A DNA stretch of 64,000 nucleotides, from positions 60,244-124,243 of the forward strand of contig JAXMDZ010000005.1 in the NCBI GenBank assembly GCA_046348585.1. The letters are read 5' to 3'. The notes under the pieces are model-generated. The model was not told where the DNA came from. It searched no databases and saw only the letters and a program-made list of their open reading frames with translations. Shown here one piece after another: positions 1 through 64,000 of the stretch. The DNA is from Alphaproteobacteria bacterium (lineage in GTDB: Bacteria; Pseudomonadota; Alphaproteobacteria; Micropepsales; Micropepsaceae). The translations under genes and the position numbers were made by a program. The number at the start of each line of letters is the position of its first letter. The stretch's first letter is position 1.

Positions 1-1
1 C

Positions 2-796
2 TTGCTCGATCCGCCGCTGCACGAGTTCCTGCCCAAGTCGGACGCCGAGATCGCCGAGGTCGCCGAGGCGGCCGGGGTGACGCCGGCCAAGCTGAAGGCG
101 CGGGTCAACGAGCTTTACGAGTTCAACCCGATGCTGGGGCATCGCGGCTGCCGCCTGGGGATCACCTTCCCCGAGATCTACGAGATGCAGGCCCGCGCCA
201 TTTTCCAGGCGGCCGCCGCCGTCGCCAGGGAGACCGGCGACACGGTGACGCCCGAGGTGATGATCCCGCTGGTGGCGCTGAAGCGCGAGCTGGACATGCT
301 GAAAGACAGGGTGGCGGCGGTCCATGCCGCCGTCGAGGCGGAAACCGGGATCAAGGTGCCCTACCTCATCGGCACCATGATCGAATTGCCCCGCGCCGCG
401 CTGCGGGCCGGGGACATCGCCCAGTCGGCCGAGTTCTTCTCGTTCGGGACCAACGACCTGACCCAGACGACGTTCGGCATCAGCCGCGACGACGCCGGGC
501 GGTTCCTGGTCGAATACCAGCGCCTCGGCCTGCTGGAACAGGACCCCTTCGTCAGCCTCGACGTGGACGGGGTCGGCGAACTGGTCGAGATCGCCGCCCG
601 GCGCGGGCGCAAGACCCGGCCGGACCTCAAGCTCGGCATCTGCGGCGAGCATGGCGGCGACCCCGCCTCGATCCGGTTCTGCGCGCAGGTCGGGCTCGAC
701 TATGTGTCGTGCTCGCCTTACCGGGTGCCGATCGCCCGGCTGGCGGCGGCGCAGGCCGCGCTGCTGCCCGGCAAGGACAGCCGCGAAGACAAATAG
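2..796 (+). CDS. ppdK: Pyruvate phosphate dikinase, C-terminal part (runs in from window edge)
   Basis: [43 protein letters not shown] and [18 protein letters not shown] motifs of the PEP-utilising C-terminal domain. Confidence 0.96.
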
Positions 797-963
797 AAGC
801 CGTCAAGACGAGGTTTGAATGAACTTCGTCCAGGCACGCGGGGGCAGCCGTCCGGCCCGCCCCCGCGGAGCAGGGCGCGCGGGTGAACTTTTTCCATTTT
901 AAATGCTGCCGGACATCCAGCCGGTTTCACTCAAGGAGCCGCAAGGCCCGATTTTCCGGGAAA

Positions 964-978
964 TTAACCTCTCGTAAA
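964..978. promoter_or_regulatory. CtrA-box-like site (TTAA-N7-TAAA)
   Basis: ttaa-cctctcg-taaa, one mismatch from TTAA-N7-TTAA, in the AT-rich region upstream of a cell wall hydrolase. Confidence 0.35.
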
Positions 979-1184
979 GAATGACGGATCGTCATCGTTC
1001 GTATTTGTCTAGTCTTGTAGTGGCCGGAACCGGCTCATAGGTTCCGCGCGCTTTCGGACGGGGGTTGGGCCGCCCGGAAGCGAAATGGCTCCGCCGCGAT
1101 GTCGCCTCAAACGGGGCGCAGATCGCGCCAAGGGGCGCCCACCCGCCGCGCCGAGCGCGGCGAAGTCGAGGAGTGATCTGGGCC

Positions 1185-1877
1185 ATGTCGAACGCCCATG
1201 CAGCCGTCAGGCGCTGCCACAGGATTCTTGTCGCCGTGCTGGCCGGGACCGCGGTTTACGGCGGGGCGCTCGCCTACAGCCTCGGCGGCGACGCAGCCGA
1301 GGTCGCGGCCGGCGCGCCGGGCGCGGTGAACGCCATCCTGACCCTGCCCGCCGAACCCCTGCCCGTCGTCCTGCCCGCGCCGAAGCCCGCCGAAGCCCTC
1401 GCCGCCGCCGCCGGCCCCGCCCGTTCGGTCGCCGAGTCGGAGAAGATCTGCCTCGCCGAGGCGGTCTATTACGAAGCGCGCGGCGAAAGCGCCGACGGCC
1501 AGCGCGCCGTCGCCGAGGTCGTCGCCCGCCGCTCGACCGATCCGCGCTATCCCAATTCGATCTGCGGCGTCGTCTATCAGGACGCCCATCGCCGCCACGG
1601 CTGCCAGTTCTCGTTCGCCTGCGACGGCAAGAAGCGCAGCGCCCGCCGCGACCCCGCCGCCTGGAACGAGGCGGTCTATATCGCCGGCGACGAGCTGACC
1701 GGCCCCGGCCGCCTGGTCGACACCTCGAAGGGCGCGACCCATTTCCACACGCTGAAAGTGCGCCCGTCCTGGTCGCGGCGCTTCGTGCGCACGGTCCAGA
1801 TCGGCAACCACATCTTCTATCGCCAGCCCGGCCGCGGCTACGAGGCGCGCGACCTGCGCAACGCCGCTGCGTCCTGA
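1185..1877 (+). CDS. Cell wall hydrolase, SleB family (Hydrolase_2)
   Basis: CLAEAVYYEARGES...AVAEVV...YPNSICGVVYQ...CQFSFACDG...GATHFH...QIGNHIFY; GAGGAG RBS before ATG 1185; N-terminal hydrophobic segment. Confidence 0.9.
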   Translation: MSNAHAAVRRCHRILVAVLAGTAVYGGALAYSLGGDAAEVAAGAPGAVNAILTLPAEPLPVVLPAPKPAEALAAAAGPARSVAESEKICLAEAVYYEARGESADGQRAVAEVVARRSTDPRYPNSICGVVYQDAHRRHGCQFSFACDGKKRSARRDPAAWNEAVYIAGDELTGPGRLVDTSKGATHFHTLKVRPSWSRRFVRTVQIGNHIFYRQPGRGYEARDLRNAAAS

Positions 1878-1899
1878 GGCCTGCGCGTCCCGATCCCCG

Positions 1900-2736
1900 T
1901 CAGTCGGGACCGAGCATCGGCAGGGCCTTCAGGATTCGCTTGCGCATCATCTCCGGGCTGAAGCCCTTGATGCGGTCGATCCATTTGAGGCTGGCCGGGA
2001 CATACCAGTGCAGCTTCTCCGAGTGGTAGGCGGCCCAGGCCGCCTCCGCCACGCTGGAGGCGGGCAGCAGGCGGAACATCCCCTTTTTCGGCGCGCCGGC
2101 CGCCAGCGCCTCGCGCGAGGGCGGCGGCGGACGGTCGCCCGAGCGGTTCGGCGTTTCCAACAGGATGGCGGTGTCGATGAGGCCGGGCAGCACGTCGGCG
2201 ACGCGCACGCCGTGGCGTTGCCATTCGATGCTGAGCGCCTCGGTCAGACCCTTCACCGCGTGCTTGGTCGCGGCATAGACGGCGATGCGCGGCATGCCGT
2301 AGGTGGCCGAGGAGGACGAGGTGGAGAACATCAGGCTGTTCTTCGCCTTCTTCAGATAAGGCAGCCCCGCATAGGCCCCGGTCAGCACCGCCTTGAAGTT
2401 GATGTCGACCACCCGCATCGCCGCCTCGTAGGGCACGTCCTCGAACCAGCCGGACTCGCCGATGCCGGCGTTGTTCCACAGCATGTCGAGGCCGCCGTTC
2501 GGATTGCCGGCGCAGAAATCGGCGAGCGCCTGCTCCATCGACGCCTTGTCGGTGACGTCGACCGCGCGGGTCCACAGCCGCTCGCGGCCCAGTTCCTGCT
2601 CCAGCGTCGCAAGCCCGCCCGGGTTGCGGTCGATCGCCCCGACCCGCCAGCCCTTCTCGTGGAACAGCTTGACGCCCGCCCGGCCCATGCCGCTGCCCGC
2701 GCCCGTGATGAAGATCGCTTTTCCAGCCGCTGACAT
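1900..2736 (-). CDS. SDR family oxidoreductase
   Basis: TGAGSGMG Rossmann motif, NNAG, YAATK catalytic motif; GGAGG RBS before ATG 2736. Confidence 0.92.
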   Translation of the reverse strand: MSAAGKAIFITGAGSGMGRAGVKLFHEKGWRVGAIDRNPGGLATLEQELGRERLWTRAVDVTDKASMEQALADFCAGNPNGGLDMLWNNAGIGESGWFEDVPYEAAMRVVDINFKAVLTGAYAGLPYLKKAKNSLMFSTSSSSATYGMPRIAVYAATKHAVKGLTEALSIEWQRHGVRVADVLPGLIDTAILLETPNRSGDRPPPPSREALAAGAPKKGMFRLLPASSVAEAAWAAYHSEKLHWYVPASLKWIDRIKGFSPEMMRKRILKALPMLGPD

Positions 2737-2764
2737 GAGCGGTCCTCCCGTGGTGTTATGTCGT

Positions 2765-3289
2765 ATGCGCTCCACAATCGGCAAAGCGGCGGCTCTCGTC
2801 CAGTTCGCTTTGGCGCTGGCCCTCGCCGCCGCGCCGGGGACGGCCGACGCCAAGTCGAAGGCCAAAAGCGAGGCGCAGGCCTATGCCGACCGCAAATGCC
2901 TGACCGAGGGCCTCTATTTCGAGGCCGGGAGCGAGGGCAAGGACGGCATGACGGCGGTGGCCGAAGTGATCTTCCGCCGCGCGAAAACCCCCGGCTACCC
3001 CAAGACGATCTGCGCGGTCGTCTATAACGGGGCGCCCTCCTATGGCTGCCAGTTCTCGTTCGCCTGCGACGGCTCGCGGGTGCGGCCGCGCAGCCTCGCG
3101 CTGTGGAAGGCGACCTGGAAGCTGGCGGGCGAATTGCTGAAGGACCGCGAGGCGGTGCTCGCCGCCGACACGACGCAGGGGGCGGTGCGCTTCCATGCCG
3201 ACTACGTCCAGCCCGACTGGGAGGCGGAGGGCTTCGAGATGACCGTGCAGATCGGCCGCCACATCTTCTATCGGCCCAAGGCCGACTGA
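2765..3289 (+). CDS. Cell wall hydrolase, SleB family (second paralogue)
   Basis: Signal-peptide-like N-terminus; CLTEGLYFEA...AVAEVI...YPKTICAVVY...CQFSFACDG...QIGRHIFY. Confidence 0.88.
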   Translation: MRSTIGKAAALVQFALALALAAAPGTADAKSKAKSEAQAYADRKCLTEGLYFEAGSEGKDGMTAVAEVIFRRAKTPGYPKTICAVVYNGAPSYGCQFSFACDGSRVRPRSLALWKATWKLAGELLKDREAVLAADTTQGAVRFHADYVQPDWEAEGFEMTVQIGRHIFYRPKAD

Positions 3290-3383
3290 GCGCCGATCAC
3301 AGACGGGGCCCGGGTGACGGCCGCTACAGGCGGCGGGCGGCGGCGACGCCTAGCCTCGTCCCGTCATCCAGCAGGGGATCACC

Positions 3384-4256
3384 ATGACGCTTCGTCTCGC
3401 CCTTACCGCCGCCGTCGCCGCTTCGGCGGTCCTTTCGGCTTCCGCCGCGCCGCAGACGCAGACCTTGCAGGGCGCGTCGCTGCGTCTTGAGGATCTGGTC
3501 TCCGCCGACGTCACGATCAATGTCGTGCCGGGTACGCAGGGCGTCCAGGTGACGCTCGACGGCCGCGACGAGGCGGTCGCCCGCACCACCATGGCGACCG
3601 AAGGCCAGGACGCGGTGATCCGCATGGCCCCGCGCAATACCGAGGGCACCTTTTCCGGCTACGACATCAAGCTGACCGTCACCGTCGCGCCGGGCACGCC
3701 GCTGGCCATGGGCGGCTTCATCGGCCGCGCGGCGATCGGCGACCTCGACGCGCCGCTGTCGCTGGAGGCGACGGCCGGCGAGGTGAAAGCCGGACGCCTG
3801 ACCACCGCGAGCCTCGAATCGAGCGGTTCGATGGACGTGGAGATCGCCTCGGTCGAGGGCGCGCTGTCGTTTTCGTCGTCCGGCTCGGGCTCGCTGAAGG
3901 CGGGCGCGGTCGGCCTCACCGCCATCGAGATCGACGGCTCCGGCTCGGCCGACATCGCCTCGGTCGCGGGCGGGCTGAACATCGAGATCGCCGGGTCGGC
4001 CGATCTGACCATCGGCACGATCGACGGGCCGACGCAGATCGACATCGCCGGGTCTGGCAGCGTCGATATCAAGGGCGGCCGGGCGACGAGCTTCGAGGTG
4101 TCGTCGGCGGGATCGGGCGAGGTGAAGTTCGGCGGGACGGCGGTCAACCCGAAGGTCGACGCCGCCGGGTCGGGCGACGTCTGCATCGACACGATCGAAG
4201 GGTCGCTCGACGCTTCGGGTTCCGACGTGCGGGTCGGGAAAGGCGCGTGCAGCTAG
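3384..4256 (+). CDS. Secreted GIN-domain/DUF2807-like beta-helix protein
   Basis: Signal peptide followed by repeated I-x-I-x-GSG-S/D units. Confidence 0.75.
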   Translation: MTLRLALTAAVAASAVLSASAAPQTQTLQGASLRLEDLVSADVTINVVPGTQGVQVTLDGRDEAVARTTMATEGQDAVIRMAPRNTEGTFSGYDIKLTVTVAPGTPLAMGGFIGRAAIGDLDAPLSLEATAGEVKAGRLTTASLESSGSMDVEIASVEGALSFSSSGSGSLKAGAVGLTAIEIDGSGSADIASVAGGLNIEIAGSADLTIGTIDGPTQIDIAGSGSVDIKGGRATSFEVSSAGSGEVKFGGTAVNPKVDAAGSGDVCIDTIEGSLDASGSDVRVGKGACS

Positions 4257-4260
4257 GCCG

Positions 4261-5237
4261 CTAGCGCATTTCCTTCGCCAGTCGGCCGATCCGGCCGAGC
4301 ACCTGTTCGGTCTCCGCCACGATGCGGCGGACGATCTCTCCGGCGGGCGGGGCGTCGACGATGGCCCCCGCCCCCTGCCCCATCGCGAAGCACGAGCGCG
4401 ACTTGTCGAGGCCTTCCATCTGGCCGCCGATGCCGCCCATGACGCCCGCCTTGTGGCTGTGCGCGGCCTGCGCCGGGAAGGGCTGAAGGTCCTGCGGCCG
4501 CTTCTCCCAGTCCATGACATAGGGATTGCGGAAGACGCGCATCGTCTTGCCCGAGTAGCAGCGGGTGACGATCGTGTCCTCGTCGGACGCTTCCATGATG
4601 ACGTCCTTGTACATCTGGGCGGCGTGGGCCTCGGCCGAGGCGATGAAGCGCGTGCCCATCCAGACGCCCTGCGCGCCGAGCGCGAAGGCGGCGGCGATGC
4701 CGCGCCCGTCGACGATCGAGCCCGCCGCGATGACCGGGATCTTCACCGCATCGACGACCTGGGGATCAGCGCCATGCCGGCGACGCGGCCGGTGTGGCCG
4801 CCCGCTTCCGTGCCCTGCGCGACGACGGCGTCGAGGCCGCCATGTTCGGCGTGGCGCGCGTGCTTCACGGTGCCCGCGACGTTCATCACCTTGAGGTCCG
4901 CGTCGTGGAACTTCTTGACGAGGTGCGGCGGCGGCACGCCGAGGCCGGAAATGAAGGCCGCCGCGCCTTCCTCGATGATGATGTCGACGGTCTGTTCCAG
5001 CGATTCCGGGATCGCCGCCAGCAGGTCGACGCCGAAGGGTTTTTTCGTCAGTGAGCGGACGATCCGCATCTGCTCGCGGATCTGCTTGGGCGGCACTGAG
5101 GCCATGCCGAGCGTGCCGAAGCCGCCCGCTTCCGAAACGGCGGCGGCCAGCTCGCCATACGAGACGCCGCCCATGCCGGCCAGCAGGATGGGATAGTCGA
5201 TGCCGAGCATGTCGCAGATCGGCGTGCGGATGGTCAT
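4261..5237 (-). pseudogene. Nitronate monooxygenase / FabK-like flavoprotein split by a 1-nt frameshift (possibly a sequencing error)
   Basis: N-half (4743..5237): YPILLAGMGG...QGTEAGGHTG. C-half in another frame: QVVDAVKIPVIAAG...GAQGVWMGTRF. One extra C in the C4 run (4761-4764, minus strand) restores a continuous ORF. Confidence 0.85.
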
Positions 5238-5341
5238 GGCGTCCTCCGGTTATTGATTTATTGGGTGCAGTCTGTCGAACCTTCGCCATAGTCTCAAGGT
5301 CACGTAGCGTCGGGCCTGACGCGGCGGAAAGGGATGAGGGC

Positions 5342-5767
5342 ATGAAACGGACCGCGATCTCGTTCGCGCTGGCGCTGACGCTGGCCGCCTGGCCGGCGGC
5401 GCGCGCCGAGGGCCCTGCCCTGACGCCCGAGGAACGGCAGGTGATCGAGACGCTGATCATCGGCACGCCGACCGAGCGCAACATCAACGCGGCGCTCGGC
5501 TTCTGGCGCGGCGCCCCCGAGGCGCTGAAGCAGCGCATCCTGGCGACGCCGAAGGAAGAACGCTGGCCGATCGTGCTGTGCAACTATCTCGGCTTCGACA
5601 ACGAGGCGGTCGCCTCGGCGACGCCGGAGCGCTGCGAGACCAAGGTGCAGGCCGATATCGATCGCGGCAAGGCGAGCTGGTCGGCGGACGGCCAGTGGGT
5701 CGGCCCCAGCGATGAATGCCGGGCGCGCAACAAGCGCAACGAATACGGCCAGCTGATCTGCGGCTGA
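5342..5767 (+). CDS. Hypothetical secreted protein with 4 Cys
   Basis: MKRTAISFALALTLAAWPAARA signal peptide; GGGATGAGGG RBS-like sequence; fills the gap between opposite-strand genes. Confidence 0.7.
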   Translation: MKRTAISFALALTLAAWPAARAEGPALTPEERQVIETLIIGTPTERNINAALGFWRGAPEALKQRILATPKEERWPIVLCNYLGFDNEAVASATPERCETKVQADIDRGKASWSADGQWVGPSDECRARNKRNEYGQLICG

Positions 5768-5768
5768 A

Positions 5769-6722
5769 CTAGGCCGGCGCGGCGCGCGGACGGCGCCAGC
5801 GCCGGTGCGAGGCCAGCGGCTCCTCCAGGAAGCCGCGCACGATCGGCATGATCTCGGGCAGGCGCGAGATGATGAAGAGATGGCCGCCGCCGGGCACGAC
5901 ATGCAGCCGTGCGTTCGGCATGGCGCGGTGGATCATCTTCATGTTGATCAGCGGCACGATCTTGTCGCGGTCGCCGCCGAGGATGAGCGTCGGCACGTTG
6001 AGGAACGGCAGGAACGGCAGGCTGGTCCAGCCGACCATCGCCAGCATCTGGAACATGTAGCCGCGCAGGGTCGGCGGCTTGAGGCGGATGTGGTGATGGC
6101 TGGCAAAGTCGCCGCCCTCGTCGCCGTAGAGCTTCTCGAAGTTCTTCATCAGATAGTCCTTGTCGAGATAGCGCTGCGGCGTCGCCATCTTCGACAGGGC
6201 TTCGAATTTGCCGGGCACCATGGTCATGCCGGTCGAAGTGGCGCAGAGGATCAGCTTCTTCGTGCGGCGGCGGTATTGCAGGGCGAATTGCTGCGCCGCG
6301 CCGCCGCCCCACGAGACGCCGATGACATCGACGTCGCCGAAGCCGAAGCGGTCGAGGATCGTCGCCGCCGCCCGGCTGACCATCCACGGGCGATAGGGCA
6401 GCAGCGGCGCGGGCGAGCCGCCGATGCCGGGCATGTCGAAGGTGATGACGTCGCGCTCCGGCATCGCCTCGGCCAGCGGCTGCGCCAGTTCGAGATTGGC
6501 CCCGATGCCGTTGAAGAAGAGGAGCGGCCGTTCGGCGCTGCGCCGCGTCGCGCGCCAGACGGCGGTGCGATAGGTCTGCCAGCCGACTTTCTGCATCGAC
6601 AGTTCAGGCGAACGAACGTCGCTGGACTCCATAGACGATACTCCCCCTGGCGCGGTCCCCTTGCGGCCGCGCGTTCCCGATGCCTGCTTCTTAGACTGAG
6701 TCTGGCGTTTCGCCTCAGCCAT
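5769..6722 (-). CDS. phaZ: Poly(3-hydroxyalkanoate) depolymerase (alpha/beta hydrolase)
   Basis: LLFFNGIGANLEL and GVSWGG lipase box as in Pseudomonas PhaZ; start overlaps phaC stop (ATGGCTGA). Confidence 0.85.
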   Translation of the reverse strand: MAEAKRQTQSKKQASGTRGRKGTAPGGVSSMESSDVRSPELSMQKVGWQTYRTAVWRATRRSAERPLLFFNGIGANLELAQPLAEAMPERDVITFDMPGIGGSPAPLLPYRPWMVSRAAATILDRFGFGDVDVIGVSWGGGAAQQFALQYRRRTKKLILCATSTGMTMVPGKFEALSKMATPQRYLDKDYLMKNFEKLYGDEGGDFASHHHIRLKPPTLRGYMFQMLAMVGWTSLPFLPFLNVPTLILGGDRDKIVPLINMKMIHRAMPNARLHVVPGGGHLFIISRLPEIMPIVRGFLEEPLASHRRWRRPRAAPA

Positions 6723-8397
6723 GCACGTATTGGCCCGGGGCCTTGCCGACCGGCTTGTGCTTGGCGTCGCCAAGCTTCTTGGGCGCGGCCTTCATGCCGC
6801 CCGAACGTTCGCCCAGCCATTTCGTCCAGGTCTCCCACCACGAGCCCATGTGCTGTTCGGCGCCGTGCGGGAACTGCTCGACGTCGTCGGGCAGGGCCGG
6901 ATTGGCGAAGAAGCGGGCCTTCGGGTTTCCGGGCGGATTGATGAGCGACTGGATATGGCCGCTGGACGAAAGGACGAAGGTCTTGTCGGGCGAGCCCAGC
7001 AGCTTCATCGAGCGATAGACCGCCTTCCACGGCGTGATGTGGTCGGTGACGCCGGCGAGGAAGAAGACGTCCTGGGTGATCTTCCTGAGGTCGATCTTGT
7101 GGCCCATGAACGGAACGGTGCCGGGTTTGCGCATCGGCTCGCTCTCGTACATGTCGAGATAGTCGTGATGCAGCTGCATCGGCAGGTTCGTGGAATCGTT
7201 GTTCCAGTAGAGAATGTCGAAGGGCGGCGGGTCGTTGCCGAGCAGGTAGTTGTTGACGACGTAATTCCAGATGAGGTCGTTGGGGCGCAGCCAGGCGAAG
7301 GTGCGGCTGAGATCCTGCCCGGTGAGGATGCCCTTCTGTTTCGAGCGCGCCTTGGCGAGCTTGATCGAGCGCGGGCTGATGAAGGCCCCGACCTCGCTGT
7401 CCTCGGGCCGCGCGTCGAGCACGCAGACCATGAAGGTCGCGGCGTTGACGCGCGTGTCCTTCTTCGCCGCCAGATAGGACAGCAGCATCGCCTGGGTGAT
7501 GCCGCCCGAGCAGGCGCCCGAGACGTTCAGGCTCTTCTGTTTGGTGATGGCGAGCGTCGCGTCGATGGCCTTGATGATCTCGCGCACATAGGCCTCGAGG
7601 CCCCAGCTCGCGTGCTCCTTGCCCGGGTTGCGCCACGAGATCGCGAAGAGCTGATAGCCCTGCGACAACAGATAGCGGAACATCGAGCGGTCGGGCGTGA
7701 GGTCCGAGGCGTAGAACTTGTTGATCTGCGGCGGGACGATCAGGAGCGGCCGCTCGTGCACCTGCTCGCTGAGCGGCTTGTACTGGATCAGCTCCATCAT
7801 CTCGGTGCGCAGAACGACGCTGCCTTCGGTGACGGCGAGGTTTTCGCCCACCTTGAACGGGCGCTTGTCGACCTGGCTCGGCAGGCCGCCATTGTCGCGC
7901 ATGTCGCCGTAGAAATTCTTCAGCCCCTTCACCAGCGACTTGCCCTTGGTGTCCCAGGCGGTCTTGAGGGCGAGCGGGTTGCCCAGCAGCGTGTTGGTCG
8001 GGGCGACGGCGTCGGCGAAGATATCGAGGACGAAATTGGCGCGCGTGCGGTCCTGATCGCCGAGATCGAGATCGGCGAGCCAGTCCTTGAGGTTCTTGCG
8101 GAAGGCGAGCCAGCCCTGCATCCCGCGCTTGAAGATCGGGCTTTTCTTCCAGACTTCGTGCTGGAAGCGCTTGTCGCGGGCCTCTGCCTCCAGCTTCGAC
8201 TTGCCGACCAGCACGTCGGCGAGGTCCTTGGCGAACGAGCCGCCGTGCTTGGCGAACAGGGTCGGCTGGCGGATGATCTCGGTCACCACGAGGCCCGCGG
8301 CGCGCCAGAGCTCCTCCGGATTGATCCCCACGATGGGGTTCAGGGCCATGTTGGAATCCGGCCCTTTGTCGCCCAGCTTGGACTCGTCGATCTTCAT
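6715..8397 (-). CDS. phaC: PHA synthase, class II-like
   Basis: PLLIVPPQINKFY, GACSGG catalytic Cys box, DHITPW (Asp), SSGHIQS (His), WNYVVNNYLLG. Confidence 0.93.
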   Translation of the reverse strand: MKIDESKLGDKGPDSNMALNPIVGINPEELWRAAGLVVTEIIRQPTLFAKHGGSFAKDLADVLVGKSKLEAEARDKRFQHEVWKKSPIFKRGMQGWLAFRKNLKDWLADLDLGDQDRTRANFVLDIFADAVAPTNTLLGNPLALKTAWDTKGKSLVKGLKNFYGDMRDNGGLPSQVDKRPFKVGENLAVTEGSVVLRTEMMELIQYKPLSEQVHERPLLIVPPQINKFYASDLTPDRSMFRYLLSQGYQLFAISWRNPGKEHASWGLEAYVREIIKAIDATLAITKQKSLNVSGACSGGITQAMLLSYLAAKKDTRVNAATFMVCVLDARPEDSEVGAFISPRSIKLAKARSKQKGILTGQDLSRTFAWLRPNDLIWNYVVNNYLLGNDPPPFDILYWNNDSTNLPMQLHHDYLDMYESEPMRKPGTVPFMGHKIDLRKITQDVFFLAGVTDHITPWKAVYRSMKLLGSPDKTFVLSSSGHIQSLINPPGNPKARFFANPALPDDVEQFPHGAEQHMGSWWETWTKWLGERSGGMKAAPKKLGDAKHKPVGKAPGQYVHG

Positions 8398-8507
8398 CGT
8401 TTCCCCCATGCGAAACGTGTCGGCCCACGGGGGCGCGCCGTTTCGTCAGGGCAAGGTTGGCCGAAGGATCGGGGCTTGTCGAGCGGGGCCGGACGGCCCG
8501 GCGGGGC

Positions 8508-10883
8508 CTAGTAAAGCCCGCCGGTGCCGGTCGAGACGTCCTCGGGGTCCGGCGGCGGAGCCTCCTCGGCCGGGTAGTCCGCCTCGTCGGCGCCGGCCGT
8601 GTTGGCTTCCTTGGAATCCGGGTCGGTGCCGAGCTTGAACGGCTCCATGATCGCGCCGGGGTCGTCGGCGGAGGTCGGGCGGCCCGAGACGGCGTTGACC
8701 CGCATCATCACCACGCCCGGCGGGGTGCGCAGCGGCAACGCCCCGGTTTCGGGCAAGACCTGTTCGAAGATGTCGGCGACGATCGGGGCGACCACGGTGC
8801 CGCCGAAGCTGCCGCGGCGCAGCGGCTTGGGCTGGTCGTAGCCGACATAGGCGGCGACGATGAGGTCGGCGGTGAAGCCGATGAACCACACGTCGCGGGC
8901 GTCGTTGGTGGTGCCGGTCTTGCCGCCGATCGGGTAGTCCTTCAGGTTCTTGAAGGCGTTGCGCGCGGTGCCGCGCTGGACGACGCCCTGAAGGATGTTG
9001 GCGATCTGGAAGCCGGTGCGGGGGTCGAACTCCTCGCGGCCGATTTCGGGGAGCAGCGGTTCTTCCTGATTGGCCCAGCCGTTGGGGGCGTAGCAGCCCT
9101 CGCACGAGCGGTCGTCGTGGCGGAAGATCGTCTTGCCGTAGCGGTCCTGGATGCGGTCGATGATGGTCGGCGGCACGACGCGGCCGCCGTTGAGGAAGGT
9201 CGCATAGCCGCCGGCCATCTTGATGACCGTGGTTTCGGCGGCGCCGAGCGCGTTGGCGAGCACCGGGTCGATCTTGTCATAGACCCCTGCCCGCTTCACC
9301 CGGTCCACCACCGCCTTCATGCCGATGTCGTAGGCGAGGCGGACGGTCATCAGGTTGCGGCTCTTTTCCAGGCCCTGACGCAGCGTGGCGAGGCCGAGAT
9401 AGCGGCCGTCCGAGTTCTGCGGGTGCCAGACGCGGCCATTGCCCATCGGCAGCGAGATCGGACCGTCGAGCACGAGGCTGGAGGGCGTGTAGCCGTTGTC
9501 GAGCGCGGTCGCATAGACGAACGGCTTGAAGGACGAGCCCGTCTGGCGCATCGCCTGCGTCGCCCGGTTGAAGACGCTGGCGTAGTAGGAGAAGCCGCCG
9601 ACCAGCGCGAGCACGCGGCTGGAGTGCGGATCGAGGATGACGAGGCCGCCGTTGATCTCGGGGATCTGGCGCAGATTGTAGCCGCCGTCCTTGCCCGCCT
9701 CGACATAGATGACGTCGCCGGGCTTGGCCTTGGCGACGCCGGAGAGCTTGCGGCCGGCTTCCGACACGGTGCCGGTCGTCCCGTCGGTGAAGCCGACCGT
9801 CCAGTCGCTGCCGGTGTCCTGGATGACGGCGATGCGCCAGCCGGTGACGTCGCGCGCCGCCGGGATCGCATCCAGCCGCTTCTCCCAGCCCGCGCCCAGT
9901 TCGATCTCGGCGACCGGGCCGTGCCAGCCCGAAGCGCGGTCGTAGCGCTGAAGCCCGACGCGGAAGGCGTTGAGGGCGATCGACTGGTATTTGGAGTCGA
10001 GCGTCGTACGGACCGAGAGACCGCCGGTGTAGAGCTTTTCCTCGCCGTAGCGGTTGGTGATGACGCGGCGCGCCTCCTCGGCGAAATACTGCGCGTCCTC
10101 GTAACGGGTGCCGAGCGGGCGGAAGGTGACGACCAGATCTTCCTTCTTCGCCTTCTCGCCGTCGGCCTTGGAGACGTAGCCGACCTCGATCATCTGATCG
10201 ATGACGTAGTTGCGGCGGTCGAGCGCGCGCTGCTTCTGGGTGATCGGGTGGTAGTTCGACGGCGCCTTGGGCAGCGCCGCGAGATAGGCGGCTTCCTGGA
10301 TGGTCAGCTCGTCCAGCGACTTGTCGAAATAGTTGAGCGCCGCCGCGGCGACGCCGTAGGAGTTCTGACCGAGGAAGATCTGGTTGAGGTAAAGCTCGAG
10401 GATCTTGTCCTTCGAGAAGGTCGCCTCAAGCCGCATGGCAAGGAGAATTTCCTTGATCTTGCGGATGTAGCTGACGTCCTGGGTGAAGAAGAAGTTGCGC
10501 GCCACCTGCTGGGTGATGGTCGAGGCGCCTTCGGGGCGCTTGTCGTCGCCCGCGTTCATGTTGGCGATGAGGGCGCGCAGGATGCCGGTCGGGTCGAAGC
10601 CGGGGTGCAGGTAGAAGTTCTTGTCCTCGGCCGCGATGAAGGCGTTCTTGACCAGCGGCGGGATGTCGTCGATCGGCACGAACAGCCGGCGTTCCTTGGC
10701 GAACTCGGCGATCAGCGTGCCGTCATAGGCATGGACGCGGGTGGTGACCGGCGGCTCGTAATTGGCGAGCGTTTCGGTGTCGGGGAGGTCGCTCGACAGC
10801 CACCAGAGCGCAAGGCCGGCCGCAAGCGCGCCGATCCCGATGATCGTCAGCACCGAGACGAAGAAGAACCGCAAAAACCGCAT
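8508..10883 (-). CDS. mrcA: Penicillin-binding protein 1A (bifunctional transglycosylase/transpeptidase)
   Basis: AAEDKNFY, GASTITQQVARN, RKIKE transglycosylase motifs; SSFK, SRN, KTGT transpeptidase motifs. Confidence 0.93.
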   Translation of the reverse strand: MRFLRFFFVSVLTIIGIGALAAGLALWWLSSDLPDTETLANYEPPVTTRVHAYDGTLIAEFAKERRLFVPIDDIPPLVKNAFIAAEDKNFYLHPGFDPTGILRALIANMNAGDDKRPEGASTITQQVARNFFFTQDVSYIRKIKEILLAMRLEATFSKDKILELYLNQIFLGQNSYGVAAAALNYFDKSLDELTIQEAAYLAALPKAPSNYHPITQKQRALDRRNYVIDQMIEVGYVSKADGEKAKKEDLVVTFRPLGTRYEDAQYFAEEARRVITNRYGEEKLYTGGLSVRTTLDSKYQSIALNAFRVGLQRYDRASGWHGPVAEIELGAGWEKRLDAIPAARDVTGWRIAVIQDTGSDWTVGFTDGTTGTVSEAGRKLSGVAKAKPGDVIYVEAGKDGGYNLRQIPEINGGLVILDPHSSRVLALVGGFSYYASVFNRATQAMRQTGSSFKPFVYATALDNGYTPSSLVLDGPISLPMGNGRVWHPQNSDGRYLGLATLRQGLEKSRNLMTVRLAYDIGMKAVVDRVKRAGVYDKIDPVLANALGAAETTVIKMAGGYATFLNGGRVVPPTIIDRIQDRYGKTIFRHDDRSCEGCYAPNGWANQEEPLLPEIGREEFDPRTGFQIANILQGVVQRGTARNAFKNLKDYPIGGKTGTTNDARDVWFIGFTADLIVAAYVGYDQPKPLRRGSFGGTVVAPIVADIFEQVLPETGALPLRTPPGVVMMRVNAVSGRPTSADDPGAIMEPFKLGTDPDSKEANTAGADEADYPAEEAPPPDPEDVSTGTGGLY

Positions 10884-11018
10884 CGAGAACCCTGGCGCGC
10901 CCGCAAATCGCTTGTACCGCAATTCTACATAGGAAGAGCGGCGATAACTATGGCGGTTTTGCGGTCGCCCGGCTGTAGGGGGCGGCGGCCGGGGTAGCGG
11001 CGGTCAGGGGCGCGGCGG

Positions 11019-12236
11019 TCAGTGGCCGGTTTCGGCGACGCTCGACATGCGCTCGTAATAGCCGTCGACCGCGCGGGCGATGGCGGCCGCCGTCGAGGCC
11101 CGCCATTTGGGCGAGGTCAGGCGGGATTCGTCGGTGTCGTTCGACAGGAAGCCGAGTTCGATCAGGACGCTCGGCACGTCCGGCGCCTTGAGGACGCGGA
11201 AGCCGGCGAAACGGTGCGGCTTGGAGATCAGGCCGGTCTGGCGTTCCAGCTGCGGCAGCAGAAGCTGCGCGAAGGTCGAGGAGCGGTTCTTGGTCTCGCG
11301 CTGGGCGAGGTCGATGAGGATCGTGCCGACCTCGTCGTTGCCCGACAGATCGACGCCCGAGATGATGTCGGCGGCGTTTTCGGAGCGCTCCAGCTCGGCC
11401 GCCACGCTGTCCGAAGCGGTTTCCGACAAGGTGTACACCGAGGCCCCGTGGACCGAGGCATCGCTGACCGAGTCGGCGTGCAGGGAGATGAAAAGGTCGG
11501 CCTTGGCCGCCCGGCCCGCCCGCACGCGGTCCTTCAGGGTGATGAAATTGTCGTCGTCGCGGACCAGCACGACCTGATAGTCGGCGCGCGTTTCGAGTTC
11601 GGCCTTGAGGGCCTCGGCCGCCTTCAGGACCACGTCCTTTTCGAGCGTGCCCGAAGCGCCGGACGCGCCGGGATCGACGCCGCCATGGCCGGCGTCGATG
11701 GCGATGACGAACTGGCCGTCATGGCTGTCGATGGGCTGGGATTCGACCGCCTCGTCGATGGGCGGTTCGGGCGGAGCGCCCGACTCGTCGTCGGGCCAGC
11801 CGGCGGCGGCGATGAAATCGGCCTCGTCGGCCGGGACGATGTCGAGGACCAGCCGGGCGGGCTTGCCGTCGGCGGCCGGCATCACGAAGTCCGTTTCCAC
11901 CATCGCGGGCGCGGCGAGATCGAGAACGATTCGCGACTTACCCTTGCGGAAAACGCCGTAGCGGAAGCCGGTGACGAGGCCCGCCCCGCCGAGACCGGCC
12001 TTGGGCGGAAGCTGCCAGTCCATCTCGGGCAGTTCGACGACGATGCGATTCGGGCCGGCGAGGAAGAACACGCGGTAGTCGACCGCCTCGGTCATTTCGA
12101 GGACGAAGCGGGTGTGTTCGGTGTGTTCGCCGAGGCGCGCATTGGTCGCCACGACCTCCGCGCGGGCAGCGCCCGGCAGGGCCGCGCCCGCCACGAGCGC
12201 CACCAGAACGGCGAAAAAACCGCGCCAGACTGACAT
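11019..12236 (-). CDS. amiC: N-acetylmuramoyl-L-alanine amidase with AMIN domain
   Basis: IAIDAGHGGVDPGA, EKD, FISLHAD, SVLIELGFLSN; N-terminal signal peptide and AMIN-like region. Confidence 0.9.
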   Translation of the reverse strand: MSVWRGFFAVLVALVAGAALPGAARAEVVATNARLGEHTEHTRFVLEMTEAVDYRVFFLAGPNRIVVELPEMDWQLPPKAGLGGAGLVTGFRYGVFRKGKSRIVLDLAAPAMVETDFVMPAADGKPARLVLDIVPADEADFIAAAGWPDDESGAPPEPPIDEAVESQPIDSHDGQFVIAIDAGHGGVDPGASGASGTLEKDVVLKAAEALKAELETRADYQVVLVRDDDNFITLKDRVRAGRAAKADLFISLHADSVSDASVHGASVYTLSETASDSVAAELERSENAADIISGVDLSGNDEVGTILIDLAQRETKNRSSTFAQLLLPQLERQTGLISKPHRFAGFRVLKAPDVPSVLIELGFLSNDTDESRLTSPKWRASTAAAIARAVDGYYERMSSVAETGH

Positions 12237-12737
12237 TGCCGGCCGACCTTCTGTCGTCACCGAACGCTCCACCATTCGCTCAACACGCTGTTTATCCAGA
12301 ACTATAGCATGGTTGTCTTGCCTTACCGTTACTGCCGCACCCCGGCCGGCCCCCAAAGGAACAGGTTGCGTACGCGCCGCCGGTGCCGCTACATAGTCGC
12401 ATCGATCCTTCGGGGTCGCCCCCAGGCGGGAAGCCCGGGCCCAGGCGACTGACCCAATTTCCCCTCCTGATGCCGGCGGCCTCGTCGCGGACGAACAGGC
12501 GCGTGCCAGAGGGGCTTCCCGATGGCGAGGCCTGGCCCAAGCAACTGCCCGAGCGCCCCGACAAGGCGCGGAGCCTGATCTTCATGCGCGCAGCGCGGCT
12601 GAACATAGACGCACGGAGCCCCGGCTCCCGTCCGGCCAGCATTGCCGTACCGTCATCAACCTATATCGAGCCGGACCGCCACTTCGGACCCGCAGCGCCC
12701 TCGGCGCGCGGATCGCGGCCGCTCCCAGGAGTCTTCC

Positions 12738-15700
12738 ATGTCAAAGCGTATGCTGATCGACGCCTCCCACCCGGAGGAGACGCGCGTCGTCATCGTCTCG
12801 GGTAACCGGGTCGAGGAATTCGATTTCGAATCCGCTTCAAGAAAGCCCCTTAAGGGCAACATTTTCCTTGCAAAAGTGACGCGCGTCGAGCCGTCGCTTC
12901 AGGCCGCCTTCATCGAGTATGGCGGCAACCGCCACGGCTTCCTGGCGTTCAGCGAAATCCATCCCGACTATTATCAGATCCCGGTCGCCGACCGTCAGGC
13001 GCTGCTCGCCGCCCAGCGCGCCGAGGAACGCTACCAGCAGCACGACGAGGAGCGGGCCGACCGCGCCGCCAAGACCGCCGAGGCTGCCCAGCCCGCCGAA
13101 GCGCCCGAGGCCATCCCGGCCGGCGAGACCGATCCCCTGCCCGTCTTCGACACCGCCGCCGACGACGCGGCCGCCGTCGCGGCGGCGTTCGAGGAGGTCG
13201 ATATCGCGCCCGAGGCGCTGGCCGACCTGCCGCCCGAAGACCCGATCTACATCGCCCCCACGCCCGCCGGGGACGAGCGCGCGGCCTCCGGCGGCGAGGA
13301 AGCCGGCGACCCGGTCGCGTCCGCCTTCGAGGAAGACGGGCGCGAGAGCGACGAGGACGGCGACTCGCATGTCGAGGAAGTGGTCGCCGAGCGGGTCGAG
13401 GCGGAGATCGTCAGTTCCGGCGACGACGACGCCATGGACGAGGTCGAGCCGCGCCGCCCCAGCGGGCGCTCGATGCGCCAGTACAAGATCCAGGAAGTCA
13501 TCAAGAAGCGGCAGATCCTGCTGATCCAGGTGGTCAAGGAGGAGCGCGGCAACAAGGGCGCGGCGCTGACGACCTATCTGTCGCTCGCCGGGCGCTATTG
13601 CGTGCTGATGCCGAACAGCGGCCGGGGCGGCGGGATTTCCCGCAAGATCACCAATTCGGCCGACCGCCGCCGCCTTAAGGACGCCGCCGAAAGCCTTGAT
13701 GTACCTGAAGGAATGGGCCTGATCGTCCGGACGGCGGGAGCCAGCCGGACCAAGCAGGAAATCCAGCGCGACTACGAATATCTGCTGCGCCTGTGGGACT
13801 CGATCCGCGAGCTGACGCTGCGCTCGACCGCCCCCGCCCTCGTCTATGAGGAAGGCAACCTCATCAAGCGGGCGATCCGCGACCAGTTCTCGCGCGACAT
13901 CGAGGAAATCGTGGTCGAGGGCGAGGAAGGCTTCGCCGAGGCCCAGGCCTTCACCAAGATGATCATGCCGCAGCAGGTCGATTCCGTGCGCCTGCACGAC
14001 GGCCGCCCGCCGCTGTTCCAGAAATACAAGGTCGAGAGCCAGCTCGACTCGATGTTCAATCCCCGGGTCCAGCTGAAATCCGGCGGCTACATCATCATCA
14101 ACCAGACCGAGGCGCTGGTTTCGATCGACGTGAACTCGGGCCGTTCGACCCGCGAGCACAATATCGAGGACACCGCCTACAAGACGAACCTGGAAGCCGC
14201 CGAGGAAGTCGCCCGGCAGCTGCGCCTGCGCGACCTCGCGGGCCTCATCGTCATCGACTTCATCGACATGGAGGAAGGCCGCAACGACCGCGCGGTCGAG
14301 CGCCGCCTCAAGGAATGCCTCAAGCACGACCGGGCGCGCATCCAGGTCGGGCGGATTTCGCCCTTCGGCCTGCTGGAAATGTCGCGCCAGCGGCTGCGTC
14401 CGGGCATGGTCGAAGGCTCGACCGTCACCTGCCCGCACTGCAACGGCACCGGCCTCATCCGCTCGGTGGAAAGCCTTGCCCTGAGGGCGCTGCGTCAGGT
14501 CGAGGAAGAGACCCACAACGCCCGGGTCGAGGGCGTCACCGTGCGCCTGCCGACCGAGGTCGCCGTCTATATCTTCAATCACAAGCGCGCCGACATCCAG
14601 GCGATGGAGGATCGGCTCGGCATCTCGATCTTCCTGGAGGCCAAGCCCGACATGTTCGGGGCTGATTGCGACGTCGAGCTGGGTGCGCCGAACGGCGCGC
14701 GCCCCCGCCGTACGGCGGTCAGCGCCGCCGTTTCGGCCGAAACCGCGCTCGCGCAGATGCCGGAAGCCGATTTCACGGTCGAGGAAGAGCCCCAGGACGA
14801 CGGCACGGACGCCGACGAGGACGAGGCCGGCGAGACCGCCCGCGCCGAGCGCCAGCCGCGTGACGGCGAGCGCGGCGGCCGGGGCCGCCGCCGCCGCGGT
14901 CGCGGCCGCGATCGCGACCGCACCGACCGTCCGCGCGAGCGCCAGGACGGCGTCGAGGCCGCGGCCGACCCGATTCCGGTGATCGAGCCGGACGGCGAAA
15001 CCGGCGAGGGCGAAGGCCCCGCGCCGCTGGAGCACAGCGCCGGACCCGAAGGCGCGCGCGACGGCGGCGAGCGCCGCCGCCGCCGCCGTGGCCGCCGTGG
15101 CGGCCGCCGCAACGGCCGTCCCGAGGGCGGCCTGCCGGGCGAAGCCGGTTCCGCCGCCGAGTTCGACGGCGGCGACGACGAGGGCGAGAGCGAGAGCGAC
15201 GGCGAGACGAACGTCGCCGCCGCCGCGACGCCGCCCGCCGCCGATCCGTCGGCCGCCGCCAAGCCCGAGCGCAAATCGCCGGCGGCGGCGATCGCCCGCT
15301 TCTTCGGCTTCGGACCCAAGCCGGAGGCGCGGACCGAACCCCGGGCCGAAGCCCGCACCGAAACGCGCCCCCTGGCCGCGCCGGATGCCGTCGAACCGAA
15401 GGCCGAACCCGCGCCGGTCGCCGCGCAGCCCGAGCCGGAGCCGGTGAGCGCGCCTGCGCCCGTGCCGAGCGAACCGGAACCGGTCGCCGCGATGCCCGAA
15501 CCGGTCGCTGCGCCGCAGCCCGAGCCGGTCGCCGCCGCGCCTGTCGCCGCGCCGCCGGCCGAGTCCGCCGCCAGCCTGCCCGAGCCGGTCGCGCCCGAGC
15601 CGCCGGCGGCCGAACCCGTCGCCGAGACGCCGGAGCCCGAACCGGAGCGGCCCGCACCTCCGCTGGTGCCCGAGCTTCCCGAGAAGGTCGAGGTCGTGGT

Positions 15701-15761
15701 GGTCGGCGAAGCGCCCTCCGGTCCGGCCAAGGCCGGCTGGTGGAAGAAGCGCGAAGGCTGA
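12738..15761 (+). CDS. rne: Ribonuclease E
   Basis: MSKRMLIDA, S1 domain with acidic insertion, KEERGNKGAALTTYLSLAGRY, IDVNSG, CPHC Zn-link, long Arg/Glu/Pro-rich C-terminal tail ending GWW; AGGAG RBS. Confidence 0.96.
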   Translation: MSKRMLIDASHPEETRVVIVSGNRVEEFDFESASRKPLKGNIFLAKVTRVEPSLQAAFIEYGGNRHGFLAFSEIHPDYYQIPVADRQALLAAQRAEERYQQHDEERADRAAKTAEAAQPAEAPEAIPAGETDPLPVFDTAADDAAAVAAAFEEVDIAPEALADLPPEDPIYIAPTPAGDERAASGGEEAGDPVASAFEEDGRESDEDGDSHVEEVVAERVEAEIVSSGDDDAMDEVEPRRPSGRSMRQYKIQEVIKKRQILLIQVVKEERGNKGAALTTYLSLAGRYCVLMPNSGRGGGISRKITNSADRRRLKDAAESLDVPEGMGLIVRTAGASRTKQEIQRDYEYLLRLWDSIRELTLRSTAPALVYEEGNLIKRAIRDQFSRDIEEIVVEGEEGFAEAQAFTKMIMPQQVDSVRLHDGRPPLFQKYKVESQLDSMFNPRVQLKSGGYIIINQTEALVSIDVNSGRSTREHNIEDTAYKTNLEAAEEVARQLRLRDLAGLIVIDFIDMEEGRNDRAVERRLKECLKHDRARIQVGRISPFGLLEMSRQRLRPGMVEGSTVTCPHCNGTGLIRSVESLALRALRQVEEETHNARVEGVTVRLPTEVAVYIFNHKRADIQAMEDRLGISIFLEAKPDMFGADCDVELGAPNGARPRRTAVSAAVSAETALAQMPEADFTVEEEPQDDGTDADEDEAGETARAERQPRDGERGGRGRRRRGRGRDRDRTDRPRERQDGVEAAADPIPVIEPDGETGEGEGPAPLEHSAGPEGARDGGERRRRRRGRRGGRRNGRPEGGLPGEAGSAAEFDGGDDEGESESDGETNVAAAATPPAADPSAAAKPERKSPAAAIARFFGFGPKPEARTEPRAEARTETRPLAAPDAVEPKAEPAPVAAQPEPEPVSAPAPVPSEPEPVAAMPEPVAAPQPEPVAAAPVAAPPAESAASLPEPVAPEPPAAEPVAETPEPEPERPAPPLVPELPEKVEVVVVGEAPSGPAKAGWWKKREG

Positions 15762-15930
15762 CGACGCCGGGCGCGGCGATCACCGTGCCTTGATACCGCC
15801 ACAGGCCGCGCCGATTGACTTGGCGCGGCCCCGGCTTCTAGCTAGCCCTCCCTTCGGGACGGCGTTGCGGCAAGGACGACGGGGGGCCGCACCGCCGCAT
15901 GGTTTGACAGGCGCCAATTCGGAGTTGCCC

Positions 15931-17331
15931 TTGACCCGCTTTCTGCCCCGCGCCGCCGGCGCTGTCCTCGCCGCCGCCCTCGCCTTCGCCTGGACCGGTC
16001 CGGCCTTCGCCATCTCGGTGGCACGCGATACCGAGATCGAGGAGTTCCTGTGGCACGAGGCGCGGCCGATCTTCGTCGCCGCCGGGCTCGATCCCAATGC
16101 GGTGACGATCTATCTGGTGAGCGATCCCTCGTTCAACGCCTTCGTCAGCGGCGGCCAGAACATGTTCATCTTCACCGGCCTGATCGACCAGGTGGAGAAG
16201 CCCGACCAGCTTCTGGGCGTCATCGCCCACGAGACCGGCCACATGGCGGGCGGCCACCTGTCGCGTTCCGGCGACGACGTAACCGCCGAGGCTGCGCCGT
16301 TCCTCATCACCATGCTCGCCGGTCTCGCGGCGATGCTTGCGGGCGCGGGCCAGGCCGGCATGGGCATCATCCTGGGCGCGCAGCACGCCATGCAGCGCGC
16401 GATCCTGGGCTATTCGCGCGTGCAGGAAGCCTCCGCCGATCAGGCGGCGATCACCTATCTCGACACCATCCACCGCAGCGGCGAGGGGATGCTGGAGACG
16501 TTCGAGCTGCTGGGGCAGCAGGAATTGCTGACCGCCAATATGCAGGACCCCTATGCGCGCTCGCATCCGATGTCGAGCGACCGCATCGCCTTCCTTGAGG
16601 ACCGCGTCTCCAAGTCGCCCTATCGCGACAACCGCGACTCGCCCGAGGACATCGCCCGCTTCAAGCTGATCCAGGGCAAGGTGCGCGGCTTCATGGACGA
16701 CCCGCAGACCACGCTGCGGCGCTATCCGCCCTCCGACACCAGCGGCGAGGCGCGCTATGCCCGCGCCGTCGCCTATTACCGCGCGGCCGAATTCGGCTCC
16801 GCCAACCGCGAGATCGACAGCCTCATCGCCGAGGCGGGCGACAATCCCTATTTCTGGGAACTGAAGGGACAGATCCTCGCCGAGGCGCGCGACTTCCGCG
16901 CCGCGGCGCAGGCCTTTGAGAAGTCGGTGGCGCTGAAGCCCAAGGCCCCGCTGCTTCAGGTCAATCTCGGTGCGACTCTGGTGGCGCTGGAAGACCCCAA
17001 GCTGCTGCCCGAGGCGCGCGACACGCTGGAAGACGCGCTGCGCCGCGATCCCACCAACGCCTTCGCCTGGCTCCAGCTTTCCTTCGCCTACGACCATCTC
17101 GGCAACGAAGGCATGGCGGCGCTCGCCATGGCCGAACAGCGCTTCAACATGGGCGAATACGGCGACGCCATCCGCTTCGCCGCGCGCGCCAAGAAACTCC
17201 TGCCCGCCGGATCGCGCGAGGCCAATCGCGCCGACGACATCATCGTCATCGCCGAAGCCCAGGAACCCGACGAAGACGATCGCGGCGGTCGCGGCCGTCT
17301 GTCCATCGAAACGAACCTGACAGAGAAGTGA
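15931..17331 (+). CDS. M48 family metalloprotease with TPR (BepA/YfgC-like); start uncertain (TTG)
   Basis: NAFV, HETGH zinc motif, [19 protein letters not shown]-like helices. Confidence 0.87.
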
Positions 17332-17333
17332 CC

Positions 17334-18071
17334 ATGCGCCTCATCACCCTCCTCCGCGCCGCCGGCGCCGCGACGATCCTGGCCGCCGCCGCCGTGCCGG
17401 CCGCTTCGGCCGAGATGGACCGCGCCGAAGTCGAAAAGATCGTCCGCGAATACCTGCTGGCGAACCCGGAGATCCTCAACGAGATGATCGCCGAACTGCA
17501 GGCGCGCGAGCAGACCTCGGCGGCCGAGAAGGCGAAGACCGGCATCGCCGAGAACAAGGACGCGCTGTTCCACGACGGCTATTCCTATGTCGCGGGCAAT
17601 CCGAACGGCGACGTGACGCTGGTCGAGTTCTTCGACTATCGCTGCGGCTATTGCCGCAAGGTGCGCCCCGAACTGGTGACGCTGATGGAGCAGGACGGCG
17701 GCGTGCGGCTGATCCTCAAGGAGTTCCCGATCCTCAGCCCGACCTCGCACGAAGCCTCGAAGGCGGCGATCGCCTCGATGAACCAGGGCGGCGATCTCTA
17801 CTGGAAGTTCCATCAGGCGATGTTGGCGGCCGACGGGCTGGACAGCCCGACGATCTACGACATCGCGGCCGATGTCGGCCTCGACGTCGAGCGGCTGAAG
17901 AAGGACATGGAAGATCCTTCCGTCGAGCAGAAGATCGCGCAGAACCACGAACTGGCCGAGAAGCTGGGCGTCGACGGCACCCCGGCCTTCATCATCGGCG
18001 ACAAGCTCTATCCCGGCGCGCTCGGCGTCGACGAGATGAAGGAGCTGGTCGCCGCGCAGCGCGGCGGCTGA
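17334..18071 (+). CDS. DsbA family thiol:disulfide oxidoreductase
   Basis: [10 protein letters not shown] active site, GTPAF cis-Pro loop, signal peptide. Confidence 0.9.
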
Positions 18072-18196
18072 CGGGCGGACGATCAGGGACCGGTCCTCCG
18101 CGCTCGCCCGCGTGGACGGCGGACCGGTCCGGGCGATCGGAGCCGCGAACAGGCATTCGGCCGGAGCGTCCGGCCCGAATACGAAGGGAGTGCGCC

Positions 18197-18520
18197 ATGC
18201 TGGTCACCACGGCCAACGAACTCGCCGGCTACAGGATCGTCAGACAGCTCGGCGTGGTCCGCGGCCTCACCGTCCGTTCGCGCAGCATCCTCGGCAATAT
18301 CGGCGGCGCGTTTCAGGCATTCTTCGGCGGCAACATCACCGTCTATTCGCATCTGGCCGAAACGGCGCGCCAGCAGGCCTACGACCTGCTCGTCCAGAAC
18401 GCGCGGGAGGCCGGCGCAAACGCCATCGTCGCCATGCGCTATGACGCCAACGAGATCATGGCGGGCATCACCGAAGTGCTCGCCTACGGCACCGCAGTGG
18501 CGGTCGAGCCGGCGGCCTAG
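18197..18520 (+). CDS. YbjQ/UPF0145 family protein
   Basis: [12 protein letters not shown]...[11 protein letters not shown]...EVLAYGTAV. Confidence 0.88.
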
Positions 18521-19311
18521 ATCAGCCCGGCGAGCGGGCTGGAGGGATCGGCGTACATCTTCCTGGCCATGCGGCCCGCGCGATAGGCTTCGCGCCCCGC
18601 GATGACGGCGTGCTTCATCGCGCTCGCCATGAGCACCGGGTTCTTGGCCTCGGCGATGGCGGTGTTCATCAGCACGCCGGCGCAGCCCAGCTCCATCGCC
18701 ACCGCCGCGTCGCTCGCCGTGCCGACGCCCGCATCGACCAGCACCGGCACCTTCGACTGCTCGACGATGAGGCGGATATTGACCGGGTTCTGGATGCCCA
18801 GGCCCGAGCCGATGGGCGCGGCGAGCGGCATGACGGCGACCGCGCCCGCGTCCTCGCAGCGCTTCGCCATCAGCGGATCGTCGCTGCAATAGACCATCAC
18901 CTCGAAGCCGTCGCGGCTGAGGATCTCGGTCGCCCGCAGCGTCTCGATCATGTCGGGGTAGAGCGTCTTGCGGTCGCCGAGGACTTCGAGCTTCACCAGA
19001 CTCCAGCCGCCCGCCTCGCGCGCCAGGCGCAGCGTGCGCATCGCTTCCTCGCCGGTGTAGCAGCCGGCCGTGTTGGGCAGGTAGGTCACCTTCTTCGGGT
19101 CAATGAAATCGACCAGCATCGGCTCGTTGGGGTTGGAGAGGTTGACCCGCCGCACCGCGACGGTGACGATCTCCGCCCCGCTCGCTTTCAGCGCGTCGGC
19201 GTTCTCCTGATAGTCCCGGTACTTGCCGGTGCCGATGATGAGCCGCGAGCGGAAAGTCCGCCCCGCCACGCTCCAGCCGTCTTCCGAAACCGTCACTGTT
19301 CGTCCTTCCAT
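18517..19311 (-). CDS. thiG: Thiazole synthase (alternative GTG start at 19296)
   Basis: [44 protein letters not shown]. Confidence 0.95.
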
Positions 19312-19336
19312 GCCGAGTCCGGGCCCGGCCTTCCCG

Positions 19337-19543
19337 TCAGCCGCCGCCGATGAAGCGCACGATCTCGTAGCGGTCGCCGTCCGCGACCGCGACCTCGCCA
19401 TAGGTCGAGCGGGGCACGATTTCGAGGTTGCGCTCCACCGCCACCTTGCCGCCGTCGAGGCCGAGCGCCGCCAGCAGCCCGGCGAGCGTCAGCGGCCCCT
19501 CCAGGGCGCGCGGCTCGCCGTTGATGATGATCTCGATCGGCAC
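19337..19543 (-). CDS. thiS: Sulfur carrier protein
   Basis: 68 aa; [11 protein letters not shown]; C-terminal EIVRFIGGG. Confidence 0.93.
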
Positions 19544-19634
19544 GTCGTGCCTCCCTCAGCGCGCTTCCGCCCCCGGCAGGCGAAGGGTATAACCCCTGAC
19601 CCAACAGATGCGCCAACCCCGGCGTCCGGAGCCC

Positions 19635-20093
19635 ATGACGAAACCGATCTACATTCTGAACGGGCCCAATCTCAACCTTCTCGGCACCCGCCAGACCCAT
19701 ATCTATGGGGCGGCGACGCTGGCGGACCTCGACAAGAGGACCGCGGAAAGAGCCGGAAAAGCAGGGTTTTCGACCGTGTTCCGCCAGTCCAACCGGGAAG
19801 GCGAACTGGTCGACTGGATTCAGGAAGCGCGCGAGGCGGCCAGCGCCGTGATCGTCAACGCGGCGGCCTACAGCCATACCTCGGTCGCCATCCTGGACGC
19901 CCTTCTGGCGGTTGACCTGCCGGTCGTCGAGGTTCATCTGTCCAACATCCACCGGCGGGAGACCTTCCGCCACCATTCCTACGTCTCGGCCGCTGCGGAC
20001 GGGGTGATCGTCGGTCTGGGCGCGCAGGGCTACGAGCTCGCCGTCGATGCCGCCGTCGCCCTGGTGCAGAGCCGGGCCACAAAGGCCTCCTGA
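19635..20093 (+). CDS. aroQ: Type II 3-dehydroquinate dehydratase
   Basis: [31 protein letters not shown]. Confidence 0.95.
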
Positions 20094-20099
20094 CGCAGC

Positions 20100-20651
20100 A
20101 TGACGCCCCCGAAGAAGACGTCGATCGCCCTGCCCCCCAAGGTAAAGATGCCGGAAAAGACCTCGATCGCTTCGAGCCCCGAAGGCGACATCGCCTTCGT
20201 CACGACCCTCGCCCACCTGCTGGAGCAGGCCAACGTCACCGAAATCGAGGTCGAGCGCGCCGGGCTGAAGGTCCGCGTCTCGCGCGCCTCGGCGGCGGCG
20301 AGCGTGGTCTATGCGCCGGCGCCCGCCCCGGCGGCCGCGCCCGCACCGGCCGCCGCCGCGCCGGCGCCCAAGCCCTCCGCCCTCACGCCGGCCGCCGAGA
20401 CCGACTGGTCCAAGCATCCCGGCGCGGTGCTCTCGCCGATGGTCGGCACCGCCTATCTGGCCCCCCAGCCGGGGGCCGCGCCCTTCGTCCAGGTCGGCGA
20501 CACGGTCAAGGAAGACCAGACGCTGCTGATCGTCGAGGCGATGAAGACCATGAACCCCATTCCCGCCCCCAAGGCCGGACGGATCGTCCAGATCTTCGTC
20601 GCCGACGCGAGGCCCGTCGAATACGGCGAAGTCCTCATGATCATCGAGTAG
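20100..20651 (+). CDS. accB: Acetyl-CoA carboxylase biotin carboxyl carrier protein
   Basis: SPMVGT, EAMKTMN biotinylation motif, Ala/Pro linker. Confidence 0.95.
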   Translation: MTPPKKTSIALPPKVKMPEKTSIASSPEGDIAFVTTLAHLLEQANVTEIEVERAGLKVRVSRASAAASVVYAPAPAPAAAPAPAAAAPAPKPSALTPAAETDWSKHPGAVLSPMVGTAYLAPQPGAAPFVQVGDTVKEDQTLLIVEAMKTMNPIPAPKAGRIVQIFVADARPVEYGEVLMIIE

Positions 20652-20666
20652 GGGGACCATCCCCGC

Positions 20667-22013
20667 ATGTTCGACAAGGTACTGATCGCCAATCGCGGCG
20701 AGATCGCCATGCGCGTCGTGCGCGCCTGCCGCGAAATGGGCATCAAGACGGTGGCGGTGCATTCCACCGCCGACGCCAACGCCATGCATGTGCGCATGGC
20801 CGACGAAAGCGTCTGCATCGGCCCGCCGGCGGCGAAGGATTCCTATCTCAACGTCCCGGCGCTGATCGCCGCCTGCGAGATCACCCAGGCCAACGCGATC
20901 CATCCCGGCTACGGCTTCCTGTCGGAGAACGCCCGCTTCGCCGAGATCGTCACCGCGCACAACATCACCTTCATCGGCCCGACGGCGGAGCACATCCGCA
21001 TCATGGGCGACAAGGTGGAGGCGAAGCGCACCGCCAAGATGCTCGGCATCCCGGTGGTGCCCGGCTCGGACGGCGCGGTGCAGGAATCGGAGGCGCTCTC
21101 GATCGCCGCGTCGATCGGCTATCCGGTGCTGATCAAGGCGGCTTCCGGCGGCGGCGGCCGCGGCATGAAGGTCGTCACCCACGAGGGCGAACTGCTCTCG
21201 CAGCTCAGCCTCGCCAAGAACGAGGCCAAGTCGGCGTTCGGCGACGACACCGTCTATATGGAGAAATACCTCTCCACCCCGCGCCACATCGAAGTCCAGG
21301 TGCTGTGCGACATGCACGGCACGGCGCTGCATCTGGGCGAGCGCGACTGCTCGCTCCAGCGCCGTCACCAGAAGGTGCTCGAGGAGGCGACCTCGCCCGC
21401 CCTCAACGCCAGCCAGCGCAGCGAGATCGGCGAGATCGTCGCCAACGCCATGCGCAAGCTCGGCTATGTCGGCGTCGGCACGGTCGAGTTCCTGTACGAG
21501 AACGGGCAGTTCTATTTCATCGAGATGAACACCCGCCTGCAGGTCGAGCATCCGGTGACCGAGATGATCACCGGCCTCGATCTGGTGCGCGAGCAGATCC
21601 GCGTCGCCAACGGCGCGCCGCTGGGCCTCACGCAGGCCGACATCGAGTTCCGCGGCCACGCCATCGAGTGCCGCGTGAACGCCGAGAACCCGGTGACCTT
21701 CAAGCCCTCGCCCGGCACGATCCGCAACTGGCACACGCCGGGCGGCCTCGGCGTGCGCGTCGATAGCGCCGCCTATGCCGGCTACGCCATCCCGCCCTAC
21801 TACGACAGCCTGATCGGCAAGCTGATCGTCCATGGCCGCAATCGCACCGAATGCCTGATGCGGCTGCGCCGCTCGCTGGACGAGTTCGTCGTGGACGGGG
21901 TGGACACCACCATCCCGCTGTTCCAGCGCCTGATGCAGGAGCCGGACTTCCAGAACGGCGACTATCACATCCACTGGCTGGAAGAGTTCCTGAGCCGCAC
22001 CGGCGCGGGCTGA
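20667..22013 (+). CDS. accC: Acetyl-CoA carboxylase biotin carboxylase
   Basis: [34 protein letters not shown]. Confidence 0.97.
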
Positions 22014-22072
22014 GGGGCGCTCGCCCCTCGCCTGTCGCGCGCGGCGGCGGCCGCTTCGGCTATAAGCACGCC

Positions 22073-22711
22073 ATGCCCGCGCTCGACGCCGACACGCTGC
22101 TGAAAGCCTACGCCATCGGCGTCTTTCCGATGGCGATGTCGCGCGACGATCCCGAACTGCACTGGTTCGATCCAGAGAAGCGCGGGATCATCCCGCTCGA
22201 CCGCTTTCACATCCCCCGCCGTCTCGCCCGCACGCTGCGCGCCGAGCCGTTCCGCGTCACCGCCGACACCGCCTTCGAGCGGGTGATGCGGCTATGCGCC
22301 GAGCCGCGGCCGGGGCGCACCGAGACCTGGATCAACGAGACGATCGTCGATCTCTACACCGAGCTCCACGATCGCGGGCACGCCCATTCGATCGAGTGCT
22401 GGCATGGCGAGGATCTGGTGGGCGGGCTCTACGGCGTCTCGCTGGGCGCGGCGTTCTTCGGCGAGAGCATGTTCAGCCGGGCGACCGACGCCAGCAAGGT
22501 CGCGCTCTGCGGCCTGGTCAGCGTGCTGAGGGCTGGCGGCTATACGCTGCTCGACACGCAATACCTGACCGGGCACCTGACGCAGTTCGGCGCGGTGGAG
22601 ATTCCCAGGCGCGACTATCGCCGCCGTCTCGCCGAGGCGATCGCCCGGCCGGCCGCGTTTCACTCGCGGGCGGCGTCATCGTCCTCGATCGTGTCGTCGA
22701 TGCTCGGCTGA
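22073..22711 (+). CDS. aat: Leucyl/phenylalanyl-tRNA--protein transferase
   Basis: [41 protein letters not shown]. Confidence 0.93.
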
Positions 22712-23238
22712 TCCACCGGCGCCTCGTCGGCCCCGCCGATGGCCGAGGACGGCGCGCCCGGATTGGACGGGTCCTCGACATGGCAGCCGATCACCCAGAC
22801 GTCATAGACCGGGTGTTCCAGCGCGTTGAGGCCGGGGCTGGAGGCGAACATCCAGCCGGAGAACAGCCGTTGCAGGCCGTCGCCCTGCGGCGTGGGTTCG
22901 GTGATGTCCACGAAGACGCTGGTCTCGGGCGTTTCTTCCGGCGGGCGCACATAGCAGGTGCGCGGCGTGATCAGCAGCTTCTTGTAGCGGACCGTCGTGC
23001 CGACCGGCGCTTCGAAGCGCACGGTGCGGGCGGTGATCTTGTCGAGGCCGCCCATAATGATCGAGCGCTTGACGCCCTTCTCGTCCGGCACCGCGTCCTC
23101 GAAGGTCGCGGGGCGGTCGAGCACGGCCGGCAGGTCGGCGAGCCGCACCTGCACCGTGGCGGCAGGCTGCGCCTCCTGCGCCCCGGCGCCCGGGAGCAGC
23201 AGTGCCGCGATGAGGAGAGGAACGGAGTGACGGATCAT
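22660..23238 (-). CDS. DUF2155 family protein
   Basis: GLDKITAR...[28 protein letters not shown]. Confidence 0.85.
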
Positions 23239-23286
23239 GGGATCACAGAACGACGCGATTGCGGCCGAAAGCAGGCGCGCCCGGCT

Positions 23287-23667
23287 TCAATCGGGCGTCC
23301 AGGCCTCGTAGTCGCCCGTCGCCTTGGGCCGCTTGCCCTCGGCATAGAGGCTGCCCCTGGGCCGGTAGGCGTAGGGCGTGCCCGTCATGTTGGGCACATG
23401 CGGCTTCTCCCACGGCTTCACCACCGGCGGGTCCTCGGTCGGCGGCTTCTCGCCGGTGTGATGCAGCCAGTGATGCCATTCGGGCGGCACCCGCGACGGC
23501 TCGGCGAGGCCCTTGTAGATGACCCAGCGGCGCGAGGAATCGCGGTTGCGGTAGTAGCGGTTGCCCTGGGTGTCCTCGCCGACGAAGACGCCGCTGCGCC
23601 AGGTGGTCCAGTAGGTGCCGGCCGTGGCGCTGTTCCACCAGGTGAAGATGCTGCTGACGAGGCCCAT
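23287..23667 (-). CDS. NADH:ubiquinone oxidoreductase subunit NDUFA12 family
   Basis: VGEDTQGNRYY, RRWVIY, VPPEWHHWLHH, WEKPHVPNMTGT. Confidence 0.9.
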   Translation of the reverse strand: MGLVSSIFTWWNSATAGTYWTTWRSGVFVGEDTQGNRYYRNRDSSRRWVIYKGLAEPSRVPPEWHHWLHHTGEKPPTEDPPVVKPWEKPHVPNMTGTPYAYRPRGSLYAEGKRPKATGDYEAWTPD

Positions 23668-23945
23668 GCGGCGCTCCGGTTGAATGCGAATCCCTTATGG
23701 CGAATCCGGCCGGTGCGGGCAATGAGGCCGGACCGATTCTCTGGGGCCGAACGCCCCTTCCCGTCCATTCCGGCGGCTTGCGGCATCGCCGCCGCAATCT
23801 CTCGTTTACCACATTCTGGGCGTACCCCCGAGACTCAGGGGGCGCGATCGTCAAGACGATTTGGCGACAATTTTTTTGCGCTTCCGAGGGCCTCCGGTAA
23901 GCCCCTGACTCCACACCGCGATTCAGACGGCGCGCAACATCATTA

Positions 23946-23992
23946 CCACCACATATGGTGGGCTTGCGCGATGTTAACTCAAAATCTGTTGC
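23946..23992. promoter_or_regulatory. Tandem NrdR boxes upstream of nrdJ
   Basis: ccaCcAcATaTgGtgg (23946-23961) and a weaker actCaAaATcTgttgc (23977-23992), 31 bp apart, matching acaCwAtATaTwGtgt. Confidence 0.7.
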
Positions 23993-24190
23993 GCACCCCC
24001 GGCAGAAGTGGTTCGCTTTGGGCCGTCGATACGCGCTGAACGCCACCCCTCAAATCGGTGGGAGGGGGAGTGGCGGGCGGGGGGTCGGCGGGGGACTTTT
24101 TTTGAAATTCAAGGGTTTCGGGGACGTTCGCAATGCATGCGCACGGCCGGCGGAATACCTGTCACTGAAGACCAGAGGGCTTTCAGGCTT

Positions 24191-27100
24191 ATGCGCATCG
24201 AACGCCACTTCACCCAGGGCAAGACCGACGCCTATGAGGGGATCGCCTTCCGCCAGGCGACCAGCGAAATCCGCAATCCCGACGGCTCGGTCGTCTTCCG
24301 CCAGGAGAACATCGAGGTTCCGGCCGCCTGGAGCCAGGTGGCGAGCGACGTGCTCGCCCAGAAATATTTCCGCCGCAAGGGCGTGGCGAGCGAGCTGAAG
24401 GCCGTCGAGGAGAACACCGTCCCCTCGTGGCTGTGGCGCAAGGTCCCGGCCGAGGGCGCCTCGACCGAAGCCGGCGAAACCTCGGCCAAGCAGGTCTTCG
24501 ACCGTCTGGCCGGCACCTGGACCTATTGGGGCTGGAAGGGCGGCTATTTCGAGGCCGAGGCCGACGCCCGCGCCTTCTACGACGAGATGCGCTTCATGCT
24601 GGCCATGCAGATGGCCGCCCCCAACTCGCCGCAGTGGTTCAACACCGGCCTGCACTGGGCCTATGGCATCGACGGCCCCAGCCAGGGCCATTTCTACGTC
24701 GATTACGAGAGCGGCGAACTGACCCGCTCGACCTCGTCCTACGAGCACCCGCAGCCGCACGCCTGCTTCATCCAGGGCGTCGCCGACGATCTGGTCAACG
24801 ACGGCGGCATCATGGATCTGTGGGTCCGCGAGGCGCGCCTGTTCAAATACGGCTCGGGCACCGGCTCGAACTTCTCGGCGATCCGCGGCGAGAACGAGCC
24901 GCTGGGCGGCGGCGGCAAATCGTCGGGCCTGATGAGCTTCCTGAAGATCGGCGACCGGGCGGCCGGCGCGATCAAGTCGGGCGGCACGACGCGCCGCGCC
25001 GCGAAGATGGTGGTGGTCGACGTCGATCACCCCGACATCGAGGAGTTCATCGACTGGAAGGTGATCGAGGAGCAGAAGGTGGCGGCGCTCGTCACCGGCT
25101 CCAAGACGATGGAGAAGCACCTCGCGGCGGTGATGAAGGCCTGCGTCAACTGCGACGGCTCGGGCGAGGATTGCTACGACCCGGCCAAGAACCCGGCGCT
25201 GAAGCGCGAGATCAGGGCCGCCAAGAAGGCGATGATCCCCGAGAACTACATCCAGCGGGTGATCCATTTCGCGCGCCAGGGCTACAAGAGCCTGGAGATC
25301 CGCACCTACGACACCGACTGGGATTCGGACGCCTATCTGTCGGTCGCCGGGCAGAACTCGAACAATTCGATCCGCGTCAACGACGACTTCCTGCGCGCCG
25401 TGGAGACCGGCGGCGACTGGAACCTCACCCGCCGGGTGAGCGGCAAGGCGCACAAGACGCTGAACGCCCGCGATTTGTGGGAGAAGATCTCCTACGCCGC
25501 CTGGGCCTGCGCCGACCCCGGCATCCAGTTCCACACCACCATCAACGACTGGCACACCTGCCCCGAGAGCGGGCCGATCCGGGCGAGCAATCCGTGTTCG
25601 GAATACATGTTCCTGGACGACACGGCCTGCAACCTCGCCTCGCTGAACCTGCTCACCTTCCGCTCGCCCGACGCGAACGGCGTGCAGAAATTCGACATCG
25701 CCGCCTTCGAGCACGCCTGCCGTCTGTGGACGATCGTGCTGGAAATCTCGGTGATGATGGCGCAGTTCCCGTCGAAGGAGATCGCGCAGCTATCTTACGA
25801 ATACCGCACGCTCGGACTGGGCTACGCCAATATCGGCGGCTTCCTGATGTCGGCGGGTCTCGCCTATGACAGCGAGGAGGGCCGCGCCATCGCCGGGGCG
25901 ATCACCGCGCTGATGACCGGCATCTCCTACGCCACCTCGGCGGAGATGGCGGGCGAGCTTGGCCCCTTCCCCGGCTATACCCGCAACGCGCCGCACATGC
26001 TGCGCGTCATCCGCAACCATCGCCGCGCCGCCTATGGCGAGGCCGGCGGCTACGAGAAGGTCGCCATCGCGCCGGTGCCGCTGAAGGCCCAGCATGTGAG
26101 CGTGCCCGGCCTCGTGGACGCGGTGCGCAAGGCCTGGGACACCGCGCTGATGAAGGGCGGGCTCAACGGCTATCGCAACGCCCAGGCGACGGTGATCGCG
26201 CCGACCGGCACGATCGGCCTGGTGATGGATTGCGACACCACCGGCATCGAACCCGACTTCGCGCTGGTGAAGTTCAAGAAGCTGGCCGGCGGCGGCTATT
26301 TCAAGATCATCAACCAGTCGGTGCCCGAGGCGCTGACGGCGCTCGGCTACACCGCCGAGCAGCGCGAGGACATCGTCAATTACGCGGTCGGCCGCGGCAC
26401 GCTGAAGGGCGCGAACGCGCTCGGCCACGGGGCGCTGCGCGCCAAGGGCTTCGGCGACGCGCAGATCGAGGCGATCGAGGCGGCGCTGGGCACGGCGTTC
26501 GACATCCGCTTCGCCTTCAACCGCTGGACGTTGGGCGAGGAATTCTGCCGCGACGTGCTGAAGCTCTCCGACGAGCAGCTTGAGGACGGCGGCTTCGACC
26601 TGCTCGCCCATCTCGGCTTCGCCAAGGCGGAGATCGAGGCGGCCAATCTGTGGGTCTGCGGGGCGATGACGCTGGAAGGCGCGCCGCACCTGAAGGAGAA
26701 GCACCTGCCGGTCTTCGACTGCGCCAATCCGTGCGGCCGCATCGGCAAGCGCTTCCTGTCGGTCGAAAGCCATATCCGCATGATGGCGGCGGCGCAGCCC
26801 TTCATCTCGGGCGCGATCTCCAAGACCATCAACATGCCGAACAACGCCGGCGTGAAGGAATGCGGCGACGCCTATCTGCTGTCGTGGAAGCTGGCGCTGA
26901 AGGCCAACGCGCTCTACCGCGACGGCTCGAAGCTGTCGCAGCCGCTGTCCTCGCAGCTCGTGTCGGACAACGATAACGAGGAGGACGATGCGGTCGAGGC
27001 GCTGATCGCTGCGCCGCAGGCCCAGCGCACCGTGCAGGTGACCGAGAAGATCGTCGAGCGGATCGTGGAGCGCGTGCGCGAGCGCGCGGCCCGCGAGAAG

Positions 27101-27940
27101 CTGCCCGGCCGCCGCAAGGGCTATACCCAGAAGGCCGAGGTCGGCGGGCACAAGGTCTATCTGCGTACCGGCGAATACGAGAACGGCAAGATCGGCGAAA
27201 TCTTCATCGACATGCACAAGGAAGGCGCCGCCTTCCGCAGCCTGATGAACAATTTCGCCATCGCCATCAGCCTCGGCCTGCAATACGGCGTGCCGCTTGA
27301 GGAATACGTCGAGGCCTTCGTGTTCACGAAGTTCGAGCCGGCCGGCCTGGTGCTGGGCAACGACTCGATCAAGAACGCGACCAGCGTGCTCGACTACATC
27401 TTCCGCGAACTGGCGGTTTCGTATCTGGGCCGCCACGACCTCGCCCATGTGGTGCCGCGCGACGACGACGACGAGGATTTGGGCGGCGGCGAGGCGCAGG
27501 ACCGCGAGCGGCTGAAGCGCCCGGCGGCGGTGGAGCGCGCGGTCTCGACCGGCTTCGTGCGCGGCCGCACGCTGAGCCTGGTGGACCGGGGCAATGCGGC
27601 GCGCGTTCTGGAGCCGGAAATCTCGGTCGAGGCGCGGCTGGACGACATCCGCAACCAGATCGCCGAGCAGGTGATGGAACACCCGGTCGTGCGGGTGACG
27701 GAGACGGCGGAGGCGACGAGCTTCAACCGGGTGGCCGAGCTGTTCGACAAGGCGGAGGCGAAGATGTCGCCCGCCGAGATCACGCGGCTGAAGCGCGAGG
27801 CCGAAGGCCGCCGCCGCGCCGAGGCGCGCCTCAAAGGCTATGAGGGCGACGCCTGCGGCGCGTGCGGCAACTTCACGCTGGTCCGCAACGGCACCTGCAT
27901 GAAGTGCGACACGTGCGGCTCAACCAGCGGATGTAGTTGA
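24191..27940 (+). CDS. nrdJ: Class II (vitamin B12-dependent) ribonucleotide reductase
   Basis: [35 protein letters not shown]-like domain, C-terminal CxxC...CxxC. Confidence 0.96.
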
Positions 27941-27956
27941 ACTGCAGGGCGACGAA

Positions 27957-29501
27957 TTAAGCTTGGGTCTTGTGCCAATCCACTCGAGGTTTGAACGAAG
28001 GATATCCTTCGTTCACCTTCTCTAAGATTCGATTCAGAATCTTACAGGCATCCATAAGAACTGACGGGACCCTACCATTTTCTCTCGGCACCCGATGCAA
28101 TCGATGCAGTGGATTCAAGCACGGAGTATAGGACTGCTCGCGGATTGCACCCCATTGGCCATGCACAGAAGCTGAAGTCCAACTGTAGTATCTATCGTAT
28201 AAGTCTTTTGATCCTGAAAATTCTGCCATCGATCGAAGATTGTTTCCTGACCAAGCACCCAGTTCGATCTTTTGATACTCCATCCAAGTGTCTTCGTTGG
28301 CCAATTCCTGGAGGTCCTCGATCTTAATGAAGTCCGGAAGCTCCTCTTCCTCTATCATTTTTAAGAATGACAGCTTTGCTTGCCCATAACCATAGTTTCT
28401 ATATTGCGTCCAAAGAGAGTCATCGGCTTTCTTGGATAGGTATTCCAAAGTAATTGCTATTTCAACCAATGCCCTCAAAGCTATGCGGCCCAGCGCTTGT
28501 GAATGCACCGAACCCTCACATGACTGTCGCACTAAATCTATCGCGTAGAGAGCGAAGCCAAAAGTTGCATCATGGCGGGGGTCGATTCCTGTAGAAACAT
28601 CAGTTTCAAAAAAATGCTTCTCCACTTCCCTATATAGTCGGACCAAATTCCCTTTCAGTTCCATAACATTTTGAGGAAAGGGCCACTTCAAATTCAATGG
28701 AAAGCACTTAGTCCTTTCTTTGCACACTCGCCAAAACGACTCTGCCAAGAAGGTAGCCTTGGTGGCACGATCAACTAGTGGCGCGATCATCTCGTTGGGT
28801 AGGCTAAACTCCTCCTCAGACGCTCTAAAACCGATCTCCAAAGATCGTATGGAAGGCCGAACTGACCTCATGTCGCCCCAATGCGGGAATTTCACAATTC
28901 CTCTAATGACGCCCTCCATGTTGCTGGGAAATTTGATGCGGTTAGTAACAATCTTCTGAAAGACTTTGAACCATCGAATGTCCGTGGACCTCTCTGACTG
29001 ATGAAATAATACATGGGATACTGCCGAAGCTAGACGATAAAACGTATCCGTCGGCATTTTTTTCGGAAGAAATTTGTCCCAGTGCTGGAAATCTGGCAGA
29101 ATATCAAAGAATCGCAGAATCGTCATCGCGTCTAATAGCTCCGGGCGCTCAGCAATAGGTTCGAAAACAGAACAAAAATCTTCGTACCTCAAGAACTCAA
29201 TATAGTTATGCACAAGGGGGTAGTTGCAGTACGGCTCCTGAAGTTTGCTAGATAATTCGGCGATATTGCGGAACAATGATATATACTCTTCACGCTTGAG
29301 TTCTGAAGCAAGAACGATCAACCACATGACGTTTGGAATTCCAACGTCTTTCCACGAACTCAGCGACATGCTCTCTTCCATTCTGTGATACGATGATAGA
29401 ATGGTTTTGCCGCGCCGCTTGTGGCTCGCCAACGGCGTGATCATTTGACCGGGGAATTTTGTTGCCCGGATCGAATTTCCACCTTTTTTCTTCTTAGACA
29501 T
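27957..29501 (-). CDS. Low-GC hypothetical protein, DUF5677-like C-terminal domain
   Basis: 514-codon ORF at about 40-45% GC (hand-counted lines). LRALVEIAITLEYL and Y...SASVHG motifs recall DUF5677; CLNPLHRLH motif. Confidence 0.65.
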   Translation of the reverse strand: MSKKKKGGNSIRATKFPGQMITPLASHKRRGKTILSSYHRMEESMSLSSWKDVGIPNVMWLIVLASELKREEYISLFRNIAELSSKLQEPYCNYPLVHNYIEFLRYEDFCSVFEPIAERPELLDAMTILRFFDILPDFQHWDKFLPKKMPTDTFYRLASAVSHVLFHQSERSTDIRWFKVFQKIVTNRIKFPSNMEGVIRGIVKFPHWGDMRSVRPSIRSLEIGFRASEEEFSLPNEMIAPLVDRATKATFLAESFWRVCKERTKCFPLNLKWPFPQNVMELKGNLVRLYREVEKHFFETDVSTGIDPRHDATFGFALYAIDLVRQSCEGSVHSQALGRIALRALVEIAITLEYLSKKADDSLWTQYRNYGYGQAKLSFLKMIEEEELPDFIKIEDLQELANEDTWMEYQKIELGAWSGNNLRSMAEFSGSKDLYDRYYSWTSASVHGQWGAIREQSYTPCLNPLHRLHRVPRENGRVPSVLMDACKILNRILEKVNEGYPSFKPRVDWHKTQA

Positions 29502-29810
29502 TGACAGCAGCCCCGTTTTGACAGCCCACACCAACTTGAGTTGATGCAAATTGCGATATTGTTGGTGACGGATCGGGGTTCGAAGACCACTTACCGTCTT
29601 GTTTAGCCGACGTAACGCAAAAACGCGGTGTGCCGTGGGTGATGATCAGATACTAACAGGTTGTTTGACTTTCCCATTGCCGCCTATCTCGTGGGAATAC
29701 AGCGACAGTTTACTAGATAGCGCCGTGATCTGAAATGCTGCTGTCCGCGCCAAAGGCCCACTTCCGCGAGCGGGAAGCGCGAAGACGTTTTCGCGTGCTT
29801 CGCCGGGCAT

Positions 29811-29930
29811 CTTCCCCCGATGGGGGAAGGAGGCTTGCTCCTGCCGGCGGCGCCGCACTCTCCCCTTCCCCCAGCGAGCGCCGCAGGCGGTCGCGGTGCG
29901 GGGGAAGGTGGCGCGTAGCGACGGAAGGGA
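29811..29930. repeat. Palindromic repeat cluster left of the DUF559 gene
   Basis: cttcccccgatgggggaagg (29811-29830); ccttccccc...gggggaagg stem (29864-29908) followed by tggc-gcgtagcg-acggaaggg. Confidence 0.8.
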
Positions 29931-29965
29931 GGCTTCGATGGCCTTCGCCGCGCAGCGGCGGCCGC

Positions 29966-30304
29966 TCACGTGCGCGTCAGCGCTCGGTAGATCGTCTCGA
30001 TGACGTCGCGGGGGCGCTTGAAGACGTCTTCGTTCTGGAATCGCAGAACGCGGATGCCTTGTCTCTCCAGGAACGCCGCGCGCCGCGCGTCATAGGCGAG
30101 CGCAGCGTCATCGAAGTGCTGGCCGCCATCGAGTTCGACCGCGAGCTTCTCGGCGAAGCAGTAGAAGTCGAGGATGTAGGGCTCCGCCGGGTGCTGGCGG
30201 CGGAAGCGGTAGCCTTCAAGCTGCTTGCGGCGCAGCAGCGTCCAGAGCCGGCGTTCGGCCTCCGTCTGGTTGCGGCGCAGGGCGCGGGCGTTGGGGTTCG
30301 GCAT
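29966..30304 (-). CDS. DUF559 / Vsr-like PD-(D/E)XK endonuclease
   Basis: ARALRRNQTEAERRLW, FRRQHP, ILDFYC, VELDGGQH, GIRVLRF. Confidence 0.9.
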   Translation of the reverse strand: MPNPNARALRRNQTEAERRLWTLLRRKQLEGYRFRRQHPAEPYILDFYCFAEKLAVELDGGQHFDDAALAYDARRAAFLERQGIRVLRFQNEDVFKRPRDVIETIYRALTRT

Positions 30305-30343
30305 CGGGGTTATTCTGCCACGCGGCGCTCCACGCCCAAGGCC

Positions 30344-30385
30344 CCCTTCCGACCCTTCGGGCCACCTTCCCCCGATGGGGGAAGG
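30344..30385. repeat. Palindromic repeat right of the DUF559 gene, inverted relative to the left unit
   Basis: cccttccgacccttcgggccaccttcccccgatgggggaagg; 30366-30385 is identical to 29811-29830. Confidence 0.8.
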
Positions 30386-30548
30386 GAGGGGGTGGGGCCT
30401 GCGGCATGGCCGCGCATTCCGTCGCTTTTACGGTTTGGGGGCCGAATTGCGGGGCGGTGTGACTCCGGCGTCATGTTCACCAGGCTTTGACCACTCTAAT
30501 TTTACGATGATTCCGATGGCCCCATCGTCGAACAGCACAGAGGACGAG

Positions 30549-31196
30549 ATGATCAAGAGACTGAGTATTGTCGCCGCTTTCGCAGGCGCAGCGGCCCTCG
30601 CCGCCCCCGCCTCGGCCGAAGCCTGGAGCGGCTTCTATGTGGGTCTGCACACCGGCTACACGTTCGGCGACGTGGACCAGCCCTATGGCGATATCGGCGG
30701 GCCGTTCATCTACACCGACCAGATCGCGCCCGATATCGATGCGTCGATCTATGGCGCGCAGCTCGGCTATAACTTCACGGCCGGCGAGCAGTGGGTGCTG
30801 GGCGTCGAGCTGCAGGGCAGCTGGGGCGGCCGCAAGGGCGACGACGAAGGCACCGGCGGCGACGTCAACGGCGTCGATATCCGCAGCGAATATTCGCTGC
30901 GCGCCCGCGCCGGCTATCTCGTCCTGCCCGATACGCTGCTCTATGCGACGGTCGGCTGGGTGACGATGGACGTCAACGCCACCGCGCCGAACGACGGCGC
31001 CGTGGGCGAGCCGGTCGACGGCTGGACCTGGGGCGTCGGCGGCGAGTGGTCGTTCACCGAGCGCTGGAGCACGGCGCTGGAGATCCGCCACGACGAGATG
31101 AACGAGACCCGTTTCTCGTTCCCCATCGACGGTTACGACGAGGGCCTGACGCCGAACACGACGACGGTGCGCCTCGCCTTCAACTGGCACCCGTAA
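30549..31196 (+). CDS. Outer membrane beta-barrel protein (Omp25/RopB-like)
   Basis: Signal peptide; WSGFYVGLHTGY, QLGYNF, WVLGVE, RARAGY, LLYATVG, GWTWGVGGEW. Confidence 0.85.
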   Translation: MIKRLSIVAAFAGAAALAAPASAEAWSGFYVGLHTGYTFGDVDQPYGDIGGPFIYTDQIAPDIDASIYGAQLGYNFTAGEQWVLGVELQGSWGGRKGDDEGTGGDVNGVDIRSEYSLRARAGYLVLPDTLLYATVGWVTMDVNATAPNDGAVGEPVDGWTWGVGGEWSFTERWSTALEIRHDEMNETRFSFPIDGYDEGLTPNTTTVRLAFNWHP

Positions 31197-31218
31197 GCGC
31201 GCCGTCACGGCACGAGCG

Positions 31219-31254
31219 AGGCCCGCGGAGCGATCCGCGGGCCTTTGCCGTTTT
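31219..31254 (+). terminator. Rho-independent terminator after the omp gene
   Basis: Perfect 11-bp stem aggcccgcgga-GCGA-tccgcgggcct followed by ttgccgtttt. Confidence 0.7.
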
Positions 31255-31275
31255 CGGGGGGCGGGTGTGGGGGCG

Positions 31276-31321
31276 GTGCGTCCTTCGAGACGGCCGCTTT
31301 GCGGCCTCCTCAGGATGAGGA
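31276..31321. repeat. REP-like intergenic repeat, copy 1
   Basis: gtgcgtccttcgagacggccgctt...cctcctcaggatgagga; second copy at 47080-47127. Confidence 0.85.
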
Positions 31322-31604
31322 CCGGCGGGGTGGTTGCTGGCGAAGGAAAATTTTGGCCGGCGCGAAACCTTTTGGGGCGGGCCGGCGAATATCCCTGTGC
31401 AGGCTGGACATGAGTACGGCCCGTCTGTCCGCCGACTGTCCCTGGTCCGGCGCAAGGCCCTTCCCTCCAATGGGGCCTCGACGGCCCCCTCCGCCTGCCT
31501 GACCCCAAGGCGCGGACGGGGGCCGCGATTGCGCCCCGCCCCGCCGCCCCTCATGCTGAGACCGCAATCGGACCGCGGGAACGCGCGGCCGCAGGGAGAG
31601 ACGC

Positions 31605-32642
31605 ATGAGCGAAGCCATTCTGGAACCCGATCTCGCCATCGTCGATCCGCACCACCATCTGTGGGACCGCCCGGCGGCGGTCATGGCCGCCCTGCCCCCG
31701 GTCCGGCACGGCTTCGAGCACGTCATCCGCAAGACGCCGCGCTATCTGCTGGACGAGCTGCTGGCCGACACCGGCAGCGGTCACCGCATCGCGGCGACGG
31801 TCTATGTCCAGTGCGGGGCGATGATGCGTCAGAGCGGGCCGGCGGCGATGAAGCCGGTGGGCGAGACGGAGTTCGTCAACGGCGTCGCGGCGATGGCGGC
31901 GAGCGGCATCTACGGGCCGACGCTCGCCTGCGCGGGCATCGTCGGGCACGCCGACCTGACGCTCGGCGACGAGGCCGCTTCCGTGCTGGAGGCGCATGTG
32001 GCGGCGGGCGGCGGGCGCTTTCGCGGCATCCGCCATATCGGCGCGTGGGACGCCGATCCCGCGGTGCTGGGTCCGCTCGGCCATGCGCCGCAGGGGCTCT
32101 ATGCCGATGCCGCGTTCCGGCGGGGCTTCGCGCATCTGGGGCGGATGGGGCTCAGCTTCGACGCCTGGGTGCTGGAGCCGCAGATCGGCGAGGTGACGGC
32201 GCTCGCCCGCGCCTTCCCGGCCACGCGCATCGTGCTGGATCATGTCGGAACGCCGCTGGGGATCGGGGCCTATGCCGGGCGGCGCGACGAGCGATTCGGC
32301 GTCTGGGCGGCGGCGATCCGCGAGCTGGCGGCGGAGCCTAACGTCTTTGTGAAGCTGGGCGGGCTCGCCATGGTGTTCCCCGGCTTCGAGAGCTACATGG
32401 CCGCGACGCCGCCCGGCTCGGCCGCGCTGGCGGCGGCCTGGCGGCCCTATATCGAGACCTGCATCGAGGCCTTCGGCCCGGCCCGCGCGATGTTCGAGAG
32501 CAATTTCCCGGTGGATTTCGGCACCTGCTCGTATGCCGTGCTGTGGAATGCCTTCAAGCGGATCACCGCCGGGGCCTCGGCGGACGAGAAGGCGGCGCTC
32601 TATGCCGGGGCGGCGCGCGACTTCTATCGCCTGCCGGACTGA
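31605..32642 (+). CDS. Amidohydrolase_2 family protein
   Basis: IVDPHHHLWD, FRGIRH, LSFDAW, IVLDHVG, NVFVKLGG, MFESNFPVD. Confidence 0.88.
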   Translation: MSEAILEPDLAIVDPHHHLWDRPAAVMAALPPVRHGFEHVIRKTPRYLLDELLADTGSGHRIAATVYVQCGAMMRQSGPAAMKPVGETEFVNGVAAMAASGIYGPTLACAGIVGHADLTLGDEAASVLEAHVAAGGGRFRGIRHIGAWDADPAVLGPLGHAPQGLYADAAFRRGFAHLGRMGLSFDAWVLEPQIGEVTALARAFPATRIVLDHVGTPLGIGAYAGRRDERFGVWAAAIRELAAEPNVFVKLGGLAMVFPGFESYMAATPPGSAALAAAWRPYIETCIEAFGPARAMFESNFPVDFGTCSYAVLWNAFKRITAGASADEKAALYAGAARDFYRLPD

Positions 32643-32727
32643 GGGGCGTTCCCCGCAGGGTGTGAGCGGGGTCTCTTGGCCCCGCGCGCGCGGCTCGTGC
32701 TAAACTGCGCCGCAATTCGGGCGGCAC

Positions 32728-34977
32728 ATGACGGACACAACCGGCGAGACGCGGCGGCTGGCGACGATCCTGGCGATCGACATCGCCGGGTTCAGCCGGC
32801 AGAGCGAGCGCGACGAGATCGCCGCGGCCGCCCATGTGCGCGCCCTGCGCCGCCACTGCGGCGAGGCGGCGGCGAATTGCCGGGGGCGCATCTTCAACAC
32901 CGCCGGCGACGGCGTAATGATGGAGTTCCCGACCGTCGCGGACGGGATCGCGGCGGCGCTCGACATCGCCGATGCGGTGCGCGGCGAAACCGGGATGCCG
33001 CCGGTGCGCATGGGCCTGCATCTCGGCGACGTGACGGTGCTGGCGAACGGCGACCTGATCGGCGCGGGCGTCAACGTCGCGGCCCGCGTGCAGCAGCGCG
33101 CCCAGCCCGGCGAGATCCTGACCACCGGCGACGTGCGCAACCTGTTCGCCACCCAGGCCGCCGCGCAGTTCACCGCCTATGGCAGCGCGCAGCTCGACAA
33201 GATGAACCGGCAGGTCGATCTCTATGCGCTGGGACGGCCGGGCGAGAAGATTCCCAAGACCGCCTGGGGCCGGGTGCGCGCGATGCGTCCGCTGGCCCGC
33301 ACCCTCGCGCTGGCGGTGGTCGGTCTCCTGACCGGGGTCGGCCTCCACTATCTCGTCCGTCAGCCGGACGTCGCGCCGCCGCCGTCCGTCGCCGCCGAGG
33401 TCCAGCCGGCGGGGCCGGTGATCGCCGTGCTGCCGCTGGAGAATCTGAGCGGCGACAAGGCGTTCGACTATTTCTCCGACGGCCTCACCGAAGAGATCCA
33501 GACGACGCTGGCGAAGATCCCGGGCCTCAGGGTCATCGCCCGCGCCTCGTCGTTCTCGCTCGGCCACGAGCATACCGATACGCGCGAGGCGGCGCGGATG
33601 CTGGGCGCGAGCCATGTGCTGACCGGCGCGGTCCGGCGCAACGGCGATGCGATGCGCATCTCGGCCCAGCTCCTGTCGGGGCGGAGCGGCGAGATCCTGT
33701 GGAGCGAGACTTTCGAACGGCCGGTCTCGGAGACGCTGGCGGTGCAGGACGAGATCGCCTCGCGGGTGGCGCGGGCGCTGCGCATCGTGGTGCCGGAGTC
33801 GGCGAAGGCGGAGGCCATCGACCCGCGCGCCTTCGAACTCTATCTGCGCGGCCGCGACAGCTGGCGCTCGGGCGGCTCGCCCGACAACCGCTCGCCCGAG
33901 GCGGCGATCGCCGATCTGGAGGAGGCGGTGCGGCTCGCCCCCGGGTTCGCGCGGGCCTGGGCGGCGCTCGCCAGCGCCTATGCCCAGCGCCAGAACTGGC
34001 TGACCGGGACGGAGCAGGACCAGATGATCGCCAAGGCGATCTCGGCCGCCTCGCGGGCGCTGGAACTCGATCCGGCGATCGGCGAGGCCTATGTCGTGCT
34101 CGGCCGCTTCGAGCCGTCGCCCGACTGGGCGGCGCGCGGCATGTTGTTCGACAAGGCGGTCGCCGCCAGCCCGAACGACGACGAGGTGCTGATGCTCCAT
34201 GCGCTGTTCTGGCTGGAGGAGACCGGCCGGATGGGCGAGGCGCGGCGGGTGCTGGAGCGCGCCTATCAGGGCGACAAGATGTCGGAGCTGCTGACCAACA
34301 ACTACATCGAGGCGCTGGCGGCGACGGGCGACGCCGCGGGCATCGAAAAGGTCATCAAGGAACGCGCCGCCTCGTGGCCCGAAGTCCGCTCGTTCTGGGC
34401 GACGATCGTGTCGCTGAAACTGCAGGCGGGCGACATGGAGGGCGCGCGGCGGGCGTTGAAGGAGGCGGACGCCTTCTTCGCCGAGACCGCCGCCGCCAAT
34501 CCCGACAAGGACCTCTCGCGCCTTCGGCAGATGCTCGCCGACCTGGTGCGGGCGGTCGAGAGCAAGGATACGGGGCTGAAGAACCTGGTCGCCGATTTCT
34601 TCCGCGAGATGCAGACGACCGGACAGGCCGGGGCTGAGCAGGCGATCGGCGCGCTTTCGCTGATGGGCTTCGACGACGAAGCGATGGCGCTGGCCGAGGA
34701 ACTCTATGCCCGTCGCGGCTTCCAGGACGGCAAGGGCACGCCGTTCGCCGTGCCGACCCGCTATCCCTATGGCCGGGCGAGCGTCGCGGCGCTGCTGACC
34801 ACGGGCGCGGCGGCGCTGCAACGCGACCCGCGCATCTGGCGCATCTTCGCCGCCATCGGGCTCGCCAAATACTGGCAGGATACCGGCCGCTGGCCGGATT
34901 TCTGCGCCGACCCGCTGCTCGGCTACGATTGCGCGGTCGAGGCGGAAAGCGCGCTGACGGCGCTGAAGGTCAATTAG
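32728..34977 (+). CDS. Class III adenylate/guanylate cyclase domain + TM + TolB-N-like + TPR protein
   Basis: RRLATILAIDIAGFS, TAGDG, RMGLHLGDV, GVNVAARV; IAVLPLENLSGD...YFSDGLTEE; TPR-like helices. Confidence 0.85.
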   Translation: MTDTTGETRRLATILAIDIAGFSRQSERDEIAAAAHVRALRRHCGEAAANCRGRIFNTAGDGVMMEFPTVADGIAAALDIADAVRGETGMPPVRMGLHLGDVTVLANGDLIGAGVNVAARVQQRAQPGEILTTGDVRNLFATQAAAQFTAYGSAQLDKMNRQVDLYALGRPGEKIPKTAWGRVRAMRPLARTLALAVVGLLTGVGLHYLVRQPDVAPPPSVAAEVQPAGPVIAVLPLENLSGDKAFDYFSDGLTEEIQTTLAKIPGLRVIARASSFSLGHEHTDTREAARMLGASHVLTGAVRRNGDAMRISAQLLSGRSGEILWSETFERPVSETLAVQDEIASRVARALRIVVPESAKAEAIDPRAFELYLRGRDSWRSGGSPDNRSPEAAIADLEEAVRLAPGFARAWAALASAYAQRQNWLTGTEQDQMIAKAISAASRALELDPAIGEAYVVLGRFEPSPDWAARGMLFDKAVAASPNDDEVLMLHALFWLEETGRMGEARRVLERAYQGDKMSELLTNNYIEALAATGDAAGIEKVIKERAASWPEVRSFWATIVSLKLQAGDMEGARRALKEADAFFAETAAANPDKDLSRLRQMLADLVRAVESKDTGLKNLVADFFREMQTTGQAGAEQAIGALSLMGFDDEAMALAEELYARRGFQDGKGTPFAVPTRYPYGRASVAALLTTGAAALQRDPRIWRIFAAIGLAKYWQDTGRWPDFCADPLLGYDCAVEAESALTALKVN

Positions 34978-35027
34978 CGCCGCAGCGCGGCGCGCGATCG
35001 CGTTCCGCCAGCCGATGGAAGGCAGAG

Positions 35028-35672
35028 ATGAGCGCAGTGACCATCTGGACGCTGGACTGGGTTCCGGAGCGCCCGCGCGGTTTCGTGCGCGATCTGAGAC
35101 TGCGCTGGGCCTGCGAGGAGACCGGCCGCGCCTATGCCGTCAGGACCGTCCGCTTCGACGACCGCGCGACCAATCACCTCGACCGCCAGCCCTTCGGCCA
35201 GGTGCCCTTCCTGGACGACGGCGAGGTGAAGCTCTTCGAGAGCGGCGCCGGGCTGCTCCGTCTGGCGCGGACCGGCGACGCGCTGATGCCGGCCGATGCG
35301 GCCGGCGCGGCGGAGACGACGCAATGGACGATCGCCGCGCTCAACTCCATCGAGATGGTCACCGTGCCCTGGTGGTTCCTGACGGTTTCGGGGAGGCCGG
35401 ACGCCGGGATGACCGGATGGATGAAAGCGCGTCTCGACGGGATCGAGGCCATACTTGAGAAACGCGACTGGCTGGCCGCGAACCGCTTCACCGTCGCGGA
35501 CCTGCTGATGGCGGATGTGTTGCGGGTTCCCGAGGTCCGCGCCTTCGGCGACCGCCCGGCGTCGGAGGCCTATGTCGCCCGCGTGACGGAACGCCCCGCG
35601 TTCAGGAAGGCCTATGCCGACCAGATCGCGTTCTACAAGGCCGCGGACGAAGCGAGAGCCGGGCAAGGATAG
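35028..35672 (+). CDS. Glutathione S-transferase family protein
   Basis: RGFVRDLRLRWACEE, QPFGQVP, LFESGA, FTVADLLMADVLR. Confidence 0.9.
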   Translation: MSAVTIWTLDWVPERPRGFVRDLRLRWACEETGRAYAVRTVRFDDRATNHLDRQPFGQVPFLDDGEVKLFESGAGLLRLARTGDALMPADAAGAAETTQWTIAALNSIEMVTVPWWFLTVSGRPDAGMTGWMKARLDGIEAILEKRDWLAANRFTVADLLMADVLRVPEVRAFGDRPASEAYVARVTERPAFRKAYADQIAFYKAADEARAGQG

Positions 35673-35710
35673 GCCCCGCCCTCGCAGGCCATGACAGCCA
35701 GGGAAGCGCC

Positions 35711-36205
35711 CTAGCCCCGGCCGCGATAGGGCGGGACGCCCTGCTCCGGCACCCAGAGGCCGGCGGGGAGCCTGCCGGTCTGCCAGAAGACGTCGATGGG
35801 GATGCCGCCGCGCGGGTACCAGTAGCCGCCGATGCGCAGCCATTTCGGCTTGATCGCGGCGGCGATGCGCTGGCCGATCGAGACCGTGCAATCCTCGTGG
35901 AAGGCGCCGTGGTTGCGGAAGCTGCCCAGGAACAGCTTGAGCGCCTTGCTCTCGACGATCAGCTTGCCGGGCGCGTAGTCGATGACGAGGTGCGCGAAGT
36001 CCGGCTGACCGGTGATCGGGCAGAGGCTGGTGAATTCCGGCGCGGTGAAGCGGATGAGATAGTCCGTGCCCGGATGAGGATTGGGCACCGCGTCGATCAG
36101 CGCCTCGTCCGGCGAGGCGGGCAGCGGCGTCGCGACGCCCAGCAGCGCCGGGCGCTTGGCCGGTTTACGCGCCGGCTTGCGCGCCGGGTTCCTGGCCTCT
36201 GCCAT
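35711..36205 (-). CDS. queF: PreQ0 (7-cyano-7-deazaguanine) reductase, type I
   Basis: [40 protein letters not shown]. Confidence 0.95.
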
Positions 36206-36221
36206 CGGGCGGTCCTCCCCT

Positions 36222-36584
36222 TCAGGCGCTGCGATAGGTGCAGCTCTGGCCCAGCGACGGGCGGCGGATCGTCACCGCGACGATCTCGGGCAGTGTGGGC
36301 TTCAGCCGCGCGAAAATCCACACGGTGAGCGATTCCATGGTCGGCTTTTCGAGGCCCGGGATGTCGTTCAGCAGGCGGTGGTCCAACGCCTCGCGGACTT
36401 CGCGCAGCGCCGCCTCGACGTCGTCGAGATTGCGGATCATGCCGTGGACCGGATCGGGCGCGCCGGCGAGCGTCACCTCGGCCATGAAGCTGTGGCCGTG
36501 CAGGCGCGCATTGGGGTGTCCGGCCGGGGCGTTCGGCTGGAAATGCGCGGCCTCGAAGGCGAAGGATTTGGTGATCTCAAGCAT
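36222..36584 (-). CDS. queD: 6-carboxy-5,6,7,8-tetrahydropterin synthase
   Basis: [22 protein letters not shown]; operon context. Confidence 0.88.
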
Positions 36585-36594
36585 GGGAGGCGGG

Positions 36595-36623
36595 CGTATA
36601 GCCGCCCCGGCCGGGGATTTCAA
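36595..36623 (-). promoter_or_regulatory. Sigma70-like promoter directly upstream of queD
   Basis: Minus strand TTGAAA-N17-TATACG, with the -10 only 10 nt before the ATG. Confidence 0.55.
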
Positions 36624-36638
36624 ACCGGGCGACGGCCG

Positions 36639-36944
36639 TCAGACCCTGCCGGCCGGCGCGAAGGTCAGCCGCACGCCGAGCGCCGCCGCGATCTTCATAA
36701 TCGTTTCAAGGCTCGGGTTGGTTTCGCCCGACAGCGCCCGGTGCAGGCCAGCGCGCGTCATGCCGGTCTGGCGGGCGAGCTGGCTGTGATTGCGGGCGCG
36801 CGCCACATCGCCGAGCGCCCGCGCCAGGTGCGCGGTATCGCCGCCCTCGGCGGCGGCCGTCAGATACTCCGCGATGGCCGCCTCGCTGGTCAGATAGTCG
36901 GCGGGGTCGAAGGGTGTCAGCCCCTTGGGCAGCTTTCCGGTCAT
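36639..36944 (-). CDS. Addiction module antitoxin, HI1420-like Xre-HTH
   Basis: FDPADYL...IAEYL...ALGDVARARNHSQLARQTGMTRAGLHRALSGETNPSLETIMKI. Confidence 0.9.
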   Translation of the reverse strand: MTGKLPKGLTPFDPADYLTSEAAIAEYLTAAAEGGDTAHLARALGDVARARNHSQLARQTGMTRAGLHRALSGETNPSLETIMKIAAALGVRLTFAPAGRV

Positions 36945-37234
36945 TCCAGTCCCTTCGCAATCGCCTTCGCCGCCTTTATGTCCTTCGCCTGCGTGCTCTT
37001 GTCGCCGCCGCACAGCAGGATCGCCAGCACGCGGCCGCGCAGCGTGTAGTAGACCCGGTAGCCGGGTCCGTAGGCGAGGCGCAGTTCCAGAACGCCCTCC
37101 CCGACCGCCTTGGCGTCGCCCGGATTGCCCTGCGCCAGACGCTGAATCCGATCGGCGATCCGCGCCCGCGCGCGGTCGTCCCGCAGATCGCGCATCCAGG
37201 CATCGAATTGCGGCGTCTTGGCGATCCGGATCAT
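36941..37234 (-). CDS. Addiction module toxin, RelE/ParE superfamily (HI1419-like)
   Basis: FDAW...ARARIADRIQRLAQGNPGD...GVLELRLAYGPGYRVYY...LLCGGDKSTQAKDI; ATGA overlap with the antitoxin. Confidence 0.92.
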   Translation of the reverse strand: MIRIAKTPQFDAWMRDLRDDRARARIADRIQRLAQGNPGDAKAVGEGVLELRLAYGPGYRVYYTLRGRVLAILLCGGDKSTQAKDIKAAKAIAKGLE

Positions 37235-37235
37235 A

Positions 37236-37274
37236 TGTATACTATAGTATACACTTGGCGCGTTCCGTAGGCAA
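37236..37274 (-). promoter_or_regulatory. TA promoter with overlapping palindromic operator
   Basis: Minus strand TTGCCT-N17-TATACT; perfect 18-bp palindrome TGTATACTATAGTATACA (37236-37253) covers the -10 and ends 1 nt before the ATG. Confidence 0.8.
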
Positions 37275-37291
37275 TCCCAGCCCAGGCCGCC

Positions 37292-37927
37292 TTAGGGAAT
37301 GCCCGCGACCTTGTGGGTCTGGAGGCCGAGGCGCCATTGCGGGTGCGCCATGCAGTAGCGGGCGGCGGCGGCGGTGTTGGCGTCGCGCGCCGGGCCGTCC
37401 ATCGGCTGAAGGAAGAAATGGCGGAAGGCGAGGCCCGCGAAGCGTTCGGGCGGGGCGTCGGATTGCGGATAGACGAGCTTCAGCTCGTCGCCCGTGCGCT
37501 GCGCCAGCTCGGCCCCGGCCTTGGGCGAGACGCAGATCCAGTCGAGGCCGGGCGGCGCGGCGAGCGTGCCGTTGGTCTCCACCGCGATCTCGAAGCCGCG
37601 GGCGTGCAGCGCCTCGATCAGCGGCGCGTCCAGTTGCAGCAGCGGCTCGCCGCCGGTGCAGACGACATAGGGGGTGCCCCCCTGCCCCGCCGGCCAGCGC
37701 GCGGCGATGGCCTCGGCGAGCGCCTCCGCGCCCCCGAACTTGCCGCCGCCCTCGCCGTCCGTGCCGACGAAATCCGTGTCGCAGAAGGTGCAGACGGCGC
37801 TCGCCCGGTCGCGCTCCAGCCCGCTCCACAGATTGCAGCCGGCGAAGCGGCAGAAGACGGCGGCGCGGCCGGACTGAGCGCCCTCGCCCTGGAGCGTGTA
37901 GAATATCTCCTTGACCGCGTAGGTCAT
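37292..37927 (-). CDS. queE: 7-carboxy-7-deazaguanine synthase (radical SAM)
   Basis: [16 protein letters not shown]14CX2[20 protein letters not shown]. Confidence 0.94.
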
Positions 37928-38619
37928 CGCGCCGCCCGGAACTTCGCCCAGCCTGCCGCTCGCAACTCGCAGGCCGGGCACGCGCCGCAGCCATAGCCCC
38001 AGTCGTGGCGCGTCTCGCGGTCGCCGACATAGCAGGTGTGGGTTTCCTCGACGATCAGGTCGAGCAGGTCCGCGCCGCCCAGCCGTTCGGCGAGCGCGAA
38101 GGTTTGCGCCTTGTCGATCCACATCAGCGGCGTCTCGATCACGAAGCGCCGCTCCATGCCGAGATTGAGGCTGACCTGGAGGCTTTTCAGCGTGTCGTCG
38201 CGGCAGTCGGGATAGCCCGAATAGTCGGTCTCGCACATGCCGCCGACCAGATGCTTCAGCCCCCGGCGATAGGCGAGCGCGGCGGCGGCGGTGAAGAAAA
38301 GGAGATTGCGTCCCGGCACGAAGGTGGTCGGCAGTCCGTTCGCGCCCATCTCGATGGCCGTGCCGTCGGTGAGCGCCGTGCCGCCGATCTCCGCCAGCAG
38401 GCCGAGGTCGAGCATATGGTCGGGGCCGAGGCGCGCGCCCCAGGCCGGGAAGTCGCGCCTCAGCCGGGCGAGCACGCGCGGCCGCACGTCCAGCTCGACC
38501 TTGTGGCGCTGGCCGTAGGCGAAGCCGACGGTCTCGACCGTCTCGTAACGGTCGAGCGCCCAGGCGAGGCAGGTCGCCGAATCCTGCCCGCCGGAAAAGA
38601 GAACCAGTGCGCCGCTCAT
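37924..38619 (-). CDS. queC: 7-cyano-7-deazaguanine synthase
   Basis: [31 protein letters not shown]...[10 protein letters not shown]. Confidence 0.95.
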
Positions 38620-38743
38620 GGCCTCCTTTACCTCATGCCGCACTGCGGCGGAACACGCGCTTTCCGGCGGTTTTGGATTGGCGTAAACGAGTTTCAGACG
38701 CGGCCCCCGCCGCCCGCCACAGAACAGACAAGGACGCCCCAGC

Positions 38744-39871
38744 GTGACCACCAGCGTCGCCATTACCGGCACCGGGCTCTACACCCCGCCCAATGCGATC
38801 TCGAACGAGGAACTCGTCGCCGCTTTCAACAGCTTCGTGCGCCGCCACAACGAGGCCCACAGCGCCGAGATCGCCGCCGGGACCATGCCGGCGCTGACCG
38901 AATCCAGCGTCGAGTTCATCGTCAAGGCGAGCGGCATCAAGAGCCGCTACGTCATCGACAAGGCGGGCGTGCTGGACCCCGACACGATGACGCCGCGCAT
39001 CCCCGAGCGCCCCAACGACGAGATCTCGGTGCTGGCCGAAATCGGCGTCGCGGCCGCCAAGCAGGCGATGGCCCAGGCCGGGCGCGGCCCAGGAGACATC
39101 GACGGCGTGATCTGCGCCGCCTCGAACATGCAGCGCGCCTATCCGGCGATGGCGATCGAAATCCAGTTCGCGCTGGGCATCGAGGGCTACGGCTTCGACA
39201 TGAACGTCGCCTGCTCGTCGGCGACCTTCGGCATCCAGGCGGCGGCCGACATGATCCGCGCCGGGCACGCCCGGTCCATTCTGGTGGTGAACCCCGAAAT
39301 CTGTTCCGGCCATCTCAATTTCCGCGACCGCGACAGCCATTTCATCTTCGGCGACGTGGCGACGGCGATCCTCCTGGAAGCCTCAGACAAGGCGGCCTCG
39401 CCGCATGCCTTCGAGATCGTCGACACCAAGCTGAAGACCCAGTTCTCGAACAATATCCGCAACAATTTCGGCTTCCTGAACCGCTGCGCGCCCGAAGGCA
39501 TCGGCAAGACCGACAAGCTGTTCGTTCAGGAAGGGCGCAAGGTTTTCAAGGAGGTCGTGCCGATGGTGTCGGACATGATCCTCGCCCATGCCGCCGAACG
39601 CGGCATCGAACCGAAGGCGCTGAAGCGGCTGTGGCTGCACCAGGCCAACATCAACATGAACGACTTCATCGCCCGCCGGGTGCTGGGCCGCGACCCGCTG
39701 CCCGGCGAAAGCCCGGTGATCCTCGACGAATACGCGAACACCAGCTCCGCCGGCTCGATCATCGCCTTCCACAAATACCAGGACGATCTGAAGGCCGGCG
39801 ATCTCGGCCTCATCTGCTCGTTCGGGGCAGGCTATTCGGCCGGCACGGTGATCGTGCGCAAGATGGCGTGA
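38744..39871 (+). CDS. fabH: Beta-ketoacyl-ACP synthase III (long FabH-like type)
   Basis: [10 protein letters not shown] (Cys), WLHQAN (His), YANTSSA (Asn), SFGAGY. Confidence 0.88.
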
Positions 39872-39878
39872 GGGCCGC

Positions 39879-40241
39879 CTAGACCTCGCCGACGCTGACC
39901 ACCTTGAAGGTCATCAGCTTGCCGTTGTGCTCGGTGACCGAGACGTATTCGCCGGCCTTGAGCAGATGGCTGTCGAGCTTGAAGACCGGCTCGTCGTCGC
40001 TCTGCCCGGCCTTGTAGTCGAAGAACCAGCCGGTGGGGCCGTGCTTGAGCAGGCCGCGCTCCTGAAAGCCGTTGGCGAAGTGGCGCACCGTGCAGGCGGC
40101 CGGGGCCGCCGCCCAGGCGGTCTGGTCGAGATGGCCGTCCGCGGTCAGCGGCGCGACGATGTCGTAGCCGATGGCCGGCGAGCCGTCCGGGTGCTGGGGA
40201 TCGCGCGCCAGTTCGAGGTGGATGCGTTTCAGGCCGGACAT
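39879..40241 (-). CDS. Conserved hypothetical protein
   Basis: RIHLELAR...GS...GYDIVAPL.ADGHLD...GEYVSV...TFKVVSV pattern recalled from alphaproteobacterial hypotheticals; GGAGAG RBS. Confidence 0.75.
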   Translation of the reverse strand: MSGLKRIHLELARDPQHPDGSPAIGYDIVAPLTADGHLDQTAWAAAPAACTVRHFANGFQERGLLKHGPTGWFFDYKAGQSDDEPVFKLDSHLLKAGEYVSVTEHNGKLMTFKVVSVGEV

Positions 40242-40296
40242 GGAACTCTCCAGAAAGCGACTTGGGTCAGCTGGGGCCTAGTCCTGCCCGAACTCA

Positions 40297-40310
40297 TTGC
40301 GTTCGGTCAA
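40297..40310. promoter_or_regulatory. FixK/Fnr-type box
   Basis: TTGC-GTTCGG-TCAA fits TTG(A/C)-N6-(T/G)CAA; lies between divergent genes. Confidence 0.45.
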
Positions 40311-40398
40311 TGCGGCGCGGGGGTTGTGCATAAGCGCCACGCGGCGCTTGCGCCGGACAAGGCGCGGCGGCAAACAGAGGCCCCATAGCGGATCACCC

Positions 40399-40995
40399 AT
40401 GCCCCAGCCCAAAGCCCCGGCGGGCGCCTGGCAGCGAATGCTCTCCGGCCGCCGCCTGAACCTGCTCGATCCCTCGCCCCTCGACATCGAGATCGAGGAC
40501 ATCGCCCACGGCCTCGCCCGGGTGGCGCGCTGGAACGGCCAGACCAAGGGCGCGCACGCCTTTTCGGTCGCCCAGCACTGCATGCTGGTGGAGCGCATCG
40601 CCGTGCAGCTGAAGCCGGGCCTGCCCCGCGAGGCGCGGCTGGCGGCGCTGCTGCACGACGCCCCCGAATACGTGATCGGCGACCTCATCTCGCCGTTCAA
40701 GCGGGCGGTCGGGATCAACTACAAGGATCTGGAGAACCGCCTGCTGGAGGCGATCCATGTCCGCTTCGGGATCGCCCCCAGGACGCCCGAGACGCTGCAC
40801 CGGCTGATCAAGAAGGCCGACACGGCGGCGGCCTATTTCGAGGCGACGCAGCTCGCCGGGTTCGACGCCGCCGAGGCCCGCAAGCTGTTCGGCGAGCCCA
40901 AGGGCGTGCCCAACAAGCGGCTGGAGCCGTGGGGGCCGGTCGAGGCGCAGCAGCGTTTCGTCAAGCGCTTCCACGAGCTGGAGGCGCATCCCTGA
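40399..40995 (+). CDS. HD-domain hydrolase (YfbR-like 5'-nucleotidase family)
   Basis: IEDIAHGL...RWNGQ...SVAQH...LLHDAPEYVIGD. Confidence 0.88.
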   Translation: MPQPKAPAGAWQRMLSGRRLNLLDPSPLDIEIEDIAHGLARVARWNGQTKGAHAFSVAQHCMLVERIAVQLKPGLPREARLAALLHDAPEYVIGDLISPFKRAVGINYKDLENRLLEAIHVRFGIAPRTPETLHRLIKKADTAAAYFEATQLAGFDAAEARKLFGEPKGVPNKRLEPWGPVEAQQRFVKRFHELEAHP

Positions 40996-40996
40996 C

Positions 40997-41527
40997 ATGC
41001 CGCGGATCATGGTCACCCCGCTGTCGCTGGTGGACGAGACGGTCCGCACCCATGGGCCTTCGCATCTGCTGACGCTGCTCGGGCCGGCCTACATGATCGA
41101 CCATCACGGTGCCTTCGCCCCGCCCCGGCATCTGCGCATCCAGGTCAACGACATCGCCGCGCCCATCGCCGGGCAGACCGAGCCGACCGCCGGCCATGTC
41201 GCGCGGGTGCTCGCCTTCGTGGACGACTGGGATCGCAGCGCGCCGATGCTGATCCATTGCTGGGCCGGGATCAGCCGCTCGACCGCCTCGATGTTCATGG
41301 CGTTGTGCAAGCTGAACCCGGAGCGCGACGAGACCGAGATCCTCGCCCGGATGCGCCGTCTCGCGCCGCATATCGCGCCCAACCGGCTGCTCACCGCCCA
41401 TGCCGACGACCTGCTCGGGCGCGGCGGGCGGATGGTCGATGCGCTGGACGCGGTCGGCCCGGCGCGGCCGGCGAGCGAGGGCTATCTGTTCGAACTGCCC
41501 GCCGTGCTCGGCGGCGAGGCGGAGTGA
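40997..41527 (+). CDS. Protein-tyrosine/dual-specificity phosphatase-like protein
   Basis: HCWAGISRS (CX5R) motif. Confidence 0.88.
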   Translation: MPRIMVTPLSLVDETVRTHGPSHLLTLLGPAYMIDHHGAFAPPRHLRIQVNDIAAPIAGQTEPTAGHVARVLAFVDDWDRSAPMLIHCWAGISRSTASMFMALCKLNPERDETEILARMRRLAPHIAPNRLLTAHADDLLGRGGRMVDALDAVGPARPASEGYLFELPAVLGGEAE

Positions 41528-41531
41528 GGCC

Positions 41532-42530
41532 ATGCCCTTCGCCTCGCACAGCCAGGCGGTCGTCATCGGGCTGAACGCCGCGATCGTCGCCATGATCGAC
41601 GGCGAGCCGCATGTGCTGGCGGTGCGCCATGTCGTGCCCGACCCCGCCAAGGGCGTGCGGCCCGAGCGCGACGGCCTGCCCTTCGGCCCGTTCGAGCCGT
41701 TCGAGCACCGCACGCTGGAGACCGGCCTGCGCAGCTGGGTGAAGAATCAGACCGGGCTCGACATGGGCTATGTCGAGCAGCTCTACACGTTCGGCGACCG
41801 CGGCCGCCACGAGGTGAAGCCGGGCGAAGGCCCGCGCGTCGTTTCGGTCGGTTATCTGGCGCTGGTGCGGGCGCATGGCGGGGCGACCGCGCCCGACGCC
41901 GCCTGGCGCGACTGGTACGGCTATTTCCCGTGGGAGGACTGGCGCGCCGCCCGGCCCGCCGCCATCGACGAGGCGATCCTGCCCCGGCTCAAGGCCTGGG
42001 CGGCGCAGGGCGGCGCGGCCCGCGAGGCGCGCTGGGACCGGGCGCGGCTCTGCTTCGGCTTCGACGGGCTGCACTGGGACGAGGAAAAGACGCTGGAGCG
42101 CTACGAGCTGCTCTACGAGGCGGGGCTGGTGGCCGAAGCGCGGATCGACGGGCGCGAGTTCGCGTCCTCCGGCCAGCCGGCGGTCGAGCTGGGCGTGCCG
42201 ATGATCTTCGACCACCGGCGCATTCTCGCCACCGCCATCGGGCGGCTGCGGGGCAAGCTGAAATACCGCCCCGTGGTGTTCGAGCTGATGCCGCCGGAAT
42301 TCACGCTGCTGGAATTGCAGCGCACGGTCGAGGCGATCTCGGGCGCGCAGGTCCACAAACAGAATTTCCGCCGCCTCGTGGAAAGCTCCGGTCTGGTCGA
42401 GGGCACCGGGCGGATGTCGGCGCAGGCCAAGGGCCGTCCGGCGGAGAAGTTCCGCTTCCGCCGCGAGGTGCTGCGCGAGCGTCCGGCGCCGGGGGTCAAG
42501 CTGACCGCGCCGCGCGGGGGCAAGCGATGA
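41532..42530 (+). CDS. nadQ: NadQ/NrtR-like NUDIX-wHTH transcriptional regulator of NAD synthesis
   Basis: Degenerate NUDIX (YVEQLYTFGDRGR), DHRRILATA, FTLLELQ...HKQNFRR...GRPA wHTH; upstream of nadABC with matching boxes. Confidence 0.8.
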   Translation: MPFASHSQAVVIGLNAAIVAMIDGEPHVLAVRHVVPDPAKGVRPERDGLPFGPFEPFEHRTLETGLRSWVKNQTGLDMGYVEQLYTFGDRGRHEVKPGEGPRVVSVGYLALVRAHGGATAPDAAWRDWYGYFPWEDWRAARPAAIDEAILPRLKAWAAQGGAAREARWDRARLCFGFDGLHWDEEKTLERYELLYEAGLVAEARIDGREFASSGQPAVELGVPMIFDHRRILATAIGRLRGKLKYRPVVFELMPPEFTLLELQRTVEAISGAQVHKQNFRRLVESSGLVEGTGRMSAQAKGRPAEKFRFRREVLRERPAPGVKLTAPRGGKR

Positions 42531-43495
42531 TCCGCGCGGTCTTCGGGGCCGTCCGGGGCACGGTCTGCGCGGCGGTCTTCGTCGTCGCGGCGGCCGCCCA
42601 GAGCGAGCCGAAATGGACCGAGAGCGAGGTCGCGCTCGGGAGCGGCGACGCCGCGCTGCACGCCAGCTACATCGCGCCGGGGGCGTGGAAGGCGGAGTTC
42701 GACGCCGTGCTGATCCTGCCCGGTTCGGGACCGACCGACCGGAACGGCAATCAGGCCGGGATGCAGAACGACTCGCTGAAGATGATCGCCCTGGCGCTCG
42801 GCGAGGAAGGGATCGCCAGCCTGCGCATGGACAAGCGCGGGGTCGCCGCCTCGATCCCGGCCATGACGCGCGAGGAGGATCTGCGCTTCGAGACCTATAT
42901 CGAGGACGCACGCGCCTGGCTCGCCTTCCTGAAGGCGCAGGGCGGCGTCCGGCGCGTCTTCGTGATCGGCCATTCGGAAGGCGCGCTGATCGGCGCGGTG
43001 GTGGCGCAGTCGGCGGACGTGGCGGGCTATGTCAGCCTCGCCGGGGTCGGCGAGAAGGCGGCCGACGTGCTGCGCCGCCAGCTCGCCGCCAACAGCCCGC
43101 TCGCCGCCGCGCTCGCCGAACCGACGCTGAAGAAGCTGGAGGCCGGGGAGACCGATCCCGACGTGCCGGAGGCGCTGAAGGCGCTGTTCCGCCCCAGCGT
43201 GCAGCCCTATCTCATCTCGTGGTTCCGCTATGACCCCACGGTCGAGATCGCCAAGATCCCCGGCAAGGTCGCCATCGTGCAGGGCACGACCGACATCCAG
43301 GTGCTGGTGAGCGACGCGGAAAAGCTGCACGCCGCCCGCCCCGACGCCGCCTACACGATCGTCGAAGGCATGAACCATGTGCTGAAGGCCGTTCCGGCCG
43401 ACCGGGCGGCCAATATCGCCGCCTATGGCGACCCCACGCTGCCGCTGGCGCCGGGCCTGACGGCGGCGCTGCTGGGGTTTGTGACAGCCCCTTGA
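42527..43495 (+). CDS. Secreted alpha/beta hydrolase
   Basis: GSGPTDRNGN, GHSEG nucleophile elbow, QGTTDIQV, GMNHVLK. Confidence 0.85.
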   Translation: MIRAVFGAVRGTVCAAVFVVAAAAQSEPKWTESEVALGSGDAALHASYIAPGAWKAEFDAVLILPGSGPTDRNGNQAGMQNDSLKMIALALGEEGIASLRMDKRGVAASIPAMTREEDLRFETYIEDARAWLAFLKAQGGVRRVFVIGHSEGALIGAVVAQSADVAGYVSLAGVGEKAADVLRRQLAANSPLAAALAEPTLKKLEAGETDPDVPEALKALFRPSVQPYLISWFRYDPTVEIAKIPGKVAIVQGTTDIQVLVSDAEKLHAARPDAAYTIVEGMNHVLKAVPADRAANIAAYGDPTLPLAPGLTAALLGFVTAP

Positions 43496-43500
43496 TTTTT

Positions 43501-43584
43501 ATATACTCAGGTCTAGCATAATTCGCAGTCGGCGGTCTTGAACCGCTCTTCTTCGGGTCGTATATATGCTCACGACGAGCATAT
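43501..43584. promoter_or_regulatory. Two NadQ-type operator palindromes upstream of nadA
   Basis: atATACTCaggtcTAGCATAa (43501-43521) and atATGCTCacgacGAGCATAt (43564-43584) vs consensus ttATRCTCannntGAGYATAa. Confidence 0.8.
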
Positions 43585-43600
43585 CTCGGAGGGCAAGGGT

Positions 43601-44626
43601 ATGGAAACGGATCTCACCTTCACGCCTGACGTCGCGCGCGAAACCGCGCCGCTCTACGAGCGCGTCCGCTCAATCATCCCCGAGATCGAATGGCGGATGC
43701 ACGCCCCCTACATCGCCGCCATCAACCGGCTGAAGAAGGAGATGGGCGCGGTCGTCCTCGCCCATAACTACCAGACGCCGGAAATCTTCCACTGCGTCGC
43801 CGACTTCTCGGGCGACTCGCTGCAATTGGCGCGCGAGGCGGCGAAGACCGACGCGAAGATCATCGTGCAGGCCGGCGTCCACTTCATGGCCGAGACCTCG
43901 AAGATCCTCAGCCCCGAAAAGACCGTGCTGATCCCCGATCTCGCGGCCGGCTGCTCGCTCGCCGCCTCGATCACCGGCGAAGACGTGCGCCTGCTGCGCC
44001 AGCGCTTCCCCGGCGTGCCGATCGTCACCTATGTGAACACCTCGGCCGAGGTGAAGGCGGAGAGCGACATCTGCTGCACTTCGTCGAACGCGATGGACGT
44101 GGTGGAGTCGCTGGGCGCGCCGCGCGTCTTCCTGATCCCCGACCAGTATCTCGCCCGCAACGTCGCCAATCGGACGAAGGTCGAGATCCTCACCTGGGCC
44201 GGCTCGTGCGAGGTGCACGAGCGCTTCACCGCCGACGACATCCGCGCCTTCCGCAAGTCGCATCCGGGCGTCGTGGTGCTCGCCCATCCCGAGTGCCCGC
44301 CCGAAGTGGTCGCTGAGGCCGACTTCGCCGGATCGACCAGCGCGATGATCGGCTATGTCGAGGGCAAGCGGCCCAAGCGCGTCGTCATGGTGACGGAGTG
44401 CTCGATGAGCGACAACGTGGCGGCCTCGCTGCCCGACGTCGAGTTCGTGCGGCCGTGCAATCTCTGCCCGCACATGAAGCGGATCACGCTGCCGAAGATC
44501 CTGCACGCGCTGGAGACCATGACGCACGAGGTGACGGTCGATCCCGAGATCGCCGTGCGGGCCCGCGCCGCCGTCGAGGCGATGCTGAAGGTCGGCACGC
44601 CGCGCAGCCGCGCGCAGGCCGCCTGA
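43601..44626 (+). CDS. nadA: Quinolinate synthase A
   Basis: LAHNYQ, GDSL, AGCSLA, YVNTSA, CEVHERF, HPEC, CNLCPHM. Confidence 0.96.
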
Positions 44627-44637
44627 AAGGCCATGCC

Positions 44638-46209
44638 ATGACCGACTATGAAGTCATCGACGCGGGGCCTGCCCTCGTCGTCGGGGCGGGGCTCGCCGGG
44701 CTGTTCGCGGCGCTCGCCTTCAAGGTGCGCCCGGTGACGATCCTCGCCGGATCGCCGCTCGGCTCCAACGCCTCGTCGGCCTGGGCGCAGGGCGGCATCG
44801 CCGCCGCGGTCGGCGCCGACGACAGCCCGGCCCTGCACGCCGCCGACACGATCGCGGCGGGCGCGGGGATCGTGGACGAGGCCGTCGCGAAGCTCGTGAC
44901 CGAGGAAGCGGCGGCGCGGATCGAGGATCTGGTGCGGCTCGGCGCGCCGTTCGACCGCGACGCGGCGGGCCGTCTGGTGCTCGGCCGCGAGGCGGCGCAC
45001 GGACGCCGCCGCATCGTGCGCGTGAAGGGCGACCAGGCGGGCGCGGCGATCATGGCGACGCTGGCCGGCGCGGTGAAGGCGCGCGACGACATCCGCGTCA
45101 TCGACGGCTTGCGCGCCACCGGCCTCATCATGGCGGACGGGCGGGCGCGCGGCGTGTGGACGCGCGACGCCGCCGGTCGGCGCGTCGCGGTGGTCGCCGA
45201 CGCCGTGCTGTTTGCGCTGGGCGGCGCGGGCGGGCTCTATGAGGTGACGACCAATCCGGTGACGGCGCGCGGCATCGGCATCGCCATGGCGGCGCGGGCC
45301 GGGGCGGTGATCGCCGATCCCGAATTCGTGCAATTCCATCCGACCGCGCTGGATGTCGGGCGCGACCCCGCGCCGCTCGCCACCGAGGCGCTGCGCGGCG
45401 AAGGCGCGACGCTGCTGAACGACAAGGGCGAGCGCTTCATGCTGGCCGCCCATGCCGACGGCGAACTCGCGCCGCGCGATATCGTGGCGCGCGGCATCTT
45501 CCGCGAGATCAAGGCCGGCCGCCGCGTGCTGCTCGACGCGACGAAGGCGGTGGGCGAGGCCTTCCCCGAACGCTTCCCGACCGTCTATGCGAGCTGCGTC
45601 GCGGCCGGGATCGACCCGCGCGTGCAGCCGATCCCGGTCACCCCGGCGGCGCATTACCACATGGGCGGCATCGCCTCGGACGTTCATGCGCGCTCCACCC
45701 TGCCCGGCCTGTGGGTCGCGGGCGAATGCGCCTCGACCGGCCTGCACGGGGCGAACCGGCTCGCCTCCAACTCGCTGCTGGAAGCGATCGTCTTCGGCGC
45801 GCGGGCGGCCGCCGACATCGACGCGACGCCGCTGGACGGCGGGCGCTTCGACCTGCCGCCCGCCCCGCAGGGCCATTTCGCCGACGATGCCGGGGCGATC
45901 CGTCTGCTGCGCCATACAATGAGCGCGCATGTCGGCGTCGAGCGCGACGCCGGATCGCTGACCGCCGCGCTCGCCGACATCGCGGCGCTGCGCAACGGCG
46001 AGTTCGGCGAGACGGTTTCGGCCGCCGCCGACACGGCGCTGCTGATCGCCAGCGCCGCCTGGGCGCGCACCGAAAGCCGGGGCGGCCATTTCCGCAGCGA
46101 CTTCCCCGAAACCTCGGACGAATGGAAGCGCCGCACCTGCACGACGCTGAACGCAGCCGAGGCGGTCGCCGCCGAGGCGCTGGCCGGCGGCTTCGACCGG
46201 GCCGCATGA
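44638..46209 (+). CDS. nadB: L-aspartate oxidase
   Basis: VGAGLAGL, SAWAQGGIAAA, FVQFHPT, TEALRGEGA, PRDIVAR, HYHMGG, LHGANRLASNSLLE, ESRGGH. Confidence 0.94.
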   Translation: MTDYEVIDAGPALVVGAGLAGLFAALAFKVRPVTILAGSPLGSNASSAWAQGGIAAAVGADDSPALHAADTIAAGAGIVDEAVAKLVTEEAAARIEDLVRLGAPFDRDAAGRLVLGREAAHGRRRIVRVKGDQAGAAIMATLAGAVKARDDIRVIDGLRATGLIMADGRARGVWTRDAAGRRVAVVADAVLFALGGAGGLYEVTTNPVTARGIGIAMAARAGAVIADPEFVQFHPTALDVGRDPAPLATEALRGEGATLLNDKGERFMLAAHADGELAPRDIVARGIFREIKAGRRVLLDATKAVGEAFPERFPTVYASCVAAGIDPRVQPIPVTPAAHYHMGGIASDVHARSTLPGLWVAGECASTGLHGANRLASNSLLEAIVFGARAAADIDATPLDGGRFDLPPAPQGHFADDAGAIRLLRHTMSAHVGVERDAGSLTAALADIAALRNGEFGETVSAAADTALLIASAAWARTESRGGHFRSDFPETSDEWKRRTCTTLNAAEAVAAEALAGGFDRAA

Positions 46210-46216
46210 GGACGAG

Positions 46217-47074
46217 ATGAGCGTGATCCCCCTGCCCGATCTGATGATCGAACCCGCCGTGCGCGCGGCGCTGGCCGAAGACCTCGGCCGGGCGGGCGAC
46301 GTGACGACGGATTCCATCATTCCCGCCGAGGCGCGGGCGCGCGTCGTCATCGGCGCGCGCAAGAGCGGCCGGGTCGCCGGACTCGCCTTCGCGCGCCTCG
46401 CCTTCCGCGCGCTCGACCCCGAGGCGCGCTTCGAGATCGCCATCCCGGACGGCGGCGACGCCGCCCCCGGCGCGGCCATCGCCACCATCGAGGCGCGGAC
46501 GCGGGCGCTGCTGTCGGCGGAGCGCGTGGCGCTCAACTTCGCCGGACGGCTGTCGGGCGTCGCGACGCTGACCGCCGCCTATGTGGCGCGGATCGCCGGC
46601 ACGCGCGCAACCATCGTCGATACCCGCAAGACGACGCCCGGCTGGCGCGCCTTCGAAAAATACGCCGTGCGCTGCGGCGGCGGCGCGAACCACCGCTTCG
46701 GCCTCGACGACGCGGTGCTGATCAAGGACAACCATGTCGCGGCGGCGGGCGGGGTCGCGGAGGCGATCCGCCGCGCCCGCGCCCATGCCGGGCACATGGT
46801 CAAGATCGAGGTCGAGGTCGATACGCTGGCACAGCTGGAAGCCGCGCTGGCCGAGAAGGCCGACATCGTGCTGCTCGACAACATGGTCCCCGCGACGCTC
46901 GCCGAGGCGGTGGCGATCAATGCCGGGCGGGCGATCCTGGAAGCCTCGGGCGGGGTCAATCTGGAGACGGTGCGGGCGATCGCCGAAACCGGGGTCGATC
47001 TCATCTCGGTCGGCGCGCTGACCCACAGCGCGACGGTGCTGGATATCGGGCTGGATTTCGTCGCGGCGCTTTAG
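46217..47074 (+). CDS. nadC: Nicotinate-nucleotide diphosphorylase (carboxylating)
   Basis: EDLG...DVTT, ERVALN, DTRKTTPG, NHRFGL, IKDNH, EVEVD, LLDN, SVGALTH. Confidence 0.96.
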   Translation: MSVIPLPDLMIEPAVRAALAEDLGRAGDVTTDSIIPAEARARVVIGARKSGRVAGLAFARLAFRALDPEARFEIAIPDGGDAAPGAAIATIEARTRALLSAERVALNFAGRLSGVATLTAAYVARIAGTRATIVDTRKTTPGWRAFEKYAVRCGGGANHRFGLDDAVLIKDNHVAAAGGVAEAIRRARAHAGHMVKIEVEVDTLAQLEAALAEKADIVLLDNMVPATLAEAVAINAGRAILEASGGVNLETVRAIAETGVDLISVGALTHSATVLDIGLDFVAAL

Positions 47075-47079
47075 AGGCC

Positions 47080-47127
47080 GTGCGTCCTTCGAGACGGCCG
47101 CTTGTCGCGCCCTCCTCAGGATGAGGA
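47080..47127. repeat. REP-like intergenic repeat, copy 2
   Basis: Shares a 24-nt and a 17-nt exact block with 31276-31321. Confidence 0.85.
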
Positions 47128-47147
47128 GGGGTGGGCAAGCGACGCCG

Positions 47148-47444
47148 CTACCAGCCGCGGCCTTCGTTCTTCATCGTCCAGCCGGGCTTGCCGAGACGGC
47201 GCACGTCGTCCTCGGTCACTTCGGCGAGCGCCTTGTAGAGCTTGAACTTCACCGGCGCGCGCCCCGTTCGCATGAGCGCGATGACGGTCTCCAGCGGCGG
47301 ACAGCCGGGCTGGCCGCAGGCGATCTCCGTCACCATCACGATGTCGTCGTCGGCGGGCAGAAAGCGCGCCTCGGCCCATTCGCGCACCCGCATCTGGGTC
47401 TCGACCGTCTCGGCCAGACCGAAATTGCGCAGCCGCCTCGTCAT
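47148..47444 (-). CDS. Small hypothetical protein (98 aa) with CxxxGCPPxETVI motif
   Basis: Distal part of ORF 47148..49034; ATG overlaps the MFS stop (ATGA); VTEIACGQPGCPPLETVI...FKLYKALAEVT. Confidence 0.7.
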   Translation of the reverse strand: MTRRLRNFGLAETVETQMRVREWAEARFLPADDDIVMVTEIACGQPGCPPLETVIALMRTGRAPVKFKLYKALAEVTEDDVRRLGKPGWTMKNEGRGW

Positions 47445-49123
47445 GCCGGTCTGGCGTCGTCGTCGTGCAGGCTGCGATCCTTGGTTTCCGGCATCAGCAG
47501 CGCACCCACGACGAAGCAGAGCGCCGCCACCGCGATCGGGTACCAGAGGCCGGCGAAGATATCGCCGGTCGCGGTGATGATCGCGAACGAGACGAAGGGC
47601 TGGAAGCCGCCGATCAGGCCGTTCGAGATGTTGTAGGGCAGCGAGAGCGACGTGTAGCGGATGCGCGTCGGGAACAGCTCGACCAGGAAGGCGGCGATCG
47701 GGCCGTAGATCATCGCCGCGATGGTGACGAGCCAGGTGAGGACGGCGATCGCCAGCGGCCAGTTCATCAGGGCCGGATCGGCCTTGGCGGGATAGCCCGC
47801 GGCCGTCAGGTGCGCGCGGATGTCGGCGGCCGGAACATCCGCGCCCTCGATCACGAAGACGGAATCGCCGGGGCCTTCCTCGCGCTCGCTCGGCTCGCCG
47901 CCGACCTTCGCCGGATCGACGCCGGGTATGGTGAGCAGCGTCTGGTCGCCCTCCAGATCGAGCGTCGTGAACTGCACGCCCGCCTTGGAGAGCAGCGCGC
48001 GCACCTTCTGGCAGCCGGTCTTGGGATCGGCGAAAATCACCATGCCGCACGCGGCCGGGTTCGCCTGAAGCGTCACCGGGTTCTTCTCGTTCGCCGCCAT
48101 CAGCGCCGGGTTCACGGCGCGGGCCAGCAAATGGAAGGCCGGCTGGATGGTCGCCGCGCCGAGAAGGCACGCCCCCAGCATCAGCCATTTGCGCCCCACC
48201 CGATCCGATAGCCAGCCGAAGAAGACGACGAGGCCCATGCCGATCAGCAGCGCGAGGGCGAGCAGCAGATAGGTGTCGAGATAGGCGACGCCCAGCACGT
48301 TCTGCATGTAGAGCATCGCGTAGAAATTGGCCGTGTACCAAAGCACGCCCTGGCCGATGCACGCGCCGGCGAAGGCGATCAGCACGATCTTGAGGTTCGC
48401 CCAGTTGCCGAAGCTGTCGCGGATCGGCCGGGCGGAGCCGCGGCCCTCTTCCTTCATGGCGCGGAAGACCGGCGACTCGTTCAGCTTCATGCGGATGTAG
48501 ATCGAGATCGCCAGCAGCACGAGCGAGAGCACGAAGGGAATGCGCCAGCCCCAGGCCTTGAACGCCTCCTCGCCGAGCGAGACGCGGCAGATCGAAACGA
48601 CGGCCAGCGACAGGAACAAGCCGATGGTCGCCGTCGCCTGGATGTAGGAGGTGAAATAGCCGCGCCGGTGCTGCGGCGCGTGCTCGGCGACATAGGTCGC
48701 CGCGCCGCCATACTCGCCGCCGATGGCAAGACCCTGGAGCAGGCGCAGGATCAGCAGCATCGCGGCGGCGGCGATGCCGATGTCGTGGAAGGTCGGCAGG
48801 AAGCCGATACCGGCGGTCGCCACGCCCATCAGCGTGATGGTGACGAGGAAGGTGTATTTGCGCCCGACGAGATCGCCCAGCATCCCGAAGAAGAGCGCGC
48901 CGAAGGGCCGCACGAAGAAGCCTGCGCCGAAGGTCGCAAGGCTGAGCAGGAAGGCGGCTGCCTCGTTTCCGGCCGGGAAGAAGAGCGCGCCCAGTAGCGC
49001 GGCCAGCGTGCCGTAGACGAAGAAATCGTACCATTCGAAGACGGTGCCGATCGACGCCGCGGCGACGACCATGCGCAGTTCGCCCGCCGTCGGCTCGCGT
49101 TCTCCTGCCGTCACGTCACTCAT
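47441..49123 (-). CDS. MFS transporter, metabolite:H+ symporter (MHS) family
   Basis: GTVFEWYDFF, RPFGALFFG..GD..GRK, RLLQGLAIGGEYGGA, ELFPTRIRYTS. Confidence 0.92.
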   Translation of the reverse strand: MSDVTAGEREPTAGELRMVVAAASIGTVFEWYDFFVYGTLAALLGALFFPAGNEAAAFLLSLATFGAGFFVRPFGALFFGMLGDLVGRKYTFLVTITLMGVATAGIGFLPTFHDIGIAAAAMLLILRLLQGLAIGGEYGGAATYVAEHAPQHRRGYFTSYIQATATIGLFLSLAVVSICRVSLGEEAFKAWGWRIPFVLSLVLLAISIYIRMKLNESPVFRAMKEEGRGSARPIRDSFGNWANLKIVLIAFAGACIGQGVLWYTANFYAMLYMQNVLGVAYLDTYLLLALALLIGMGLVVFFGWLSDRVGRKWLMLGACLLGAATIQPAFHLLARAVNPALMAANEKNPVTLQANPAACGMVIFADPKTGCQKVRALLSKAGVQFTTLDLEGDQTLLTIPGVDPAKVGGEPSEREEGPGDSVFVIEGADVPAADIRAHLTAAGYPAKADPALMNWPLAIAVLTWLVTIAAMIYGPIAAFLVELFPTRIRYTSLSLPYNISNGLIGGFQPFVSFAIITATGDIFAGLWYPIAVAALCFVVGALLMPETKDRSLHDDDARPA

Positions 49124-49212
49124 GCGCCGCTCCCCCGCCCCGGACTTTGTTTTGAGCCTCCCGCGTGGTCTATAGCCCACCGGGATTCCTGTCATCGCCG
49201 GAGAGTGGCTGC

Positions 49213-50088
49213 ATGAATGCGGCGCTGCAAGAACTGCTTGAACAGCTCGACCTGGAACAGGTCGAGGTCAATTTCTTCCGCGGCGTCTCGCCGGTGGAGC
49301 GCGAGACGCGCGTCTATGGCGGGCACGTGATGGCGCAGGCCCTGATGGCCGGGCTGCGAACCGTGGGCCTCGACCGGCTCTGCCATTCGTTCCACGCCTA
49401 TTTCCTGCTGGGCGGCGATCCCAAGGCCCCCATCCTCTATGAGGTCGACCGCACCCGCGACGGCGGCAGCTTCACGACGCGGCGCATCGTGGCGATCCAG
49501 CACGGCAAGCCGATCTTCCACATGGAAGCCTCGTTCCATGTCAGCGAGCCGGGCTGGGAGCACCAGTTCGCGATGCCGGACGTGCCGGGACCGGAGACTC
49601 TGCCGACCGAGGACGAATTCCGTAAATCCTATGTCGACCGCCTGCCCGAGCGGATGCGGGCGCAGCATCTGCGCGACCGGCCCATCGAGCAGCGCGAGAT
49701 CGATCCGCCCGACGAGATCGACCCGTCCCCGCGCCCGCCGTTCAAGCACACATGGATCCGCGCCAACGGCGCCCTGCCCGACGATCCGCGCCTGCACCAG
49801 TGCCTGCTCGCCTACGCCTCGGACATGTCGCTGATGGACACGGCCGTGCAGCCGCACGGCATTTCCTGGATGTCGGGCAAGATGATGGGCGCGAGCCTGG
49901 ACCACGCGATGTGGTTCCATCATCCGCTGCGGATCGACGACTGGCTGCTCTACGCCCATGACGCGCCGGTTTCGGCGGGCGGGCGCGGCTTCAATCGCGG
50001 CCTCATCTACACCCGCGCCGGGCAGCTGGTGGCGAGCGTCGTTCAGGAAGGTCTGATGCGGCCGGTGAAGCCGAAGGCGGCGGGCTGA
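49213..50088 (+). CDS. tesB: Acyl-CoA thioesterase II
   Basis: VYGGHVMAQAL, SFHAYFL, RDGGSFTTR, AYASD, SLDHAMWFH. Confidence 0.92.
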   Translation: MNAALQELLEQLDLEQVEVNFFRGVSPVERETRVYGGHVMAQALMAGLRTVGLDRLCHSFHAYFLLGGDPKAPILYEVDRTRDGGSFTTRRIVAIQHGKPIFHMEASFHVSEPGWEHQFAMPDVPGPETLPTEDEFRKSYVDRLPERMRAQHLRDRPIEQREIDPPDEIDPSPRPPFKHTWIRANGALPDDPRLHQCLLAYASDMSLMDTAVQPHGISWMSGKMMGASLDHAMWFHHPLRIDDWLLYAHDAPVSAGGRGFNRGLIYTRAGQLVASVVQEGLMRPVKPKAAG

Positions 50089-50092
50089 GGCG

Positions 50093-50419
50093 TCAGCCCT
50101 TGGCGTCGAACTTCTCGAACTCGTAGGCGATCGAGCGGGCGATCAGCTCGCGCCAGACCGGCTCGACGAGATCGCCCGGCACGCCCAGCGCCTCGGCGGC
50201 GCGGCGGATCTTGGCCACCACATCCTCGATGCGGGCGTCGTCGTGCACCGTGTCGCGGCGCTGCTTGATGACGGCGGCGCGGGCGATATAGCCCGTGCGC
50301 TCGGCGATCAGCGCGACGAGGGCGCGGTCGATACGGTCGATCTGGCCGCGCAGGGTCGGCATGTCGGGGCAGTCGGCGGGCGGGACGACCGCCTCGGTTC
50401 GCATCGCAAGGTCCGGCAT
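50093..50419 (-). CDS. Chorismate mutase / isochorismate pyruvate-lyase (AroQ class); start may be 50404
   Basis: LRGQIDRIDRALVALIAER...AAVIK...ARIEDV. Confidence 0.85.
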   Translation of the reverse strand: MPDLAMRTEAVVPPADCPDMPTLRGQIDRIDRALVALIAERTGYIARAAVIKQRRDTVHDDARIEDVVAKIRRAAEALGVPGDLVEPVWRELIARSIAYEFEKFDAKG

Positions 50420-50586
50420 GGGCGCGCTTATGTCAGGGCGGTCCTTGCGGCGCAATCGCGGAGACGGCGCTGCTTCTCCGCCTTCACGGCCGGTGCTAGG
50501 GTGCGGCGCGCGCCTGCCTGCCGGCAGCCGCGAACCAGATCGCCGGTCGCGCGGTTCGCATCGGCGATCGCAAGGGAGTATCGGCC

Positions 50587-51468
50587 ATGGCCTTCCGCAT
50601 CTGGCGCGCCGCGCTTGCGGCCTCGGTCGTGGCAGGGCTCTGCGCCCTTCCTGCCGCCTCGGCGGCCCGGCGTCCCCCGGCCGCGCCGAAACTGCATGTG
50701 CGAATCTTCGAAGCGGCGGGCGCGCCCGGCCAGCAGGCGGAGGCGCGGGCCTGCGCGCCGGCGGGATGGAAGATCGTCTCGGGCGGCGCGAGGGTCGAAT
50801 GGACCGGGCCAGGCGCGCTGCTCACCGCCTCCTATCCCGAGGCGAATTGCTGGGTGGCCCGCTCGAAGGATCACCTCGCCGCCGACACGCACCGCGTCAT
50901 CGCCTATGCCGTCGCGATCCAGGACCCCTCGAACCAGTGGGACGTCGCGGTCGACGAGTTCACCAGCACCTACGCGTCCCATCCCGAAGCGAGCTTCGAG
51001 GCGTCGCGGCCAGGATATGTAATGACCGGCGGCGGAGCGCGCGTGAACTGGGAAGCCGATCCGAGCCATGTCGGCCAGATCGTTACGCCGTTCGGCAATC
51101 TTCTGACGGGGAGCTACCCGGACGGCAAGCATGCCTGGGCCGTGCGCGCCAAGGATCACATCAAGGTCAGCCCCGCCTCGGTGACCGTCTATGTCATCAG
51201 CCTGAAGGCCCGCAACGGCGCGAAACTCACCACGGCGATCTTCACCGGGCAAAGCCAGGTGTCGGGCGCACCGGCCGCCTCGGTCTCGGTGCCCGCGCCC
51301 TGGACGATGATCGGCGGAGGGGCGCGGGTGAACTGGCACGGCGTCGGCAATCTGCTGACGGCCAGCTACCCGGATGGCGCATCGTCCTGGTCGGGGGTGG
51401 GCAAGGCTCATCTCGAACCCTCGCCCGCCAACCTCACCGTCTATGCGATCGGCATCCAGGCGGAGTGA
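50587..51468 (+). CDS. Secreted protein with three internal ~80-aa repeats
   Basis: Signal peptide; three copies of GGARVxW...(G)xLLTxSYP...W...KxH...VYxI; GGGAG RBS. Confidence 0.8.
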   Translation: MAFRIWRAALAASVVAGLCALPAASAARRPPAAPKLHVRIFEAAGAPGQQAEARACAPAGWKIVSGGARVEWTGPGALLTASYPEANCWVARSKDHLAADTHRVIAYAVAIQDPSNQWDVAVDEFTSTYASHPEASFEASRPGYVMTGGGARVNWEADPSHVGQIVTPFGNLLTGSYPDGKHAWAVRAKDHIKVSPASVTVYVISLKARNGAKLTTAIFTGQSQVSGAPAASVSVPAPWTMIGGGARVNWHGVGNLLTASYPDGASSWSGVGKAHLEPSPANLTVYAIGIQAE

Positions 51469-51544
51469 GCGCCCGGCGCGCCGCGTCGCGTCCATGAACC
51501 GCGCGGCCTTGACGGCGCAATCGCGGAACGGCCACTGAGGCGCG

Positions 51545-52108
51545 ATGAGCGTTCACCGTCTCGATTTCGGCCCGGCCCGCAGCCTTTTCAGCGGCGCGCC
51601 CGCGATGCTGTCCGGCGCGGGCGACGACCCGGCCGGGGCGGTGACCGCCGCCAGCATGATCGCCCCCGGCGTCTGGCACGTCTTCGCGGCCGAAGGGACG
51701 CTGCATCTCCACCTGCCGCCCGGCGCGGCGGTGCCGCCCGAGGCCGGTCCCGCCGATCTGGTGTGGGAGACGGCCCGCGCCCTGAGCGCCCCGGAAGGCG
51801 GCGCGCCGCTGCGCGCCTCGGTGGCGGTGGCGCGCGGCGCGACGCTGGATGCGGCGGCGGCGATCGCCCCGCTGGGCGGCGACGCGGCGGGGCTCGCGGC
51901 CGCGCTCGCCGACCTGCCCGCGCCGCCGCTGGAGCCCGGCATCGAGGCGATCTGGGAACGGCTCAGCCATGTCGCCCGGCGGGCGCAGGCGCTGAAGAAG
52001 GAGGGCCGCCTCGCCGCCGCCGCCCTCGCCTGCCGCGGCCGGGGACGGCTGATCGGCGGCCTCAGCGGCGATCTGCTGATCCGCTTCGGCGTCTCGGCCT
52101 GGCGCTAG
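51545..52108 (+). CDS. Hypothetical Ala-rich protein
   Basis: Fills the gap between genes and converges on lytTR; no recognisable motif. Confidence 0.5.
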   Translation: MSVHRLDFGPARSLFSGAPAMLSGAGDDPAGAVTAASMIAPGVWHVFAAEGTLHLHLPPGAAVPPEAGPADLVWETARALSAPEGGAPLRASVAVARGATLDAAAAIAPLGGDAAGLAAALADLPAPPLEPGIEAIWERLSHVARRAQALKKEGRLAAAALACRGRGRLIGGLSGDLLIRFGVSAWR

Positions 52109-52866
52109 AACCAGCCGCCGCTCTGGAGCGTGGCGACGGCCGCGCGGGCGACCGGCACTTCGAGGCCGCGCGCCAGCACGAGGCGGACATTGCGGCCGTC
52201 GCGCTTCACCTCGCGCACCGCCTTGCGGGCGACCCACCAGCTGCGATGGACCCGCGCGCCGTCGATGCCGTCGAGTTCGGCGACCGCGTCGCGCATCCGC
52301 ATCAGGATCATCGCCTGTCCGGTCGCGGTGTGGGCGAGGACGTAGTGGTCCTGCATCTCCAGCGCGATCAATTCGCGGCCCGCGTTGGCCGGCAGGCGGT
52401 CCAGGAAGCGCGGCGGCGCGGCCGGTCCTTCCGCCTCCGGCGTTCCGGGCGGTTGCGCGAGCCGCCGCTCGTGCCGGTCGCCGGCCAGCCAGAAGACGAA
52501 GCAGAGCGCCGCCGCGATCACCAGCACATAGCGGTAGAACTGGAAGGCGGGTTCGAGGCCGGGGGGCCGCGCCGCTCCGAACAGGCCCTCCGCCGCGATG
52601 ACCAGCGCGGTCATCGGCACGGTCGCCAGAATGCAGGCGGCGATCCAGACCGCGAGGCGCGGCAGGTCGAGCCGCTCGGCCAGCAGGTTCGCCGCCGCCA
52701 TCGCCGGGCGGTAGATGACGTAGCCCGCAATGGTCAGGCCCACCCAATAGACGAGGCGCAGCGGAAACGGCGCGGCGAAGCTGCCGAACGGGCCCAGCAG
52801 CGCCAGCAGAAAACCGATGCCGGCGAGCACCGCCAGATCGATCAGCACCCTGCGCAGTCCGCTCAT
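52105..52866 (-). CDS. Membrane-anchored LytTR DNA-binding protein
   Basis: About 4 TM helices, then ALEMQDHYV...LMRMRDA...VHRSWWVA...VPVAR. Confidence 0.9.
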   Translation of the reverse strand: MSGLRRVLIDLAVLAGIGFLLALLGPFGSFAAPFPLRLVYWVGLTIAGYVIYRPAMAAANLLAERLDLPRLAVWIAACILATVPMTALVIAAEGLFGAARPPGLEPAFQFYRYVLVIAAALCFVFWLAGDRHERRLAQPPGTPEAEGPAAPPRFLDRLPANAGRELIALEMQDHYVLAHTATGQAMILMRMRDAVAELDGIDGARVHRSWWVARKAVREVKRDGRNVRLVLARGLEVPVARAAVATLQSGGWF

Positions 52867-53018
52867 GTCCTCTCCCCGAGGCGGCAGAAATAGCGCCCGC
52901 TCGCGCTTCGCGAAACGGCAAAGCGCCGTTTTTCGGGCAATTCACGAAGCCGGATGCCCATCGACGCAAACGGCGTTGCCCGCCGGCGGCGGCGCGGCAG
53001 GCTGCGCCGCGACACCCC

Positions 53019-53558
53019 ATGGAGCCGTTCGTCTTGACCATGCCCGCCCCGGCCCTGCGCCGCCCGGACTTCTCGCTTTCGCCCCTCGCCCGCAACGTCC
53101 TGCTGATCGCCGGGAGCGCCCTCGCCGCCGCCAGCGTCATCGCGCTCATCCGTCTGGCGCTCGGCCTCGCGCCGGCGACCGCGGCGGTCCGCGACGTGGC
53201 GATCCTCGTTCATCTGGGCACCGTGCTGCCGGCGCTGCCGCTCGGCATGGTCCTTTTCCTCGCCCGCAAGGGCACGCGCAGCCACAAGGCGCTCGGCTGG
53301 ATCTGGATGGCGCTGATGGCGGTGACGGCGGTCGCCGCGCTCTTCATCCGCGAGTTGAACGGCGGGTCGTTCAGCCTCATCCACCTCTTCGTGCCGCTGA
53401 CCTTTTTCGGCATCGTCCGCGGCGTGTCGGCGGCCCGTCAGGGGCGGATCGCCGCCCACCGGCGGAGCATGATCGGCCTCTTCTTCGGCGCCCTTCTGGT
53501 CGCCGGGATTCTGAGCTTTCTGCCCGGCCGGGTGATGTGGGTCTGGCTGACCGGTTAG
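53019..53558 (+). CDS. DUF2306-like membrane protein
   Basis: VHL...KGTRSHKALGWIW...SLIHL...HRRSM...PGR. Confidence 0.8.
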   Translation: MEPFVLTMPAPALRRPDFSLSPLARNVLLIAGSALAAASVIALIRLALGLAPATAAVRDVAILVHLGTVLPALPLGMVLFLARKGTRSHKALGWIWMALMAVTAVAALFIRELNGGSFSLIHLFVPLTFFGIVRGVSAARQGRIAAHRRSMIGLFFGALLVAGILSFLPGRVMWVWLTG

Positions 53559-54955
53559 GCCGTCCGCTCGAACACGGCGGCGAAGAAGCCGTCCGTCCCG
53601 TTCCGGGCGGGGGTCAGCTTCAGATAGTCGCCCGCGCCGCGGGGCCACGGCGTCGGCAGGACCGAGGTCCAGACGGTTTCGGCCGGGACCGCCTGGAAGT
53701 TCGGATGGGCGGCGAGGAAGGCCTCGGCCTGCGCCTCGTTCTCGGCCGGGATCAGCGAGCAGGTCGCATAGATCAGGCGGCCGCCGCGCTTCACCATGCG
53801 GGCGGCGCGGGCGAGGATCGCCTTCTGCAACGCCACCAGACGGTCCAGCCCGGCATCGGCCTTCCACTTGGTCTCCGGGTGGCGGCGCCAGGCCCCGGTG
53901 CCCGAACAGGGGGCATCGACCAGCACAAGGTCGAACTGGGTCGCCTTCTTCTTCAGGAACGGGTCGTCGTCGCGGCCGGTGAGCTGCACCCGCTCGGCGT
54001 TCTCCACCCCGGCCCGCTTGAAGCGGAGCTTCGCCCGGGCGAGGCGCTTGGCGTTGGTGTCGGCGGCGACGAGGTGCCCCCGGTTCTGCATCGCCGCCGC
54101 GAGGGCGAGGCTCTTGCCCCCGGCTCCGGCGCAGAAATCCAGCACCTGCAGCCCCGGCTTCGCCCCGGCCATGGCGGCGACGAGCTGCGAGCCCTCGTCC
54201 TGCATGTCGAAGAGGCCGGCCGCGAAGGCCTCGGTCGACGCCAGATCGGGGCGGCCCTTGGCGTGCAGGGCGAGCGGCGCATAGACGCCCGGCCGCATCT
54301 CGATCTCCCGGGCGGCGAGGGTCTGTGTCAGGCTTTCGGGTGTCGCCTTCAGCGTGTTCACCCGGATGTCGAGCGGCGCGGGCAGCCCGAGCGCGCTCAG
54401 TTCCTGCTTGAGGTTCGCGCCGAAAGTCTTTGCCAGAATTGAATAATAGTCTTCCGGGCACTCCAGCCGAACCCAGTCCGGCATGGAAGCGTGCTCCAGC
54501 CCCTCGCCGGTCATCCGCCCGAAGGCCGAGGCCAATGCGCGGATGTCGGCGGTGGTGACGGCGACCGCCCGGGCGACCGCATCGGGGTCGCAATCGTCAA
54601 GCAGGACCGCGGCCGCGCCCCACAGCATCTCGGGCGAGGCGGGCAGATTCTGACGCTGCGTCAGCCAGGTCAGGCGGGCGTAGTGGCGGAAGAAGCGGTC
54701 GAGCGCCCCCTTGAGGCGGAAGCGGCCCGTCCGGTCGGCGGCCGACAGCGCCTCGTCGGCCGCGACCTCGCCGCCCCGCCCGCCCGCCCAGGCGCGGATC
54801 GCCTGCAGCAGTTCGAGGTCCGGCGGCCGCCGGGCCGGGCCTTTGCCGGTTTTCACGGGTTTGGCCGGGCGGCCGGGCTGTTTCAGTTCGGCCCGCCGGG
54901 TCTCCAGCTTTGCGTGGACAGGCGGCGCTTTGCGCCGATTTCGCCTTTCCTTCAC
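53555..54955 (-). CDS. RsmB/NOP family RNA m5C methyltransferase
   Basis: DIRVNTLK, QDEGSQL, DFCAGAGGK, VDAPCSGTG, YATCS, DGFF. Confidence 0.9.
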   Translation of the reverse strand: MKERRNRRKAPPVHAKLETRRAELKQPGRPAKPVKTGKGPARRPPDLELLQAIRAWAGGRGGEVAADEALSAADRTGRFRLKGALDRFFRHYARLTWLTQRQNLPASPEMLWGAAAVLLDDCDPDAVARAVAVTTADIRALASAFGRMTGEGLEHASMPDWVRLECPEDYYSILAKTFGANLKQELSALGLPAPLDIRVNTLKATPESLTQTLAAREIEMRPGVYAPLALHAKGRPDLASTEAFAAGLFDMQDEGSQLVAAMAGAKPGLQVLDFCAGAGGKSLALAAAMQNRGHLVAADTNAKRLARAKLRFKRAGVENAERVQLTGRDDDPFLKKKATQFDLVLVDAPCSGTGAWRRHPETKWKADAGLDRLVALQKAILARAARMVKRGGRLIYATCSLIPAENEAQAEAFLAAHPNFQAVPAETVWTSVLPTPWPRGAGDYLKLTPARNGTDGFFAAVFERTA

Positions 54956-55009
54956 CGGAAGGCCCCCTTAGAACCACGGCTTTCCCGAATCCCCCGCCCC
55001 AGCGAGCCG

Positions 55010-56230
55010 ATGGCCAACGAACTTCTGAAGAAAGCTGCCGAGACTTCGCCCCGGTCGACGAAACGCGGGTGGATGGAGCGGCTCTTCACGTTCTTCTTTC
55101 AGGGTTTCGTCTACAACCAGATCTGGGAAGACCCGGACGTCGACATCAAGGCGATGCGGATCGGACCCGAGACGCGGATCATCACGATCGCCTCGGGCGG
55201 CTGCAATATCCTCAACTACCTCGCCGTCGGGCCGAAGTCGATCACCGCGGTCGATCTCAACCCCAACCATCTGGCGCTGACCCGGCTGAAGATCGCGGCG
55301 GTCAAGCACGCCCCCGACTACGAATCCTTCTTCCGCTTCTTCGCCATCGGCCGCGACAAGCGGAACGTCGAGGTCTATCGCACCCATCTCGAGCCGCATC
55401 TCGACGCCGAGACGCGGGCCCACTGGAACAGCCGCATGGGCGTCCTGCGGCTGCGGCGCAAGATTTCGATGTTCGCGCGCGGCTTCTACCGCTTCAGCCT
55501 GCTCGGCAAGTTCATCGGCATGATGCGCTGGATGTCGTGGTCCTACGGCCTCGACACGACCAAGATCCTCCACGCCAAGACCATGGAAGAGCAGCGCGCC
55601 ATCTTCGAGCGCGACTGGGCGCGGGTGTTCCGCTCGTGGTTCGTGCGCTGGGCGGCCAACCGGCCGACCGTCTATTACATGCTCGGCATTCCGCCGCAGC
55701 AGTTCGACGAGCTGGCGGGGTCGGCCGAGGAAGGCCAGACGGCGGCCATGCTGCGCGGCCGCATCGAGAAGATGGCCTGCGATTTCCCCATCGAATACAA
55801 CTACTTCGCCTGGCAGGCCTTCAGCCGCGCCTACGACACCGAGAAGCGTCTGGCGGTGCCCGACTATCTGAAGGCCGACACCTTTGCGCTGCTGCGCGAC
55901 CGCACGGACCGGATCGACGTCAATCACGTCATCATGACGGACTTCCTCGCGTCCAAGCCTGAAAACAGCTTCGACCGCTTCGTCCTGCTCGACGCGCAGG
56001 ACTGGATGAACGAGACGCAGATCACCGAATTGTGGCGCGAGATCACCCGCGTCGCCGGCCCCGGCGCGCGGGTCATCTTCCGCACCGCCGGCGAGATTTC
56101 GCCGCTGGAGCGCAAGCTGCCCGCCGACATCCTCGGCCAGTGGGCCTACCAGCCCGACGAGAGCCACGATTTCCACCGCCAGGACCGCTCGTCGATCTAT
56201 GGCGGCTTCCACATCTACGAGAAACGCTGA
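55010..56230 (+). CDS. btaA: SAM:diacylglycerol 3-amino-3-carboxypropyltransferase (DUF3419), betaine lipid synthesis
   Basis: VYNQIWEDPDVD, IASGGCN, VDLNPNH, NYFAWQAF, LLDAQDWM, DRSSIYGGFH. Confidence 0.88.
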   Translation: MANELLKKAAETSPRSTKRGWMERLFTFFFQGFVYNQIWEDPDVDIKAMRIGPETRIITIASGGCNILNYLAVGPKSITAVDLNPNHLALTRLKIAAVKHAPDYESFFRFFAIGRDKRNVEVYRTHLEPHLDAETRAHWNSRMGVLRLRRKISMFARGFYRFSLLGKFIGMMRWMSWSYGLDTTKILHAKTMEEQRAIFERDWARVFRSWFVRWAANRPTVYYMLGIPPQQFDELAGSAEEGQTAAMLRGRIEKMACDFPIEYNYFAWQAFSRAYDTEKRLAVPDYLKADTFALLRDRTDRIDVNHVIMTDFLASKPENSFDRFVLLDAQDWMNETQITELWREITRVAGPGARVIFRTAGEISPLERKLPADILGQWAYQPDESHDFHRQDRSSIYGGFHIYEKR

Positions 56231-56886
56231 TGGCCACCGCGAAGGACGCCCATCCGGCGATGGACCGGATGTATCGCTGGACGCGGCACGTCTATGACGC
56301 CTCGCGCAAATACTACCTGCTCGGCCGCGACGCGCTGATCGGCGAATTGAACGTGCGGCCCGGCGAAACGGTGTGCGAGGCGGGCTGCGGCACGGCGCGC
56401 AATCTGATCCTGATGGCCCAGCGCTATCCCGAAGGGCGCTTCTTCGGCTTCGACGCCTCGGCCGAAATGCTGAAGACGGCGAGCGGTTCGGTCGAAAAGG
56501 CGGGGCTGAAGGACAAGGTGCCGCTGCTTGTGGCGCTGGCGCAGGATTTCTCGGCCGCCAAGTTCGGCCTCGACGCGAAGTTCGACCGCATCGTCTTCTC
56601 CTACGCCCTCTCGATCATGGACGACTGGCAGGCGGCGGTCGATCACGCGCTGACCGAGCTGAAGCCCGGCGGCACGCTGCATGTCGTCGATTTCGGCGAC
56701 CAGAAGGGCCTGCCCGGCTGGTTCAAGTGGCTGCTCGGCGCCTGGCTGAAGCAGTTCCATGTGCGCTTCCGGCCCGAGGTGAAGGCCTATTTCGAAAGCC
56801 TTGCGGCGGCCGGCAAGGGCACGATCGCCTATCGCGACGTGTCGCGCGGCTACGCCTATATCCTCAATTTCAAGCTGGCCGGCTGA
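56230..56886 (+). CDS. btaB: SAM-dependent N-methyltransferase (DGHS to DGTS)
   Basis: MDRMYRWTRHVYDASRKYYLLGRD, EAGCGTARN, FSYALS, LHVVDFG; TGATG coupling to btaA. Confidence 0.88.
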   Translation: MATAKDAHPAMDRMYRWTRHVYDASRKYYLLGRDALIGELNVRPGETVCEAGCGTARNLILMAQRYPEGRFFGFDASAEMLKTASGSVEKAGLKDKVPLLVALAQDFSAAKFGLDAKFDRIVFSYALSIMDDWQAAVDHALTELKPGGTLHVVDFGDQKGLPGWFKWLLGAWLKQFHVRFRPEVKAYFESLAAAGKGTIAYRDVSRGYAYILNFKLAG

Positions 56887-56893
56887 GGCCGCG

Positions 56894-57241
56894 TCAGGCG
56901 GGCGCGGCGAGTTCGGCGTCGATCTCGGCCTGCACGCAGTCGAAGGCGGCGCCGAGACGGGCGAGCGCCGCGAAGCGCCCGGTCATGTTGGAGAAGTCCG
57001 ACTTCTCGACCTCGGCCGCCGTCTCGGCGACCGACCACGCGCCGATGCCGCGGGCCGCGCCCTTGATGCCGTGCGCTGTATCTTTCCAGAGCTTGGGATC
57101 GTCGGCCCCGGCGAGCACGGTCAGAAGGTGCGAAACCTGGGTCTTGAACAGCCGCAGCACCTCGCGGATCAGATCCTGATCGCCGGCCGTGTAGGCGTCG
57201 AGATGATTGAAGTCGATGGCGCGTGCGCCTTCAGCGGACAT
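56894..57241 (-). CDS. Stand-alone Hpt domain protein
   Basis: IDFNHL...GDQDLIREVLRLF...AHGIKGAARGIGAW. Confidence 0.88.
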   Translation of the reverse strand: MSAEGARAIDFNHLDAYTAGDQDLIREVLRLFKTQVSHLLTVLAGADDPKLWKDTAHGIKGAARGIGAWSVAETAAEVEKSDFSNMTGRFAALARLGAAFDCVQAEIDAELAAPA

Positions 57242-57282
57242 CGTCAGGTGTCTCCCTGCGCGCCACTTTATCCGGCGATCGC

Positions 57283-57588
57283 TTAAGCGCAGTTAACGAC
57301 GTTGTGACGCATTTCCGAAGATGCGCCGGCCGCGGAGCCGCCGGTCAGCGTGCGGCGGCCTTCCTCGGTGAGGCGGCAGACCAGGAAGTCCGGCTTGATC
57401 GGGTTGGCGAACCACGGCATCGCCCAGCCCTGCGCCAGACAGGCGCGGATGATGCGCGGGTCGATCGCCTGACCGTCCTCGTCGAAGAGCGGCAGCTTGC
57501 CGCCGGGCTGGCCGAGGCCCCTCGCCAGATAGTTACGCTGTGCCGCCGTCGGGGCCCACAGGGCCCGCCCGTCTTCCATCGCCGCCAT
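57283..57588 (-). CDS. Conserved hypothetical protein (winged-helix-like)
   Basis: QPGGKLPLFDEDG...ACLAQGWAMPWFANPIKPDFLVCRLTEEG motif recalled from alphaproteobacterial hypotheticals. Confidence 0.7.
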   Translation of the reverse strand: MAAMEDGRALWAPTAAQRNYLARGLGQPGGKLPLFDEDGQAIDPRIIRACLAQGWAMPWFANPIKPDFLVCRLTEEGRRTLTGGSAAGASSEMRHNVVNCA

Positions 57589-57725
57589 AGACGCCCCACA
57601 TCGGATTGCGCGAGAGCGGCTTCGCGCCGCTTCATTAACCAGCACCTTCGCCCAATCGTGTTAACATTGGCTCAAACCTGAACCGGCGGCAACGCCAGGA
57701 GCGATCCGGAACCCGGAATCCGACG

Positions 57726-59765
57726 ATGGAATTGAAAGACGTTGCAGCGATGCACATCCCGTCGCAGCCCGCGCCGCCCGCCGCGGCGGGGTTCGGCGAC
57801 GAGTATGGCGAGCCGGCGCGGCGCTACGCCCTGCGCCGTCCGGGCAAGCGCCCCTATCTGGCGGCGGCGGTGGTCAGCGCCTTCTGGCTGGGCGGCGCGG
57901 CGGCGTTCGTGGCGGGCTATCTCGGCCTCGACGGCCTGCTGGCGCTCGACTGGCCGTGGCTCGCCGGGCTCGCCTTCGCGGTCGCCTTCCCGATCGCGCT
58001 GACCTGGTTCGTCGCCCTGCTCGCCCGGCGCTCGCAGGGCCTGCAGCTCGCCAGCGAGGATCTGTTGCAGATCGCGGCCCGGCTGATCGAGCCGGACGCC
58101 GCCGCCGGGCGCGAGATCCAGCGCCTCGGGCGCGCCGTGCGGCGCGAGATCGACGCGCTCAACACCGGCCTCGAAGGGGCGCTGATCCGCGTGCGCACGC
58201 TGGAGAGTTCGATCGCCGAACGCCTCGCCTCGGTGGAGGAGACGGCGCGCGGGCTTGAGGAGCGCGGCGACGCGATCCGCACCGCCTTGCGCGAGGAGCG
58301 CGAAGGCCTCGCCTCGGTCGCCCATACGCTGTCGTCGGAAGCCGAGCGGATGGGCGAGCATCTGCGCACCCGCGCCCAGGCGCTGCGCGAGACCGCAAGG
58401 CTGACGGCGGCCGACGTCGCCGCCGCCCAGGAACAGATCGACGCCCGCGCCGTGGCGCTGCGCAACACGCTGGAGATGGCCTCGTCCACGGCCCATGTGA
58501 ACGCGCAGACCGCCAACCGGGGCGCGGCGGCGCTGATGGCCGCCGCCGAACAGCTCGACGGCCGCCTCGACGGCTTCCTCCAGCGCGGCGAACGCCAGCG
58601 CAGCGCGCTCGCCGAAGCGGTCGCCGCGATGAAGGCCGAGACGCAGGCGCTGGAACTGGCGCTCGGGCGCAATCTCGATGCGCTGAGCGGCATCGGCCAG
58701 TCGCTCGCCGAACAGACGCGCCGCACAGACGCGGTCGCCGCCGAGATCGCGCGGCGCGGCGAGGCGGCAAGCGGGGCGCTGGGGGCGCGGGTCGACTCCA
58801 TCGCCGCCGCCTTCGCCGGACAGGTCGAGCGGCTGGACGGCGCGGCCGGCGCGGCCGAAACGCGCCTGAAGGAAGCCGTCGCGGCGGCGGGCGAAGCGGC
58901 CGAGAAGGCGCGCGCCTCGTTCGACATGGCGGCGCGCGGGGCCTCGGCCGCCTCCGAACAGACCGGCGGCGCGGCGACGGCGGCGATTGAGGCGATCACC
59001 TCGGCCCTGCAGGCGCTGGGCGCGCAGACCGAAGAAGCGCGCAACGCGGCCCGCGAGGCGATCGCCGAACTGAAGGCCGAGGCCGAGGCGCTGCCCGACC
59101 TCATCGCCGAGCGGATCAAGGCGATCAAGGCGGCGGACCTCGCGCTCGCCGCCGCGCCCGAACCCACTCCCCTGCCCGCGCCCGAAGCGCCGCCCGCCCT
59201 CACCGACGGCACGCAGCCGGAAAAGAGCGAACCCGGCAAACCCGAATGGTTCGGCTTCGCGCGCCGTCTCGCCGGCCTCATCCGGCGTGAGCCGGACGTG
59301 CAGGCCAAGGCCGACTGGCGGCTGAGCACCGCGCTCGCCAATGTCGACGAGCGCGGCTTCGCCGGGCCGCGCCGCATGCCCGACAGCCACAAGACCTCCA
59401 TCGACCTGCACCGCGAGGCGCTGCATGTGGTCGAGAAGCTTCAGGCGCTGGCGATCGATCTCGACCGCGCGCTGGGCGACGATCCGGCCCCCGACCTGTG
59501 GCGGCGCTACGTCAACGGCGAGCGCAGCGTCTTCACGCGGCGGCTGGTCGCCATGATCGGCCGCGAGGGCGCCGACCGGATCGCCGAACGCTATGCCGCC
59601 GACACCGATTTCCGCACCCACGCCGACCGCTACATGTCGGAGTTCGAGGGCCTGCTGGACGACGCGGCGGCGCGCGACCGCGATCAGGTGCTGGCCGAGA
59701 CGTTCCTGACCTCGCAGACCGGGCGGCTCTATCTGCTGCTCGCGGCGGCGACCGGACGGCTCTAG
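57726..59765 (+). CDS. TipN/GPR(RgsE)-like polar landmark protein
   Basis: Two N-terminal TM helices, long apolipoprotein-like coiled coil, C-terminal LWRRY..GERSVFTRRL...F...ADRY..EFE.LL...TSQTGRLYLLL. Confidence 0.72.
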   Translation: MELKDVAAMHIPSQPAPPAAAGFGDEYGEPARRYALRRPGKRPYLAAAVVSAFWLGGAAAFVAGYLGLDGLLALDWPWLAGLAFAVAFPIALTWFVALLARRSQGLQLASEDLLQIAARLIEPDAAAGREIQRLGRAVRREIDALNTGLEGALIRVRTLESSIAERLASVEETARGLEERGDAIRTALREEREGLASVAHTLSSEAERMGEHLRTRAQALRETARLTAADVAAAQEQIDARAVALRNTLEMASSTAHVNAQTANRGAAALMAAAEQLDGRLDGFLQRGERQRSALAEAVAAMKAETQALELALGRNLDALSGIGQSLAEQTRRTDAVAAEIARRGEAASGALGARVDSIAAAFAGQVERLDGAAGAAETRLKEAVAAAGEAAEKARASFDMAARGASAASEQTGGAATAAIEAITSALQALGAQTEEARNAAREAIAELKAEAEALPDLIAERIKAIKAADLALAAAPEPTPLPAPEAPPALTDGTQPEKSEPGKPEWFGFARRLAGLIRREPDVQAKADWRLSTALANVDERGFAGPRRMPDSHKTSIDLHREALHVVEKLQALAIDLDRALGDDPAPDLWRRYVNGERSVFTRRLVAMIGREGADRIAERYAADTDFRTHADRYMSEFEGLLDDAAARDRDQVLAETFLTSQTGRLYLLLAAATGRL

Positions 59766-59802
59766 CGCCTATTGCGCGGGGGACGGCTTGCGATCTCCCG
59801 GC

Positions 59803-59883
59803 CCTCATGGCCGGGCTTGACCCGGCCATCCAGCTTCACGATAGCGGCCGCACTGGATGGCCGCCTCAAGGGCGGCCATGAGG
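59803..59883. repeat. REP-like inverted doublet
   Basis: cctcatggccgggcttgacccggccatccag...ctggatggccgcctcaagggcggccatgagg. Confidence 0.82.
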
Positions 59884-59925
59884 CATGAAGAAGCATTCCC
59901 GCATGAACGAGAGCCGCTCCGGCGC

Positions 59926-60558
59926 CTATTCCTCGATGTAGCGGCGGCGGTCGGCCGCGCCTTCGTTCAGCACCCAGGTGACGGTGCGCTTGAGCACCTT
60001 GCCGAGCGCCTCGTCGAAGGCCGCGACGACGTCTGGCACCTGATCGCTCGCCGCCGTGACGTCGGCCGCGGCGGTGGTCGAGGCGACGATCGCGCCGCTC
60101 GACTGGCGCACCAGCTTGAGCACCAGGCGCACCACGACGGAGGTCGATCCGTCCGCGCCCGCGACCGCCTCGAACTCGCGCAGTTCGGAGGTGAGGACAT
60201 AGTCGCCCGTCATCCCGACCGAACGGCGGCCGACGCCGATGATCTTGCCGGAGTTCTCGAAGGATTCGACCAGCAGCGTCTGCACCAGCGCCGGGGCGCG
60301 ATCGGTCCATTTGACGCCGCCGAAATACTGGACGACCAGCGCCGAGGGGCGGACCGCGATGCGGTCGGTGTTGATGGCGTTGGGCGTCGTCGGCTCCTCC
60401 ACCACCAGCTGCCATGCGGCGGCGGGCGCGGCGTCGTCGAAGGTGTTCTTCGGCGAGAGGTCGTAGAGCTGCGGCGGCGCGGAGGAGAGCAGCGAACAGC
60501 CGCCCAGCAGCGAGGCCGCCGCCAGCACGCAGACCGGAAGAAGACGTCGCGCCATCAT
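59926..60558 (-). CDS. ABC-type transport auxiliary lipoprotein (PqiC-like)
   Basis: Lipobox LLGGC; NTDRIAV...WTDRAPALVQTLLVESFENSG...SELREFE. Confidence 0.85.
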   Translation of the reverse strand: MMARRLLPVCVLAAASLLGGCSLLSSAPPQLYDLSPKNTFDDAAPAAAWQLVVEEPTTPNAINTDRIAVRPSALVVQYFGGVKWTDRAPALVQTLLVESFENSGKIIGVGRRSVGMTGDYVLTSELREFEAVAGADGSTSVVVRLVLKLVRQSSGAIVASTTAAADVTAASDQVPDVVAAFDEALGKVLKRTVTWVLNEGAADRRRYIEE

Positions 60559-61466
60559 TTGCCGCCCCTGTATTCGGGAGCGTCCGTGCCGGTCAGGAAG
60601 CCGCCCGGATCGCTTTCGATCTTGCTGAAGACGCGCTCCAGAGTCGCGGTCAGTTCGCGCGCCTCCTGGATGAAGGCGGTCAGCGACGACAGGCCGCCGC
60701 GCGAGAAGTCGCGGAAGGCCGGCCGCACCTCGACCAGCATCCGGTCGAGATCGGCGGCGACTTCGGCGATGCCGCTGCCCGCCGCTTTCAGGCTTTCGAG
60801 CGCCGGGCCGAACTCCTTGCTGGCGTCGGCGACGATGACGTCGACATTGCGGGTGATGGAATCGAGGCGGGTCGAGGCGGCCTCGATCTTCTCCATCACC
60901 GCATCGAGGCGCTGCGAGAACTTGCGCGCGTTCTCCAGCGCCTCGGCGACGGCGGCGCGGTTCTTGTCCGACAGCAGCGCGTTGCCGCGGGCGAGAAGAC
61001 TGGCCGCCGAGGCGACGAGATTGGGCGCGGTTTCGGCCAGCTCCTGGATGCCGGTGAGGCGCGCCGGGATGACCGGCAATTCGTCGTCGGCCGAGGTCAG
61101 GGGCTTGGCCTCCGGCGAGCCGCCCGACAATTGCACCGTGCCGACGCCGGTGAGGATGCCGGACTCGATCGAGGCGACGGTGTCCTCCTTCACCGGGGTG
61201 CCGGCGTTGAGGCGGACCAGAACCTGCACCCGGCGCGGGTCGTTTTGGTCGAGCTTCACGTCCGCCACTTCGCCGACCTTGATGCCCGAATAACGGACCT
61301 CGGAGGCGACGGCGAGGCCGGAGACGCCGCCCTCGAAGATGATGGCGTATTCGTCGAAGCGCCGGTCGAAGCGGAACTGGCCGAGCCAGGTGAGGAACAC
61401 GAAGGCGGCGAGCACGGTCGCCAGCGTGAAGGCGCCGATCAGGACGTGATTGGCCTTGATCTCCAT
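60555..61466 (-). CDS. MlaD/MCE-domain protein
   Basis: N-terminal TM; GVSGLAVASEVRYSGIKVGEV; helical C-terminus. Confidence 0.88.
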   Translation of the reverse strand: MEIKANHVLIGAFTLATVLAAFVFLTWLGQFRFDRRFDEYAIIFEGGVSGLAVASEVRYSGIKVGEVADVKLDQNDPRRVQVLVRLNAGTPVKEDTVASIESGILTGVGTVQLSGGSPEAKPLTSADDELPVIPARLTGIQELAETAPNLVASAASLLARGNALLSDKNRAAVAEALENARKFSQRLDAVMEKIEAASTRLDSITRNVDVIVADASKEFGPALESLKAAGSGIAEVAADLDRMLVEVRPAFRDFSRGGLSSLTAFIQEARELTATLERVFSKIESDPGGFLTGTDAPEYRGGK

Positions 61467-61467
61467 C

Positions 61468-62286
61468 TCAGGCTCCTGCCTTCGCGGCGTGCGGGGCGTT
61501 GCCGCCCCAGGCTCCGGTCGCGGCCCGCGCGCGGGGGCCGTGGAAATATTCGCGGATCCAGGGATGATCCTGCTTGAGCATGTCGTCCATCGTCCCCGTC
61601 ACCAGAACGCGCCTCTCGGCCAGCACCGCAATCCGGTCGCAGATCGCGTGCAGGCTGTCCAGATCGTGCGTCACCATGAACACGGTCAGGCCCATCGTAT
61701 CCTTGAGCTGAAGGATCAGCTGGTCGAAGGCCGACGCGCCGATCGGGTCGAGGCCGGCGGTCGGCTCGTCTAGGAAGACGATCTCGGGGTCGAGCGCCAG
61801 CGCCCGCGCGAGGCCGGCGCGCTTCTTCATGCCGCCCGAAAGCTGCGACGGGAATTTCGCGCCCGCGTCCTGCGGAAGGCCGACAAGGCCGATCTTGACC
61901 GCCGCGAGCTGGTCCATCAGCGCCTGCGGCAGATGGAGATGCTCGCGCATCGGCACCTGCACGTTCTGCGCGACGGTGAGGCCCGAGAACAGCGCGCCTT
62001 CCTGGAACAGCACGCCCCAGCGGGTTTCGACCTCGCGGCGGCGGTCGTCGGGCAGGCTGCGCAGGTCCTGGCCGAACACTTTGACCGATCCCGCCGACGG
62101 CCGGTTGAGGCCGACGATGGAGCGCAGCAGAACCGATTTGCCGGTGCCCGAGCCGCCGACGATGCCGATGACTTCGCCCCGATAGACGTCGAGGTCGAGA
62201 TTTTCGTGCACCACCTGGGAACCGAACTGGTTCTTGAGGCCGCGCACCTCGATCACCACTTCGCGTGTCCCCGCCGTCTCCGCCAT
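61468..62286 (-). CDS. ABC transporter ATP-binding protein (MlaF-like)
   Basis: GGSGTGKS, LSGGMKKR, FLDEPTAGLDP, VTHD. Confidence 0.92.
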   Translation of the reverse strand: MAETAGTREVVIEVRGLKNQFGSQVVHENLDLDVYRGEVIGIVGGSGTGKSVLLRSIVGLNRPSAGSVKVFGQDLRSLPDDRRREVETRWGVLFQEGALFSGLTVAQNVQVPMREHLHLPQALMDQLAAVKIGLVGLPQDAGAKFPSQLSGGMKKRAGLARALALDPEIVFLDEPTAGLDPIGASAFDQLILQLKDTMGLTVFMVTHDLDSLHAICDRIAVLAERRVLVTGTMDDMLKQDHPWIREYFHGPRARAATGAWGGNAPHAAKAGA

Positions 62287-62289
62287 GGG

Positions 62290-63468
62290 TCAGATCCCCA
62301 GATTGACGAAGAGGATGGAGAAGAAGGCGTCGGCGATGATCACGACGAAAATCCCCTCCACCACCGACTGCGTGGTGCGTTCGCCCAGCGATTCGGCGCT
62401 GCCGCTGACCCGCAATCCCTCGAAGCAGCCGATGGCGGCGATCAGGAAGGCGAAAACGGGCGCTTTGATGACGCCGGTCCAGAAGGTCCACAGGCCGATC
62501 GCGCTCTGCAGGCGGTCGATATACATCGACGGCGAGATGTCGAGCGCGATCACCGCGACGAAGCCGCCGCCGACCAGGCCCGCGATGTTGGAGAGAAACC
62601 CGAGCAGCGGCAGGACCAGCACCAGCGCCAGCACGCGCGGCACGATCAGCATCTCCACCGGATCGAGGCCGAGGGCGCGCATCGCGTCGATCTCCTCGCG
62701 CATCTTCATCGAGCCGATCTGAGCGGTGAAGGCGCTGCCCGAACGGCCGGCGACGAGAATGGCGGTGAGCAGGATGCCGATCTCGCGCAGGAACGAGATG
62801 CCGATGAGATCGACGGTGAAGATCGAGGCGCCGAACTTCACCAGCTGCTCGGAGCCCTGATAGGCGAGCACCGCGCCGATCAGGAACGACATCAGCATGA
62901 CGATCGGAACGGCGTCGAGGCCGGTCGCCTCCATGTGATGGACGAGCGAGGTGAAGCGCAGCCGCGCCGGGCGGAGCGCGGTGCGCACCATGGTGAGGAT
63001 GACGAGGCCCATGAAGCCGGTCGCGTCGCGGGCCCCGTGCCAGATATGCTCCATGCTGGCGCCGGTGCGCTCCAGCATGCCGATGAGGGCGCTCGCCTCG
63101 GGCTTTTCCTTGACCGGCCGGGGTTCGGCCTTCTGGATCGCCTCGATCAGCGACATCGCCTCCGGCGTCGCCCCGGCGATGGTCACCGTGCCGCCGCCCT
63201 CCAGCACCGCGTCGCGGGTGCGCTCCAGCAGCCAGGCCCCGGCGGTATCGAATTTGCCGACGCCCGAGAGGTCGATGGCGAGCGCGCCCCCGGCGGGGAG
63301 CTTCAGCGCCGCCAGGTCGCGGTCGAGGCCGACCGACTGGCGCACCACCCAGTCGCCCCCCGCGACCAGCGTCGCGCCGCCGTCGCGCCGTTCGAGGCGC
63401 AACGTCGCGGCGTTCAGAGCGACGGCCGTGGACGGCACGGTCCGCTGGCTTTTAGGGGGGGTGCTCAT
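62290..63468 (-). CDS. MlaE-family permease with N-terminal STAS-like domain
   Basis: DLSGVGKFDTAGAW; REIGILLTAILVAGRSGSAFTAQIGSMK..EEIDA. Confidence 0.9.
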   Translation of the reverse strand: MSTPPKSQRTVPSTAVALNAATLRLERRDGGATLVAGGDWVVRQSVGLDRDLAALKLPAGGALAIDLSGVGKFDTAGAWLLERTRDAVLEGGGTVTIAGATPEAMSLIEAIQKAEPRPVKEKPEASALIGMLERTGASMEHIWHGARDATGFMGLVILTMVRTALRPARLRFTSLVHHMEATGLDAVPIVMLMSFLIGAVLAYQGSEQLVKFGASIFTVDLIGISFLREIGILLTAILVAGRSGSAFTAQIGSMKMREEIDAMRALGLDPVEMLIVPRVLALVLVLPLLGFLSNIAGLVGGGFVAVIALDISPSMYIDRLQSAIGLWTFWTGVIKAPVFAFLIAAIGCFEGLRVSGSAESLGERTTQSVVEGIFVVIIADAFFSILFVNLGI

Positions 63469-63575
63469 CTGATCCGCAAAAGACAGTTTGCCTCCGGCAG
63501 CGTCAACCCTGCGGCAGTCACGTCGGCGGGACCATCGACACGAATCGGCCGCATATCTAGGTTCGTGTCCGCACC

Positions 63576-64000
63576 ATGAAAGTCCTCGCCGCCCTTGTCA
63601 TCGCCCTGGCGCTCGCCGGGCCGGGTTTCGCCGCCGCCGAGCCCGACGAAGCGCCGGTCGAAGCGGGCAGCGCCGCCGACGCCTACGACGCCTTTCTCAG
63701 CGGCCGCTACGAGGAGGCGATCGCCATGTGGCTGCCGCTGGCCAATGGCGGCGACGTTTCGGCGCAGTTCAACCTGGGCGTGATGTACGCCAACGGCCTC
63801 GGCGTCGACCGCGACATGAAGTCGGCGATGGACTGGTGGCGACGGGCGGCGAGCCAGCTCCATGTGCGGGCCGCCCACAATCTGGCGCTGGCGATCCTGG
63901 CGGGCGAGCCGAAAGTCGACGGCGTGCCGGCCGATCCCGACTACGGCGCGGCGCTGCGCTATCTGAAGATCGGCGCGGACGCCGGTTATCCCAATTCGGA
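63576..64000 (+). CDS. Sel1-repeat secreted protein (partial, runs off window; absent from ORF track)
   Basis: Hand translation MKVLAALVIALALAG...LANGGDVSAQFNLGVMYANGLGVDRDMKSAMDWWRRAA...AAHNLA. Confidence 0.88.
   Translation, partial: MKVLAALVIALALAGPGFAAAEPDEAPVEAGSAADAYDAFLSGRYEEAIAMWLPLANGGDVSAQFNLGVMYANGLGVDRDMKSAMDWWRRAASQLHVRAAHNLALAILAGEPKVDGVPADPDYGAALRYLKIGADAGYPNS

Follow-up and report, generated by a model that had tools for sequence, protein, structure and literature searches.

A DUF559 nuclease gene set between repeats of the BoxC/PIT/TMECO intrastrand triplex class, and a family-wide association of the two

Across bacteria, repeats of the BoxC/PIT/TMECO type number in the thousands; the class has been on record since the 1990s and has been tied to genome instability, and earlier work on BoxC/PIT repeats reportedly includes that of Bachellier et al. 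in the 1990s and of Hoyne & Maher in 2000. To our knowledge, they still lack an assigned partner protein, a mechanism of spread and a function. DUF559 proteins form a very large family of small nucleases for which functional data are almost nil. The REP/RAYT systems, to which an earlier note on the present locus had likened its architecture, are said to have been described by Nunvar in 2010 and Ton-Hoang in 2012.

Holder et al. (2015) define the ‘intrastrand triplex motif’ (TM in the following), called BoxC or PIT element before, and give its E. coli consensus as CCCTCNCCC-N3-6-GGGNGAGGG-N3-GGGNGAGGG (PMC4666352). As single-stranded DNA the TM adopts a purine-motif triplex in vitro, the CD and NMR evidence covering the E. 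coli TMECO sequence only, and RNA is reported not to support triplexes of the purine-motif type. According to the same paper, TM loci in E. coli are prone to rearrangement, PIT elements show neither promoter nor terminator activity there and a stable triplex was not seen in vivo; no relation of TMs to flanking gene functions or to mobile elements was detected, and the words ‘endonuclease’ and ‘DUF559’ do not appear (PMC4666352). As for the protein family, in vivo work exists on one DUF559 protein, Caulobacter VsrA, which acts in the manner of a mismatch nuclease linked to methylation; it is induced by the SOS response and does damage in the absence of 5mC methylation (PMC12907096).

The window, by which we mean the whole 64-kb stretch of DNA analysed here, contains one DUF559 gene and no second one elsewhere (Table 1). 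The earlier identification of this ORF as a DUF559 endonuclease holds up well: the 112-aa protein scores 132.6 bits against PF04480 in a Pfam profile search with a cut-off of 20.6, matches the solved DUF559 protein PDB 3HRL with E = 5e-23, and keeps the catalytic motif D46 / E57-x-D59 / H63 / D72 intact, all five residues being invariant in an alignment of 24 homologs. Judging from dN/dS values of 0.14-0.22 relative to its orthologs, the gene is under purifying selection, and on this basis the protein looks functional.

Three repeat units surround the gene. The earlier note had described two palindromic repeats bracketing it; the bracketing is real, while the units number three rather than two and are all tripartite rather than plain palindromes. 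By comparison with other copies, a unit spans ~45-80 nt and, when read on the pyrimidine-arm strand, runs from a Y arm (CCTTCCCCC) through a short or long loop 1, an R arm (GGGGGAAGG) and a GC-rich mini-hairpin to a G-rich block (GGAAGGGGG) followed by a tail starting with CCTTGGGCG. The closing G-rich block does not repeat the R arm, nor is it complementary to it; it is the mirror image of the R arm, with agreement at 9/9 positions in unit U and 8/9 in unit R, and with a degenerate box in unit D, while pairing between Y arm and R arm is 9/9 in all three. Loop 1 measures 3 nt in unit U and 27 nt in unit R, and loop 2, of 13-14 nt, pairs with itself. Several finer details proposed earlier were likewise recovered: the 20-mer CTTCCCCCGATGGGGGAAGG is exact at both of its sites (29811-29830 and 30366-30385), the left unit is an inverted copy of the right one (29899-29929 versus 30344-30374, 87% over 31 nt and 74% over 54 nt), the inner stem-loops differ and yet pair (TGGCGCGTAGCGAC versus GGCCCGAAGGGTC), and the left hairpin does contain a nested sub-hairpin. 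The hairpin pattern occurs twice in 64 kb, compared with 0.05 occurrences expected and with none of 100 shuffles reaching two, and no further copies of the repeat were found elsewhere within the window, which thus holds one cluster only. The folding energies by themselves are unremarkable (z = -1.5 to -2.2) and were not used as evidence; the significance of the units rests on conservation. Unit U is kept in three orthologs (L128, L129 and L040) and in one paralog (L089), its loop-2 hairpin showing compensatory changes, and the layout of unit R is identical in the orthologs, with differing sequences in the long loop 1.

Table 1. Coordinates of the features at the locus, in window positions
Feature	Position	Strand	Remarks
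DUF559 (Vsr-like PD-(D/E)XK) nuclease gene	29966-30304	-	112 aa; Pfam DUF559 E = 6.8e-39
Unit U	30342-30385	- (gene strand)	ends 37 nt upstream of ATG; score 18/18
Unit U, parts		-	Y arm 30377-30385; loop ATC 30374-30376; R arm 30365-30373; loop-2 mini-hairpin 30351-30364; mirror box GGAAGGGGG 30342-30350
Unit U, conserved 3' tail CCTTGGGCGTGGAGCGCCGC	30322-30341	-	dispersed solo copies in related MAGs have an identical tail
Unit R	29864-29931	+ (inverted relative to gene)	begins 35 nt beyond stop codon; score 17/18
Unit R, parts		+	Y arm 29864-29872; 27-nt loop 1 29873-29899; R arm 29900-29908; loop-2 hairpin 29909-29922; mirror box GGAAGGGAG 29923-29931
Nested hairpin GCGAGCGCCGCAGGCGGTCGC in loop 1 of unit R	29874-29894	+	
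Unit D, degenerate third unit	29737-29830	- (gene strand)	direct repeat with unit U
Unit D, parts		-	Y arm 29822-29830; loop 29819-29821; R arm 29810-29818; loop 2 expanded to 44 nt, with hairpins of its own, 29766-29809; weak mirror box GGAAGTGGG 29757-29765; tail to 29737
Strain-level breakpoint	29863-29864		outer edge of the Y arm of unit R; six contigs diverge
Cargo gene, DUF5677 / PADLOC DitA candidate defence protein	27957-29549	-	DitA E = 4e-57; low GC (46%)

By their sequence, these units belong to the BoxC/PIT/TMECO class of intrastrand triplex motifs, as a long-loop variant of it; they are not REPs, and the REP association suggested earlier gives way to this assignment. They have a Y arm of at least 8 nt, an R arm complementary to it and a mirror purine block (G*G-C, A*A-T and T*A-T triads being allowed), and they share with the published motif this tripartite build, the intergenic multi-copy habit, the frequent inverted doublets, the rearranged loci and the combination of conserved arms with variable loops. 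The occurrence in many copies, in both orientations and as inverted doublets is seen in related MAGs and in many phyla, the window itself supplying one cluster. In these related MAGs the unit is dispersed also as solo copies and as inverted doublets that enclose no gene, in both orientations and far from genes. The short loops that define the class elsewhere (1-6 nt for ITxF, N3-6 and N3 for TMECO) are exceeded in the window units, by the 27-nt loop 1 of unit R and by a loop 2 that is a GC hairpin of 13-14 nt as opposed to the loops of up to 6 nt used in the ITxF search; the window units further differ in having the arm CCTTCCCCC in place of CCCTCNCCC, in carrying a conserved 3' tail of ~20 nt, and in flanking a DUF559 gene with a link that extends across the family, whereas for the published motif no tie to flanking-gene function or to mobile elements was reported. 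The mirror character of the third block extends beyond the window. In a test that did not presuppose it, covering 17 different asymmetric purine arms found upstream of DUF559 genes, the best match averages 8.1/9 in mirror versus 7.1/9 in direct orientation (p = 8e-4), and in none of these arm types does the direct match beat the mirror match. The exact 19-mer hairpin is present at more than 117 places in GTDB genomes of many phyla, and a perfect mirror box lies within 60 nt of 59 of its 123 genomic copies, as against 1 of 123 random places.

The association of the repeat with DUF559 genes was examined in 80 loci (49-60% identity) collected by a peptide-pattern scan of metagenome contigs. In the 100 nt before the start, these loci average 0.80 perfect 8-bp hairpins each, the background being 0.076 per 100 nt. 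A same-strand TM (Y-R-R') within 200 nt upstream accompanies 50 of 74 unrelated metagenomic DUF559 genes but only 4 of 192 other genes on the same contigs (68% versus 2%, p = 8e-31), and a strict detector gives 31/76 versus 1/201 for controls, so that the enrichment of the repeat beside DUF559 genes anticipated in the earlier note is borne out in an orientation-specific form. Viewed from the repeat, 113 of the 131 TMs that the strict detector finds in 388 kb fall within 300 nt of a DUF559 gene. After removal of redundancy, the upstream, gene-oriented unit is present at 50/67 genes, mostly 20-80 nt from the start codon, and a downstream inverted unit at 20/60, with 17 of these 20 units beginning between -12 and +22 nt from the stop codon. 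The same TM-DUF559 layout recurs in the orthologs, in one paralog, and in N. gonorrhoeae, Deinococcus proteolyticus, Picosynechococcus PCC 7002 and Sphingomonas parapaucimobilis. As far as these counts go, the linkage is too strong, too consistently oriented and too widespread for chance or for mere co-residence in hot spots.

The reverse search, started from the repeat, found a DUF559 gene within 500 nt at 5 of 117 hairpin loci among the matches listed; therefore, the repeats far outnumber the genes, as REPs outnumber RAYTs. That the majority of solo TMs in these matches have no DUF559 gene nearby is at the same time an observation that counts against a partnership. Some DUF559 homologs in the alignment carry Pro/Gly-rich C-terminal extensions, which arise because the annotated ORFs run into the repeats, the inverted unit beginning at the stop codon. 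‘DUF559 domain-containing protein’ is also 14-fold enriched among predicted targets of programmed inversion (PMC9881135), an enrichment for which the flanking inverted units would account; at the locus itself, metagenome contigs show no joint that an inversion between units U and R would leave, although rare forms would escape such contigs. Both the repeat class and the protein family are already known, and the link between the two appears unreported: it was not found in the openly accessible papers searched on DUF559, intrastrand triplexes, ycjD and BoxC.

The suggestion in the earlier note that the locus is a mobile unit survives only in part. The window gene occupies the same chromosomal position in three other genomes, making four related genomes in total, where it is flanked by a variable gene on the side of a class II ribonucleotide reductase and by a variable stretch on the side of Amidohydro_2. 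This synteny was established by ORF-level blastp, tblastx being dropped as swamped by high-GC noise. Its orthologs show 72-80% protein identity, close to the values of the neighbour genes. The window copy is old, under selection and inherited vertically, and not recently mobile. Presence/absence polymorphism of the gene among relatives, which the earlier note had expected, is not seen, the gene being present in all four genomes and the polymorphism lying beyond the repeats.

Over evolutionary time, on the other hand, insertion does have an argument in its favour. Sphingomonas parapaucimobilis has three DUF559 paralogs, each with its own TM subtype, located co-directionally inside yqeY/dnaG, sufB/sufC and pntAA/pntAB, and sufB and sufC are adjacent in most relatives; in five metagenome loci a DUF559 gene lies directly upstream of pheT. 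The presence of TM+DUF559 cassettes inside otherwise contiguous operons argues for insertion; judged by gene order, the cassette has clearly entered new locations in the course of evolution. In Azospirillum lipoferum the sufB/sufC spacer is occupied by a GIY-YIG nuclease gene. On plasmids DUF559 is rare, with 41 of 72,556 records, mostly chromids, and this survey rules out the idea of DUF559 as a typical plasmid-borne mobile gene. A gene-less allele with an intact target doublet was not found at any locus examined.

What does vary at the locus is its cargo. Among metagenome contigs that encode an identical DUF559 protein, four are colinear with the window, and six part from it precisely where the outer repeat arm of unit R begins, at 29864, and go on with two more units and a CAP12/Pycsar-TIR gene in place of the DitA candidate. 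In the relatives the same slot is filled by Abi_C, DUF4062, a JAB-like ORF or a CAP12/Pycsar-TIR gene. Assembly contigs from sludge metagenomes break at 29864 and 30392, and within one sludge sample the two alleles coexist at unequal depth. Strains swap defence genes, DitA versus TIR, at the repeat-arm junction.

As the most economical reading we favour a functional partnership between DUF559 and the triplex motif, a cassette of the two having been seeded in many phyla, the nuclease acting on the folded motif and the repeat clusters serving as junctions; we place its likelihood somewhat short of even. According to this reading, the TM as single-stranded DNA would fold into a hairpin with a reverse-Hoogsteen third strand, loop 2 having perhaps grown into the GC mini-hairpin in the window units. 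DUF559 would be the dedicated protein partner of this class of repeat, within a cassette presumably made up of a sense-strand TM, a spacer of ~20-80 nt, the DUF559 ORF and, often, an inverted TM that begins at the stop codon. Such a cassette might have been seeded, from time to time, into intergenic spacers of many phyla and then passed on vertically under purifying selection. By our inference, the folded single-stranded TM is what the Vsr-like nuclease binds or nicks, in which case the upstream TM copy might be its site in cis, for autoregulation or for loading, and any role of the nuclease in the spread of the repeat would follow the same line of thought. Nicks of this kind could turn TM clusters into recombination junctions, of which the one at 29864, where the alternative defence genes were apparently exchanged, would be an example.

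The main rival reading keeps everything in cis: DUF559 would be an ordinary solitary Vsr-type mismatch or repair nickase, the upstream TM its own control region, for instance a supercoiling- or ssDNA-sensitive operator or an insulator, and the dispersed copies would be unrelated. The upstream unit is fixed on the sense strand at a narrow distance from the start, the window gene is stable, syntenic and under apparent purifying selection, and VsrA, with its DUF559 domain, its SOS induction and its damaging action without 5mC methylation, provides a precedent; the E. coli TMs that persist without ycjD, considered below, point the same way. However, a control element acting in cis leaves unexplained the dispersed multi-copy family in the same genomes, the frequent inverted copy at the stop codon and the cassettes inside operons of the sufB/sufC type. 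It also has to contend with the lack of promoter and terminator activity of PIT elements in E. coli (PMC4666352), with a promoter and terminator scan of the locus that predicted no sigma-70-like promoter and no terminator, and with the orthologous loci, where no cytosine methyltransferase family is present within 10 kb. A hand-picked promoter, TTGGGC-16-CAGAAT with a leaderless start, matches at only 7 of 12 positions and is not claimed. With regard to the methyltransferase, the window gene resembles VsrA, whose methyltransferase gene is unlinked as well, and linkage is thus not obligatory for Vsr-type proteins; the two also share fold family, catalytic residues and small size, while the defining context of the window gene is its triplex-motif repeats, with no evidence here of T:G mismatch repair (PMC12907096). 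On balance, we regard this rival as unlikely, yet as the one to be taken most seriously.

E. coli offered a comparison by way of copy numbers, which we do not count in favour of the partnership. K-12 has 23 TM units and one DUF559 gene, ycjD; no TM lies upstream of ycjD, and unit no. 9 is situated 170 nt downstream of it on the same strand. Of 5426 complete E. coli genomes, 3377 have ycjD and the rest an 8-kb efflux operon between sapF and fabI, so that ycjD alternates with this operon and not with an empty site; the operon is eefRABCD, and ycjD marks phylogroups A, B1 and C together with ST69 and ST182 (PMC12817139). In an evenly spaced sample obtained with a composite ycjD+TMECO query, the median number of other TM units is 16 in ycjD-positive versus 6.5 in ycjD-negative genomes (p = 2e-7). 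Lineages without ycjD nevertheless keep 9-17 TMs, and ycjD-positive variants of D/E type, with a gene longer by 12 nt, have 10-15. Because O157, without ycjD, has 12 and the ycjD-positive D/E-type genomes 10-15, the gap tracks phylogroup, and copy number as support for the partnership was rejected on account of phylogenetic confounding. At tauD-hemB, TM presence or absence reflects replacement of the whole spacer, with no target-site duplication at the TM site and hence no evidence of cut-and-paste insertion there. Several observations count against the partnership: that VsrA acts as a mismatch nuclease, that ycjD has no upstream TM, that the tauD-hemB spacer was replaced, that TMs are kept without ycjD, and that PIT elements are inactive as promoters or terminators and were not seen as a stable triplex in vivo (PMC4666352).

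A second alternative, which we consider rather improbable, is that of a selfish gene of the homing type, in which a free-standing Vsr-like (EDxHD-related) homing endonuclease would target the TM or the doublet and be copied into pre-existing repeats by break repair, the repeats being landing sites and not products. The DUF559 profile does detect the I-Bth0305I-type structure 3R3P, a Vsr-like homing endonuclease, although at weak similarity (E = 2e-4), and the EDxHD enzymes employ the same kind of Vsr-like catalytic core in a selfish site-specific nuclease (Dassa 2009, PMC2677866). Like free-standing homing genes, the cassettes occupy intergenic spacers within conserved operons, one such spacer holding a GIY-YIG nuclease gene in another genus; the units that enclose the gene are also known as gene-less inverted doublets, and ycjD has replaced the eef operon at sapF-fabI at least two times. 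In contrast to homing endonucleases, DUF559 has no intron or intein context, and the protein, at only 112 aa, has no extra DNA-binding domain. The missing empty-site allele at the loci examined, the fixation of the window gene in four related genomes and the rarity of the family on plasmids noted above all speak against homing.

Passive co-localisation, by which repeats and small accessory genes without functional relation gather in recombination-prone, island-rich spacers, would suit a locus that is a hot spot for defence genes and TM loci that are unstable in E. coli, but it was already disfavoured and is highly improbable in view of the unit found at 68% of DUF559 genes versus 2% of same-contig neighbours, the strong orientation bias with constrained spacing, and an association that holds in tight housekeeping operons with no island. 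An RNA element, in which the unit would be a structured 5' UTR or an sRNA regulating DUF559 at the RNA level, could draw on the compensatory changes that keep loop 2 and the main hairpin paired and on the position of the unit on the sense strand upstream of the ORF, but deserves hardly any credence, since scans of the window, of the locus and of 17 related loci matched no Rfam family at gathering or E-value thresholds, the conserved mirror box is left without a Watson-Crick partner, purine-motif triplexes are reported absent in RNA (PMC4666352), and units lie in both orientations and far from genes; the negative Rfam result and the unpaired mirror box led us to drop it.

Returning to the partnership of nuclease and repeat, the RAYT/REP-like architecture proposed in the earlier note stands in outline: the gene is bracketed by inverted units, solo copies are dispersed, and the arrangement recurs at other loci. 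Its components differ from those of RAYT/REP: there is no HUH Y1 transposase, in keeping with the earlier note, and the repeats are not REPs; DUF559 is the sole ORF between the repeats, and no match to Y1_Tnp was found. We know of no strand-transfer chemistry for a 112-aa hydrolytic Vsr-like nuclease. As in the REP/REPIN-RAYT systems, a single-copy, vertically inherited nuclease gene is enclosed by inverted structured repeats, and further copies of the repeat, single or in doublets, are scattered over the genome; unlike there, the nuclease is a hydrolytic PD-(D/E)XK enzyme of the Vsr-like type where RAYT is an HUH Y1 transposase, the repeat is of the triplex type where a REP is a simple hairpin with a GTAG-type guide, and transposition chemistry is not evident for DUF559 (PMC2817692, PMC3333891). 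A RAYT/REP-like partnership is, all the same, plausible. More tentatively than the partnership itself, and as a possibility for which we would claim roughly one chance in three, we propose that DUF559 proteins are the missing trans-acting partners of BoxC/PIT/TMECO, that is, structure-specific Vsr-like nucleases for single-stranded DNA folded as a hairpin plus third strand, which would be a chemically unrelated counterpart of REP/RAYT and might seed or maintain the repeats and make junctions for island exchange.

The tight, oriented link across phyla gives an orphan repeat a candidate protein partner, and gives both DUF559 and the TM a testable hypothesis, namely that of a structure-specific nuclease acting on an intrastrand triplex. 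It would also explain two puzzles, the Pro/Gly-rich extensions of DUF559 proteins and the flagging of DUF559 as a target of ‘programmed inversion’, and it points to the repeat clusters as junctions at which defence genes may be swapped.

The slot with the ribonucleotide reductase gene on one side and the repeat cluster on the other is a hot spot for defence genes. In the window it is filled by a low-GC insert (46% GC vs about 69%) encoding a protein that matches DitA, a candidate defence protein of PADLOC (E = 4e-57), and in a different strain of the same species (L003) the slot holds a CAP12/Pycsar-TIR gene. Related genomes with an orthologous DUF559 locus carry an Abi_C gene (L128), a DUF4062 gene (L129) or a JAB-like ORF (L040) at this position.

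Coordinates of the features discussed (window positions unless a replicon is given)
Feature	Coordinates	Details
Low-GC insert, 1.8 kb	27940-29735	ORF 27957-29549 (-), DUF5677 protein
High-copy dispersed repeat, distinct from the triplex-motif units	31266-31336	GTCCTTCGAGACGGCCGCTTTGCGGCCTCCTCAGGATGAGGAC; between OMP and amidohydrolase genes
ycjD locus (L210)	E. coli K-12 NC_000913.3 1351000-1351830	

The second dispersed repeat of the window reached an assembly word depth of 320-910 vs 10-60 in its flanks in four sludge metagenomes, where numerous contigs connect the repeat with unrelated flanks.

The hairpin of the triplex-motif units recurs across phyla, whether by transfer or by convergence. 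Among the matches listed, the exact 19-mer CTTCCCCCATCGGGGGAAG occurs in GTDB genomes at loci L011-L127, and the layout 3' of it is kept: GTG, hairpin, then GGA(T/A)G(A/G)GGG. The taxa sharing both 19-mer and layout, again among the matches listed, include Xanthomonadales, Comamonadaceae, Hyphomicrobiales, Caulobacterales, Anaerolineae, Dehalococcoidia, Peregrinibacteria and Clostridia.

At the ycjD locus of K-12, the 3' end of the DUF559 gene is partly duplicated (GGAGACGGTGCTGGAGAATATTC...) downstream of the gene, ahead of TMECO no. 9. Other strains have an ORF that continues directly into the unit and takes the TGA within GGGTGAGGGG as its stop codon. The upstream side of ycjD has a different, perfect 16-bp hairpin in place of the triplex motif. 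In Sphingomonas parapaucimobilis YK209 (L217-L219), the annotated starts of the DUF559 CDSs fall within or ahead of the upstream repeat units, and the N-terminal extensions derived from the repeats therefore look like annotation artefacts; the L217 CDS is annotated at 179 aa vs about 120 aa for the domain.

In five metagenome loci (L138, L144, L148, L149 and L163) pheT lies directly 3' of the DUF559 gene, with the DUF559 stop and pheT start codons overlapping (ATGA); a Pfam match confirms the pheT identity in L138. The sufB|sufC spacer, occupied by a DUF559 gene in Sphingomonas, by a GIY-YIG nuclease family gene in Azospirillum lipoferum 4B (L186, hit H186) and by a small gene with a heavy-metal-binding domain in Paracoccus, is apparently a site at which small genes land repeatedly.
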